Assembly (NCBI RefSeq): GCF_028641065.1
Contig: NC_073389.1
Location: 8,804,001-8,868,000, forward strand
Direction: 5' to 3'
Origin: Leucoraja erinacea
Lineage: Eukaryota
Length of the DNA stretch: 64,000 nucleotides
A program made the position numbers and the translations under genes. The stretch's first letter is position 1. Each line of letters starts with the position of its first letter. Under the pieces are notes generated by a model. The model worked only from the letters and a program-made list of their open reading frames with translations, searched no databases and was not told where the DNA came from. Below are positions 1-64,000 of the stretch, piece after piece.

Positions 1-433
1 CACATGACAATCAACTAAACAGAAACTGAAACTGCCTATCTAAAAGCCTCTCAAACACCACTATCGTATCTGCCTCCACCGCCACTACCCTTGGCAATGC
101 GTTCCAGGCCCCCAGGTGTAAAAGACTTACCCCACATATCTCCATTAAACATTTCCCTTCTTAGAGCTATGCCTTCTCGTGTTGGACATTTCCACCCTGG
201 TAAAGAGGTTCTGACTGTCTACCCTATCTATATCTCTCAACATTTAATATTCTTCTGTAAGGAAGGACTAAGTCAGAGATAATTGTTGTGTTAATGATAT
301 ATGATGCCCTCTGCACATATTTACCACATGACATACTGTAAGAGCATTAGTTGAGATAATAGCATCAGAAGTTAATAGATTAGGCAAATTTCAACTGTAG
401 TAAATAATTATTTAACCCTTGGTGCAGAGTTAC

Positions 434-560
434 CTTTTTGCCAGGAGGAACAAGGTTTTGGTTTGCTTTCAGGATGTGGGTCAGCGCTTTCTTCACATTC
501 TTCTCTTTCATGCTTTGTAAAACCATGGGAGCGAGGAAAGTTTCAAGGCCCCATTCTTTC
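434..560 (-). CDS. FRMPD4: FRMPD4 internal coding exon, 127 bp ([43 protein letters not shown])
   Basis: tctcttccag|GAAAGAATGG...AAAAAG|gtaact, phase 2-0, completing the GA|G Glu codon split from the previous exon. Confidence 0.95.
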
Positions 561-680
561 CTGGAAGAGAACTGTATGTTAGAGGGAGGGCAAGTCTCAT
601 CTTATTAAAATAGGTCAAAACATTCCAAACTGCCCTTTGAGACTGTGTTTAATGTTAAATGTTGTTATTGCTTACTGCAG

Positions 681-1142
681 AGTTCATAAGGTCATAAGTG
701 ATAGGAGCAGAATTAGGCCATTCGTCCCATCAAGTCTACTCCACAACTCAATCATGGCTGATCTATCTCTCCCTCCTAACTCCATTCTCCTGCCTTCTCC
801 CCGTAACCCCTGACGCCTGTACTAATCAAGAATCTATCTATCACTTCCTTAAAAATACCCATTGACTTTGCCTCCACAGCTTTCTATGGCAGAATTCCAG
901 TTGTACCACCCTCTGACTAACGAAATTCCTCCTCATTCCTCCGCAATTCTTCCTTCCTAAAAGACCGTCCTTTAATTCTGAGGCTATACCCTCTGGTGCT
1001 CACCAGCGGAAACATCCTCTCCACATCTACTCTATGCAAGCCTTTTACTATTCAGTACGTTTCATTCTTCTGAACTCCAGTGGATGCAGGGCCTGTGCTA
1101 TCAAACAAATGTTCATCATACGTTAACCTACTCATTCCTGGG
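681..1142 (-). mobile_element. CR1 (HER1-like) LINE 3' fragment
   Basis: Reverse complement of the CR1 3' end seen at 15000-15505 (gatcagccatgattgag...ggccgaatggcctaattctgctcct). Confidence 0.75.
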
Positions 1143-1705
1143 ATATGTGTTAAAGTGAACTCCAATCAAATGGAGCAACACACCACAGACTCAAAAAATC
1201 AGAACAAAAACCATAACAAGACTCCACAGGTAGCACAGCATGTGTTTTGAGAGAGACCATTAACATTTAGAGTCATACAGTCATACAGCATCGAAACAGG
1301 CTATTCAGCGCAACTCGTCCTTGCCAATCTAGATGTCCCCATTACGTTAATCCTATTTTACAGTGATCTGCCCATATCTGCCGCAACCTTTCCTATCCAT
1401 GTACTGTGCTGATGCCTCCTCCCTTGTGTGCTGCTCTGATCCCCACTGACGGCAGGCAGGCCAGGAGGAGTTGACGACCAGCACCATGGGCAACTCCTGT
1501 CTGGTGCAAAACTCCCGGTTCCATGGACAGAGCTCCATGGACTGTTGAGGAGCACGGCCACAGGTACAATAGCTGCGTTCAATCAGCTGTTATTGGATTG
1601 GCCCACTTGTACCTCAACGCCATACTGCTTAAAAGGCAAGGCAGTTTCAGTGGAGAGGGGAGGGGAGGGAAGGGGAGAGGAGTTTGGAGACAATGTTACA
1701 TTTGT

Positions 1706-1835
1706 TGGAAGGAACTGCAGATGCTGGTTTACACTGAAGATAGACATAAAATGCTGGAGTAACTCAGCGGGACAGGCAGCATGTCTGGAGAGAAGGAATG
1801 GGTGACGTTTTGGGTCGAGACCCTTCTTCAGACTG
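1706..1835 (-). mobile_element. Penelope-like terminal repeat (pLTR) fragment
   Basis: ggaaggaactgcagatgctgg...gagacccttcttcagact; the same unit terminates GIY-YIG-coding fragments at 7760-7830 and 33990-34090. Confidence 0.7.
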
Positions 1836-1894
1836 TTCAGAACTTCAGAAACTGATGCTGCTTGTGGCGATGCAATCTTAAACCATTAACATTT

Positions 1895-2283
1895 GTTAAT
1901 GTCCGGTGGACTGGGACAACGGGAGCTCGAGGGCCCGGGGGGAGAGACCGCTTCCCGGAGCTCCCGCAACGCGACTTATCCAGCCCGTGTCGCGGGGTTG
2001 GAACGACCCGGAGTGGGGACGTACATCACCCGGCACGGCTTCATGGCCGTGGGACATTCTAGTGCCCACCGGGGGCTCCAACACTGTGACTTTTAGACCT
2101 GGAGCGGGGCCGTAAATCACCCGGCACGGCCTAAAATGGCCGTGGGACTTAGCATCGCCCGCCTGAGGCTTGGACATTGGGAGAGACATGGAGAACAGGG
2201 GAGAGAAAAGACTTTGCCTTCCATCACAGTGGGTTCACTGTGATGGATGTTTGTGTGAATTAAATTGTGTGTATGTCTGTAGG
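1895..2283 (+). mobile_element. Truncated copy of a GC/CpG-rich non-coding interspersed element
   Basis: CpG-rich. Shares the (t)gccttcc-hairpin-ggatg module with 30334-31166 and 46415-46862; interrupts one arm of an inverted duplication. Confidence 0.6.
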
Positions 2284-2562
2284 ATCTGACTTTCCCCGTT
2301 TGTTAAAAAACCAAGTTCATCCTTGGGGGGACGTGTACACAGTTGCGAGAGTCTTTGATAAACCAAACTGATATTTCTTGCTCCATTCTACCTTGAATAC
2401 ATTTTAAAGGAAGCATAGAGCAAGGAATGGAATTTAAAAATATCCAATGACTTGGTCTCCACTGTTGTTTGTGGCATTGAATTGCAATTTTTCCTGCATT
2501 TCTTCTTCCACCTTTAGTAGCTGGTAAATTTAATGCAAGAACACAGATTACAGAAATTACGA

Positions 2563-2847
2563 TGGGCTGCACTGTGGCACAGCCGTGGAGATGCTGCTTT
2601 ACAGCACCAGAGACTTAGGCTCGATCCTGACCAGGGGTGCTGTCTGTACAGATGCACGTTCTCCTTGTGACCGCATTTTTTTTCTCCGGGTGCTCTGGTT
2701 TCCTCCCACATTCCAAAGACTTAATTGGTTTCAGTAAAATTTCCCCGAGTGTGTAATATGCAAAACTGGGAAAATATGAAACTAGTATATGGGTGATCGT
2801 TGGTCGGCGTGGACTCAGTGGGTTGTTTCCTCACTGTATCTCTAAAC
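2563..2847 (+). mobile_element. tRNA-derived SINE (HE1/V-SINE type)
   Basis: tRNA-like head with A/B-box-like motifs, central ggtttcctcccaca domain and tgtatctctaaac tail. Confidence 0.8.
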
Positions 2848-2952
2848 TTTTTCATCAAGATTGTCCCACAGTGAATGCCCAAGGGTGACCTACTTCAAAA
2901 GAGACTCCAAATGACAGAGCAGGTCCACAGACAGTTTCCCTCAGATGAGTTA

Positions 2953-3273
2953 AGGGGTTGGCCCATTTGGGTGACCTAATCCGCGGCTTCCACTCGACTC
3001 ATACTCGCAGCATGGTCGACACAAGGTCGAAGGAGGTCTTTGTGACTCTCCTTCATGCTCGAGAGTAGTCCCCTTGTACTCGAGGCCTCAGCTAGGTAGC
3101 GGCGTATTTTTGAATATGTTGAAAAATGACTGCAAGTAAAAATAGGTCGCCAAGTCGAAGATAGTCTTCATCAGTCAAAGGAGGTCTTCTACATAATCGA
3201 AGGAGGTCTTCAACATGACATTTTTTTCAAACTCTCCTAAACTCTTCTAAACTTCCAAAGTGGGACAGCCCCA
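2953..3273. mobile_element. PIF/Harbinger-type MITE, subfamily A
   Basis: TIR aggggttggccca.../...gtgggacagcccca with a TTA duplication on both sides. Confidence 0.75.
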
Positions 3274-3549
3274 TTATAACCAAAGATGTCCATCTTATCT
3301 AGTTCTGAGGTATAGACTGTCTGATGGAGATTCCATTCCTTGATCTATTCTTCCTTTAAAATTCATACGAGGTAATATTGAGCAAGAAATATCAGTTTGG
3401 TTTATCAAAGACTCTCCCATCTGTGTACACGTAAGGATGAACTTGGTTTATTAACAAACAGAGAAAGTCAGATTTTGTTTCCATCCTCTAGCCTTTGCTT
3501 TTCCCCCACAGAGGTAGTTTTAAGCACCATCAGTTTCTGAAGTCTGAAC

Positions 3550-3670
3550 ACTCTGAAGAAGGGTCTCGACCCGGAACATCACCCATTCCTTCACTCCAGA
3601 GATGCTGCCTGTCCCGCTGAGTCACTCCAGCATTGTATATCTATCTTCGGTGTAACCCAGCATCAGTTTC
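3550..3670 (+). mobile_element. Penelope-like pLTR fragment
   Basis: ctgaagaagggtctcgaccc...gatgctgcctgtcccgctgag...ccagcatc. Confidence 0.7.
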
Positions 3671-4224
3671 TGTGCGATGTTTGATCATTTTTTGCTTTAC
3701 AAGGTCTTATAATGGTCCACCTCTGCCATGCCCATACAGTAATCAAGGTCTTTCTTAGCTGTTAATACCAAAACAGTAAGTTGGGAGTCTGAATCTCTTC
3801 TTCTTATTTAATTTCTAACTGTAATTTGTGCTGCACACTCAGTAATATTTTCAGCTATGTGAATTATTTTGCTTAAAAGTAAACATAATAAAGACTGAGC
3901 CGAGGGAAATGTGTGGCCTTTGAAGTGTAAATAATTCAATATTAAAGAATGCCAGACATTAATTTTGGAATTTGCTATTGGGAAGGGCTACGGAGCTACA
4001 ATGCTGACTATTATTGCACTAATATGATAAGCAAAAAATATATTTAGCTGTGAACCATTCTCATTGGAATTTGAAAAAATCTGTACAAGTGCTGCTACAT
4101 TCTGTTGCAAATAAGAAATAATATCATGGTGAAATCCAAAATGGTGAACTTTTAATGAAGAAATGTAGAAACATAGAACTTCGTCTGCTGGTTTATAAAA
4201 TAAGATGCTGATTGGTGGAGTAAC

Positions 4225-5055
4225 CCAGCGTGTCAGTGAGACCAGGTATAGACTTGGCGGCTGTCTCGCTGAGCTCTTGTGCTCAGTCCGACAAGACCTA
4301 CCAGGTCTCACGGTTCTAACCATTTTAACCCCTCTTCCCCATCCCCATACTGACCTTTCCATGGTGGGCCTCCTCCCCTCCTCCATTGCCACAATGTGGA
4401 CACACACCAAACGGAGGAACAGCACCTCATATTCCGCTTGGGTAGCTTATAACCCAGCAGTATGGACATTGAATTCTCTAATTTTATGTAACATCTAACT
4501 ATTCTCCCTCCTCCTCCCTTTCTCCCTCACACCCCCTTTTCCTCCTCCCCCCTCCTCTGTATCCCACCTAGACTCACAGCTACTTTTCCATTCTCCCCCT
4601 ATATTTTTTCCTTCGGCTTAATTCGCAACCCTTCAATCCTTTCTTCTCACAGCTTTTTTATTCATCACTAGTCTTTGTTCTCCCATCTGCCCATCAAAAC
4701 TCCCCCCTAGTCAGCATTCACCTATTTCCTGCCATGCATTGTCTGTGCGGAGTTTGCACGTTCTCGCCATGACCGCGTGGGTTTACGATGGGTGCTCCGG
4801 TTTCCTCCCCTGCTCCAAAGACGTACCGGTCTGTAGGTTAATTGGCTTTGGTAAAAATTGTAAATTGTACCCAGTGTGGAGGATAGGGCTAGTGTATGGG
4901 GATCACTGGTCAGCGCGGAGCCTGTGGGCCGAAGGGCCTCTTTCTGTGCCGTATCTCTAAACGATACTAAACTAAAGAAGGGCCCGACCTGAAACATCAC
5001 CTATTCATGTTCTCCAGGGATGCTGCCTGACCCGCTGAGTTATTCCAGCACTATT
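4225..5055 (+). mobile_element. Penelope-like 3' fragment (GIY-YIG C-terminus, 3' UTR, pLTR) with a 5'-truncated V-SINE at about 4738-4976
   Basis: Degenerate ETRYRLGGCLAE...EEQHLIFRLGSL*PSSMDIEFSNF, a pyrimidine-rich UTR, and the pLTR resuming after the SINE tail. Confidence 0.75.
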
Positions 5056-5770
5056 TGGTTGACTTTAAATGAAGACTTTGTTGCTAATCATCAAAGGTCA
5101 TACCCCATTGGAATTCTTATGTCGAATCATCCACATCAGTTTCAACAATAATCTAATTGTATTTTTGCCAGTGCTGATGTGACAATTATGAGAGCTAATT
5201 TTAGTATAAAATCGTTACTGTCCAAGATCACATAGACAAATTTACCATGTACTTCATGACAACGTCAGTGTTATCCCCCCGACACAGAGGGCTCATCAGA
5301 TGCAGAAAGGTTGCGTCCCTGGGTGACGAATGTAGAACTGGGTGCCAGTCCCAGTACAAGCTTAGGCTCCTCAGATTCAAAGTGAGGACATTTTCTTCAC
5401 ACAAAGAATGGCGAATCTTTGACTGTTCTACACAGAAATTTATGGATTTCAAGAGAATCAAGGGATATGAGAATAGGGCACAAGAGATGCTGAGGAAGAT
5501 AAGACAGGATCTTGTGGAAGTGGTGGGCCAAGCTCAAGGAGCTGAATAGCCTACTCCTGTTTCTATTTCGTTGTCTCTGTACTGTACACTGTACTGTATA
5601 CTGTACTGTACACTGACAATGACAATTAAAATTGAATCTGAATCTGAATGTGAATCTGAATCTATTTCTTGTGCATGTTGTTAGATGCATGTGTTGTGCA
5701 CTAATTCTGCAATAACAAAGCAGCATAAAGCAGTAGAACTATGGTGGCAGAAAGGGGCAGAACATTGAAT

Positions 5771-5910
5771 ACATTTGTGTGGGAAGGAACAGCAGATGCC
5801 GGTTTAAACCGAAGATAGACACAAAAAGCTGGAGTAACACAGCGGGACAGACAGCATCTCTGGAGTGAAGGAATGGGTGATGTTTTGGGTCGAGACCCTT
5901 CTTCAGACCT
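5771..5910 (-). mobile_element. Penelope-like pLTR fragment
   Basis: Same unit as 1706-1835. Confidence 0.7.
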
Positions 5911-6189
5911 AACTAACTGAATATATTGTCTTGAAGCAGAGTAACTGATGAGAACTTCAAGATATAACAGCTACAATTTTATCAACACAGATTGCCAGAA
6001 TATATACTTCCAAATCAGGATGTTGTGAAAATCTTGGTCAACAATTAGAGGCAATATTAGGTTACATTTGTTGTGTAGGAAGGTACTGGTGCTGGTATCT
6101 GCTGTTCCAGGTGTGGACTCCTATATATGTAGATGTGACAAAGATGCTGGTTTACACCAAAGATAGCAGAGATAGTTTGGGGATAAGGC

Positions 6190-6720
6190 CAGTGTACACC
6201 TGAATCAGGGATTGGTCGACGTACCCTACAAAGAGTCAGGCATAGTTAGGGCCCATGCGAGCGCCCATAGTTGTGTCTTTAATTTGGGCAAGTTGTTGAG
6301 AGTGAGGACCAGCTTCTCTAGGCTGAGTAGCGTTCATGGAGGGAAATTGGCCGGTTCTGAGGTCAAGGAAGAAACGGAGAGATCTTCCTGGTGGAGGATG
6401 AATGTAGAGTGACTGAACGCCCATAGTGAAGAAGAAGGAGTGGTGGCTTGGAAAACGGAAGTCATTATAGAGACAAAGGTATCTTGGACATAGGTCAGGT
6501 GGGATTAGACCAGGGGGGATAGGATGGAGTTGAGGTACTTGGAAATTATTTCAGAGGGGCAGGAGCAAGCAGGAACAAGGTGTCTGCCAGCGCAGTTGTG
6601 TTTATGGATTTTGAGGAGAAGATAAAACTGGGCTGTTGAGGGGCTAATGATTGATAAGGTTGAAAGTGGAGGTGAGGTGGTCTAAACAGAAGGGATAAAT
6701 GTTCAATCAAAATATGACTA
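6190..6720 (-). mobile_element. Penelope-like reverse transcriptase fragment (degenerate)
   Basis: Minus-strand translation gives FYLLLKIHK...ACSCPSEIISKYLNSILSPLV...TYVQDT and TTMGARMGPNYA, resembling PLE RT motifs (LPKIHK, GxAMGxxMGPxYA). Confidence 0.75.
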
Positions 6721-6882
6721 GATCCTTGACATTGATTATAAGACACAGGCAATGAAATGACACTTTCATTTAACCATTATTAGTTACTCCTAATCATTCC
6801 CATTGGCTGATGTTCCAAGCACATAATCAGAATGTTGCAAACCAACGTTTGGATCAGTATCAACAGCATTTTCATTACTTAC

Positions 6883-7019
6883 TCGATGTACTTAAGGGAG
6901 ACTTTCTGAGATTGCTTGGTGCTGACAGTCAAGATGTACATCTGCAGAGCAGCGAGTCTGAGAGCCACGTCGTATTTCAGCTCAGGCCCAAAGCGCTCCT
7001 GCACCACATCATTGCAACT
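6883..7019 (-). CDS. FRMPD4: FRMPD4 internal coding exon, 137 bp ([46 protein letters not shown])
   Basis: ttctctgccag|AGTTGC...ATCGA|gtaagt, phase 0-2; FERM F2 lobe. Confidence 0.95.
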
Positions 7020-7066
7020 CTGGCAGAGAAAGAGCAGAGGGAGAAGTGTAACCAGCCATCAGCTCG

Positions 7067-7832
7067 TCCCTTCCCACCCAAACCACCCCCTCCCTAGGCA
7101 CCTTCCTCTGCAACCGCAGGAGATGCAACACCTGTCGCTATACCTCCCCTCCTCGACTCGGTCCAGGGATCCCGACAGTCTTTTCAGGTGAGGCAGCGGT
7201 TCACTTGCACTTCCTCCAACCTCATCTACTGTATCTGCTGTACCAGGTGTGGACTCCTATATGTCGATGAGACCAAGTGCAGGCTCGGCGATCGTTTCGC
7301 TGAACACCTCCGCTCAGTCCACCTAAACCTACCTGATCTCCCAGTTGCTAAACACTTTAACTCCCCCTCACATTCCCACACTGACCTTTCTGTCCTGGGC
7401 CTCCTCCATTGTCAGGATGAGGCCCAGCGCAAATTGGAGGAACAGCACCTCATATTTCGATTGGGCAGCTTACACCCCAGCGATATATGAATATTGACTT
7501 CTCTAACTTCAAGTATCCCTTGCTTTCCCTCTCTCTCCATCCGTCCCCTTCCCAGTTCTCTGACCAGTCTGACTGTCCCCTGATTACATTTTATCTCTGT
7601 TTGCTTTGTTGTCACCTTCTCCTACCTAACAATGATTTATTCTACATTTTCCTTGAATTCACCATCTCTTTTGATATCACGTTTTCACACCTTACCCTTC
7701 CTTATCTCTGTGCATCTCTCTCCTCCCCACCCACCCCCCCCACCCCCCAGACTCTCCAAAACATCACCTATTCTTTTTATCCAGAGATGCTGCCTGTCCC
7801 GCTGAGTTGCTCCAGCAGTTTGTGTCTATGCT
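7067..7832 (+). mobile_element. Penelope-like 3' fragment with GIY-YIG endonuclease
   Basis: ORF 7188-7490 RFTCTSSNLIYCICCTRCGLLYVDETKCRLGDRFAEH...HFNSPSHS (PLE GIY-YIG with Cys/His motif), then UTR and partial pLTR. Confidence 0.9.
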
Positions 7833-8184
7833 AGTAACTGCCCTTCAGCAGTTTCTGCCTGAGATAATAACTATGTTTTAGTACAGCAGGCTCCCGCAAC
7901 CCAATGCAATTAGATTTGTGCTGCCGATGTGACTTCTATATATTCATATTTTACAGCATTTATACCATCGCTTTCTTCTTCCCTTCTTAAAATGACCCAA
8001 TGATAATAAATGGTGCAGAAGAGATGACAGAATGTTATATCATTCTCATTTAGGGTCACACATGGCACCTGGGTGTGCAGTCTCAAACAGGACAGCGAGA
8101 AGCTGTGAGGTAATCAATGTATTGATCCTCTTCCCAGTTATGTGCAGCTCATGGACACAGATTGCTTCTACTAAACTCTCACAT

Positions 8185-9025
8185 GAAGAGATAGACACAA
8201 AATGCTGGAGTAACAGGCAGCATCTGTGGAGAGAAGGAATGGGTGGCGTTTCGGGAATGTGATGGGAGTTAAGATGGTTAGCAATTGGAAGCTCCAGCAG
8301 GCTTTGGCGGCCACAACATAAGTGTTTGTCGAAATGGTTGCTTGGTCTATGCTTGTTGTCGCTGATGTAAAATAAGCCACGTTGGGAGCACCAAATGCGC
8401 TAGACAAGGTTGAAAGGGGTCTCACCTCTGTCTCACCTGGATGGATTACTGGGGGTCCCTGGATGGAAGTGAGAGAGGAGGTGCAGGGACAGGTGTTACA
8501 CCTCCTGCCATTGCAGGGGAAAGTGCCTGAGGAGGGGAGAGGTTGGGTGTGAAGGGATGAGAAGAACAAGGAGTTGCAGATGGAGCGGTCTCCGCAGAAA
8601 GTAAAAAGGGTTGGGCTTGGGAAGACGTGGCTGGTGGGGGGATCACGCTGGAAGTGGTGGAAAAGTCAGAGAATGATGCATTGGATACAGGGGCTGGTGG
8701 GATGCAAGGTGAGGATCAGGGGAGCTCGAGCCTTATTTAGTCTGGAGAGAGGGGAGCGAGAGCAGAATTGCGGGACGCAGAGGAGACACAGGTGAGGATT
8801 CCAACCACTACAGCAGGGGGAAGCCATGTTTGCTGAACAAATAGGATATCTTGGATGTCCTAGAGTGAAAAGCTTCATCTTGGGAGTGGATAGAGTGGAG
8901 ACGAAGGAATTAAGAGTAAATAAGAGTCTGAGAGAGGCAGTGTGGGAGAAGATGTAGTCAAGGTGACTGTGGGAGTCGGTAGGATTGTTGTAGATGCCTG
9001 TGATGGAGACAGAGAGATCACGCAT
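8185..9025 (-). mobile_element. Penelope-like fragment (RT C-terminus/linker and GIY-YIG), degenerate
   Basis: Minus-strand ORFs: PTDSHSHLDY, PLILTLHPTS, GTFPCNGRRCNTCP; oriented tail-to-tail with the 7067-7832 copy. Confidence 0.85.
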
Positions 9026-9497
9026 GGGTGGAGCGTTTCAGTGATAGACATTTGATGTATGATTCAATAATTTGACAGTGGGGTGAAATGTTAAAGTGAC
9101 AAGTCTTGTTGTAAACTGTAAAGTGTCGTTCTATGAACAAAAGTCAACCCATTCATATTGTCAATAACAGGTTACTGGCATGGAAAAAACCCTTAAAACA
9201 AGCTCGTTTCCTGTAGTTTGCTGGTTAGTCACCTTGCAGCATTTGAGAAAAAGATGTCTTGGATGTGGAGGATTATGGGAACATCTTTGTTCCAACTTTG
9301 GGGGTGGGGGGGGGAGGGGGAGAGAGGGAATTGCTGCAAAGTGCTTTAAATGTGAAATGAAAAATATATTGAATAACCTTTAAGTTTTCTTTCTTTCTTG
9401 AAACCCTAATCATCCTGTTGAAACTAAAAGTATTTACATTATGCCCTGGATGAAGCCAAGATGTTGATGGTTGCAATGTAATGTACTAAAAATGTAC

Positions 9498-10016
<519 letters not shown>

Positions 10017-10326
10017 CTAAAGCAGAGTAATATCAGATGAAGGGCGACTGGACAGAGTCCCCAATAATAACAACAACCAGTCCATCAATCAGGGATGAGG
10101 GTTCTGGGGTGAAAGTTTCTGAAGCATAAAGCCCAGTTACCTCATTACCTGCATCAATTATAACGTTCATGGCTTTGTACCTTGGCTAGAGGTGAGAACT
10201 CAAACTCAGAGATATATTTAATATAGCTGCTTACATTCAACCAGGCTGATCAATTGTAATTATGTTCTTCACTGAACTCTCACGTTAGGGCACTTGATGC
10301 AGATATTTTTCAACTGGCGAGGGCAA

Positions 10327-10647
10327 GCATGGTGGTGCAGCGGTAGAGTTGCTGCCTTACAGCGCCAGGGACCCAGGTTCGATCCTGACCACGGGTGCTG
10401 TCTGTATGGAGTTTGTACATTCTACCTGTGAACTGCGTGGGTTTTCTCCGGGAGATCCGGTTTCCCCCCACACTCCAAAGACATACAGGTTTGTTGGCTC
10501 GGTATCATTATAAATTGTCCCTAGTAGAGCTAGTGTGCGGGGATTGCTTGTCGGCGTGGATTCGATGGGCTGAAGGGCCTGTTTCTGTGCTGTATCTCTA
10601 AACTAAACTAAACTAAACTAAACTAAACTAAACTAAACTAAACTAAA
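10327..10647 (+). mobile_element. HE1/V-SINE with expanded (TAAAC)n tail
   Basis: ggtggtgcagcggtagag...ggttcgatcc head; tail with about 10 TAAAC units at 10599-10647. Confidence 0.85.
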
Positions 10648-10877
10648 GGAGACAACATTCTCAACTGAATCATGTCCCCTATAAATAACCAATGGGAACA
10701 TGAGCTACATTAAACCTATTGTTAGATCTCCTGTGCACATGTATATAGTGCCAAAACTAGTCTCCCATTTGTTCTTGTGCATATGAAGGGGTGGAATCAA
10801 GTGAGAAATATTTTGTGTAAATGAAAATGAAAACAACTGCTGGTGTTGGAAACATGAAACAATATCAGAAAATGTTG

Positions 10878-11190
10878 GGCGGCACAGTGGCACAGCGGTA
10901 GAGTTGCTGCCTTACAGCGCCTGAGATGCGGGTTCGATCCTGACTACGGGTGCTGTCTGTATGGAGTTTGTACGTTCTCCCCGTGACCTGCATGGGTTTT
11001 CTCCTAGATCTTTGGTTTCCTCCCACACTCAAAGACGTACAGGTTTGTGGGTTAATTGGCTGGGTATAAATGTAAATTGTCCCTAGTGTGTGTGGGGTAG
11101 TGTTCATGTGCGGGGATCGCTGGTCGGTGTAGAATCGGTGGGCCGAAGGGCCTGTTTATGCTCTGTATCTCTAAATTAAACTAAACTAAA
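10878..11190 (+). mobile_element. HE1/V-SINE, full length
   Basis: tRNA head, central domain and CR1-like tail ggccgaagggcctgttt...ctgtatctctaaa. Confidence 0.85.
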
Positions 11191-11323
11191 CACTGTCAGG
11201 CAGAATGCCCTTTGTTGGAACTGGGAAAGATGAAACTAGTTGGATTTAATGTGCAGAAAGGATGAGCAAATGATCTTCACTGCAACTTAAAACCACCAAA
11301 GGGTCTTCCACTAGAAAGACTAA

Positions 11324-11559
11324 TGCCCCTGTCCCACTGAGGAAACCTGAACAGAAACCTCTGGAGACTTTGCGCCCTACCCAAGGTTTCCGTGCGGTTC
11401 CTGGAGGTTCCCGGAGGTTTTTGTCAGTCTCCCTACCTGCTTCCACTACCTGCAACCTCCGGCAACCACCTACAACCTCCGGGAACCGCACGGAAACCTT
11501 GGGTGGGGCGCAAAGTCTCCAGAGGTTTCCGTTCAGGTTTCCTAAGTGGGACAGGGGCA
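11324..11559. mobile_element. PIF/Harbinger-type MITE, subfamily B (236 bp, about 85-bp TIRs)
   Basis: TAA|tgcccctgtcccact...agtgggacaggggca|TAA; perfect 3-bp TSD. Confidence 0.9.
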
Positions 11560-12444
11560 TAACTCTGCTTCTCTTGTCATATGTGCTGCCGGGCATGTTG
11601 TGTGTTTCCAGCATTGTGGGTTTCCATATGAAAAACATTCTCTATTGACCTATTATGGAACCAGTATTGTCATTCTGCAAGCAACATCCAACACAGCCAA
11701 GATCTATGAAGCCAACTGATCCATTCTTTGATCCAGCTACAGGGTGAAGTCGATGAGAAGGCGATGCAAATTGAAGCACAGTGAAAAATATCAGTGACTG
11801 AACTGACTATGTTACTGATTGTTATTCCTGAACAATACTGTCGAGGTGCCACCCCACTTTAAAAACAATTCAGATCACACCAGCAGTTATATCCTTACAC
11901 TTGGAATAATCCTTGACAAGCAGTTCACAAGCTTTGACTGATCAATAATTGATCAATGAAGGCTTGCATTAAACCTTCATGTTGTTTGTGGATAGTTTTA
12001 CCAAAATTTGTTTGAGATCCATAATAACAACTTTTAGTTGTACATAACCTTTAGTATCATAAAATGCCTCAGGGATTTTGCAGGAATGTTATCAAACTAA
12101 ACTTGATAATAAGTCATGGGGGGATAGCAGAGCAGATGACAAAAGAAGTTTGAGCAAAGATCTGGAGTTTGGAGCATCTTAAAGGAGGAAAAAGGTCTTG
12201 ATAGGAGAGAAGGTTTAGAGGGAGAATTCTTTGTGGATTTGCGACTCAAATATGGTCAACAATAGTTGAACACTTGAACCTAAAAATATTCACGAGGCCA
12301 GAATTGGAAGTATCTGGATTATCTAGGGGGAGTTATCCATTAGGAGATTACAGAGCAACCAAAAGTCTGGGAGTAATCAGAATATGTGAAAAAAATAGCG
12401 TAACCTGGAGCTAATAAGGACCAGTGAGCACAAGGCTAACGTGA

Positions 12445-12608
12445 GTGAAGATAGACACAAAATGCTGGAGTAACTCAGCGCGACAGGCAGCATCTCTGGA
12501 GAGCATCTCTGGAGAGAATCTCCTTCTCTCCAGAGATGTTGCATGTCCCGCTGAGTTACTCTGGCATTTTGTGTCTATCTTCACTTTAAACCAGCATCCT
12601 TCCTACAC
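12445..12608. mobile_element. Palindromic (inverted) Penelope pLTR pair
   Basis: gtgaagatagacacaaaatgctggagtaactcagcg...cgctgagttactctggcattttgtgtctatcttcac. Confidence 0.75.
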
Positions 12609-12869
12609 GCGAGTGTTAGTGAGACACATGGTGCCAAGTGTGAAAGGGTCAGTAGACATTTGGGTCTGTTTAGTGAGAATGGGATGTGTGGATTGTGCAG
12701 GAATGCAGGACAGGACAAACTCTGATGGGGCTCATGGATACCCTGGAGCAGGGCAAGCAAACTGGAGGCAGGGACAGAGCTGGTGATGCTGTGGACATGG
12801 AACAGGACAGATGTTGTGATGGGGCAGGAGTATGGTCACAAGCTCATCTCTTGATGAAGACAGGTGTGA

Positions 12870-14490
12870 CACTCAGTGATATTAAAGAAAATCCCAAAGC
12901 TTTTTACACCAACATTAAATGCAAAGTGCTAACCAGGGATAAGGTGGGACTGGCTCAAAGATAAAGGAGGGACTTTATGCTTGCAGGCTGGCGATGTAGA
13001 CGAGGAACTGAAATAATAGTTTGCATCTGTCTTCATCAAGGAGAAGGTCATGGAAGACAGTGAGATCAATGTGGAGAATACTAATGTGCAAGGGCAATTT
13101 GGGATTAAGAAGGAGGAGGTGCTAGGGCTCTTGAAGAGCATTAAGGTGGATAAATCCCCAGGATCTATCCTAAATTATTGAGAGAGGCAAGAGAGAATAT
13201 TGCAGGATCCTTGACAGAGATCTTTGCATCTTTTGTAGCCCGCAGAAGACGTCCCGGTGGACTGGAGAATAGCTAATGTTGAAGTAGAGGGAATCACAGG
13301 CTGTTGAGTCTCACGTCCATGGAAGGGGAACTATTGGAGAGAATTCTTTGGGATAGGATTAATTCCCTTTAGGAAGAGAATGGATTGATTAGGGACAGTC
13401 AGCATGGCTTTGTAAATGGCAGGTCGTGTCTTACTAACTTGATCAAGTTTTTTTGAGGAGGTGACAAAAGTGATTGATGAGGGTAGGGCAGTGGATGTTG
13501 TCTACATGGATAAGGCACTTGATAAAGTCCCCCATGGCAGGCTGATCAAGAAGAATAAGATGTGCGGGATTAACATTGACTTGGTGGTATGGATTTGGAA
13601 CTGGCTCATTGATAGAAGACAGATGGAAGGACAATTTTCAGGGTGGAAGTCTATGACCAGTGGAGTTCCACGGGGATCTGAGCTTGGACCTTTGCTGTTT
13701 TTGATATATATATATATATATATAAATAACTTGAATCTAAACGTAGACGGGTAGGTTAGAAAGTTTGCAGATGACACCAAGATTGCTGGGATTGTGGACT
13801 GTGATGGGACTGTCCCACTTAGTCAGCGCCGGCAGCAACCTACAACCTACATCACCTGGCGACAACATACGTTCCAACCTATGGCAGCCCAAATTGTCGC
13901 CACTGTTGCCGAATATTTTTCAACATGCTGAAATTATTTTGGCATTTGCCTGTTGTCGCCTAAAAAATCGCCTAAGTGGGACAGGCCCATGAGGAAGGCT
14001 GTCAAAGTGTACAGCGGGATATAGATCAGGCACAAAAATGGGCGAAGAAATGGCAGATGGAGTTTAATACGAGCAAATGTGAGGATATTAGTTTGGTTCT
14101 GCTGCCTTTGGAGTATTGCATGCAGTTCAGTCACCCCATTACAGGAAGGATGTGTCGGCTTTGGGAAGGGTGCAGAGGAGGTTTACCAGAATGATGTCTG
14201 GATAAGGGGGTATTAGCTACATGGAGAGATTGGACAGACTTGGATTGATTTCCCGGGAATACTGGAAGTTGCGGGAAAACCTGACGGAAGTATGTAAAAT
14301 TATGAGATCCATAGACATGGTGGACACCCAGGATGGAAAAGTCAAATACTCGAGGGCATACCTTGATGGTGAGGGTTTAAATGCGATGTGCGGGAAATTC
14401 ACAGAGGGTGGTGAGTGCTCGGCATGGTGTGTTAGAGGAATTTAAAAGATTTTTGGATGGCGTATGGATATGCATGGAATGGAGGGATAT
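12870..14490 (+). mobile_element. CR1 LINE ORF2 fragment (degenerate RT), interrupted by a MITE
   Basis: IKENPKAFY; SQHGFV...SCLTNL; AVDVVYMDKALDKVPHGRL; SGVPRGSELGPLLF; KFADDTK. Confidence 0.9.
13805..13989. mobile_element. PIF/Harbinger-type MITE, subfamily C, inserted in CR1
   Basis: TGA|tgggactgtcccactt...aagtgggacaggccca|TGA; removing it restores CR1 gtggactgtgaggaagg. Confidence 0.85.
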
Positions 14491-14924
14491 TGGAAATCAG
14501 TAGATATATGTGTGTAGGCAGGAACTGCGGGTGCTAGTTTACACTGAAGATAGATACAGAATTCTGGAGTAACTCAGCGTTACAGGCAGCATCTCTAGAG
14601 AGAGAGAATTGGTGACGTTTTGGGACATCACCCATTCCTTCCATCCAGCAATAGACAATAGACAATAGGTGCAGGAGTAGGCCATTCGGCCCTTCAAGCC
14701 AGCACTGCCATTCAATGTGATGATGGCTGATCATCCCCAATCAGTACCCCGTTCCTGCCTTCTCCCCATATCCCATGACTCTGCTATCTTTACGATCCCT
14801 GTCATGCTCTCTCTTGAAAGTATCCACAGAACCTGCCTCCACCGCCCTCTGAGGCAGAGAATTCCACAGATGCTGCCTATCCCGCTGAGTTGCTCCAGCA
14901 TTTTGTGTCAACACAAAATTTTGT

Positions 14925-15505
14925 GAGTACAGGGTCTTGGTGAGACCACACCTGGAGTAATGCGTACAGTTTTGGTCTCCTAATCTGAGGAAGGACATTC
15001 TTGCCATAGAAGGAGTACAGAGAAGGTTCACCAGACTGATTCCTGGGATGGCAGGACTTTCATATGAAGAAAGACTGGATAGACTCGGCTTGTACTCGCT
15101 AGAATTTAGAAGATTGAGGGGGGATCTTATAGAAACGTACAAAATTCTTAAGGGGTTGGACCGGCTAGATGCAGCAAGATTGTTCCAGATGTTGGGGAAG
15201 TCCAGAACAAGGGGTCACAGTTTAAGGATTAGGTGGAAATCCTTTTGGACCGAGATGAGAAAATCATTTTTTACACAGAGAGTGGTGAATCTGTGTGGAA
15301 TTCTCTGCCACAGAAGGTAGTTGAGGCCAGTTCATTGGCTATATTTAAAAGGGAGTTAGATGTGGCCCTTGTGGCTAAAGAGGAGGTATAGAGAGAAGGC
15401 AGGTACAGGATACTGATTTGGATGATCAGCCATGATCATATTGAATGGCGGTGCAGGCTCGATGGGCCGAATGGCCTACTCCTGCACCTATTTTCTATGT
15501 TTCTA
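14925..15505 (+). mobile_element. CR1 LINE 3' fragment
   Basis: LVRPHLE...MAGLSYEERLDRLGLYSLEFRRLRGDLIETYKIL, then a 3' UTR ending ttctatgtttctat. Confidence 0.9.
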
Positions 15506-16148
15506 TCTTTGGCATATAAGTGATGGTCTTGGAATCATGCTTGGCACAAACATCGTGCTGTACAGTTCTACGTACTAAGGTTGAGAACAGCCTAATTCAG
15601 TTCCAGAGCGGCCTAGAATTTTGAGGGTGCCTGCAGAGGCATGTTGAACAGTCACATCTGCAATCATGGGTTGTTGATCGGTCTGTGGTTAGCTGGAGGA
15701 CTGAGGCCAGTGTCTAGTGGCAGTGGGGAAGGCACTATGTGAGCCTGGTATATCAGTGAATGGAGGATTAGTCTAGAGAGTTTAGCAAGTAGTGGGGATG
15801 GCCGACAAGGGACCCTGAGGAGTGAGCACTTGAATAAAGAGACTGATCCATATTACATTACACATACCAGGCGTTACAGAGGCATTGCCTGTCTACTTCC
15901 AATGCTGGTCAGGGAACAGGCTGCTCATGCGTTTCCAACCACAAATCTGGGGAATGACATTAGGATGTGCATTGCATGTTGCTGCATCTGCCTGGGATTG
16001 TTGACATCAAAAAAACATGGAGCAACTTCAATGGAACTTATAACTTTATGGTCCAAGTATTAAACCACTCGATATCCTTACTGATTTATTATTTTTGGAA
16101 ACTGGATACCACAGTGCACAGAGATGTAGCACCACACAAGCCACTCCA

Positions 16149-16372
16149 TGTGCAGGAAGGAGCTGCAGATGCTGGTTTACACCGAAGATAGACACAAAAA
16201 GCTGGAGTAACTCAGCGGGACAGGCAGCATCTCTGGAGGGAAGTAATAGGTGACGTATCGGGTCAAGGCCGTTCATCAGATGCGATGAAGGGTCTCGACC
16301 CGAAACATCACCTATTCCTTCTCTCCAGAGATGCTGCCTGATCCGCTGAGTTACTCCAGCTTTTTGTGTCTA
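16149..16372. mobile_element. Palindromic Penelope pLTR pair
   Basis: tagacacaaaaagctggagtaactcagcgg...ccgctgagttactccagctttttgtgtcta; arms about 90 bp. Confidence 0.8.
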
Positions 16373-16738
16373 AGCCATTTCATGGACTGGTTTGTGGTCG
16401 AAAGGTAAGATTCTGGTTTGCAGAGGCTACTTTGAGGTCTGATGAAGCTCTGGGTTGGGACAGCAACCAGGAAAGCATACTGTCAATACAGGGGTTTTCA
16501 GAAATAGGAGTCCACACTCAGTGTAGATGCACAAAGCAAATTATATTTCTTTATGAACTAAAATGTACAAACTGCAATTATACCACCAAGATATTCCATC
16601 CTGTTGATCCATGCTAGAGCCATAGATCCATTCAGCTGCATGTGATATGATAGTTAGTGATACCTCATGCCATGAACTAGAGTTTTAGAGTACAAAATGT
16701 TACCATTCAAGAGCGCACACACCATCTTGGGCAATTAC

Positions 16739-16870
16739 CTGAGTAAGGGTCTCCTGATCGTGAAGCAAAAGTAGTTTGGTTGGTTCCCCTTCGATGCGCT
16801 GCTCCAGCATCAGAGAAAAATGTTCGATGCATTTGATGGAAAGTTTCTCCTGAAGGGTCAGGATCACATC
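16739..16870 (-). CDS. FRMPD4: FRMPD4 internal coding exon, 132 bp ([44 protein letters not shown])
   Basis: gttaacag|GATGTG...ACTCAG|gtaatt, phase 0-0. Found by manual translation; the ORF track shows a different frame here. Confidence 0.95.
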
Positions 16871-17632
16871 CTGTTAACACACACAGAAAAAAAATTCTGA
16901 GATAAATTTTTTGTTGCACAACTGAAACTCATAGGATCATGGAATGAATACAGTGAGGGAGAAGGCCCTTTGGTCTCTTGCCTTCAAGCGGACTCAATAC
17001 CAGAGCGATTCTCCTGTTACATCCCACTAACCCTTTCTCCCCCGACCCACATACACTTATCCAGTTCCCTCGTGAAGGCAACAATTGAACCATCCTCCAT
17101 GTCTGCAGGCCTCATGTTCCACATTACAACCGCGAGCCACGTGAAATATTTTCCTTAAGTTACTCTTCATGTTCTTCCCCTTTATGTCGTGACTGTGACC
17201 TCACAGAGGGTGGGGAGCCCCTGGAATTCTCTCCCCCCAGGAATTGTGGAGTCGAAATCATTGGAGGCTTTTAAACACGAGACAGATGCATGTTTGAATG
17301 ATTGGGAAATTCAAGGCAATGGAGAATCTCACATGTAACGACAACAGAACAACAACATTTTACTTGTTTAGCTTAACAAGCTCGTAAATACAATATCACA
17401 TAACTATCAAATGATTATCAAAAATACAATCAATTAATAACTGCAACCATAATCCTTGAATCTAACTCCTCCCTGAAAGATAACGTAAAGAAAGTCACGA
17501 GTGTTTTATTGTTATATAAGTCCCAGATAGAACAATGAAATTCTTACTTGCAGCAGCACGATAGAATATGTAAACACAGTACACTGTAAACAATATAATA
17601 AACGAGAACGAAAAAACGTTCAGTGTGTGTAT

Positions 17633-17665
17633 ACACACACACACACACACACGCACACACACGCT

Positions 17666-17711
<46 letters not shown>

Positions 17712-17726
17712 CACATACATACACAT
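17633..17726. repeat. Imperfect (CA)n microsatellite inside a Rex/Babar-type tail
   Basis: Directly visible CA dinucleotide run. Confidence 0.95.
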
Positions 17727-17759
17727 AAAAACCAAACAAACAACATTAAATTGTAACAT

Positions 17760-18205
17760 TAAATTCAAATTCCTGGGTGAAAATATCTCAGATGACTTGT
17801 CCTGAGCCCAGCACATAGATGTGATCATGAAGACGGCATGACAGCACCCTGATTTTATTCTGAAGTTTAAAGAGATTCGACATGTCACTGACACTCCATC
17901 AAATGTCTACAGATGTACTATAGAGGGTTCCCTGACTGGTTGCATCATGACCCGTTGTTGCAATTCCGACGCACAGGAATGCAAGAGGCTACAGAGAGTA
18001 CTGGACTCAGCCCAATCCATTGTGGGCACAGCTCTCCACAGCATTGAAAGCATCTATGTGAGGCACCACCTCAAGCAGCATCTATCTCCATGGATCCCCA
18101 CCCTCTGGGCCATGCCCTGGTCTCAGGGCAACATCGAGCAGGAGGTCCAGAAGCTCAGAGACCAGCTTTATGTGATGCTATTTTCCTACAACCAACAGGT
18201 TCTAT
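17760..18205 (+). mobile_element. Rex1/Babar-clade LINE RT C-terminal fragment (degenerate)
   Basis: FKFLGENISDDLS; CKRLQRVLDSAQSIVGTALHSIESIY. Confidence 0.75.
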
Positions 18206-18244
18206 TCCTATTTCAGCCAAGGACAATCGATCACCTATTGCATC

Positions 18245-20160
18245 TTCTTCGATCTCCATAAGGCATTCAACAAGGTTCAGCAAGATAGGCTGCTCTGGAA
18301 GGTTAGATCCCATGGCATTCAAGGAAAGGTAGCTGAATGGATAAAAATTGGCTTCATGGAAGGAAGCTGCGTATGATGATGGAAAGTTGATTATTAAATA
18401 TGTAGTAGCAGCGCATTTGGAAAGCAGTGACGGGATCAGTCAAAGTCAGCATGGATTTATGAAGGGGAAATCATGCTTGACTAATCTTCTGGAATTTTTT
18501 GAGGATTTAACAAATAGAATGGATAAAGGAGAGCCAGTGGATGTGGTGTATCTGGACTTTCAAAAAGCCTTTGACAAGGTCCACACAAGAGATAGTGTGT
18601 AAAATTAGAACACATGGTATTGGGGGTAGGGTATTGACATGGATAGAGAACTGGCTGGCAGACAGGAAGCAAAGAGTAGGAATTAATGGGTCCTTTTCAG
18701 AATGGCAGGCAGTGACTAGTGGGGTGCCGCAAGGCTCAGTGTTGGGACCCCAGTTATTTACAATATATATTAACGATTTAGATGAGGGAATTAAATGTAA
18801 CATCTCCAAGTTTGCGGATGACGCAAAGCTGGGTGGCAGTGTGAGCTGCGAGGAGGATGCTATGAGGCTGCAGGGTGACTTGGATAGGATGGGTGAGTGG
18901 TCAGATGCATGGCAGATGCAGTATACTGTGGATAAATGTGAAGTTATCCACTTTGGTGGCAAGAATAGGAAGGCAGATTATTATCTGAATGGTGTCAATT
19001 AGGAAAAGGGGAGGTGCAACAAGACCTGGGTGTGTTTGTACATCAGTCACTGAAAGTAAGCATGCAGGTACAGCAGGCAGTGAAGAAAGCTAATGGCATG
19101 TTCATTGCGAGAGGAATTGAGTTTAGGAACAAGGAGGTCCCACTGCAGTTGTACAGGGCCCTGGCGAGACAACACCTGGAGTATTGAGTGCAGATTTGGT
19201 CTCTTAATTTGAGGAAGGACATTATTATTGCTATTGAGGGAATGCAGCGTAGGTTCACCAGGTTAATTCCTGGAATGGCAGGACTGACATATGATGAAAG
19301 AATGGATCGACAGGGCTTATATTCACTGGAATTTAGATGGTTGAGACGGGATCATATAGAAACATCTAAAATACTTAAAGGATTGGACAGGCTAGATGCA
19401 GGAAAAATGTTCCCGATATTGGGAGAGTCCAGAACCAGGGGTCACAGCTTAAGAATAAGGGGTAGGCCATTGAGGACTGTGAGGGAAAAAAAATCAACCA
19501 GAGAGTTGTGAATCTGTAGAATTCTCTGCCACAGAAGGCAGTGGAGGCCAATTTAGAAACATAGAAAATAGGTGCAGGAGGAGGCCATTCGTCCCTTTGA
19601 GCCAGCACCGCCATTCATTGTGATCATAGCTGATTGGCCCCAATCAATAACCCGTGCCTGTCTTCTCCCCATATCCCTTGATTCCACTAGCTCCTAGAGC
19701 TCTATCTAACTCTCTTAAATCCATCCAGTGATTTGCCCTCCACTGCCCTCTGTGGCAGGGAATTCCATAATTTCACAATTTCACAACTCTTTGGGTGAAA
19801 ACGTTTTTTCTCACCTCAGTCTTAAATGGCTCCCCTTTATTCTAAGACTGTGGCCCATGGTTCTGGACTCGCCCAACATTGGGAACATTTTTCCTACATC
19901 TAGCTAGTCCAGTCCTTTTATAATTTTATATCCCCTCATCCTTCTAAACTCCAGTGATTACAAGCCTAGTCTTTTCAATCTAAATGTATTGGATGTTTTA
20001 AAGAGAGAGTTAGATTTAGCTCGTAGGGGTAAGGGATATGGGGATAAAGCAGGAACAGGGTACTGATTCTGGATGACCAGCCATGATCATATTGAATGAC
20101 GATGCTGGCTCAAAGGGCCGAATGGCCTACTCCTGCACCTATTTTCTATGTTTCTATGTT
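18245..20160 (+). mobile_element. CR1 LINE ORF2 RT and 3' UTR, with an antisense CR1 3' end nested at about 19553-19985
   Basis: SQHGFMKGKSCLTNLLEFF, VYLDFQKAFDKV, SGVPQGSVLGP, KFADD; frameshifts and stops present. Confidence 0.92.
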
Positions 20161-20164
20161 TCCA

Positions 20165-20530
20165 TGAGGTATAAAATCATGAGAGGATTAGATCGGGTAG
20201 ATGCACAAAGTCTCTTGCCCAGAGTAGTGGGGTTGAGAACCAGAGGACAAAGGTTTGAAGAGAGGGTGGAAAGATTCAATAGGAATCTGAACGGTTACCT
20301 TTTCACACTAAGTGTGGTGGGTAGGGATCAAGCGGCTGGAGGATGTAGTTGAAGCAGGTAATATATGCAACATTTAAGAAACATTTAGACGTGTACATGG
20401 ATAAAATAGGTGTAGAGGTGATATGGGCCAAATGCAAGGCTAGTGGGACTGGTGTAGATGGGACATGTTGGCTGGTGTGGGCAAGTTGGGCCGAAGGACC
20501 TATTTCCATACTGTAAGACTCTATGACTAT
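20165..20530 (+). mobile_element. CR1 LINE 3' fragment (second subfamily; tail shared with HE1 SINEs)
   Basis: YKIMRGLDRVDAQSLLPRV; tail gggccgaaggacctatttcc...gactctatgact. Confidence 0.8.
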
Positions 20531-20832
20531 GAAAATTTAGTTTAGCGCCAACATTTTAATTTTTTGCACATTTTCCTTTTCACTTATGTAAGATTCTTGT
20601 TTAATTTATGATCTTGTGTGTTGTCTGAGTCCATGTGTCCGTTATGCTGCTGCAAGTAACATTTTCATTGTACCTGTAACTCACCGTCCCTGTTCATGTG
20701 ACAATGAACTTGACTCAACTCAGCTCGGTTGAACACATGAGGTAAAATCACATAGTGGTCATGTCACTGACTGGTAATCCAGAGATTGCAGTTACTGTTC
20801 TGGTGATGCAAATTCAAGTCCCACCAGGGTCA

Positions 20833-21154
20833 TTAGTTTAGTTTAGTTTAGTTTAGAGATACAGCGCGGAAACAGGCCCTTCGGTCCTCTGGGTCCGCGC
20901 CGACCAACGATCCCTGCACATTAACACTCTCCTACTCCCACTAGGGACAATTTTTACATTTACCAAGCCAATTAACCTACAAACCAGTAGGCCTTTGGGG
21001 TGTGGGAGGAAACCGAAGATCTCTGAGAAAACCCACGCAGGTCACGAGGAGAACGTACAAATTCTGTACAGACAGCACCCGTAGTCGGCATCGAACCCGG
21101 GTTTCCGGCGTTGCATTCGCTGTAAGGCAGCAACTCTACCGCTGCGCCATCGTG
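20833..21154 (-). mobile_element. HE1/V-SINE inserted into an older tRNA-derived SINE (about 20750-21560)
   Basis: Full-length reverse copy; the flanks gtggtcatgtcactgactggtaatccagag...ttcaagtcccacca and tgccctctgaaat resemble a different, decayed SINE. Confidence 0.8.
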
Positions 21155-21589
21155 AATCAATTTTAATTACTGCACTAAATTGGGAATAAAAATCATGGTG
21201 GTGATTGTATCATGATATCCAACTGTTTTTTCTAATGGTGATTAAGACTGCCACTTTATCTGATCTAGTGTAAATGTAACTCCCGATACCCAACAATTGA
21301 CTGTCATTGCCCTCTGAAATATTCCAGCAAACCACCTTGTTGGATGAAACCTGACCAACTAAAAAAGGTGCCATGGGACTTGGGACACGATAAACATATA
21401 CCCGATGTTTTCCAATCTTCAATGCCCTCACAATCAATTGGACAAATTGGAAGAGTAATCCCACAGAATAGTCCTCCTCCCACAGCTGAGCAGGTCCATG
21501 AGAGATGGCAACACAGTCACAATGCAGATGGGAGGGCAAGTCCTGCTGATGCTAAATAATATTAGATAACAGGAAGCTTCATGATGCCA

Positions 21590-22525
21590 GCCTCTCCCTG
21601 TAGCTAATACCCCATAATCCAGGCATGATTCTGGTAAAACATCTCTGCACCCTTTCCAAAGCCTCTACATCCTTCCTGTAATGGGGCGACCAGAACTGCA
21701 TGCAATACTCCAAATGCAGCCTAACGAAAGTTGCCTACTTTGAAGACATTCTCCTCCTCTCTCCAACAAGAGATCTGTAACACTCTCTCTCGCTGCTCCC
21801 CTTACCCCTCCATTGCTCTAGACTCCCTCTCCCGACTCTCAGTCAGAAGAAGGGTCTCGACTCAAAATGTCACCCATTCCATCTCTCCAGAGATGCTGCT
21901 TGTCCCGCTGAGTTACTCCAGCATTTTGTGTCTATCTTCAGTGTAAACCAGCATCTGCAGTTCCTTCCACACCTAAAGTCCGATAGAGCTGCATCATAAC
22001 TTCCTTACTCTTATATTCAATATCCCGATCATAAGTCTTCTTCACTACTCTATCCACTTGTGTAGCTACTTTCAGGGAAGTATGGACTTGGATGCCAAGA
22101 TTATTTTAAGAATAAGGAGTAAGCCATTTAGAATGGAGACGAGGAAACACTTTTTCTCACAGTGAGTGGTGAGTCTCTGGAGTGGAAATCTCTGCCTCAG
22201 TGAGCAGTCGAGACAGGTTCTCTGGATGCTTTCAAGAGAGAGCTAGATAGGGCTCTTAAAAATAGTGGAGTCAGGGGATAAGGGGAGAAGGCAGGAACGG
22301 AGAACTGATTGGGGATGATCAGCCATGACCACATTGAATGGCGGTGTTGGCTCGAAGGGCCGAATGGCCTACTCCTGCACCTATTGCCTATTGTCTATCT
22401 CTCTTGTACATCAATGCTGTTAAGGGTCATGCCATTAATTGTATATTTTCCTCTTACATTCGACATCCCAAAGTGCAACACTCACACTTGCTCGAATTAA
22501 ACTCTATCTGCCATTTCTCCTCCAA
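21590..22525. mobile_element. Mosaic: minus-strand CR1 interrupted by a Penelope pLTR (about 21750-21972) and a plus-strand CR1 3' end (about 22105-22397)
   Basis: Host CR1 sequence resumes after each insert, e.g. ctaacgaaag...cctaaagtcc. Confidence 0.7.
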
Positions 22526-22677
22526 TTGTGATGGGAAGATTGTGATGGGACACCCTCTATTTACTTGGATGAGTGCCACTGCACCAGTACTCAGCAAGCT
22601 GGACACCATTAGCATCAAGGCAGTCCATTTGAATGGACACCCTATCCACCACCATAATTATCCATGTGCTTTGGAAA

Positions 22678-22997
22678 GGCACGGTGGCGCAGCGGTAGAA
22701 TTGCTGCCTTACAGCCCTTACAGTGCCAGAGACCCAGGTTCGATCCCGACCACGCGCGCGGACTGTATGGAGTTCTTCCCGTTACCGCGTGGGTTGTCTC
22801 CGAGATCTTCGGTTTCGTCGCACACTCCAAAGACATACAGGTTTGTAGGTTGATTGGCTTGGTAGAAAAATGTAAATTGTCAGTAGTGTGTGTAGGATAG
22901 TGTTAATGTGCGGGGATCACTGGTCGGTGCAGAGTCGGTGGGCCAAAGGGCCCGTTTCCGAGCTGTATCTCCGAACTAAAAAAAACTAAACTAAACT
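22678..22997 (+). mobile_element. HE1/V-SINE, full length
   Basis: ggcacggtggcgcagcggtagaattg...ggttcgatccc...ctgtatctccgaactaaa. Confidence 0.85.
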
Positions 22998-24066
22998 TTG
23001 TTACTTGTGTAAGATGAATCATAGTGACTCATTCTTAATAACACCGTTTGAATCTGTGACACTTGCAACTTGAAAGAAGGCAGCACCACATCCAAGTCCT
23101 TTATCAAGTCACACAACATGTTGGCATGGAAATAATATCACAGTCTTACGTTGATGTTGGGTCTAAGTGCCATCCCAGCACTACTTTGAGAACACCTTCG
23201 TCACACTATAAATTACAACAATTTAAGACCATCACCATCAGTGTAATTAGGAACAGGCAATAATTGTTGGCCTAATCAGCAATAATCATGTGTTATGAAT
23301 GAATAAAACATAAATGAAAAAAGTAAAATGAATGTAACTCCAATCAAATGTTATTGCAGTTTCTACATTGCTATTGTTGATTCCTAATGAATATGTAACT
23401 AAATTTACAGTTTCCTCAGAAAATCAGTGAGATTTTACACCTCAGCCCATTTAATTACTGGTATGCCAACATAACTTCAACATTAATATATAAAGTCTGA
23501 CCTTTTGCAAGAGATGACTAAAGCTGAAAGATGCCTGAAATGTCCGGCACTGATTACATCTATGCTTCAGGCAAAGTAAAACAAATTGCATTCATAACTT
23601 TAATTGTGTTTGCAGCTTTCAGATTGCAGCTCTCCTGCCACCAACTCGACACAGAAGGATGCTCAGATATGTGCTCCTCTCTCATCTCTAGTCTACAGCT
23701 ACTCAATGTTCCCTGCAACCTCTCCGGTGTTTCACTTTACAAATGGTTGGTTCGTAATTTTCTCCATAATGCCATTGACTCTTTGGGTTTTGCCTTACAA
23801 ATGATATCTTTTGCTATGAGTACCAAAACACTTACAATTCACTTTGCCTGTGTCTTTTCGATATATGAAATCTCACTTCAACAGAATGTTTTCCATGAAT
23901 ATGCCCCTTTTGTAAATTGAAGAATGGCCGTCCTCCTCTATTTTAGTGTTCTCGATGTGGTGGAAGATACCGACCATCACATGGTCCGCCTTGTTTCGAT
24001 GAATGCAAAGAGATCCTTTGCCCACATAAATCCATGCTGATTACCTACTTCAGATCTGTTTCAGTC

Positions 24067-24876
24067 TGCCTTGGAAGCCTTACCCCATTACTCAAACCTC
24101 ACGTCAAAAACCTTGGCGTGCTATATTGGACTCAGCATTGAAATTTGACAAACAAGTCAATGCTGTGGTAAAAGCTAGCTTCTTCCAGCTTCGGACGATA
24201 GCTAAAATAAAACAATTCCTCCAGTTTGATGACCTCGAAAAGATCATCCACATATTTATCTCCTCCCGCCTTGATTACTGCAACTCCCTTTACACTGGCA
24301 TCAGCCAATCTTCCCTGTCCCGCATGCAACTGGCCCAAAACGCCACAGCGAGACTCCTGACGGGCACCCGAAAAAGGGACCACATCACCCCGATCCTGGC
24401 CTCTCTCCACTGGCTCCCTGTGCGGTTCCGAATAAATTTCAAGATCTTTCCTTATGTTTACAAAGCCCTTAACGGGCTTGCCCCCACCTACATCAAAAGT
24501 CTTCTCACCCACCACACCACCTCCATGTCCCTCAGATCGGCCGACTTGGGGTTACGAAACATCCCGCGGTCTAGGCATAAGCTCGGGCGACTGCGCCTTT
24601 GCGGTTGCAGCTCCTAGACTATGGAACAGCATCCCTCTTCCCATTAGAACTGCCCCCTCCATCGACTCCTTTAAGTTGAGACTTAAAACTCATCTTTACT
24701 CTCAAGCCTTTCTTGACGTCCTCTGAGGGAGGGCTGTATGTATATATGTATGTATTTAAACTATGAACAACTGTATAACATTAGTACCTCCACCAATGTA
24801 AAGCACTTTGGCAAAGGAGAGTTGTTTATTAAATGTGCTATAGAAATAAAAGTGACTTGACCTGACTTGACTTGAC
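24067..24876 (+). mobile_element. L2-clade LINE 3' fragment, well preserved
   Basis: KNLGV, SRLDYCNSL, HITPILASLHWLPV, AFAVAAPRLWNSIP, FKLRLKTHL; tail tgtaaagcactttgg...tgtgctatagaaataaa(gactt)n. Confidence 0.92.
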
Positions 24877-25760
24877 GCCCTAATCTCACTCCCTCTCCCT
24901 CCAGACGCAACAAGGACAGAGTTCCCCTGGTCCTCACCTTTCACCCCAACAGCCTCCGCATCTGACACATCATCATTCGACATTTCCGTCACCTCCAACA
25001 TGATCCCACAACTAATCAATTCTTCCCATCGTCTCCACTTTCCACCTTCTGCAGAGACCATTCCCTCCGCAACTCCTTGGTTCACTCATCCCATCCCATT
25101 CAAACCACTCCCCACCCCCCCAGGCATTTTCCCCAGCAAGCACATTAGATGTAGCACCTGTCCTTACACCACCTCCCTCAACTCCATCCAGGGACCCCGA
25201 CAGTTCTTCCAGGTGAGACTGAGGTGCACAAGTACCTCCTCTCACCTCATCTACTGCATCCGGTGTTCCTAATGTGGACTCTCCTGTACATTGGCGAGAC
25301 CAAGCGTAGACTCAGCGACCATTTCGCTGAACCCTTGCACTGGGTCTGCCAAGGCCCACTGGATCACTCAGTTGCTATCCACTTTAACACCACAACCCAT
25401 TCTCACACTGACCTTTCTGTCCTGTGCTTCCTCCATTACCAGCATGAGGCCACACACAAATTGGAGGAACAGCACCTCACATTTTGCTTGGGTAGCTTAC
25501 AACCCAGAGGTATGAACACTGAATTCTCCAACTGTAGGTGACTTCCACAATCACCTCCCCCCCCCCCCCCCCCCCACCTTCCCCACCACCCCCCATCCCC
25601 CACTAAAATCCATTAACCAGTTACATAGTTTGCAACTTGGGCTCACACCGGTCTCTAGACAACAATCGACATACCTGGGAACCTGCTTTGTCATTCATCT
25701 GTTGCTGCCCCACCGCCCAAACTACAATCATTCCAAACAAGGGTCTTGACCCAAACGTTC
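24877..25760 (+). mobile_element. Penelope-like 3' fragment (linker, GIY-YIG, UTR)
   Basis: RVPLVLTFHP; LIYCIRCS; LYIGETKRRLSDHFAE...EEQHLTFCLGSLQPRGMN. Confidence 0.88.
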
Positions 25761-26751
25761 CCTGCGGAACTCCACTTTTCACAGACCTCCAACCTGAAAT
25801 GCCAAGGACCAGAAGGTGAGATGAGCTAAGTTGAAAGGAGATTTGAGGGGCAGGATTCTCACACACAGAGCGGTGGGGACCTGGAACATGCTGCCAGGAG
25901 TGGCGGTGGAGGCAGACATGATGGTTTAAGATGTTTGTGGATAGGCACATGGATATGCGGAGAATGGAGCGATATGGATCATGTAGAGGAGATCGGTTGA
26001 ACTCGGTATCATGTTCGGCACTAGGACATGTGTTGATATGCTGATCACGCAGGTTTTCCCATGGTCATCTGCTGCTCTTTATCCCTCCGTTCACTCCAGC
26101 CATTGGCAGGGAGTGTTTTGATGGACTGTTTGAAAGATACAGCATGGAAACGGCTCTTTCTACGCTGGCCATCAAACACCCTTTCACACCAGTTGTGCAT
26201 TACCCACTTATTCATCCACTCACGGCAAACTAGGGGCAATTAACAAAGGCCAAGTAACCTACGAACCAGCATGACTTTGGGGTGTGGGAGGAAATCCACA
26301 CGGCCACAGGGAGACCGTGCAAGCTCCACACAGACAGCAGCCGAGGTCAGGATCGAACCCAGGTCTCTGGCGCTGAGAGGCAATGGCCCCACCAGCTGTT
26401 GCTAAAACACCACCTGATTTCCCCACATATACCAGGTCATGTCAAAGGTGGACTGCCCGGTAATTCTGGCTGACTGGCTATGATGAGAAAAACATAATGG
26501 ATAAGTTCCTCACTCGTTTTTGGAATCGCTGCTGGTGGGCGCTCTTATCATATGAAAACGACTGCAGCTGCCACTTCCTTTCGTAGAGAACAGTGGTGTT
26601 AATTAATGTGAAATGGAAGCTATTTCTGCTGCGATTCCAATCTAGATCAAACAGTTTCTCGCTAGCTGTGCAAGCTACACTGTAACAAAGGTTCCCTGTG
26701 CAACATCTCCACTGTTAGCCTGTGAGCAGGACTAGAATAACATTTTAGTTT

Positions 26752-26950
26752 AAGGTAGACACAGCATGCTGGTGTAACTCAGCGGGACAGGCAGCATCTC
26801 TGGAGAGAAGGAATGGATGATGTTTTGGGTCGAGATACCTTCCCCCGATTCTCAATCTGAAGAAGGGTCTCGACCCGAAACGTCACCCATTGCTTCTCTC
26901 CAGAGATGCTGCCTGGCCCGCTGAAGTCAGATTTTTGTGTCTATCATCGG
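26752..26950. mobile_element. Palindromic Penelope pLTR pair with hammerhead-like core at 26857-26884
   Basis: Inverted arms around CTGAAGAAGGGTCTCGACCCGAAACGTC. Confidence 0.75.
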
Positions 26951-27293
26951 TACAAATCTGCCAGTCCATGAAGTGAGGATGCTTAGAACATAACTGAGTG
27001 AGATTCCCTGATGGAATTGCCTTATTCTACTTAAGGCTGTTGTTTTCATTGCAAACTTGCTCAAGATCTGACCACTTCAATTCATTAAAGTAGAACATCT
27101 TTATCAAATACTGGCTTCCAAGCATTTGTAAATTCATGGAAATATTTTGGAGATGAGACAAATCATCAAGAGACCACAACAGAAAAAAACACAGTTATCT
27201 GCAACAATTGAGAAAATATTATCATTCTCCAGAGAACAGTGGAGGTTAAGGGGAGATTTAATAATGATGTTGCAAATTATGATGTGTTAATAA

Positions 27294-27600
27294 GGTGAGT
27301 GATGGATTGCAACCTTGTCGTGGTTGGGGAGCTTGTGTGTCTCAGTGACCCCTAGAGCTATGCCAGTGGGAGATTCGTCTCCTGTTAGGGTCTCCCATGC
27401 TGGACAGGCCGAAGAGTAGAGGCGAAACGAAGAGCGATCCACTGGTCCTCCAGGTTGGAGATTGAGCACAGGACGAACAACCCTGTCTCGTGAAACAAAT
27501 ATGTTACGGAAACAGCAACTGAAGGAATCACCACTACTGAGTGGAGGACCTTCGTTGCTGCCCTACATGCCAGGAGGCATAATAGGCAGTAAGTAGTAAG
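27294..27600 (+). mobile_element. Bipartite RTE-derived non-autonomous element (5' UTR joined to 3' end)
   Basis: ccttgtcgtggttggggagcttg...gagctatgcc...agggtctccca resembles RTE/BovB-type 5' UTRs; the 3' part reads WRTFVAALHARRHNRQ* with a gtaagtagtaag tail. Confidence 0.7.
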
Positions 27601-28476
27601 TTGTTCCAGCAGAGATGGATTGGTACCCGAGGCTATGAATTCAGGGTAATACAACCTGAAGGAGGGCAAGTGGAGAAACATGTTTCAGCGATATATTAAA
27701 AAAAACACAATTGCTGCAGTTTCTCGGCAAGTCAGGCAGCATCTCTGGAGAAAATGGATAGGTGACATTTCAGACTGGGTCAGCAACCTGAAGTGTCACA
27801 TGTCCATGTCCTTCAGATATGCTCCCTCATTCGTGGAGTTACTCCAGAACTTTTCTTTGGTAAACCAGCATCTGTAGTTCCTTGTTTTTCCTTTGCTCCA
27901 TGTGATGAACGAAATTTCGTTCAGACCGAAAGTTCTGAATGACAATGGAGGCTACTTTACTTTACTGATGTGAACTATCCAAACATTGATGGAAGTAGGT
28001 TTAATAATAACTTTCATATCCAATGATGTGATTACTATCCCCCCAACAGTGAATGGAAGACCTAGGTTTAATAATAGATAGCTTTTCATATCCAAAATCT
28101 GAATTGGTAGGATACATATATACAATAAAACTGTCCCCCACCACAGTGAGTCCAGAGTCTCCTCACTGGCAAAGACCGTCTCTTCCCTCCTCTTCTCCCT
28201 CTGCGCAACAGCATTGATATGCAGAGGGATCTTGGGGTCAACGTCCAAGTTAAATAAAGCATTCAGGATATTTTTCCCAGGGTGGAAATGTCTCGATGGC
28301 ATAACTTCAAGTCTCTTGAGGGGCAAAGTATAAAGCAGATGTGAGGGGCAAGTGTTTTTATACACAGAATATGGTGGGTACCTGGAATGCACTATCATGA
28401 TGGCGAAGGAGGCAGATATAATTGGGGCATTTAAGAGGATTTTAAACAGATATGCAAGGAAAGGAAAATGTATCAT

Positions 28477-28800
28477 TTTGTTTAATTTAGTTTAGTTTAG
28501 TTTAGTCTAATTTAGTTTAGTTTAGAGATACAGCATGGAAACACACCCTTCGGCCCACCGAGTCTGCACCGACCAATGCATTAACACTACCCTACACACA
28601 CTGGGGACAATTTCACATTTCCACCAAGCCAATTAACGTACAAGCCTGCACATCTTTGGGGTGTGGGAGGAAACCGAAGATCTCGGAGAAAATCCATGCA
28701 GGTCACAGGGAGAACATACAAACAGCACCAGTAGTCAGGATTGAACCCGGGTCTCTGGCGCTGTAAGGTGGCAACTCTACCGCTGCACCACCATGCCGCC
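28477..28800 (-). mobile_element. HE1/V-SINE
   Basis: Reverse copy with (gttta)n tail. Confidence 0.85.
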
Positions 28801-29131
28801 CAAAATGTCGGCAGAGGAGATTAGTTTAACTTGGCATCATGCTTGGAAACCATATTATGGGCCGAAGGGCCTGTTCCTGTGCTGTACCATTGCATGTTCG
28901 AAGTTCTATGCATCAGCCTGGCCAGAAGGGGACAACATGGCTCCTTCTATTTTATTTTTTTTTGATGATCTATTCCACGGAATACCTCAAAAATGCACAG
29001 AAAATAATTTGTCATAAAGCTTGTGTTAGTTAATTTGTTTTAAGTGAAAGGAGAGAATTTCATCCTATTGCAGCAGAATGTAATCCACAACCATTATTTA
29101 TAAAGCGATGCTATGCTGCATCCATAGAACA

Positions 29132-29145
29132 GTCTCCATGGTAAC
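29132..29145. promoter_or_regulatory. Candidate RFX X-box
   Basis: GTCTCCATGGTAAC fits GTNNCCATGGNAAC and lies in a non-repetitive intronic island; motif match only. Confidence 0.35.
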
Positions 29146-30134
29146 GCTGAGCTATCTTGTGCATGGCAGATGCTGGTAAAAGCTAAACCCTGCAAAATGA
29201 CTGGAAAGTAATTAAACAAAAGGTTGGATCAAGTTGTGTGGATGATTATATTGAGCAGCTATAAGCATGGTGGGAAATAATCCCAATGTCAGGTGAAGGC
29301 AGCAGCATCCCGTCTCCCTGTATGGAACATTACAGCACTGGGGGCCCTATACTAATGGAACCATTTCAGATAGCCTGCCTTCCCAGTTTGTGTTGGGACT
29401 CACTAACTCCAGCTTGTGTTGGTTCATTCTATGGAATTCTCTGCCTCAGAGGGCGGTGGAGGCTGGTTCTCTGGATACTTTCAAGAGAGATCTAGATAGG
29501 GCTCTTAAAGATAGCGGAGTCATGGGTACTGATTGGGGATGAACAGCCATGATCACATTGAATGGCAGTGCTGGCTCAAAGGGCTGAATGGTCTACTCCT
29601 GCACCTATTGTCTATTGTCTATTGATGTAATGTTAACACAGCTTCTCTTTGCACACCAATGCTACCTGGCCTTCTGGATATTATCAGCAACTGCTGTATT
29701 TTCTGTCTCACTGGTTCAGCATTCAGTCTCTCCTCTGTTCTCGTTCTGCTTCCTCAATTTACCTCTTCACTAGTCAATTCATCACTGTCTCTCAACCGGC
29801 AACAATACCATTGAATCATTCCATCGCTCTTGGTCACCATTCAGTAATTGTTTGTTTTCTCTTCTTTATCCTCTCCACCCCTCTCCTCTTTTTGCATCTT
29901 CGACCTGCTTGTTCTGAATAATTAAATGACAATGAGCTGAAATATTAACATTCTTTCATTCTCCATACATAATGCTTGACATGCCAAGCATTTTTGGCAT
30001 TTCTCTTTCTGTTGCAGAAAATATACATTTTCAGATTCAGATTCAGATTCAGATTCAATTTTAATTGTCATTGTCAGTGTACAGTACAGAGACCACAAAA
30101 TGCATTTTCTGCTGGAGTTGGATATTATCTGTTA

Positions 30135-31198
30135 AGGGCCTGTCCCACTTCGGTGTCATTTGCGCGTAATTTACGTGACATCATTTAGCATCACGATACA
30201 CGATGCGCGCGTCTTGCCGCGCACGTGATGAACGCATGGTGCGCATTACGCGTGCATGGTGACGTAGGCATGATCACGCGGGCGCCCCAGAATTTTGGGA
30301 TGTACAAAATCTTCATGCACCATCTGCGTAATACTGAAGGGGGCGCAGACCTGTGTGGTATGGCTGCCCAGCCTGCAGCTGTTCGTTTTTCACTCTTTTT
30401 TTTATTTTTAGTGAGTTTTAGTGTTTTGTTTTTGGAGTTTTTGGAGTTCTAGTCTTTTTTATGTGGGGGGTTGAGGGGGGGGGAGGGGGAAACTACTTTT
30501 CAGGGTCCCTACCTGGTCGGAGAGGCAGCTTTTCTCCGGGCTGCACCTTCGACCCATCCTCGCGGCCTACCAGCGGGCCTGGAGCGGCGTTTCCTGAGGG
30601 GACTGCCCAAAACCTCGGCTTCGGCGGCGGCACAGTGCTGGAGCGGGTCGCCGTGCTGGAGCACCGGTGAGCTGAGACCGCCAAGAAAAACATTGTGGAG
30701 CTGCGGGTCTATGGAGCAGCCAGCTGCGGCGCTGAACTTTAACATCGGGAGCCTGGGATCTCTCGCTGAGATCGTCAGTGGTGGAGCTCCATCCAGCGCG
30801 GCCTTGTTGGCTTCGGAAGCTGCGGTCTCCAGTAAGGAAGCCGGGCTTTTCCAGGCATCGCAAGTCACTGAGAGGGTTCTCCCGACGTCGGAGCACCATC
30901 ACCCGGCGTGAACGGCCTGGAACATCGGGCCTCCATAAAGGCGACTGCGGAGGCCTCAATAGGCCCGACTATGGGTGGACATGGGATGGGGACTGGACAT
31001 TGTGCCTTCCCTCATAATGGGAACTATTGTGAGGGGATGCATTTTAAGTTTAAATCTCTTTACTATTGTTATGTCTGTATTCTTGTTTTTAAGTGCTGCA
31101 TTGGCAAGGAGCATTTCACTGCACCGATGGTGTATGTGACCAATAAAAAACCTTTAAACCTTTGAACACGCAAATGACGCCCAAGTGGGTCAGGCCCT
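30135..31198. mobile_element. PIF/Harbinger-type MITE, subfamily D, split by an insertion of about 830 bp
   Basis: agggcctgtcccactt...aagtgggtcaggccct; the uninterrupted relative is at 54114-54366. Confidence 0.8.
30334..31166 (+). mobile_element. GC/CpG-rich non-autonomous retroelement with Rex/Babar-like 3' tail
   Basis: Nested in a MITE; starts ctgaagggggcgc...atggctgcc and ends atttcactgcacc...gtgtatgtgaccaataaa with short tail repeats. Confidence 0.7.
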
Positions 31199-32434
31199 TA
31201 ACTCTCACCCTTGTTTGCCACTTCCCACATTCTTGCTTCCCCATCAACAGAGTCACACTCACATTCCAATAATGATATTAAAACGTGAAGGAAGGAACTG
31301 CCGATGCTGATTTAAACCGAAAAAGCTGGACGAACTCAATTGGACAAGCAGCATCTCTGGAGAGATGGATCAACACCCTTCTTCAGACTAGTCAGGGGGA
31401 GGGGAAACGAGATATATAGACGATGACGTGATATTAAAATGCAAACTCTTCCTATCCAAATAAGGTTCACTGCAACCTACTCACATTGCCTCATCTCCCC
31501 CACCCAAAGAGTTTCTTGGTCATCCCACCATCATTTCAAAACATGATAGCCTCAGTATGAAAGCACATCACATACACAATTGCCGAGGGAGCAGAACAAC
31601 TCAATGCTTCAATGCCTCTAGTGTCTGGGTTGACGTTAACCCGTAACATAATGCTCTTGGTAAGTCTGATGCATCTCAGACAAGAGATTCCCTGTGAGAA
31701 TGAAATTACCTCACCATTTAGCAATAATTGGCTCTTTTTTTTCTAATGCCCATGAAAACGTCTGATTGTGAATTAATGAACTAAGAAGAAAAGTCTATAC
31801 ATCCCATGGAGCCTGTTCGTAATTCTAGAAGATCTCATCTTACCTTATATTCTACCTTTTGGGCAGATCCCCATAATTCTTGATGGCTACAGTGAAATAA
31901 GAAGATAGACCCAAAATTTCCTGAGTAACTCAGCGGGACAGGCAGCATCTCTGGAGAGAAGGAATGGGTGACGTTTTGGATCAAGACCCGTCTTCAGACT
32001 GAAGTAAGAAGTCTGGACAATGCGCTCGCCCTGAGTCCACCGGATTATGCCAGGACCCTCCATCCCCCAATTCACAATTCCCCGTCAATAAAGACATCCA
32101 TCTTTCCCAATTAGACTGGTATTTCCGATGACTCCTGAAATACAGCAACGTGGCAGAGACCCAGCCCACATCCAGTCAATGATTTTTAAAAGGTCAACTT
32201 AGTCGAGGTGAATGTGTGAGTCTCTCTCACTCAATCCCTGGGGTTATGGCACTGACTCCCAACACCTAGTCCTTCCATCACAACCCCACAAGACATTTGA
32301 CAGGTACATGGATAACATGCGTTATTTCCTGGGAACATTTGCTTGATAATTAATCCGTAAGTGATGACATTAAACATACTGGATAACCACACCAGTGATT
32401 CTAATGGAATGAATTGAGGAGTACAACACACTTA

Positions 32435-32791
32435 AGCCCTTGTCCCACTGTTCGAGGTAATTCACGAGTTCTCCCGAGTTTTCCCCTGATTCGAACTTGG
32501 AGAATGTCCGTAGCGGGTCCGTAGGTGTTCGTGGATTTCTCATAGCGGCTCGTACGTGTAAAAAGTAACAAGTTTTTTCATCACAAGTATTTCTTTACTC
32601 GGGGACATTTTTTACATGGATGAAAAAATGTCACGAGTTTGCCGGTTGTCCCGAGTACCTACCGTTACTCGTACGAGCCGCTACGAGACATCCACAAACT
32701 CTTACGGACCCGCTATGGACATTCTCCGAGTTTGAATCAGGGGAAACGTCGGGAGAACTCGTGAATTACTTCGTACAGTGGAACAGGGGCT
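32435..32791. mobile_element. PIF/Harbinger-type MITE, subfamily E (long TIRs)
   Basis: TTA|agcccttgtcccactg...cagtggaacaggggct|TTA; arms complementary over more than 100 bp. Confidence 0.85.
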
Positions 32792-33501
32792 TTACATGAC
32801 TATGCAGCTATTTTGTATTACAGACAGGGGCTAAATTCCACACCAGATATGTTTTAAATTGTTAACTACAATCATCAGCATTACACGTTTTTAATAGCCA
32901 TTTTCTGTGTGTGCTTTCCTGCCATTTTGTAAACTGGTACTTTTCTTTTACCTTGCAATAAATAATGTTGTGAATGTTACCATGGTGATTGCTGTGTAGA
33001 GCACAAAAAAATCATCTCTTTCCGACTTGCAGTAAGCAGTCCCTCTTCTGCACTCAATGCTAAAGTCTCTCTCGCCTACACCGATCATTAGCACCAGCCA
33101 CTGGCTCAAATCATTAATTCCCACCTTAGGAAGCAATTACAAAGGAACCAGATGCAATAGTTTAAGTTACCAGGCGATTTCCAGCAATTCTATACGCTAT
33201 TCCTGCCTCAGGTTTGTGCTTTTATCCCTTCAATGATTCCTTTGTGACTGTGCCACGTTTTTTATTTCAGATTTCAGTGGCATTTGTAGCAATGAATTGG
33301 ATGGGCAGCAGTGTGGTAGATTTCAATGCTCAGTTGGTAGATGTGGGAACTGATGTTCTTCCTTGGGAATTGGAGATAAACTGGTCGGCTCAGAAAAGTG
33401 ATCACTTTTGGGTGAAATCTAGTGGATGAAGAAACCCGATTCTCTCAGTTACAATTCGCATGATCTTGTTAACCTTTAGTCAATGGCTGGTCAAATGAAA
33501 G

Positions 33502-34090
33502 AGTAGGAAGGAACTGCAGATTCAGGTTAATGGGAATGGGAAGAGGAGTTAAGTGTTTAGCAACCGGGACATCTGTCCGCCCGAACTTGCATAATCTCCC
33601 CATTGCTAAACACTTTAACTCCCCCTCCCATTCCCACATTGACCTTTCTGACCTGGGTCTCCTCCACTGTCAGAGTGAGGCCCAGTGCAAATCGGAGGAA
33701 CATCACCTCATATTTCGCTTGGGCAGCTTACAACCCAGCGATATGAATATAGACTTCTCTAACTTCTAGTAACCCTTGATTTCCCTCTGTCTCCATCCCT
33801 TCCCCATCCCAGTTCTCTGACCAGTCTGACTGTCTTCCTGATTACATTTTATCTTTATATGCTTCATTGTCACCTTCTCCATCTAACAACGATCTATTCT
33901 CCATTCTCCAAGACCTTTGTCCCCTTTGATGTCTCGTTTTCACACCTTACCCTTCCATATCTCAGTGTCTCCCTCTCGCCTGACTCTCAGTCTGAAGAAG
34001 GATCTCGACCTAAAACGTCACCCATTCCTTCTATCCAGAGATGCTGCCTGTTCCGCTGAGTTACTCCAGCATTTTGTGTCTATCTTCAGT
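33502..34090 (+). mobile_element. Penelope-like 3' fragment with inverted 5' segment
   Basis: LPIAKHFNSPSHSHIDLS...LGSLQPSDMNIDFSNF, UTR and pLTR; 33525-33570 is the reverse complement of 33597-33645. Confidence 0.85.
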
Positions 34091-35037
34091 CAACCAAATG
34101 ATGTCACTCTTGCCAAGCACATTATTTGCTTGTGCCATCAAAAATTGAAGTTCAAAGCTCCAAGATGCATCCATTAGGTGATTATTTTGCTTCAAGTCGG
34201 AACATATCAAGTGAGTTTGTTGTTTTCAACAATATTTCAAGGCACATTGTTGGCACAAGCAGACCAGACGAGACATGATAACTATCTGCCAGCCACTGAT
34301 ATTTCTTCCAAGGTCCATAGAATTTGCTGCAATGGGCAGTATTTCCTCCAGCATTTAGCTGCTGAGATACCCATTAAATGTTTCCTCAGCAGTGGCTCTG
34401 TGGAAGAACTCCATTACAGGAGACATTGGCATGTGTATGACTGGCCACTGAATGTGGGTTAGGAATCTTAGCACAAGAAGCGCAGATATGCCGTTGGTTA
34501 GGGAAGCCTACACACACCATATCTAACCTGGAGCTCTCTGATCTCCAGTCTCCCTCTTCCCTTTCCCTCAGTCTGAAGAAGGGTCTTGACCCGAAACATC
34601 ACCCACTCCTTCTCTCCAAAAGTGCTGCCTCTCCCGCTGAGTTACTCCACCATTTTGTGTTTCTCTCTGATTTAGACACAGGCTCTGGTTTTCAAAGGCA
34701 GTCATCACTGAGACATGTAGCATTCTCCTTGCACCCATGCTCTGGTACCAGCATGGCTTTCTCCGTGCAAGTCAAGGGCACCCTGAGTTTCAAAATTCTT
34801 GCCACAGCACCTTTTTCTCAGGCGGCAGCAACAGATATCTGCCATGCTTAATATCAGAGATCACCCAGGCACCACTTGCAAGTAAATGATTTTTGCTTAC
34901 ATTAAATCCAATGGAACAAGTGGTATCTCGGGCCGTGGAAGATGCTGGCATTGTTGGTTTCCACACTGATGGAGGCAACCACTGATGCATTCATTTATTC
35001 AGTCTGTGGTCTCCCCTGAATAAGCCAGACCTTTCAC

Positions 35038-35423
35038 CACGGCACAGTGACGCAGCAGTAGAGTTGCTGCCTTACATGGCCAGAAACCTGGTTCAATGAT
35101 GACTATGGATACTGTCTGTATGGAGTTTATATTATCTTCCAGTGACCTCATGGGTTTTCTCTGGGTGTTCAGGTTTCCTTCGACATTCCAAAGATGTGCG
35201 GGTTTGTAGGTTAATTGTCTTCTGCAAATTCTCCCGAGCGTGTACAGTGAGTGAGGGGATCGCAGGTCGGAACAGACTCGGTCAGCCAAAGGGCCCCGAG
35301 AAAACACACGTGGTCACGGGGAGAACATACAAATGCCGTACAGACAAGTAACCGTAGTCAGAATCAAATCGGGGTCTCTGGTACTGTAAGACAGCAACTT
35401 TACCGCTGCACCACCGTGCCGCC
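35038..35423. mobile_element. Two HE1/V-SINE pieces fused in opposite orientation
   Basis: Plus-strand copy 35038 to about 35295 joined to a minus-strand 5' half from about 35295 to 35423. Confidence 0.75.
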
Positions 35424-35428
35424 TCTAA

Positions 35429-35780
35429 AGGGGTTGTCCCACTTGGGCAACCTAATCCATGAGTTCTGGCGAGTTTGCTCTCGACTCATACTCGCAGCAT
35501 GGTCAACTCGAGGTCGTAGGAGGTCTTTGTAACTCTCCTTCATGTTTGAGAGTAGTCCCCGTGTACTCAAGGCCTCAGCTAGGTCGCGCCTTTTTTAAAA
35601 ACACGTTGAAAAATGCACGCGAGTAAAAAAAGGTCGCCATGGAAAAAATCGATACTTTTTTTACTCGTAGGTTTAGTCATAGTAGGTCATAGTAGGTCGG
35701 CATGTTAGTCGTAGGTAATTGAGGGTAGTCGAAAACAGTCCAAGGTAGTCATAGATGGTCATCATCATAGTCCAAGGGAG
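35429..35780. mobile_element. MITE subfamily A, truncated on the right by a CR1 3' fragment (about 35780-36145)
   Basis: TAA|aggggttgtcccacttggg; internal sequence shared with 2953-3273 and 48703-49232. Confidence 0.75.
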
Positions 35781-37959
35781 TTTAGAAGGATGAGTGGGAA
35801 TCTCATTGAAACATATAAGATTGTTAAGGATTTTGCCCCAGAACCAGGGGCCACAGTTTAAGATAAAGGAGTAAGCCATTTAGAACGGAGATGAGAAAAC
35901 ACTTTTTCTCACAGAGAGTGGTCAGCCTGTGGAATTCTCTGCCTCAGAGGGCGGTGGAGGCAGGTTCTCTGGATGCTTTCAAGAGAGAGCTAGATAGGGC
36001 TCTTAAAAATAGCGGTCAGGGGATATGGGGAGAAGGCAGAAACGGGGTACTGATTGGGGATGATCAGCCATGATCACTTTGAATGGCGGTGCTGGCTCGA
36101 AGGGCCGAATGGCCTACTCCTGCAACTATTGTCTATTGTCTATTGATATATCGAAATAACTTGAACATAAACATTGTACCAGGCTTTTCACACGTGACAA
36201 TAAACTGAACTGCCAGAGAAACTGCCAGCTGAGTGAAGGCAGCAGACATTGGTTGCAAAGTGTATAATGTGACTCCTTGGCAGAGGAACTAGTTTCTGAA
36301 GAAGTTTGCAATAAAATTTCACAATCAAAAGTAAATGACCTGCCAAATATTACATCCTTAACGCCAGCATAACATGACATTAAATGGCCAAAGATTCCAT
36401 CTTAAGCACTCAGTATTAGGCTCTGATACCCAGCAAGCTCAAACAGTCTATAAACATGTTCTCCCGGGGTGAAATAATGAATAGGCACATGAGACGAGTC
36501 CTGCATGTGCATTAGCTGAACCAATCCTATTCTTGACTTTGGAAAAGAAAGAATCAAAAGATAAAATTCAGCAAATGGGAAATGAAAACATGCTCAGTGC
36601 TTGTTGGCCAAGATGCTGACATAATTCCTGAAACATTCTGAAAACCTCTGTCACTTCAGTTAATCAATATTACATTAAACGACAAAAAGAAATCTTGTTT
36701 AAAATTGATTAAGACTAATTATACAAATATTTCCAGGTTAGCAGCATAAAATATTGATTACTTTCATGTCCCTGTGTATTAAGTGGGTCTACTGCAGTTG
36801 ACACAATACCTGATCGACACATTTTTGCTGGAATTTCAGTTGATTAAGGTTATAAGTTTGCACCTATGGCTTAGTGCTGACATAGTGCCATGCATCAAAG
36901 TCATCCCAGCTCAGTTGATGCAGAGCAAAGAGACATAGATTGAATTTATGAAGCATATTACCACATCTTCAAGATGTCAAGCAGTTTGCAATGAATACAT
37001 GACTTTGAAAGAATAACCACTGTTTTGCAGCCAAATAGAGGTAACTTGTACACAGCAAATCCAAAAAACAGTGATGAAGATGGATAATTGGTTCTTTGGT
37101 TTTACGTTCTACGTAGTGAGAATAATATTGGCAGGAGCAGTGGAAATCTTCTGCAAATGCTGCCAAGAAAGAATGGCATTTACAAGTTGATGTTGCACCG
37201 GTCACATCTAGCATGAACCTGCTTCAACCTGCCTTGACAGCCAGCATGTGTAGGAAGGACCTGCAGATGCTGGTGTACACCGAAGATAGACACAAACAGG
37301 TGGTTATGCTGCTGGCCTTGCCGAGGCATCTGGCACTGCCAATGAGAAGTGTATAGGAAGGAACTGCAGATGCTGGTTTAAAACAAAGAAATACACAAAA
37401 TGCTGGAGTAACTCAGTGGGACAGGCAGCATCTCTGGATAGAAGGAATGGGTGATGTTTTAGGTCGAGACTCTTCTTCAGACAAGCTGACAGTCAGCATG
37501 GTGCATTGATATCACTTTTATGCAATAATTCATGAATGAACATCTTTGACAATCTCCAGCCCTTCAACGTTAAATATGTACTTGGGGTTTAGGTAAGACT
37601 GAATGCACAACCCTGCCTTGTAAGAATGCTTCTCACTGAGCCAAATCCATTATGCTACGCGTTCAAATAAGGACAAATAGGAGGAAAAGGAGGTGGCCAT
37701 TTAACATCCACTGTCATTCTCTCAGATCATGGCTGGGGCATAACCTGTAGCTTAATTCCATAGCCAAGCCATTGACCCAAATTCCTTGTTATCTTTTGGA
37801 TTGCTAAAATATACCAGTTAAAATTAACAACCAACAAAGCTCGAATGTAATTTGCCATAACAGCCAAACATCTAATGCCAAGTAGAAGTGACCAAACTTC
37901 AAATTTAGTTGTTTAGTCATTTTGGATTGCTAAAGCGGAAAGACAATATATGATTACCA

Positions 37960-38510
37960 GTTAAAAAGTTAATACAACAAAACACAGTGGAACCTAATTT
38001 TAGGTGCCATCGAATGTAATTTGCCAAAACAATAGAAAGAGGAAAAAGTGGAAAAATAGATGGTAGAGAGTAGAAAAACGTGAAGTGTGTATATAAAAAA
38101 TAAAAAAATAAAAGTGGAAAGTAGAAATAGAAGAGAGGGCCCTTTAGAAGAGATTTTTCCAAACATCGAATGCCTCCTGTAAGTAGAAGTGTTATCCGCG
38201 TCTTGAATTGAATTCAGCAATCCTTCCGGCACCGCTGCATCACATGATTCAAAAAAGTCGATGAAAGGAGACCAACTTTTAAGAATTGGTCATATTTATC
38301 TATTAGTCGGAGTCTCATTTCTTCAAGGCTTGCTATGTCCATCATATTCCTAATCCACATTTTAACAGTTGGTGTGTTGTATTTTTCCAAAATTTAAGTA
38401 TCAATTTCTTTCCAATTATTAACCCAAAATTAAAAAAAACATTTTGATCTTTATTTAAATTGGTATCTTCTATTATTCCAAATATAATCCATTCCGTTCT
38501 GGGTTTGATG
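37960..38510 (-). mobile_element. L1-clade LINE 3' fragment
   Basis: EWIIFGII...FFNFGLIIGKKLILKFWK resembles the L1 C-terminus at 44990-45110; AT-rich 3' UTR. Confidence 0.7.
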
Positions 38511-39574
38511 ATTACAAATTCATGATTACAATACATAAACTACAGTGTTTAGCGATATGACAAGGGAATAATGTTTAGTGCAAGGTAACGCCGGCAAAGT
38601 CTGATCAAAGATAGTCCGAGGGTCACCAATGAGGTAGGTACTAATGTTTCAACTATTCCTGTTTGTCCGCGGTTTTCAGTTGGTGAAAATATTCATTTTC
38701 TACCCAACTGGTTCTACTTAATACCTTGGGAGCTGCATCAAATCATGTTTGAGCTTTCTAAATTCTGGGACTGCAACTCCAGATAACTTTCTGGCAATGC
38801 TACTCTGCACTTATATACATATCCTTCCTCTGATACAGTATGCAGGGCTGCATACTGAGATGTAACCTACACTTTAAATAGTACCAGTCCCCTCATTGTA
38901 CAATGACACTTTATTTTTTTATTATTTTCATACTTTAATGATCAATGCTCATGGACTTTTTGAGGCATCCACTAATTTCAGTTTATTTCCATTTAGAAAA
39001 GTAATCAGTCCAATCCTGTTTCGGTTCAAAGTCAGTGACCTTACATCTGCCAACATTTGCCACTGCCTTGCCTATCCACTCAATCTATTAATGCGGAATT
39101 CTATGCCTCAGAAGGCAGTGGCCAATTCTCTAGATGCTTTCAAGAGAGAGTTAGATAGAGCTCGTAAAGATAGCAGAGTCAGCGGATATGGTGAGAAGGC
39201 AGGAACGGGGTACTGATTGGGGATGACCAGCCATGATCACAGTGAATGGTGGTGCTGGCTCGAAGGGACAAATGACCTACTCCTGCACCTATTGTCTATT
39301 GAAATGTATGTATAATCAATGTCACCGTGTGTTGCCTGAGTCTCTCTGCCTGTGACTGTACCTCACCGTACTTGCACATTTGACAATAAGCTCAACTTGA
39401 TTTTAGTGGACTTGATTTCAGAGATCATGTCTCAGAAGATTCCCACACGGGCCAGTTTCTTGAGAGGACTGGTGATTTTTGGACACGTGAGTTTGCTAGA
39501 AGCCATTTGTGATTAAAAAGGGATCCAGGCATCTAGACCAACTGAACTTAATTTGTGAAGCCTTAGCTCTACTA

Positions 39575-41100
39575 GAGTCAGAGTCATACAGTGTGGAAAC
39601 AGGCCCTTCGGCCCAACTTGCTCACAACAACCAACAGGCCACATCTACACTGATCCCACCTGCCCATGTCTGGCCCAAATCCCTCTATTGCCTGTCCTAT
39701 CTATGTACCTGTCTAAATGTTCCTTAAACATTGCGATAGTACCTGCCTCAACTAGATCCTCCAGTCATTCCATACAACCACTACTTTTTGTGTAAAAGAG
39801 TTACCCCTCAGGTTCTTATTAATTCTTTCCCCCATCACCTTAAAACAATGTCCTCTGGTTCTCGATTCCCCTACTTTGGGCAAGGGACTGTATGGTTACC
39901 CAATCTATTCCGCTCAGGATTTTATACACCTCTAGAAGATCACCCCTCATCCTCCTGCGTTCCAAGGAATAGAGTCCCAGCCTGCTCAACCTCTCCCTAT
40001 ATCTCAGGCACTCTAGTCCTAGCAACATCCTCCTAAATCTTCTCTGCACCTTTACCAGCTTGACATCATCATTGCTATAACATGGTGCCCCGAACTGAAC
40101 ACAATTCTCTAAATGTGGCCTCACCAATGTCTTATATAACTGCAACATGACCCAACATTGAAGGTGGAATCTCATATAGATAGGGTGGCATTGGTGAGAC
40201 CAAATCTGAAGTATGGTGTACAATTTTGGTCGCCCAATTATAGGAAGAATGTCAACAAAATAGAGAGAGTACAGAGGAGATGTACTAGAATGTTGCCTGG
40301 GTTTCAACAACTAAGTTACAGAGAAAGGTTGAATAAGTTAGGTCTTTATTCTCTGGAGCGCAGAAGGTTAAGGGGGGACTTGATAGAAGTCTTTAAAATG
40401 ATGAGAGGGATAGACAGAGTTGATGTGGACAAGGTTTTCCCTTTGAGAATAGAGAAGATTCAAACAAGAGGACATGACTTCAGAATTAAGGGATAGAAGT
40501 TTAGGGGTAACATGAGGGGGAACTTCTTTACTCAGAGAGTGGTAGCGGTGTGGAATGAGCTTCCAGTGGAAGTGGTGGAGGCAGGTTCGTTGGTATCATT
40601 TAAAAATAAATTGAATAGGCATATGGATGAGAAGGGAATGGAGGGTTATGGTATGAGTGCAGGCAGGTGGGACTAAGGGAAAAAAAAGTTGTGTCGGCAC
40701 GAACTTGTAGGGCCGAGATGGCCTGTTTCCGTGCTGTAATTGTTATATGGTTACATGGTTATATGGTTAACATCTATACTCAATACTCAAGACTGATGAA
40801 GGCCAATGTGCCGAAGGCCTTTTTGACCACTCTATTTACCTGTGATTTGACTTTCAAGGAACTATGCACCTGCACTACTAGATCCCTCTGTTCTACATCA
40901 CTACCCAAAACCCTACCATTCACTGTGTAGGTCCTGCCCATGTTAGACTTCCGTAAATGTAACACTTCACAATTCACTGTTCCAGCAATTCACAATTCCA
41001 GCAACCATTCCTCAGCTCACCTGCCCAACTGATCAAGAAACAGCTGTAATTTTTTGACAACCATCTTCACTGTCTACAATACTACCCACTTCAGTGTCAT
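39575..41100 (-). mobile_element. CR1 LINE fragment hosting an antisense CR1 insertion
   Basis: Minus strand: CEVLHL...KKAFGTLAFIS, then VMLQLYKTLVRPHLE...RGDLLEVYKIL. Confidence 0.85.
40159..40768 (+). mobile_element. CR1 3' fragment, nested, with AACAT target-site duplication
   Basis: IERVQRRCTRMLPG...RRRLRGDLIEVFKMMRG; (ggttatat)n-type tail; aacat at 40154-40158 and 40769-40773. Confidence 0.85.
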
Positions 41101-41509
41101 ACTGTTTCCATCATTCCTGTTCTGTTTGTTTTTCGGAGATTGTAATATTAATTTTCTATCCAACTGGTTCTCTTTAATACCCTGAAAACAGCATCAAATT
41201 ATATCTTAGGTTTCTACATTCAAGGGAACGCAACGCCATCTCGACCTGAAACATCTACACCTCCTTACCATCACTTGATGCTGCTCGACTTGCTGTCCTC
41301 CAGCAGTTTGTTTCTTGCTCCAGTTAGTTCAATCCTGCCTAAGAATGTAACTACTGGAGTCCAGGTTATATTCTTCCAATACCACGCTGCCCTGTTCCAT
41401 TCTGCAGCCCCTTAACAGGTTAGGTGGTGAGAGGGAGTAAGATTTTCTTCCCATACAGGACCAGGGATCTCCAAGCACATAGTGTAATGGTAGTGATATC
41501 TCTACCACT

Positions 41510-41801
41510 CAGGGATCTAGGAGTACAGGTGAGTGGTTCCTTGAAGGTAGAGTCGCAGGTAGATAGGGTGGTCAAAAATGTGTTTGGCTCGTTGGCCTTC
41601 AGCAGTCAGAGTATTGAGTATTGAAGTTGAGAGGTCATGTTGCAGTTGTATGAGACCTTGGTGAGGCCGCATTTAGAGTATTGTGTTCAGTTCTGGACAC
41701 TGTGTTATGGGAAAGATGTTGTCAGGCTGGAAAGGGCACAGAGAAGATTTACAAGGATGTTGCCAGGGATAGAGGGTCTGAGCTATAAGAGGTTGAGCAG
41801 G
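41510..41801 (+). mobile_element. CR1 fragment running into the assembly gap
   Basis: RDLGVQV...LVRPHLEYCVQFW. Confidence 0.85.
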
Positions 41802-41934
41802 NNNNNNNNNNNNNNNNNNNNNNNNNNNNNNNNNNNNNNNNNNNNNNNNNNNNNNNNNNNNNNNNNNNNNNNNNNNNNNNNNNNNNNNNNNNNNNNNNNN
41901 NNNNNNNNNNNNNNNNNNNNNNNNNNNNNNNNNN
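41802..41934. other. Assembly gap (133 N)
   Basis: Run of N. Confidence 1.
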
Positions 41935-42394
41935 AACTGAGAAAGGAAGGAATCTAATATGTTTTAGGTTGCAGTAAAGGAGGACAGAGGAGAGAACAAA
42001 GTTAGTGTCTGAGGGTCAATACTAAGAGTCTAAATGACATTGGCAGCAGTGCTGCAGGATACGAGAGGGCAGTGGAGTTTCATTAATCACAGCTGATCAG
42101 CCTAGTGAAGATATAACTAGCAGATGAATGAAAGTGGAGGACAGGAGAGAAAACAATTGAAAGGAAAAAGGGTTGAACAAATCAATGTGAAATGGTAGGA
42201 TGTGCTCCCAGAGAATTTTATAGCCACAGCTTCTATAAATCTGAAAAATAAACCGAATGCTGGAATTGCTCAGAAGGTCAAACATTATGTGTTAAGACAA
42301 AAACAAATTTAACCTTGTAGGCTGATGATACTTAATCAGATCTGATGAATTCTGCTACAGAAGAGAAACTCTGTTTATTTTAAATTGTTGAATA

Positions 42395-43740
42395 TAGAAC
42401 GTGGAACAATCCAGCACAGGCCATTTGGCTCACAGTGTCTGTGCCAAAGATGATGCCGAGACTAACTCTTATCTGCCTGCACATAATCCATATCCCTCCA
42501 TTCCCTGCATATCCATATGCATATCCAAAAGTCTCTTAAATGTCACTATTGTTCCTTCCTCAACCACCACCCCCAACAGCATGTTCTAGACACTCACCAC
42601 CCTTTGTCCAGTACATCACCTTTGAAATTTGCCCATATCACCTTAAAGCTATGGCCTCTGGTATTTTTTTTCCATCTTGGGAAAAAGGTAGACTGTCCAC
42701 CCTATCCATGCCTTCCATAATTAAATATGTATATTTCAAACAGGTCTCCTCGCAACCGCTGACATTCCAAAGAAAACAATCCAGGTCTGTCCAAATTTTT
42801 CCTATAGCTAAATCCTCCTCATCCAGCTTTGATCCCTTGGCTTTGTGTATGTCTTGAACACAGAGAATATAGAACAGTACAGTACAGCTGAAGGCCCTTT
42901 GGCTCATGATGTCTGTGTCAAACATGATGGTTGCTTCAACTAATCTCCTTTGCCTACATATGATCCATATCCCTCCATTCCAGCACCCACATTTCCCTGT
43001 GTAAAAACTTACCTTGCAGGTTTACTTTATACTGTCCCTTTGACCTTGTGGCTAGACGTTGCCATTTCCACCCTGGGAAAAATGGGGTTCTGACTGTCTC
43101 CGCCTCTGTCACTTCGTAAAAAACAATCCACATTTATCTAAACTCTCCTTAAATATAATACCCTCCAGGCAACACCCCGGTAAATCTATTCTGAACCCTC
43201 TCTAAAGCTTTCACGTCCTTAAGGGACTTTCACGACCTAATCCACAACATTTTTTGCTCGTGGACATTTTTCATCATGTTGAAAAAAAGCTCCAATCCAC
43301 TTGATGCCATGAGTGCCTACGACAAGCATCACGACCGCCTACGACCTACCTACGACCTCCTACAACCCCCCCGTGACGACCATACTGCAAGTATGAGTCA
43401 AGGGCAAACTCGGCAGAGGTCGAGAAGTAGGTTGTGAAAGTGGGACAGGCCCTTTAATGTGATGGGGTGATCAGAACAGCACACAATACTTCAAATGTGG
43501 CCTAATGAAAAATCCGTAAACTTGCAACATGACTTCCTGATTCCGATACTGAAATTCCCTCCTTTCTCCTTGAGTGGTCCTACATTCTCCTTGGTTACCA
43601 TCGTGGTGTTAATGTAGCTGCTAAAAGCCTTGGGATTTTCTTTAATCCAACTCGTCAAAACCATTTTGTGGCCCCTTTTGGCCCTTCTAATGGCTTGCTT
43701 GAGTTCTGTCCTCCTTCCTTTAATCTTCCTCAAAGACATT
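42395..43740 (-). mobile_element. Cluster of decayed CR1 fragments containing a MITE at 43222-43453 (TTA TSD, left TIR partly deleted)
   Basis: IRRAKRGH...IKENPKAF; CR1 tails; tta|aggga...agtgggacaggccct|tta. Confidence 0.7.
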
Positions 43741-43778
43741 GTGTGAGTACATCATCTTAAACCTTGATGCACATCCTC

Positions 43779-45143
43779 TTCATTTTTCTTTTCTTTTTTT
43801 TTCTTTCTTTCTTTTATTTATTAGAAGTAGAGTGCATTACAATAATATAAGCCAAAGATAACTTAATACATTTCTTGTACCATTTCATTTTTAAGCTTTA
43901 AAAAGAAAAAAAAGGTAAAGAAAGTGAGATAGAATAGTGAGTGCGTGAAAAAGTGATCAAGACAAAAAGACCCATAGGCGCGAAGAGTTAGAAAAAAAAG
44001 TTAAGAAGTAAGCCATAGAAAAGAAAAAAGAGAAAAAGAAACAGAAGCTATGTTAAAAGTAGAAAACAGAGCTGAAAGGGATATACCAACTTCGTATTTT
44101 TCCTCCCCCCTCACCAGGTCCTGAAACTATTTATTTTCAGAGTTCTGTTGCACCTTATACTTGTAGTAAGTCGATAAATGCAGGTTAAGTCTTTTGGAAG
44201 TGGTCTGATTTGCCTGCTAGAAGGAGTCTCATATCTTCCAGGTGTAATGTTTCGAACATATTTGAAATCAAATAAAACCTATTTGAAATACAAATAAAAC
44301 TTACCCTAAAATTAAGAAATCTATCGCTTCTTTCTCCAATAGTTAATAACCCATCGTTTAAACCTTCTATTATAGATAAATCATTTGCACAATGGGAAAG
44401 AACAGGAATTAAAACATTCGGAGACATGTATGAAACTGGAAAATTATTATAATTTCAACAACTACAACTAAAATACAATTTGAGAAATAATCATTATTTC
44501 AAATATTTTCAAATATGTGACTATTTGAAAATATATAAACAAGAATATCATAACTTGTCCCCAGACTTATTGGACGAAGCAATGAATACAAAGGCCGAAT
44601 CAGCTAATTTAATATCATACTTGTATAACATCATTCTAAATATAGAAATACCATCATCAGATGGAATTAGAAGAGACTGGGAACAAGAAATAGCTATAAA
44701 AATTTCGAAAGAGAGGTGGGATAAACATTTGCTATATGTGCATAAATGCTCGATTAACATAAGACACACTGTAATTCGATTCAAAATCTTACATAGACTA
44801 TATTACTCAAAAACTAAAATAAGTAAACTTTTTCCTAATGTCTCCCCTATTTGTGATAAATGTCTATCCTAAGAAGCTACTATAGCACATTCATTTGTTG
44901 TCCGTGTAAAAAAATCCAAAAATTTTCGAATGAAATTTTTGAAATCTTCATAAAATTATTTAAAATAAAATTGATACCAAAAGCAGAATTGATTGTTTTT
45001 GGAACAATGGACGGAAGCTCTGAACTAACTGCGTTTCAAAAGAACCTATTTAATTACGGTTTAATAACGGGGAAAAAACATACTTAAATTCTGGAAAAAC
45101 GCCCCTATACCAATAATAAATATGTGGATTTCATTTTTCTTTT
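43779..45143 (-). mobile_element. L1-clade LINE insertion, 5'-truncated and 5'-inverted, with 14-bp TSD
   Basis: Plus-strand 44281-45133 encodes the L1 ORF2 C-terminus (FKILHRLYY...CDKC...H); minus-strand 44269-43793 continues it (ISNMFETLHLEDMR...) to an A-rich tail; ttcatttttctttt occurs at both ends. Confidence 0.85.
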
Positions 45144-45608
45144 ATGAAGAGCAGAAATCTCACTTTCTGTTGAGGAATTCTGAGGCTTGGATTAATAACA
45201 GCACGTAGGTTGAAAAAAGTTTGACTTTTTTTCCTGGCTCAGTCGCTCCACAACTGATTGATGCTCTGGAGTGATATTTTGCTCGACACAGAGCTGATGT
45301 CGCTTTAATAATGCAAACAATGACAAAGAGCTCACTCTTCAACTTTTACTTACAGAATTAACTGCACCTACTATGTTGGCATCAGACTAAAAATGACTCA
45401 GCCCAAAGGCATAAGCAACTGGAAGGAACCGCAGATATTGATGTGGTTCATTTAGGAACTCAAGAGGGAGAATTGTGGGAAAAAAACATGTTAAAACACG
45501 GCTGTTAAGACACAAGTTAAGACTATTTGTAAAAGCTGAGCATCTAAATACATTGAATTAGTCAACTCCCAATGTGTTTGAACTGGGAAAAGCTGTCTGA
45601 ATAAGTCA

Positions 45609-45821
<213 letters not shown>

Positions 45822-46094
45822 TCATTGAATGCAAGGACAACATTGAACTGTCAAATGATCTGTACATGAGATTACTTCAAACTCATCATACATTTACAGA
45901 AAATAATTTGTGTAAAATCCACAGGCAGATCTTGGAGATATCCCCATGATCTGGAAAAGTAAACAAATACAATCAACAAATTGTATCCAATCAACAACAT
46001 GTGTCCTTACGGAGCTGTTAAAGGTTACTTTCATGGTCTGTTACTTATGCATGTTCTACACTCTTTAAACGATTAAGGCAAGCAACATTCCAAG

Positions 46095-46413
46095 AATAGA
46101 AGTTGGGAGGTCATGTTGCAGTTATATAAGGCGTTGGTGAGGCCATATTCAGAGTATTGTGTTCAGTTCTGGGCACCATGTTATAGAAAAGATATTGTCA
46201 AGATGGAATGGGTACAAAGAAGATTTACGAGGATGTTGCCAGGACTCGAGAGCCTGAGCTATAGGGAGAGATTGAGCAGGACAGGACTCCTCTATTCCAT
46301 AGAATGCATTAGATTGAGGGGCCATCTTATTGAGGTGTATAAAATCATGAGATGAATCTATAGGGTTGATGCACGGAGTATCTTGCCCAGAGCAGGGGAA
46401 TCCAGTACCAGAG
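46095..46413 (+). mobile_element. CR1 fragment
   Basis: MLQLYKALVRPYSEYCVQFWAP...RLRGHLIEVYKIMR. Confidence 0.85.
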
Positions 46414-46414
46414 G

Positions 46415-46862
46415 GTACCACCAGGGGGCGCCGGACGATGGCTGCCTCACCAATGGTCTGTCTCGTCTTTTTCCTTCTTGTGTTTTTAGGAGGAACCCGC
46501 AGTCTCGGGTAGAAACCGATGTCGGGAAGCTCCAAGCCACACGAGGTTGGACCAGCCCCGACCCGGGGTCCGCGGGGGGGGAGCTGAGATCACCCCGATT
46601 CGGGAGTTTGATCGCCCCGATGCGGAAGATCGCCCCGACAATGGAAGGTTCAAATGCCTCGACCGAGGGAGAACAAAGAAGGGAAGAAGATTGAACGTTT
46701 TTTACCTTCCATCTCAATGGGAAATGTAGGGGAGTCGCTGTGGTGGATGTTCATGGTAAAAATGTACTTGGGTGTCTTGTTGCTTTTTATTGGTATGACT
46801 GTATGGCAAATAAAATTCCTCGTATGTTGCAAAACATACTTGGCTAATAAAGTAGTATTATC
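46415..46862 (+). mobile_element. GC/CpG-rich non-autonomous retroelement with Rex/Babar-like tail (internally shorter copy)
   Basis: Head ccaccagggggcgcc...gatggctgcc, the shared hairpin module, and tail aaattcctcgtatgttgcaaaacatacttggctaataaag. Confidence 0.65.
46418..46432 (+). promoter_or_regulatory. Consensus-matching CTCF core motif
   Basis: CCACCAGGGGGCGCC; motif match only, no binding data. Confidence 0.45.
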
Positions 46863-46863
46863 A

Positions 46864-47052
<189 letters not shown>

Positions 47053-47436
47053 TCACAGCATCATTAACTGGCTCAAGTGGTCAAAGCGACATCAGCCCAG
47101 CTGCAAATCCTCTCCAGGGCTGCCAAAGATTTTTATTTGCACAGTGAAATGTAACAAGTTGTTCACGTCTGTTTTATACAGGACCCACCAGGCATTTTAC
47201 ATCCTACATTATTAAAGGCAGTGTCATTAATTTTAATTTGCTTTGTGGTTTGGATCTTTTAATGTTTAAGAATACGGTGAAGTGATTTCACGCAAGGTCT
47301 CGCTCCACTGGGAAGCAGACAGGAAGAATGTCATACTCCAATCCCTACATAGCAGGCTGGGCCCAACACACCACTGCCATCTCTGGTGGGCAATTCTGAC
47401 TTTAACTCAGTATCACAGCAAAATTATACGATCATG

Positions 47437-48167
47437 GGGTGGCACACAAAGGCAGAGTTGTTGCCTTACAGCGCCAGAGACCTGGGGTTGATCCTGACTA
47501 CGGGTGCTGTCTGTACAGGGTTTGGACGTTCTCCCAGTGACCTGCATGGGTTTTCTCCAGGATCTCCTGATTCCTCCCACACATCAGGAGGTGCAACTCT
47601 AGAGCCAATAAGATCATGGGAGACCCCTTCCACCCCTGCAACAGACTGTTCCAGCTGCTACGTTCAGGCAAACGCCTCCGTTGCCATGCTGTGAGAAGGG
47701 AGAGGTTGAGAAGGAGTTTCTTCCTAGAGCCATTAGGACTGTAAACTCCTATCTCACCAGGGACTAACTTTACTGTACCACTCCACTGCTTTAAAAAAAA
47801 AATTAATTGCTGTTTTTTTTTGTTTTTTTCCCTTTTCCTTCCGCCCACAATATTTAATATGTAAAAGAATATGTGATTCTGTATTCCATTCTGTTTGTAG
47901 TTTGATTGGTTGTTTGTTTGTTTGTCTTTTGCACAAAGTCCGTGAGCATTGCCACTTTTCATTTCACTGCACATCTCGTATGTGTATGTGACGAATAAAC
48001 CTGGCTTGACTCTAAAGACGCACAGGTTTGTAGGTTAATTGCCTTGGTATAATTGTGAAAATTTGCCCTAGTGTGTATCATAGTGTAAGTATGCAGGGAT
48101 TGCTGGTTGGCACGGACTCGTTGGGCTGAAGGATACATGCTGTGTCCATAAAATGAACTAAACTAAA
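47437..48167 (+). mobile_element. HE1/V-SINE interrupted by a Rex1/Babar 3' fragment (about 47584-48010)
   Basis: The SINE breaks at cctcccacac and resumes at tctaaagacg; the insert reads ...LLRSGKRLR... and ends atttcactgcacatctcgtatgtgtatgtgacgaataaa. Confidence 0.8.
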
Positions 48168-48702
48168 AGGCAAGTTACTGATGCAAGAGATCGCAGATGC
48201 TCTAATCTGGAGTAAAAACAAACGGCTGGAGGAACTAGTCAGGTAGTATCTGTGGAGGGAAATGGACAGATGACATTTTGGGTTGTGACCCTTCATACAC
48301 AAAGCTCAATACGATCAGAAGATCAATGAGATTTGAACTTGATTTCATTTATTAACTGCCAATTATGGGTGCATTGTGTGGGAGAAAGAAGCAGAGTCCC
48401 AATAAAAGGCAAGCAAGCTTTTTTTCAGTCACTGCCCAACCATCTACAGACTGAGCTTCAGGGGGGAGGGAGCTCCAGAGATAAGGAAATGTAAGAGCAC
48501 CTCTTAAATCACTTGGGCAGCTTACAGCGCAGCAGTATGAACAATGACTTCTCTAACTCTAACCCTTGCTTTCCCTCTCTCTCCATCCCTCCCCCTTCCT
48601 AGATCTCCAACCAGCCTGACTGTCCCCCCTGATTACATTTCATATCTGTTTGCTTTGTTGTCACCCCCTAATTAACAAATTATCTATTCCACGTTTTCCT
48701 TA

Positions 48703-49232
48703 AGGGGTTGTCCCACTTGGGTGACCTAATTGGTGAGTTTAGAAGAGTTTGAACAAATGAGATGTTGAAGACCTCCTTCGACTATGTTGAAGACCAGCTT
48801 CGACTAGTTACGACTAGCTACGACTAACTTCGGGAAAATTGGACACCGAATAGTGGAGAGGGAAGACGACCTCCTTCGATCTCCTTCGACCTCCTTTCGA
48901 CATCCCTTAGAAAACGATGAAGGCTATCTACGACTACTATCGACTACCCTCGATTACTTACGACTATCATACCGACTTACTACGACTAAACCTACGAGTA
49001 AAAAAAGTATCGATTTTTTCCATGGCGACCTTTTTTACTCGCGGGCATTTTTTAACATATTGAAAAAACCGGCGTGACTTAGTTGAGGCCTCGAGTACGT
49101 GGAGACCACTCTCGAGCATGAAGGAGAGTTAGGAAGACCTCCTATGACCTCGTGTCGACCATGCTGCGAGTATGAGTTGAGGGCAAATCTGCCAGAACTC
49201 GCAGATTAGGTCGCCCAAGTGGGACAGCCCCT
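48703..49232. mobile_element. PIF/Harbinger-type MITE, subfamily A (530 bp), inside a Penelope 3' UTR
   Basis: TTA|aggggttgtcccacttggg...cccaagtgggacagcccct|TTA; many internal cgac(t/c) repeats. Confidence 0.88.
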
Positions 49233-50429
49233 TTAATCTTCATCTGTTTTACACTTCCTTATCTTTTTTAAGGCAGAGATAGATATATTCTTGATTAGTA
49301 CACATGTCAGAGGTTAGGGGGAGAAGGCAAGAGAATGGGGTTGGGAGGGAGAAATAGATCAGCCATGGCGGAGTAGACTTGATGGGCCGAATGGCCTAAT
49401 TCTACTCCTATTTCTTAACCTTATGACCTTATCTCTGTAATTCCCTCTCCACTGATGCAGTCTGAACCCAAAAGGTCATCCACTCATTCTATCCAGAGAT
49501 GCTGCCTGTCCCGCTGAGTTACTCCAGCATTTTGTGTCTATCTTCGGTGTAAACCAGCATCTGCAGTTTCTTCCTACACGCTTAATCTACAGGTTTGTTT
49601 TATGCTGACAATTTACAAAATGTTGGTTCTATTGTTCTGCAAGAGAAAGGGAAGAATAATTTAAAATCTGCGATGGAAATTAAATACCCGGCAGGCTATT
49701 ATATTTGAAGACAGTGTTATCATTCATGTCTTCAAATCATCCTTCCACCTCTGAACTATCACTCGCTGATGCTTACCAATTAGCGTAGAATTAGCTAAAT
49801 TCTCCTTTTGGCATTCCTTCTAATTTCAGCCTCGCCTTTTCGCATTGGCTGTTTTGCAACATTTTCACGTTCGTGCGATTGTCATCTTTGCAATGTTTAC
49901 CATTGGCAGTGACATCTACTCTACACCACCTCCTCATTTTAGATACCCAGCCAGCACCAAACGGATGTAACCGCAATGTGACCAGCTTGTGCGACTGACA
50001 ATTTCATCTGAAATAACGAACCTATCTGAATAAATCAGTTCCGACATTGCAAGAGACATACTTATCCAATAAAGAACCCAGAATTAATAATGAAGGCAAT
50101 ATTGCAGTATTAAAATTTTATTTTAAGAATGGCATAACTTAATCTTCTTTACAATGCTCTAAGGTGAACATGATCACAAATTAAGAATAGACTTAACATA
50201 TTTAACACCCTCATATAAGCACCTGATCTATTGTCTTATTTGCTATAAAGAACGTCATCCAGCGCTGTGCCATTGACTAGTTAGTTTATTGCCATATGCA
50301 CCAGGGTGCAATGAAATTTCTTGTACGCATGAAACGCACAGAGTACACAGTATACATGATAATGATAGATACAATAGTAAATATAATGACAAATTCAATG
50401 CCATGAAACATTGCCTGTTTGTTCCCTGA

Positions 50430-51435
50430 CTCAGTCTGGTTTGCTAATGACAATAAACTGGGTGGCTGTGTGGGTTGCGAGCAGGATGCTCAAGGGATAT
50501 GAGAGAATGGGTGAACTACGGCGGATGCAATGTAATGAGGTAAAAGCAAGGTTGTTACTGTTGCAGAAAGATACAATGGTTTAATTTTTTTTTAATGGTG
50601 AGGAATTGAAAGGTGTTGGTGTTTAAACGGGTTTTGTCGTTCTTGCTAACAAGTGACTGAAAGGAGGTGCAGAGAGCAATCAGGAAGGCAAGCAGTATGT
50701 TAGCCTTCGTTACACGAGGGTACAAAACTAAAGAGTAGTGCAATTATACGGTCCAGGTAAGACCCCACCTAGGATATGGTGTGCATCTGGTTTCTGTTCG
50801 TAACGTGCAAACTCCACATAGGCAGCACCCAAGGTCAGAATCGAATCTGGGTCTTTGGCACTGTGGGGTAGCAGCTCTACCAGCTATGCCACTGCTCTGC
50901 CTTTAATGTGCGATATGGAAATGATGTCGGGGGAGTTCAGAACCAGGGGTCACAGTTTAAGAATGAGGGGTAGGCCGTATAGGGCTGAGATGAGGAAACA
51001 CTTTTTCACCCAGAGAGTTGTGGATCTGTGGAATTCTCTGCCATAGAAGGCAGTGGAGGCCAATTCACTGGGTGTTTTCAAGAGAGAGTTAGATTTAGGG
51101 CTAAAGGAATCAAGGGGTATGAGGAAAAATCAGGAATGGGGTAATGATTTAGGATGATCAGCCATGATCATATTGAAAGGTGGTGCTGGCTCAAAGGGCC
51201 GAATGGCCTACCCCTGCATCTGTTTTTCTATGTTTCTATGATGTTGCCCCTTGTTGAGGAATGTAGAATCAAGGGTCACAGTCTTATAATATAGGGTCAG
51301 CCATTCAGGACAAAGACAAGAGGAATTTCTTCACACAGAGGATATAGATTGTTAGGAGTCAAAGGATATGCCAAGGTAATAGATGAGCCACGTTTTCTTG
51401 AATAGCTGAAGATGGGCTGAATGCCTTACTTCTGC
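50430..51435 (+). mobile_element. Old CR1 fragment with nested SINE piece and younger CR1 3' end (about 50920-51240)
   Basis: tttgctaatgacaataaactgg (FADD-like); FRTRGHSLRMRGRP...RVVDLWNSLP. Confidence 0.7.
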
Positions 51436-51914
51436 TTTTAGTTCTTTCATTCTTTTTTACTGCTGATATACTCACCTCTGCCTTCGTTACCTAAAGTTAT
51501 GACTATATCAATACTTAGATGGCCCAACTTCCCCCTCTCACCCACCACAAATTTCAGCCTAACCAAGATGCTGGAGCCCACATTGACTTATTCGCTCACA
51601 CCTCTACTTGGAGATCTGCAAAAATTCCTCGTCTGGCAACAATAATTAAAAAATCTCATTCCGCTCTCTCTGTGGACCTTCCCCTTTGTATCTTTGTAAA
51701 ATCCTTCTCCACTCTAAATCAGAGTTCACTGTCTCTTCCAACTCTGGGCTCTTATGAATCCACGTTTCTCTTCATTCTGGCAGTGGTGGCCACAACTTTA
51801 GCTGCCTAAACACCAAATCCTGCAACTCACCATCTAACGCCGACTCATCACCCATGGTTTTGTCTACCCCTCCCTTAATAATTTATTAGATGCATACCCA
51901 ATAGTGAATGGTGG

Positions 51915-52470
51915 TTTAGTTTAGTTTAGCTTAGTTTATTGTCTTGTGTACCGAGGTACAGTGAAAAGCTTTTGTTGCGTGCTAACCAGTCAGCGGAAAT
52001 ACAGTACATGATTACAATCGAGCCATTTACAGTGTATAGACACATGATAAGGAAATAACGTTTTAGTGCAAGGTAAAGCCAGCAAAGTCCGATCAAGGAT
52101 TGTCTGAGGGTCACCAATGAGATAGTAGTTCAGGACTGCTCTCTGGTTGTGGTAGGATGATTCAGTTGCCTGATAACAGCTGGGAAGAAGCTGCCCCTGA
52201 ATATTGAGGTGTGCATTTTCACACTTCTATACCTTTTGCCTGATGGGAGAGGGGTGAAGAGGGAATGGCCAGGGTGCGGCTCGTCCTTGATTATGCTGCC
52301 GGCCTTGTCGAGGTAGAGTGAGGTATAAATGTTGTCAATGGAATGGAGGTTGGGTTGCGTGATGGGCTGGGCTGCGTCCACAATTCGCCTTCTAAGGAAG
52401 TAGAGGCGTTGGTGTACTTTCTTGGTCATTGCTTCAATATGGATGGTCCTGGAGAAGTTGTTGATTATAT
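51915..52470 (-). mobile_element. Rex1/Babar LINE 3' fragment
   Basis: KKVHQRLYFLRR...IIKDEPHPGHSLFTPLPSGKRYRS...SFFPAVIRQLN; tail gacaataaactaa. Confidence 0.85.
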
Positions 52471-54113
52471 TGGGACGACAGATAGCACAATGGGCTAAGA
52501 GTTCGGCTGGCGACTAGAAGGTAGCCGGGCCTGTTTCCGTGCTTGGAGTGGTTATACTGTCGAATGGTGTCCTTGGGCAAGACTTAGTTCACCCACCTTT
52601 GTACCTGTAATGGAAAAGCTACGGCGGCAGGCGCGGGCACGGAAATACGCCCATGATGTCTCCCTTTCAAGAAAGATAGATACAAAATAAGGCATTTCGT
52701 TGTCTCTGTACTGTACAGCCAGACAATGACAATAAATTGAATCATCAGGGTTTCCAAAGAATTTGAAGTTTTCAGGACATCTCTCTGTTGTGGTAGGATG
52801 TCATTGAAAAGCTGGGGTAAAAAGCTGTGCCTGAATATTGACGTCCTGCAGTTTCATCACTCTATACCTTTGTCTTGCTGACATATTAAGACCATAATTG
52901 CCAGGTTTGAGCTCGTCCTTGTAAGGCCCTTGTCGAGACTAGCACAAAATGCAAGCGGAGAACACGTTGCGTGATCTTGTGGGTATGATTTATTCGCCCC
53001 TAAGGAGGGACACTTCTTTCAAGGTCACCTGCTCAATACGAGGGTCAAAGCCCTTTATATTAAAGGGGCACAGGCATTTACATATACATCACATCTCCCC
53101 CTTTATTTTAATTACAATTCTCCCCCTTCCCTTAAATTACCTCACTATCTCCTTTGTCTTGCTGACATATTAAACCATAATGATCATATTTCTTAAAATG
53201 ACTCATTTATATTATTTATTTCCTGGTAAAACCCCTGTGTAGCATCTTGGGATGTTTTTCATGAAATGCATTGTAAACTGTTGTTCGTTTTGTGTTGTGA
53301 GAGAATTTTTACTTTTGCTGTAGTAGAGTTCACTTGATTTGTTTGGCACACATTTGTTACAGTTGATTCTACTTTTTAATTTCATCAGTTAGCCATTTCA
53401 ATAAGCAGAATTAAAGACGTATACGATCAGAATGGCACAGCTGGTAGAGTGGCCGTCTCTTAGCTCCAGTAACTCAGGTTTAATCCTAGTGTTGGCTACT
53501 GTCTAGATGCAGTATGCATGTTGTCACTGTGACGACATGGGTTTTGTTTACATGTTCTTAATTACACAAATAAGGGTGTTGAAAAGCTAATTGGCCACTG
53601 TAAATTGCCCTTGGTGTGCATGTGAGTGGTGCAATCAAGATGGAGCTGATGGGGATCAGCGTTTATGGGTACAGAATGGGCTGAACGTTTATTGTGCTGT
53701 ATCCCTTTTATGATCCTGAATGAGCCATCACCTATCTTGATCGATGAAACCAGTGCAACATGTCGTAGAGCTCAATGCAATGCTGTGTGTTATTGATTTA
53801 GTACCAGTTCCTATTGGGCATTCATCCAATGAATCATCAGATGAAGCCCAAACATCTTTTCTCCTGATTTTGACCGATCAGCAAATTGTCAGTGAATTAG
53901 CCATCTTATATTCAACCGCCATTACAAAATATATGGTTGTTTCAGTATTAATGGGAGTTATAACATTCACAACCAATTAGCCTGTAAAAAATAATGTGCT
54001 GCAGGAATTTACCAGGCCAAGCAGCATCTGTGGAGGTTAAGGATAGATGACCCTTCTGCAGTCTATTCCCCCCGCAGAAGCTGCCTGATTTGCTGAGTTC
54101 CTCCAGCTCTTAA

Positions 54114-54366
54114 AGGGCCTGTCCCACTTGACCGTCATTTGCGCCTAATTTACTCGACATAATTTACGCATCACAACGCACGACACGCGCATCGTGACAT
54201 GCACGTGATGTGCGCAGGTGCGCATTACGCGCATATGGTGCGTGGTGACATAGGCAGTGATGCGTGGTCGCGCGCGGCATCCCAGGATTTTGTGTTGTAC
54301 AAAATCTTTGTGCGCCATTCGTCGCGTGCTGTGACGCACAAATGATGTCCAAGTGGGACAGACCCT
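54114..54366. mobile_element. PIF/Harbinger-type MITE, subfamily D
   Basis: TAA|agggcctgtcccacttg...caagtgggacagaccct|TTA. Confidence 0.85.
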
Positions 54367-55283
54367 TTATTTTTTACTCATGATTCCAGCAACTGCAGTT
54401 TCTCCTGTCTCCATTATAACGTAATCTGTACTTTTAAACAAATATTTAGTTTTCCCTATCTACACCTAATAGAGAAAATAAATTAGGTGACATCTTATAT
54501 TTGTGGAACTAATATTCTATCTGGCAAGGTAAACACAAACAGCTGGAGTAACTCAGCGGGTCAGACAGCAGCATCTCTGGAGAGAAGGAATAGGTGACGT
54601 TTCGGATCAAGAGCCGTCTTCAGATTGGGATAGATTCTGCAGGGCACCAATGATGAAAGCTGGTTATGTGGCTAATTTACAGCTCACCATCTGCTATCTA
54701 ATGAATGACTTTCATAATGTCTCTAAAAACGGAGCCACCACGGCAATGATAACTAATTGAGAAATCGTGGGCGATAATCTAGAGACTAAAAATCACAAGA
54801 ATATGAATAAACATTTGTTGATAGTTGCAGTCAATTTTTAAAGGCACATATGCTTGGAAAATAACGTGCAATGACTTGAAAGAGACAGAATGAATGGGAG
54901 AGTAGGTTACACCGCTGGATACTAATGTTCAAGCACTTAACATGCCGCTCTGCAGAAACACAAACTTATTTATATTGGAGGCTTCAAATAGCGGTGGGAG
55001 TAATTTCAGACCAACAAGTTAAATGGTTTTATATTATTAGCCCAACAACATCACATTATTACCTACAGTATGCGTTTTGGTAGGGAGATGAATTGTAGCC
55101 AAAGAGGTTTAATAAGTTTGGAGGTCTCTGGATGCTTTCAGTACAGATTAATATCTGAGGCCTTTAAGACTTTGCACATGCATTAATACTGCGCCCCATT
55201 CATTCAGAGCATGGATTATACACTCTGTAGGCTTCAGAAAGCAAAATAATCAATTCCACGCAACTAATCTGTGTGCAATGTTA

Positions 55284-55657
55284 AGGCTTGTCCCACTTTC
55301 CCGAGCTGCTCACGAATTCTCCCGAGTTTTCCCCTTGATTCAAACTTGGAGAATGTTCGTAACGGGTCTGTAGGAGGGCGTAGGAGTCTGGAGATATTTT
55401 GTAAAGGCTCGTTATGTCAGCTGTAGGTACTCGGGGCAACAGGTTTCCAACATGACAAAAAATGTCCACGAATAAAAAAATAGTCGGGAGGAGAAGAATT
55501 GCAACATTTAATGGCCCGAGTACCCATGTCTGACATAACGAGCCGCTACGATATATCTACAGACTCCTACAGACCCGTTACGAACATTCTCCGAGTTTGA
55601 ATCAAGGGGAAAACTCGGGAGAATTTGTGAGCAGCTCGAGAAAGTGGGACAGGCCCT
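55284..55657. mobile_element. PIF/Harbinger-type MITE, subfamily E-related
   Basis: aggcttgtcccactttcccgag...ctcgagaaagtgggacaggccct; long TIRs. Confidence 0.85.
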
Positions 55658-55661
55658 TACA

Positions 55662-55887
55662 TGCCCCTGTCCCACTTAGGAAACCTGAACGGAAACCTCT
55701 GGAGACTTTGCACCCCATCCAAGATTTCCGTGCGGTTCCCGGAGGTTGCAGGTGGTTGCCGGAGGTTGCAGGTAGAGGAAGCAGGTAGGGAGACTGACAA
55801 AAACCTCCGGGAACCGCACAGAAACCTTGGGTGGGGCGCAAAGTCCCCAGAGGTTTCCGTTCAGGTTTCCTAAGTGGGACAGGGGCA
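55662..55887. mobile_element. PIF/Harbinger-type MITE, subfamily B (opposite orientation to 11324-11559)
   Basis: tgcccctgtcccacttagg...cctaagtgggacaggggca|TAA. Confidence 0.9.
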
Positions 55888-56141
55888 TAAGGCTGCATTT
55901 AAATATGAAATGTTATAAAAAGAACACACATTTGCAGGTATCAGTGCCAGTGATGTAAATCATTTGAACCCTTAGCATGAAGAGGATTTAATCATCTTCC
56001 CACAAAATAAAAGAAAATTTTCGGGACAAGAGCATGATGGCTTTTAATAAAATTGCAATGTTGTAAATATGTTTTTTTGGATAATGGTTCACACGGGAGA
56101 GAGAGATGTGGTGAAGCAATACTGGCCCTCCTCAATTATAA

Positions 56142-56330
56142 GTGTAGGAAAGAACTTTAAACCGAAGATAGACACGAAAAGCTGGAGTAACTCAGTGCGC
56201 ATCTCTGGAGAGAAGGAATGGGAGACGTTTCGGGTCGAGACCCTTCTTCAGACTTCAGTCAAATGTCACCCATTCCTTCTCTCCAGAGACGCTGCCTGTC
56301 CCGCTGAGTTACTCCAGCATTTTGTGTCTC
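56142..56330. mobile_element. Palindromic Penelope pLTR pair
   Basis: Inverted arms; an intact hammerhead-like core lies on the minus strand at 56224-56251. Confidence 0.75.
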
Positions 56331-56454
56331 TCCTCAATTATAATATTGCCTCTGGAGCCCACGTTGTGACAGAACTTGGACCATGTGGTCCTCAGAGACC
56401 ATTCATGGACATTTCTGGGATGACGTGTCTGAGATTTGCTAGACGCCATTAAAT

Positions 56455-58055
56455 ACGGGTGAGGTACCAGAAGACTAAGGTAGACAAATCTCCCGGGCCT
56501 GATTAGATATATCTGATGACACTGTGGGAAGCTAGAGAGGAAATTGCAGGAGCCCTGGCTGAGATTTACGAGTTGTCATTAAATACAGGCGAGCTGCCAG
56601 AAGACTGGAGCGAGATAAATGTTGTGCCTCTATTCAAGAAGGGCTGCAGGGAAAAGGCTATGAACTACAGGCCAGAGGCTTCACATGTGTGGTTGGAAAG
56701 TTACTCGGGAGTATTCTGAGGGGTAGGATATACATGCATATACACGGGCTGAATACATGGCTTTGTACGTAGGAGGTCGTGTCTCACAAACCTGATTGAG
56801 TTTTTTGAGGATGTGGCCTAAAAGGTCGATGAGGGCAGAGGTATAGACGTTGTATGTATGGATTTTATTAAGGGATTCGACAAGATTCCGCATGGTAGGC
56901 AGCTCCGGAAGGTTAGATCACATGGGATCCAACGAAAGATAGCTGAATGGATAGAATATTGGCTTTATGTAGGGAAACAGAGGGTGATGATGGCATAGTT
57001 AGCAAGTTTGCAGATGACACAAAAGTGGGTGGTATTTTAAATAGTGAAGATGGCTGTCAAAAATTGCAGCAGGATCTTAATCGGGTGCGCATGTGGGCTG
57101 AGGAATGGTTGATGGAATTTAATACTGAGAAATATGAGGTGGTGCATTTTTAGAGCAATTTCGTTGAAAATGGCATCAAAGGTAGATAAGGTGGTCAAAA
57201 AGGCCTTTGGCACATTGGCCTTCATCAGTTAGAGCATTGAGTATAGAAGTTGGCAGGACATGCTGCAGTTATATAAGACGTTGGTGAGGCCACATTTAGA
57301 ACATTGTGTTCTGTTATGGGCACCATGTTATAGGAAAGATGTTGTCAGGCTGGAAAGGGTGCAGAGAAGATTTATGAGGGTATTACGAAACCTATGGGCC
57401 TGTCCCACTTGGCGATTTTTTAGTCAACTGCCGGTGACTGTCTTAGTCGTAGCAGGTCACCGATAAACCGGCGACAACCTACGTCATCCTGGCGACAACC
57501 TACGACAGCACCTACATCAGGAGAGGTCAAGATACGCTCATTGGCGTCAAACCCACTGTCGCTGAAAAACTTTCAACATGGTGACAATTTAGCGGTGACC
57601 AGAAAGACACTACGACTTTTTGCGTGACTGAGGAGACTACTCCCGGCGGCCACCGGTGAAGATGTGGCGACAAACTAGTCACCTGTAGTTGACTTAAAAA
57701 ATCACCTAAGTGGGACAGGCCCATTAGTGTGAGGTTGAGCAGGCTAGGACTTTATACCATGTAGCACAGGATGATGAAGGGTGATCTTATAGAGGTATAC
57801 AAAATAATACGCGGATTGATCAGGTAAACGCACAGTCTTTTGCCCAGAGTAGGGGAATCCAGAACCAGAAACATAGGTTTAAGATGAGGGGGAAAAGATT
57901 GAATAGGAAGCTGAGGGGAAAGTTATTTACACAAGGGATGGTTGGTGTATAAAATGGGGAGTTAGTTGAGACAGGTACTATCACAACATTTAAGAAACAT
58001 TTAGATAGGTACATGGATAGGATAGTTTAAAAGGGATATGGGCTAAACGCTGACA
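56455..58055 (+). mobile_element. CR1 ORF2 fragment with internal deletions; MITE subfamily C at 57395-57723
   Basis: DKSPGPD; NVVPLFKKG...NYRP; SKFADDTKVGG; LVRPHLEHC. Confidence 0.88.
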
Positions 58056-58629
58056 GTTGTTAGTTAGTTTAGCTTATTAACATGTACCAACCAACGTACA
58101 GTGAAAAGATTTTCGTTGCGTGCTATCCAGTCAGCAGAAAGACATGATTACAATCGAGACATTTACAGATACATGATAAGGGAATAATGTTTAGTGCCAG
58201 ATAAAGCCAGCAAAGTCTTATCAAAGACAGTCCAAGGCTCACCAATGGGACACAGATAGTAGTTTTTTCCCAGGACTGCTCTCTGGTTGTGGGCTATGCA
58301 ATTTATGATCAGCACCCCTGCCAAAAAACACTCGGCTTTCTCCAGGCGTAACCCGTGTCACCAAGGTTTTTTTGACATGCTTTATCCAATATGGGACATG
58401 TTGGTCGGCTGTGGGCAAGATTGGCCAAAAGGTCTGTTTCCACGCTGTATGACTCTATGACCATGAATGTAGGGTGCCAGACTGGGAATCCTCTACCTAA
58501 GCAAATAAATGAACACAATATCAACCGGCCTCAGTCATCATCACCAAAGCAAATACTTTGGTCATTTTCTCACCACTCCCTACCATGGACTGATGACCAT
58601 CCATTTATTTCCTCACGCTGCCTCCAATT

Positions 58630-59100
58630 AGAATGCAAGGCCAGCAGCTTAATCAAAGAACCTGGGTCGCACCTATTACTTGGCCACTTCCTGAGTGAAT
58701 GTAGACCAGAAAGCCCAACAATCTTCACTGTCCCCTTACCCTCCTTCGATGACAATATATTTTTTCCCATCAGGCAACACAATATCAACCGGCATAGGTG
58801 TGAAAATGCACACATTCAGGGACAGTTTTTTCCCAGCTGTTATCAGGCAATTGAACCCTGATCCAACCCACAAGTAGAGAGCAGTGCTGGCCTACTATCT
58901 ACCTGAATGACCCTCGGACTATCCTTGATCGCAGTTTACTGGCTTTATCTTGCACTAAACGTCATTCCATTATCATGTATCTGTACACTGTGAATGGCTC
59001 GAATGTAATCGTGTATTGTCTTTCCGCTGACTGGTTAGCACACAACAAAAGCTTTTCACTGTACCTCAGTACACGTGACAATAAACTAAACTGAAACTGA
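58630..59100 (+). mobile_element. Rex1/Babar LINE 3' fragment
   Basis: HTFRDSFFPAVIRQLN; tail cttttcactgtacctcagtacacgtgacaataaactaaactg. Confidence 0.8.
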
Positions 59101-59433
59101 ACCTGAAGGAGTTTATTCTGTAAGCTCAAATTTTCCCTACAATGGCACAGGAGCAATAAATGGTATATAAAACCGCTTTGGAATCCAGAATGGTGAGAGG
59201 AGTTATATAATCAATGTAAACATTTTAGTTATTATTGACTCAAATCATGCATGAAAATTGTGAAAAAATTCCAATATAAACTTTGAGAAATATTAAAGAT
59301 TAATGTTTATCCCAAAACACAGGGTCTTTTTATGAATGGTTGTAAAGATAAATCTGTATTCCTGCATAATTAACAGCTTGAGACAAGCATCAGGAATAAT
59401 AAGCACCAGACAAGGAACAAAACTCTTACTCAC

Positions 59434-59479
59434 AGGATATGGTTGAACCACTGTCAGAATGATTGATTCCTTGCAGCTC
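59434..59479 (-). CDS. FRMPD4: FRMPD4 internal coding exon, 46 bp (end of PDZ domain: (R)SCKESIILTVVQPYP)
   Basis: Minus strand ttccttaacag|GAGCTGCAAG...CCATATCCT|gtgagt. The peptide matches the vertebrate FRMPD4 segment RSCKESILLTVIQPYP as I recall it; ends in phase 0, compatible with the next exon. Confidence 0.9.
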
Positions 59480-59679
59480 CTGTTAAGGAAAAGAAACATA
59501 ATTTTGAATTATTTTTTAACGTTTATTGTTTATTTTGCCAGTTATCCACAGATTTCATATTCAAATCATTAGGAAAGTCACAGTTACTAATTTACTATGG
59601 CACATAGAGGACATTTGGCCCCTCAGGTACAGAGCAACCCCCTGTAACACAATCCCATTCCCCCTTTTATTACGTTCGA

Positions 59680-61062
59680 TCAGAAGGTCAAAATGAGAGC
59701 AGGAGATAGCTCTGGCAGATAATATTACAACGAGATTTTATGTACATTAAGGGAAAGAGGGTAAGAAGAGAGTGAACAGCACCCTCGGAAACCAATGCAT
59801 TCATCTCTGTGGGAAGCAACAGGAGATGGGCAAGGTCCACAACTAATCTTTCTCCTCTGTTGTTATTGTGGAAAAAGATATAAACACTGGGGAATGTGGA
59901 CAGTTATTGGAGATGTCTTGAGGACAGTCTGTATTACAGTCGAGGAGGTGTTGGATATCCTAAGGTATATGAAGGTAGATATATCTACTGGACCATATTG
60001 GATATATGAAAGGGCTCTGTTGGAATCTGGGGTAGAAATTGCAGGCGAGATTGATCAGACTTATCTGAGAACTCAGTGGGATGCCAGAGATGGAATTGCA
60101 GGAGCCCTCGTTGAGATATGTGGATGATCATCGGACATGGGTGAGGTGCCAGAAGACTGAAGAGTGGCTACAGTTCTGCCTCTATTTAACAAGAACACCA
60201 AGGATAAACCTCGGAATTATAGATCAGTGTGTCATGTGTGGTATCGTTGATAGCAAAGATGGTTATCAAAAATGACACCAGGACCTTGATCAGCTGGGCA
60301 AGTGGGATGAGGAATTGTTAGTGGCGTTTAATGCAGATAAATGCGGGGTGCTTGCAGACTAACTAGAGTAGGACCTTCACTACAAATGGCAGGCCCCTGG
60401 GGAACATTGTAGAGACCTTATTCCTTGGAGCCCTCAGAGGCTGAGTGGTAATCTTATGGAGGAGTATAATATCATGAGGGTAAAGATCGGGTACATGCAC
60501 AGTCTTTTACCCAGGGTAGGGGAATCAAAAACCGGGTTTAAGGTGAGAGGGAAAAGATTTAAGAGGGGGCATCTTTTTCAGAAGGAGAGTGGTGGGTATA
60601 TGGAACACGACGCCAGATAAGGTAATTGAGGCTGATGCTGTAACAACATTTAAAAGACAGTTGGACAGGTACATGAATAGGAAATGTTTAGAAGGATATG
60701 TGTAATAGACGGATAGGTGGGACTAGTATAGATGGGGAATTTTGATTGGCATGATTGGGCTGAAAAGCCTGTTTCCGTGACGTATCACTATGTGACTTTA
60801 TTTCCTGCATTTGCAGTTTATTCATTCTAAGAAACTAATAAATTAGTTAATAAACTAATAATAATAAACTAATAAACTAAACCTTGATTTTAGGTGTCAT
60901 GTTTTATCCTGGTGGAATTACAAATTACGGGTGTCAGGGGTTATGGGGAGAAGGTATGAGAATGGGATTAGGAGGGAGAGATAGATTAGCCATGATTCAA
61001 TGGCGGAGTAGACTTGATGGGCCGAATAGCCTAATTCTGCTACTATCCCATGACCTTATGAC
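59680..61062 (+). mobile_element. Decayed CR1 fragments
   Basis: ITVEEVLDILRYMKVD; recognisable CR1 3' UTRs at about 60700-60795 and 60925-61060. Confidence 0.7.
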
Positions 61063-61179
61063 AAGCTTGGACTTACTACCACAGAGTGACTGAAGTAACT
61101 GGTAATTTGGGTAATATTAAATAAGTTGCTGAAGGATAAGGAAAGCTACTGGCTCAGACTCTATGGACAAGTGGCTCAT

Positions 61180-61480
61180 GTTTAGTTTAAAGGAAGAGGC
61201 CCTTTGGCCCACCGGTCTGCGCCGCCCAGCGATCCCCATACTAGTACTATCCTACACACACTATGGATAATTTACACATATACCAAGCCAATTAACCTAC
61301 AAACCTATACGTCTTTGGAATGTGGGAGGAAACCGAAGATCTCGGAGAAAGCCCACGCGTTCACGAGGAGAACGTACAAACTCTGCTCAAGCAGCACCCG
61401 TAGTCGGGATAGAACCCGGGTCTCTTGCGCTGCTAGCGCTGTAAGGCAGAAACTCTACCGCTGCGCCACCGTGCCGCCCG
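61180..61480 (-). mobile_element. HE1/V-SINE
   Basis: Reverse copy ending ctaccgctgcgccaccgtgccgccc. Confidence 0.85.
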
Positions 61481-62941
61481 TAGCCCTCATTCATGTGTCC
61501 TGACCTAATGCTTCTAATTTTGGTGCCAGCCTGAAAAATGTAACGACCATTCTTATGAATCTCCTATTTTTGTGTGGAATATTTTCCTGTTCACTTTGAA
61601 GAACATTGATATTCTTTGCACAATGGTAACACAACTCAGATTTAATCATCTAAAAGAGGCTTATTCCCAGAAGAGAAAGACTTCCTTGTTGTACAGAAAT
61701 CTATGCCTAAGTTTGGGTGAAACAGACAGCACCCGTAGTCGGGATCGAACCCGAGTCTCCGGCGTGGCAAGCACTGTAAGGCAGCAACTCTACCGCTGCG
61801 CCACCATGCCACAAAATGTGTGTGTGTGTGTGTGTACTGTATCTTTTGTCTATGCCATCCAACATTTAATGGGTCCAGGATTAGGTTCATCAGAAAATGT
61901 TGAGCTTATGAGAACAATACTCTTACTGTGAAGAAATAGATATGAATATTGAACAAGAGCTCAAATGTTTATTTATCTCACCATTATTTATCACGGACTT
62001 GGTCATATTTTTTCCAGAATACAACTATTGATTGATATCCTGATGGTGAAAAAATTAATTAAATTCTTTCAAACTGATGAAAGAAAATCCATTACTATTT
62101 ACACACTTTGCCTATAATTTATACTGTTAGTAGTGAATGCCAATCAGTCTACAATTCATTCATGGCACAAGCAAGCATAAGAACATTGTCTGTCCTTCCC
62201 CTTCAAATAGTATGATAACAAAAAATATTAGCCTGTAAAGTCTAGAAATTGTTATGAATATTAACATCAGTAGATGGATGTTAAGCATTATATAACATAC
62301 CTGTTAGCTGTTTCAGTACAGATGCATATTTTAACCATAAAGCAGATATATGCTTATCATGTTAAACATGAATTTGCAGCTTTTTGCCTGTTATTCCTGA
62401 ACAATGCAAAATATTTATTTCTAATCTTTGCAATTCTTTAGCAAACAATGCACTCTTATCAGCTGCACACTGAATTGCGAAAGGAAAGGCTAATTATATA
62501 TTCCTGTTTAATTTAATTTTAGGTTTTATTATACATGACAGCGAAGCAAAATGTAAGTACGGTATCATTATTAATAGGCTTCATTTTTACACTAGATACC
62601 ACAATTGCAAATAATGGTATTTCAACAAAAGGTTTCCGAATGAGATATAGGGTCATTTTATGGACTTAAGGGGTGGGGTATTGTGTGACGAATGTATGAT
62701 ATAAAGCTCATAAGAGATGTTACAGTATTTTTTGCTGTAAAAGGGATCCGTGCTGAATGGCTGCAGGCATCTTAGGCTGATGATAAATATTAGCAAAAGT
62801 GACAATAAAGCTGTTGAAATTACATTTGTCCCCCCAGGGGAGAAAATCTGCCGTTCTTTACTGATCCACGCCAACACAAATAGCTTATAACCACCAGTCA
62901 ATGGTGCTAAACTGTTAAAAGACGAAAATTAAATTAAACAT

Positions 62942-63237
62942 GGCACGGTGGTGCAGCAGTAGAGTTGCTGTCTCACAGCACCAGAAACCCGGGTTCCATC
63001 CTGACGTCGGGTGCTGTCTGTACGGACTTTGTACGTTCTCCCCGTGACCACGTGGGTTTTCCCCAGGATCTCCGGTTTCCTCCTGCATTCCAAAGACATA
63101 CAGGTGTGCAGGCTAATTGGCCTGGCATCATTGTAAATTGTCCTTACTGTGTGTAGGATATTGTACGTGTGTGGGGATCTCTCGGTGCGCCGAAGGGCCT
63201 GTTTCCGCGCTGTAACGCTAAACTAAAATGAACTAAA
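62942..63237 (+). mobile_element. HE1/V-SINE
   Basis: ggcacggtggtgcagcagtagag...gaagggcctgtttccgcgctgt...aaactaaa. Confidence 0.85.
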
Positions 63238-63499
63238 GATCGCTGGGTTACAGTCTCAGGAGAAAAATAGGACATGATGGTACACATGAACTGAAAGAAG
63301 GCGAGTCTGGTGGTGGAAGGTTGGTGTCAACCAGAATGGACCTCAGTAGACTGTCTAGGCATTGGAACAGCAGAATAGAAATGCAGCAATGATGGGGAGT
63401 TGGACATTACAAGGGAACGACAGAGTTCTATGTAGCTTCCAGCTACTGGGAGAATGTGTTGCTCATCTGGTGCCGGGAGAGAAGTCCAAAAATAGCCAG

Positions 63500-63675
63500 A
63501 CGGAAGATAAACACAAGATGCTGGAGTAACTCCGCAGGGCAGGCAGCATCTCTGACGAGACCCGAAACGTCACCCATTCCTTCTCTCCAGAGATGCTGCC
63601 TGTCTCGCTGAGTTACTCCAGCATTTTGTGTCTGGCTTTGGTTTAAACCAGCATCCGCAGTTCCTACCTACACAT
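63500..63675. mobile_element. Palindromic Penelope pLTR pair
   Basis: acacaagatgctggagtaactc...gagttactccagcattttgtgt. Confidence 0.7.
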
Positions 63676-64000
63676 TTCATAGCTAGAGAGACAATCCAGG
63701 GGTTACTGTGATATAATTGCATGTGGAAAAAATATAATGACACCCAAGGGAATACAAGAAGCTACATGGACCTGAAGATCAAATAGCCTGTTTTTGCTCT
63801 AATCTCCTTAACTTTGTGCTATATGTACACAGAGATGGTCATGTAAAAGTAAGGGATAAAATAAGAATACTGGTGTGTAAGAATACTTATTTGGATGAAT
63901 AAGCATATTTATTTTCTCTATATTCTCATCAACTCCGTCCAAATTAGTGTATTGTCATGTAATACAGTGAGAAGAGTTTGTTGCACGCTAGGCAGTCAGT

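What the first reader, a model, noticed from the sequence alone, without database searches (positions are those of the whole stretch)
30334..31166. Possibly undescribed non-coding retroelement family: CTCF/YY1-like head, CpG-rich body, conserved hairpin, Rex/Babar tail
Seen: three divergent members (1895-2283 truncated, 30334-31166, 46415-46862). The two with heads start AGGGGGCGC then ATGGCTGCC and a T-rich tract. All have a GC/CpG-rich body with no recognisable protein and no tRNA-like head, plus the shared hairpin. The two complete 3' ends resemble the Rex1/Babar tails in this window (compare atttcactgcac...gtgtatgtgac.aataaa at 31113-31146 with 47961-47999). Mobility is supported by nesting inside a MITE, next to a truncated CR1 and inside a duplication arm. 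Inference: a Pol II-type SINE-like parasite of Rex/Babar LINEs that spreads CpG-rich islands and architectural-protein sites. I do not recognise it as a named family.
Basis: partly seen in the sequence, partly recalled or inferred. Interest (0 to 1): 0.7.

Follow-up and report, generated by a model that had tools for sequence, protein, structure and literature searches.

The report
Protein-free hitch-hiker with borrowed Rex1 ends
This is one copy of a very abundant group of roughly 0.8-kb jumping elements that code for no recognisable protein, keep one shared predicted RNA hairpin, end in tails resembling Rex1 or L2 retrotransposons and in some families start like Rex1, so they likely borrow those retrotransposons' copying enzymes without the small-RNA promoter that ordinary SINEs use.

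Summary
The three window copies belong to three separate high-copy families (B, C, A) of one superfamily. It has at least 8 families, and its shared 17-mer has 19,997 exact hits (control 0). Units are 0.7-0.9 kb with no LINE coding sequence, tRNA head or target-site duplication. Tails resemble Rex1 3' ends, and one sister subfamily carries an L2 3' UTR instead. One Rex1 5'-end pattern retrieved 21 Rex1 LINEs, 4 tiny head-plus-tail Rex1 deletion copies and 5 superfamily members in 30 loci. Best reading: a likely Pol II-transcribed, non-autonomous retroposon descended from Rex1 ends around a foreign GC-rich body, which swaps tails. It is not a LINE UTR. A full CTCF consensus occurs only in C-type heads; binding is untested. 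CpG sites decay 2-5 times faster than other C/G sites, which argues against lasting CpG islands. I found no paper describing it; Dfam and Repbase could not be searched. This scan noted the same superfamily before, in this genome and in others.

The parts
30338..31166 (+). Full-length family-B copy (the finding)
   Evidence: 88% to the family-B consensus over 1-851; 6,882 first-look candidates, best other copies 79-88% identical over most of the unit; homology stops at both ends
30338..30385 (+). Head: AGGGGGCGC..ATGGCTGCC; aligns with the Rex1-like heads of sister families; half CTCF consensus plus a 5-nt YY1 core
   Evidence: direct match to Rex1 heads not above shuffles for B (82 vs maximum 92)
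30386..30492 (+). T-rich tract and G-run; several runs of four or more T that would stop Pol III
30495..30550 (+). 5' hairpin region after the G-run, present in most families; weak in this copy
   Evidence: consensus folds; z -1.25 here
30551..31002 (+). GC/CpG-rich body without LINE or Pfam similarity
   Evidence: body GC 0.68, CpG o/e 1.02 in consensus; no Pfam hit for 4 frames tested; no tblastn hit to Rex1, CR1, L2 or Penelope pieces
31003..31040 (+). Superfamily-defining hairpin (TGCCTTCC..CACTGTG..GGATG type)
   Evidence: z -4.99, 0 of 200 shuffles; 98.6% of cells paired, 2 pairs with compensatory change in 26 distinct copies
31112..31166 (+). Rex1-type 3' stem-loop, AATAAA (31142-31147) and (CCTTTGA)n tail
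   Evidence: fold z -2.07
30136..31197 (.). Host MITE flanked by TTAA on both sides, interrupted by the element
   Evidence: empty copy at 54113-54370
46418..46862 (+). Family-C copy: full CTCF-consensus head, about 277-nt internal deletion, Rex1-type tail
   Evidence: tail fold z -2.89
1901..2284 (+). Family-A fragment (consensus 383-766), cut at both ends, hairpin at 2215-2251
   Evidence: 96% to consensus; 3,496 candidates, best 40 at 94% or more; z -4.08
27908..27963 (+). Tail-only fragment of sister family D
   Evidence: 91% over 56 nt, sequence
47960..48010 (+). Rex1-family 3' end used for comparison (not part of the element)
   Evidence: near-identical tail follows a Rex1 ORF in L288

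Best explanation
[quoted passage not shown] Shown: high copy number, sharp ends, no LINE coding sequence, no Pol III head, no target-site duplication, Rex1-like tails, an L2 3' UTR in a sister subfamily, a Rex1-type 5' motif in A-type families, and Rex1 copies in this genome that keep only head and tail. Inferred: the ancestor was such a head-plus-tail Rex1 derivative that acquired a foreign GC-rich middle, which took over promoter function. The heads then drifted, into a CTCF consensus in family C. Tails were exchanged by template switching, and the conserved hairpin acts at the RNA level (stability, export or delivery to LINE protein).
For: Copy number: 19,997 exact hits of the shared 17-mer, control 0. 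Independence from any ORF: 30 of 30 B heads run into B sequence (first 30 of 65); 29 of 30 CTCF-type heads run into C-type sequence and none directly into an ORF (first 30 of 152); none of 30 B tails (first 30 of 249) is the natural end of a LINE ORF. Tails: 7 of 8 family tails score higher on 66 Rex1 tails than on 1,440 control AATAAA windows (p<1e-19); C has p=0.06 overall but a best Rex1 tail of 131 against a control 99th percentile of 82. Heads: the Rex1 start pattern gave 21 Rex1 LINEs, 4 tiny head-plus-tail copies and 5 members in the first 30 of 239 hits. A and A2 heads beat all 200 shuffles (103 vs 81, 93 vs 79), and six family heads align with one another. Tail exchange: of the first 30 of 3,377 hits to one tail pattern, 13 follow an L2 ORF and 11 follow the hairpin element, with about 200 nt alignable. 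Not Pol III: no tRNA gene in 8 loci, no Rfam hit at gathering level, T-runs from about position 47 and no A box in the first 200 nt of consensus A, B or C. RNA: in poly(A) run X22 first mates lie about 5-19:1 on one strand along B up to the hairpin while the neighbouring SINE is balanced (141:118). Partner available: 39 of 150 listed Rex1 matches lie in frames of 960 aa or more.
Against: B, C, D and F heads do not beat shuffles against the 24 Rex1 heads sampled, so Rex1 origin of the finding's own head rests on alignment to sister families. Rex1 tail similarity is a 45-55 nt motif; no Rex1 family with an identical B tail was seen in 30 loci. The body is not Rex1-derived, so this is not a simple deletion derivative. 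No pile of read starts at the head was listed, library strand was assumed, and X22 is from another organism than X23/X24. In family A the strand bias is patchy (11:1 at the 5' hairpin, about 1:1 mid-body). Single-cell reads lie on opposite strands in different parts of B. Compensatory changes involve only 2 pairs, a count that shuffles often reach (348 of 500).
Confidence: 0.75

Rival explanations
1. The element has no promoter of its own and is copied from host read-through transcripts; the head is kept because Rex1 protein recognises the 5' end during insertion.
For: 7 of 25 Rex1-type loci with the head are internally deleted yet keep both ends. Superfamily copies do the same (46418-46862; L346, L259, L265). 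No read-start pile was listed at the head.
Against: One-strand bias across B with a balanced neighbouring SINE. 5' ends are precise. The consensus is CpG-rich (o/e 0.86-1.03).
Confidence: 0.12
2. The units are UTR pieces of a rare autonomous LINE that was not sampled.
For: Only the first 30 hits of each pattern were read, and only Rex1, CR1, L2 and Penelope protein pieces were used as probes.
Against: Heads and tails lie 0.6-1.0 kb apart in 77 complete copies. There are at least 8 families with their own tails and ages. The core consensus has no LINE protein similarity.
Confidence: 0.07
3. It is an ordinary Pol III SINE with an unrecognised small-RNA head.
For: It has a LINE tail, a conserved central domain and tail exchange, as SINE superfamilies do. 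SINEs with GC-rich heads of unknown origin are reported (PMC5786205, PMC7245038).
Against: No tRNA or Rfam match. T-runs occur within the first 150 nt and there is no A box near the start. The A-type head matches Rex1.
Confidence: 0.05
4. It is a solo LTR or a DNA-transposon derivative.
For: AATAAA near the end and a promoter-like 5' half.
Against: No TG..CA ends in the consensus, no target-site duplication, variable microsatellite tails and 5'-truncated copies.
Confidence: 0.01

Closest known systems
ORF-less bipartite non-autonomous LINEs (RIME/Ingi, NARTc/L1Tc, Bov-A, RTE-N, Vingi and R2 derivatives; PMC5786205)
   Same: No ORF; LINE-type 3' end; LINE-type 5' end in A-type families; likely Pol II; amplified independently.
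   Different: The partner is Rex1 (and L2), whereas PMC5786205 lists only RTE, Ingi, Vingi and R2 as making such elements. About 0.7 kb of the unit is not from the LINE, and the tail is exchangeable.
Conserved-domain SINE superfamilies (CORE, V, Deu, Meta; HE1, SacSINE1, CmiSINE in cartilaginous fishes; PMC5499810, PMC3747384)
   Same: A shared internal domain across families with different LINE tails; microsatellite ends.
   Different: No tRNA, 5S or 7SL head and no Pol III layout. The domain is a 35-55 nt hairpin near the 3' end. The known shark SINEs use CR1-like or L2 tails.
SINEs with Rex1 tails (SINE2-5_NV with Rex1-24_NV in the PMC3747384 table)
   Same: Rex1 as the mobilising partner is documented.
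   Different: That element has a tRNA head.
Bird SINEs with GC-rich heads of unknown origin on bipartite RTE (as cited in PMC7245038)
   Same: GC-rich 5' part without a small-RNA source; transcription mode not shown.
   Different: RTE partner; the GC-rich part there lies upstream of both LINE pieces, here between them.
Autonomous Rex1/Babar LINEs (PMC6274825, PMC13343379)
   Same: 5' motif ATGGCGGCGC..GCAGCGGC, 3' stem-loop, AATAAA and microsatellite.
   Different: No endonuclease-RT ORF; the conserved hairpin was not seen inside the full-length Rex1 loci fetched.

Membership tests
Pol III SINE | Head derived from tRNA, 5S, 7SL or snRNA | tested here: not met
   ARAGORN 0 genes in 8 loci; Rfam gave only sub-threshold unrelated hits
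Pol III SINE | A/B boxes near the start and no early T-run | tested here: not met
   no A box in the first 200 nt of consensus A, B or C; T-runs from about position 47; control SINE in the window shows both boxes (box patterns recalled)
Pol III SINE | 3' tail similar to a partner LINE | tested here: met
Bipartite ORF-less non-autonomous LINE | 5' end homologous to the partner LINE (families A, A2 and kin) | tested here: met
Bipartite ORF-less non-autonomous LINE | 5' end homologous to the partner LINE (family B, the finding, and C) | tested here: inconclusive
   not above shuffles but aligned with A-type heads
Bipartite ORF-less non-autonomous LINE | Made only of LINE 5' and 3' parts (internal deletion) | tested here: not met
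   body has no similarity to Rex1 DNA or protein
Bipartite ORF-less non-autonomous LINE | Amplified as its own unit | tested here: met
Bipartite ORF-less non-autonomous LINE | Transcribed by Pol II from its own 5' end | tested here: inconclusive
   strand-biased poly(A) reads but no start pile listed
Conserved-domain SINE superfamily | Shared internal domain with different tails | tested here: met
Conserved-domain SINE superfamily | Small-RNA head | tested here: not met
Conserved-domain SINE superfamily | Domain shared by distant taxa | not testable with these tools
   no other eukaryote genomes held; runs of 4 coded organisms hold family-A words
Autonomous Rex1/Babar LINE | Endonuclease-RT ORF | tested here: not met
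LTR element | TG..CA ends and target-site duplication | tested here: not met
Catalogued Dfam/Repbase family | Match to a library entry | not testable with these tools

The most novel reading that the evidence does not exclude
A Pol II counterpart of SINE superfamilies. A Rex1 5' end was turned into a promoter head, and in family C into a full CTCF site. The conserved hairpin docks the RNA on the ribosome by pairing its two base arms with 18S rRNA near helix 14, so the element can seize newly made Rex1 or L2 reverse transcriptase whichever tail it carries.
Probability: 0.1. Interest if true: 0.85.

Novelty: new variant of a known kind. Interest (0 to 1): 0.57.

Why it matters
PMC5786205 reports ORF-less head-plus-tail LINE derivatives only for RTE, Ingi, Vingi and R2, and leaves open whether that is sampling bias. 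Here Rex1 makes such copies and appears to have founded a superfamily of at least 20,000 copies. That superfamily behaves like a SINE superfamily (shared domain, tail swaps between Rex1 and L2) without a Pol III head. It offers a direct system to ask how a non-Pol III RNA competes for LINE protein in trans and what a conserved retroposon domain does. It also supplies at least 152 exact CTCF-consensus heads whose use in genome folding can be checked with existing kinds of data.

Tried and rejected
Target-site duplications: none. Means were 4.3, 4.3 and 3.9 nt against nulls of 3.9, 4.1 and 4.0 for 15 A, 48 B and 14 C complete copies. A first tail test was discarded because its control contained element and Rex1 tails; it was redone with exclusions, and the 3 listed loci plus any other 'Rex1 tails' that were really B tails were dropped, leaving 66 of 69. 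Rex1 ORFs directly upstream of B tails are nested insertions, not a partner LINE: L241 and L224 were read, L262 was judged from coordinates. The idea that the module before the L2 tail is an L2 5' end was not supported: the one full-length L2 among 20 stretches starts differently, which is inconclusive. A U1-like look of family C and a U14-like look of the hairpin are recalled resemblances; Rfam found neither. The two arms are the exact complement of a 16-nt 18S stretch: 13 of 20 scanned metagenome loci were eukaryotic SSU rRNA, and predicted binding gains 7-9 kcal/mol. However, matches as long arise in 5-8 of 60 shuffles for the whole element and at P 0.005-0.018 per 616 nt for the hairpin alone. 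This is weak, and the TCC/GGA part is already explained by the stem. The viral-contig scan of that motif was not followed up. No listed holder was on record as RNA; raw-read runs were laid instead. The first lay missed the head. A look-up of earlier findings by sequence returned nothing.

Full report
Observation. The element lies at 30338-31166 inside a TTAA-flanked MITE; an empty MITE copy at 54113-54370 shows a clean insertion without a duplicated site. The three window copies are related beyond chance (scores 297, 195, 270 against shuffle maxima 175, 152, 191). The genome is 2.19 Gb. I infer a skate or ray from its repeat content and from the report that rays have high Rex1 coverage (PMC13343379, passages); no call names the species.

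Copy number and structure. Each window copy heads its own family: B with 6,882 first-look candidates, C with 5,262 and A with 3,496 (candidates are not copy numbers). Homology among copies stops sharply at both ends. Median head-to-AATAAA lengths are 833, 813 and 716 nt for 15 A, 48 B and 14 C complete copies. A 17-mer shared by the families has 19,997 exact hits and its control has 0. Clustering 184 motif-bearing stretches gave at least 8 families (A, A2, B group, C, D, E, F, G, plus an L2-tailed pair). Six consensus sequences are 49-84% identical and share one layout: head, T-rich tract, G-run, 5' hairpin, GC body, purine tract, conserved hairpin, T-rich stretch, 3' stem-loop, AATAAA and microsatellite. 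Non-CpG divergence from consensus is 1.6%, 5.9% and 12.4% for A, B and C (the A set was chosen as best hits, so it is biased young), which suggests successive waves.

Not coding, not Pol III, not LTR. Four frames of the finding had no Pfam hit, and the consensus cores had no hit to Rex1, CR1, L2 or Penelope pieces. ARAGORN found 0 genes in 8 loci, and Rfam gave only unrelated sub-threshold hits. T-runs start near position 47 and no A box lies in the first 200 nt, while a control SINE shows both boxes (box patterns recalled). There are no TG..CA ends and no target-site duplications.

Not a LINE UTR. The first 30 of 65 exact B heads all continue into B sequence. Of the first 30 of 152 CTCF-type heads, 29 continue into C-type sequence and none directly into an ORF. 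Of the first 30 of 249 exact B tails, 28 have more B sequence upstream and 2 are tail only; the 2 with a same-strand Rex1 ORF upstream are nested insertions.

Partner LINEs. Rex1 is abundant and largely intact: 39 of 150 listed matches lie in frames of 960 aa or more. Full-length Rex1 copies begin (CCA)AGATGGCGGCGC..GCAGCGGC and end in a stem-loop, ATGACAATAAA and a microsatellite. Seven of 8 family tails score higher on 66 Rex1 tails than on 1,440 control windows (p<1e-19). C does not overall (p=0.06) but has one Rex1 tail type far above the control (131 vs 99th percentile 82). In 59 position-sampled hairpin loci, 40 had a Rex1-type tail pattern, 3 an L2-type pattern and 16 neither pattern. 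A B-like subfamily (1,421 candidates) ends in an L2 3' UTR: of the first 30 of 3,377 hits to that tail, 13 follow an L2 ORF, 11 follow the hairpin element and 6 are short pieces. This is direct evidence of tail exchange.

Origin of the head. The Rex1 start pattern has 239 exact hits. Of the first 30, 21 continue into a Rex1 ORF (3 internally deleted), 4 are tiny copies joining a Rex1 head to a Rex1-type tail at different junctions, and 5 are superfamily members. A and A2 heads beat all 200 shuffles against 24 Rex1 heads; B, C, D and F do not, but they align with the A-type heads. The C head matches the core of the CTCF consensus quoted in bioRxiv 10.1101/024620 (one passage). The Rex1 start contains the YY1 core described for L1 promoters in PMC11602158 (passages). 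Binding is untested. One full-length L2 also starts AAAATGGCGGCGGC, so the first ten bases alone do not identify Rex1.

The hairpin. It folds far better than shuffles in the B and A window copies (z -5.0, -4.1) but not in the decayed C copy (z +0.3). Across 26 distinct copies, 98.6% of cells pair and the loop varies from 3 to about 19 nt. Two pairs change on both sides; 12 cells do so against 4.4 in shuffles, but the pair count itself is not above shuffles (348 of 500) and the copies are related. Its function is unknown in detail; I infer an RNA-level role in handing the transcript to LINE protein. Its base arms are complementary to a conserved 18S stretch near model position 410. PMC6300602 (passages) places the U14-guided C414 in helix 14, apparently the same area. 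The match is statistically weak, so it is kept only as the novel case.

Expression. In poly(A) run X22, first mates lie about 5-19:1 on one strand along B up to the hairpin, which is element-sense RNA if the library is of the usual type; the adjacent SINE is balanced. For A the same direction holds at the 5' hairpin (6020:561) and near the 3' end, but not mid-body. Single-cell reads pile on the sense strand just before A's AATAAA (634:17, 452:24); for B they do so 70-140 nt upstream of it but reverse at the tail. Antisense single-cell peaks behind the T-tract may be oligo-dT priming artefacts (inference). No start pile at the head was listed. Reads come from whole families and from organisms I cannot equate with G000.

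CpG islands. Consensus bodies have CpG o/e of about 1, but CpG transitions exceed other C/G transitions 5.2, 3.3 and 2.1 fold in A, B and C. Most copies are therefore probably methylated in the germline.

Comparison with the literature. PMC5786205 (parts 1-4 of 5 read) names only RTE, Ingi, Vingi and R2 as sources of ORF-less bipartite LINEs and expects Pol II transcription for them. PMC7245038, PMC5499810, PMC3747384, PMC6274825 and PMC13343379 were seen as passages only. They give tRNA-headed shark SINEs on CR1-like or L2 tails and one tRNA SINE on Rex1. Eight literature searches listed no paper that, by title or the passages read, describes this element; subscription papers, supplements, Dfam and Repbase were not seen. 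It works like a bipartite non-autonomous LINE and like a conserved-domain SINE superfamily, but fails a defining test of each (foreign body; no small-RNA head), so I file it as a new variant. Earlier notes of this scan reached a similar reading here and in other genomes; they are not independent evidence. My reading was formed before I saw them, except for the rRNA lead.

Noticed in passing
L358, L365, L368, L369 (head at the pattern match); also L357, L366, L373: Rex1 copies that keep both ends but lack most or all of the middle, with different junctions: 7 of 25 Rex1-type loci with the head. This suggests that Rex1 insertion often captures the 5' end.
   Followed up: partly
L374-L393, L395-L422: B-like subfamily with an L2 3' UTR. 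Its head reads GGGGGCGCCATCTTGG, holding a reverse YY1-type site like the mouse L1 Tf motif, and a second ATGGC-led module of unknown source precedes the L2 part.
   Followed up: partly
L237, L319: Another hairpin-bearing family whose tail resembles the window's L2 tail near 24790-24860.
   Followed up: no
L443 (oriented, about 4.0 kb upstream of its tail): Full-length L2 that also starts AAAATGGCGGCGGC, so a YY1-type start may be common to LINEs of this genome.
   Followed up: no
G000, matches: 39 of 150 listed Rex1 endonuclease matches lie in open frames of 960 aa or more, across several families: many potentially active Rex1 lineages.
   Followed up: partly
consensus of C, A, D, A2, F, G: Splice-donor-like motifs on the antisense strand (ACTYACC on the sense strand) in 6 of 7 consensus sequences and none on the sense strand; possible exonisation in antisense introns.
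   Followed up: no
window 31003-31040 and homologues: The hairpin's base arms are complementary to a conserved 18S rRNA stretch; statistically weak.
   Followed up: yes
window 1800-2433 and 3330-3584: Inverted duplication (87-91% identical); the family-A fragment sits at an unmatched junction and is cut at both ends.
   Followed up: partly
L241, L224, L262, L190: Rex1 and family B are repeatedly nested in each other's AT-rich 3' regions.
   Followed up: partly
window 30136-31197, 54113-54370 and TIR matches at 13806, 35430, 48704, 55284, 55663, 57396: Several MITE families share a GGG(C/G)(C/T)TGTCCCACTT terminal repeat, often after TTAA; Kolobok/T2-like by recall only.
   Followed up: no
   Followed up: partly
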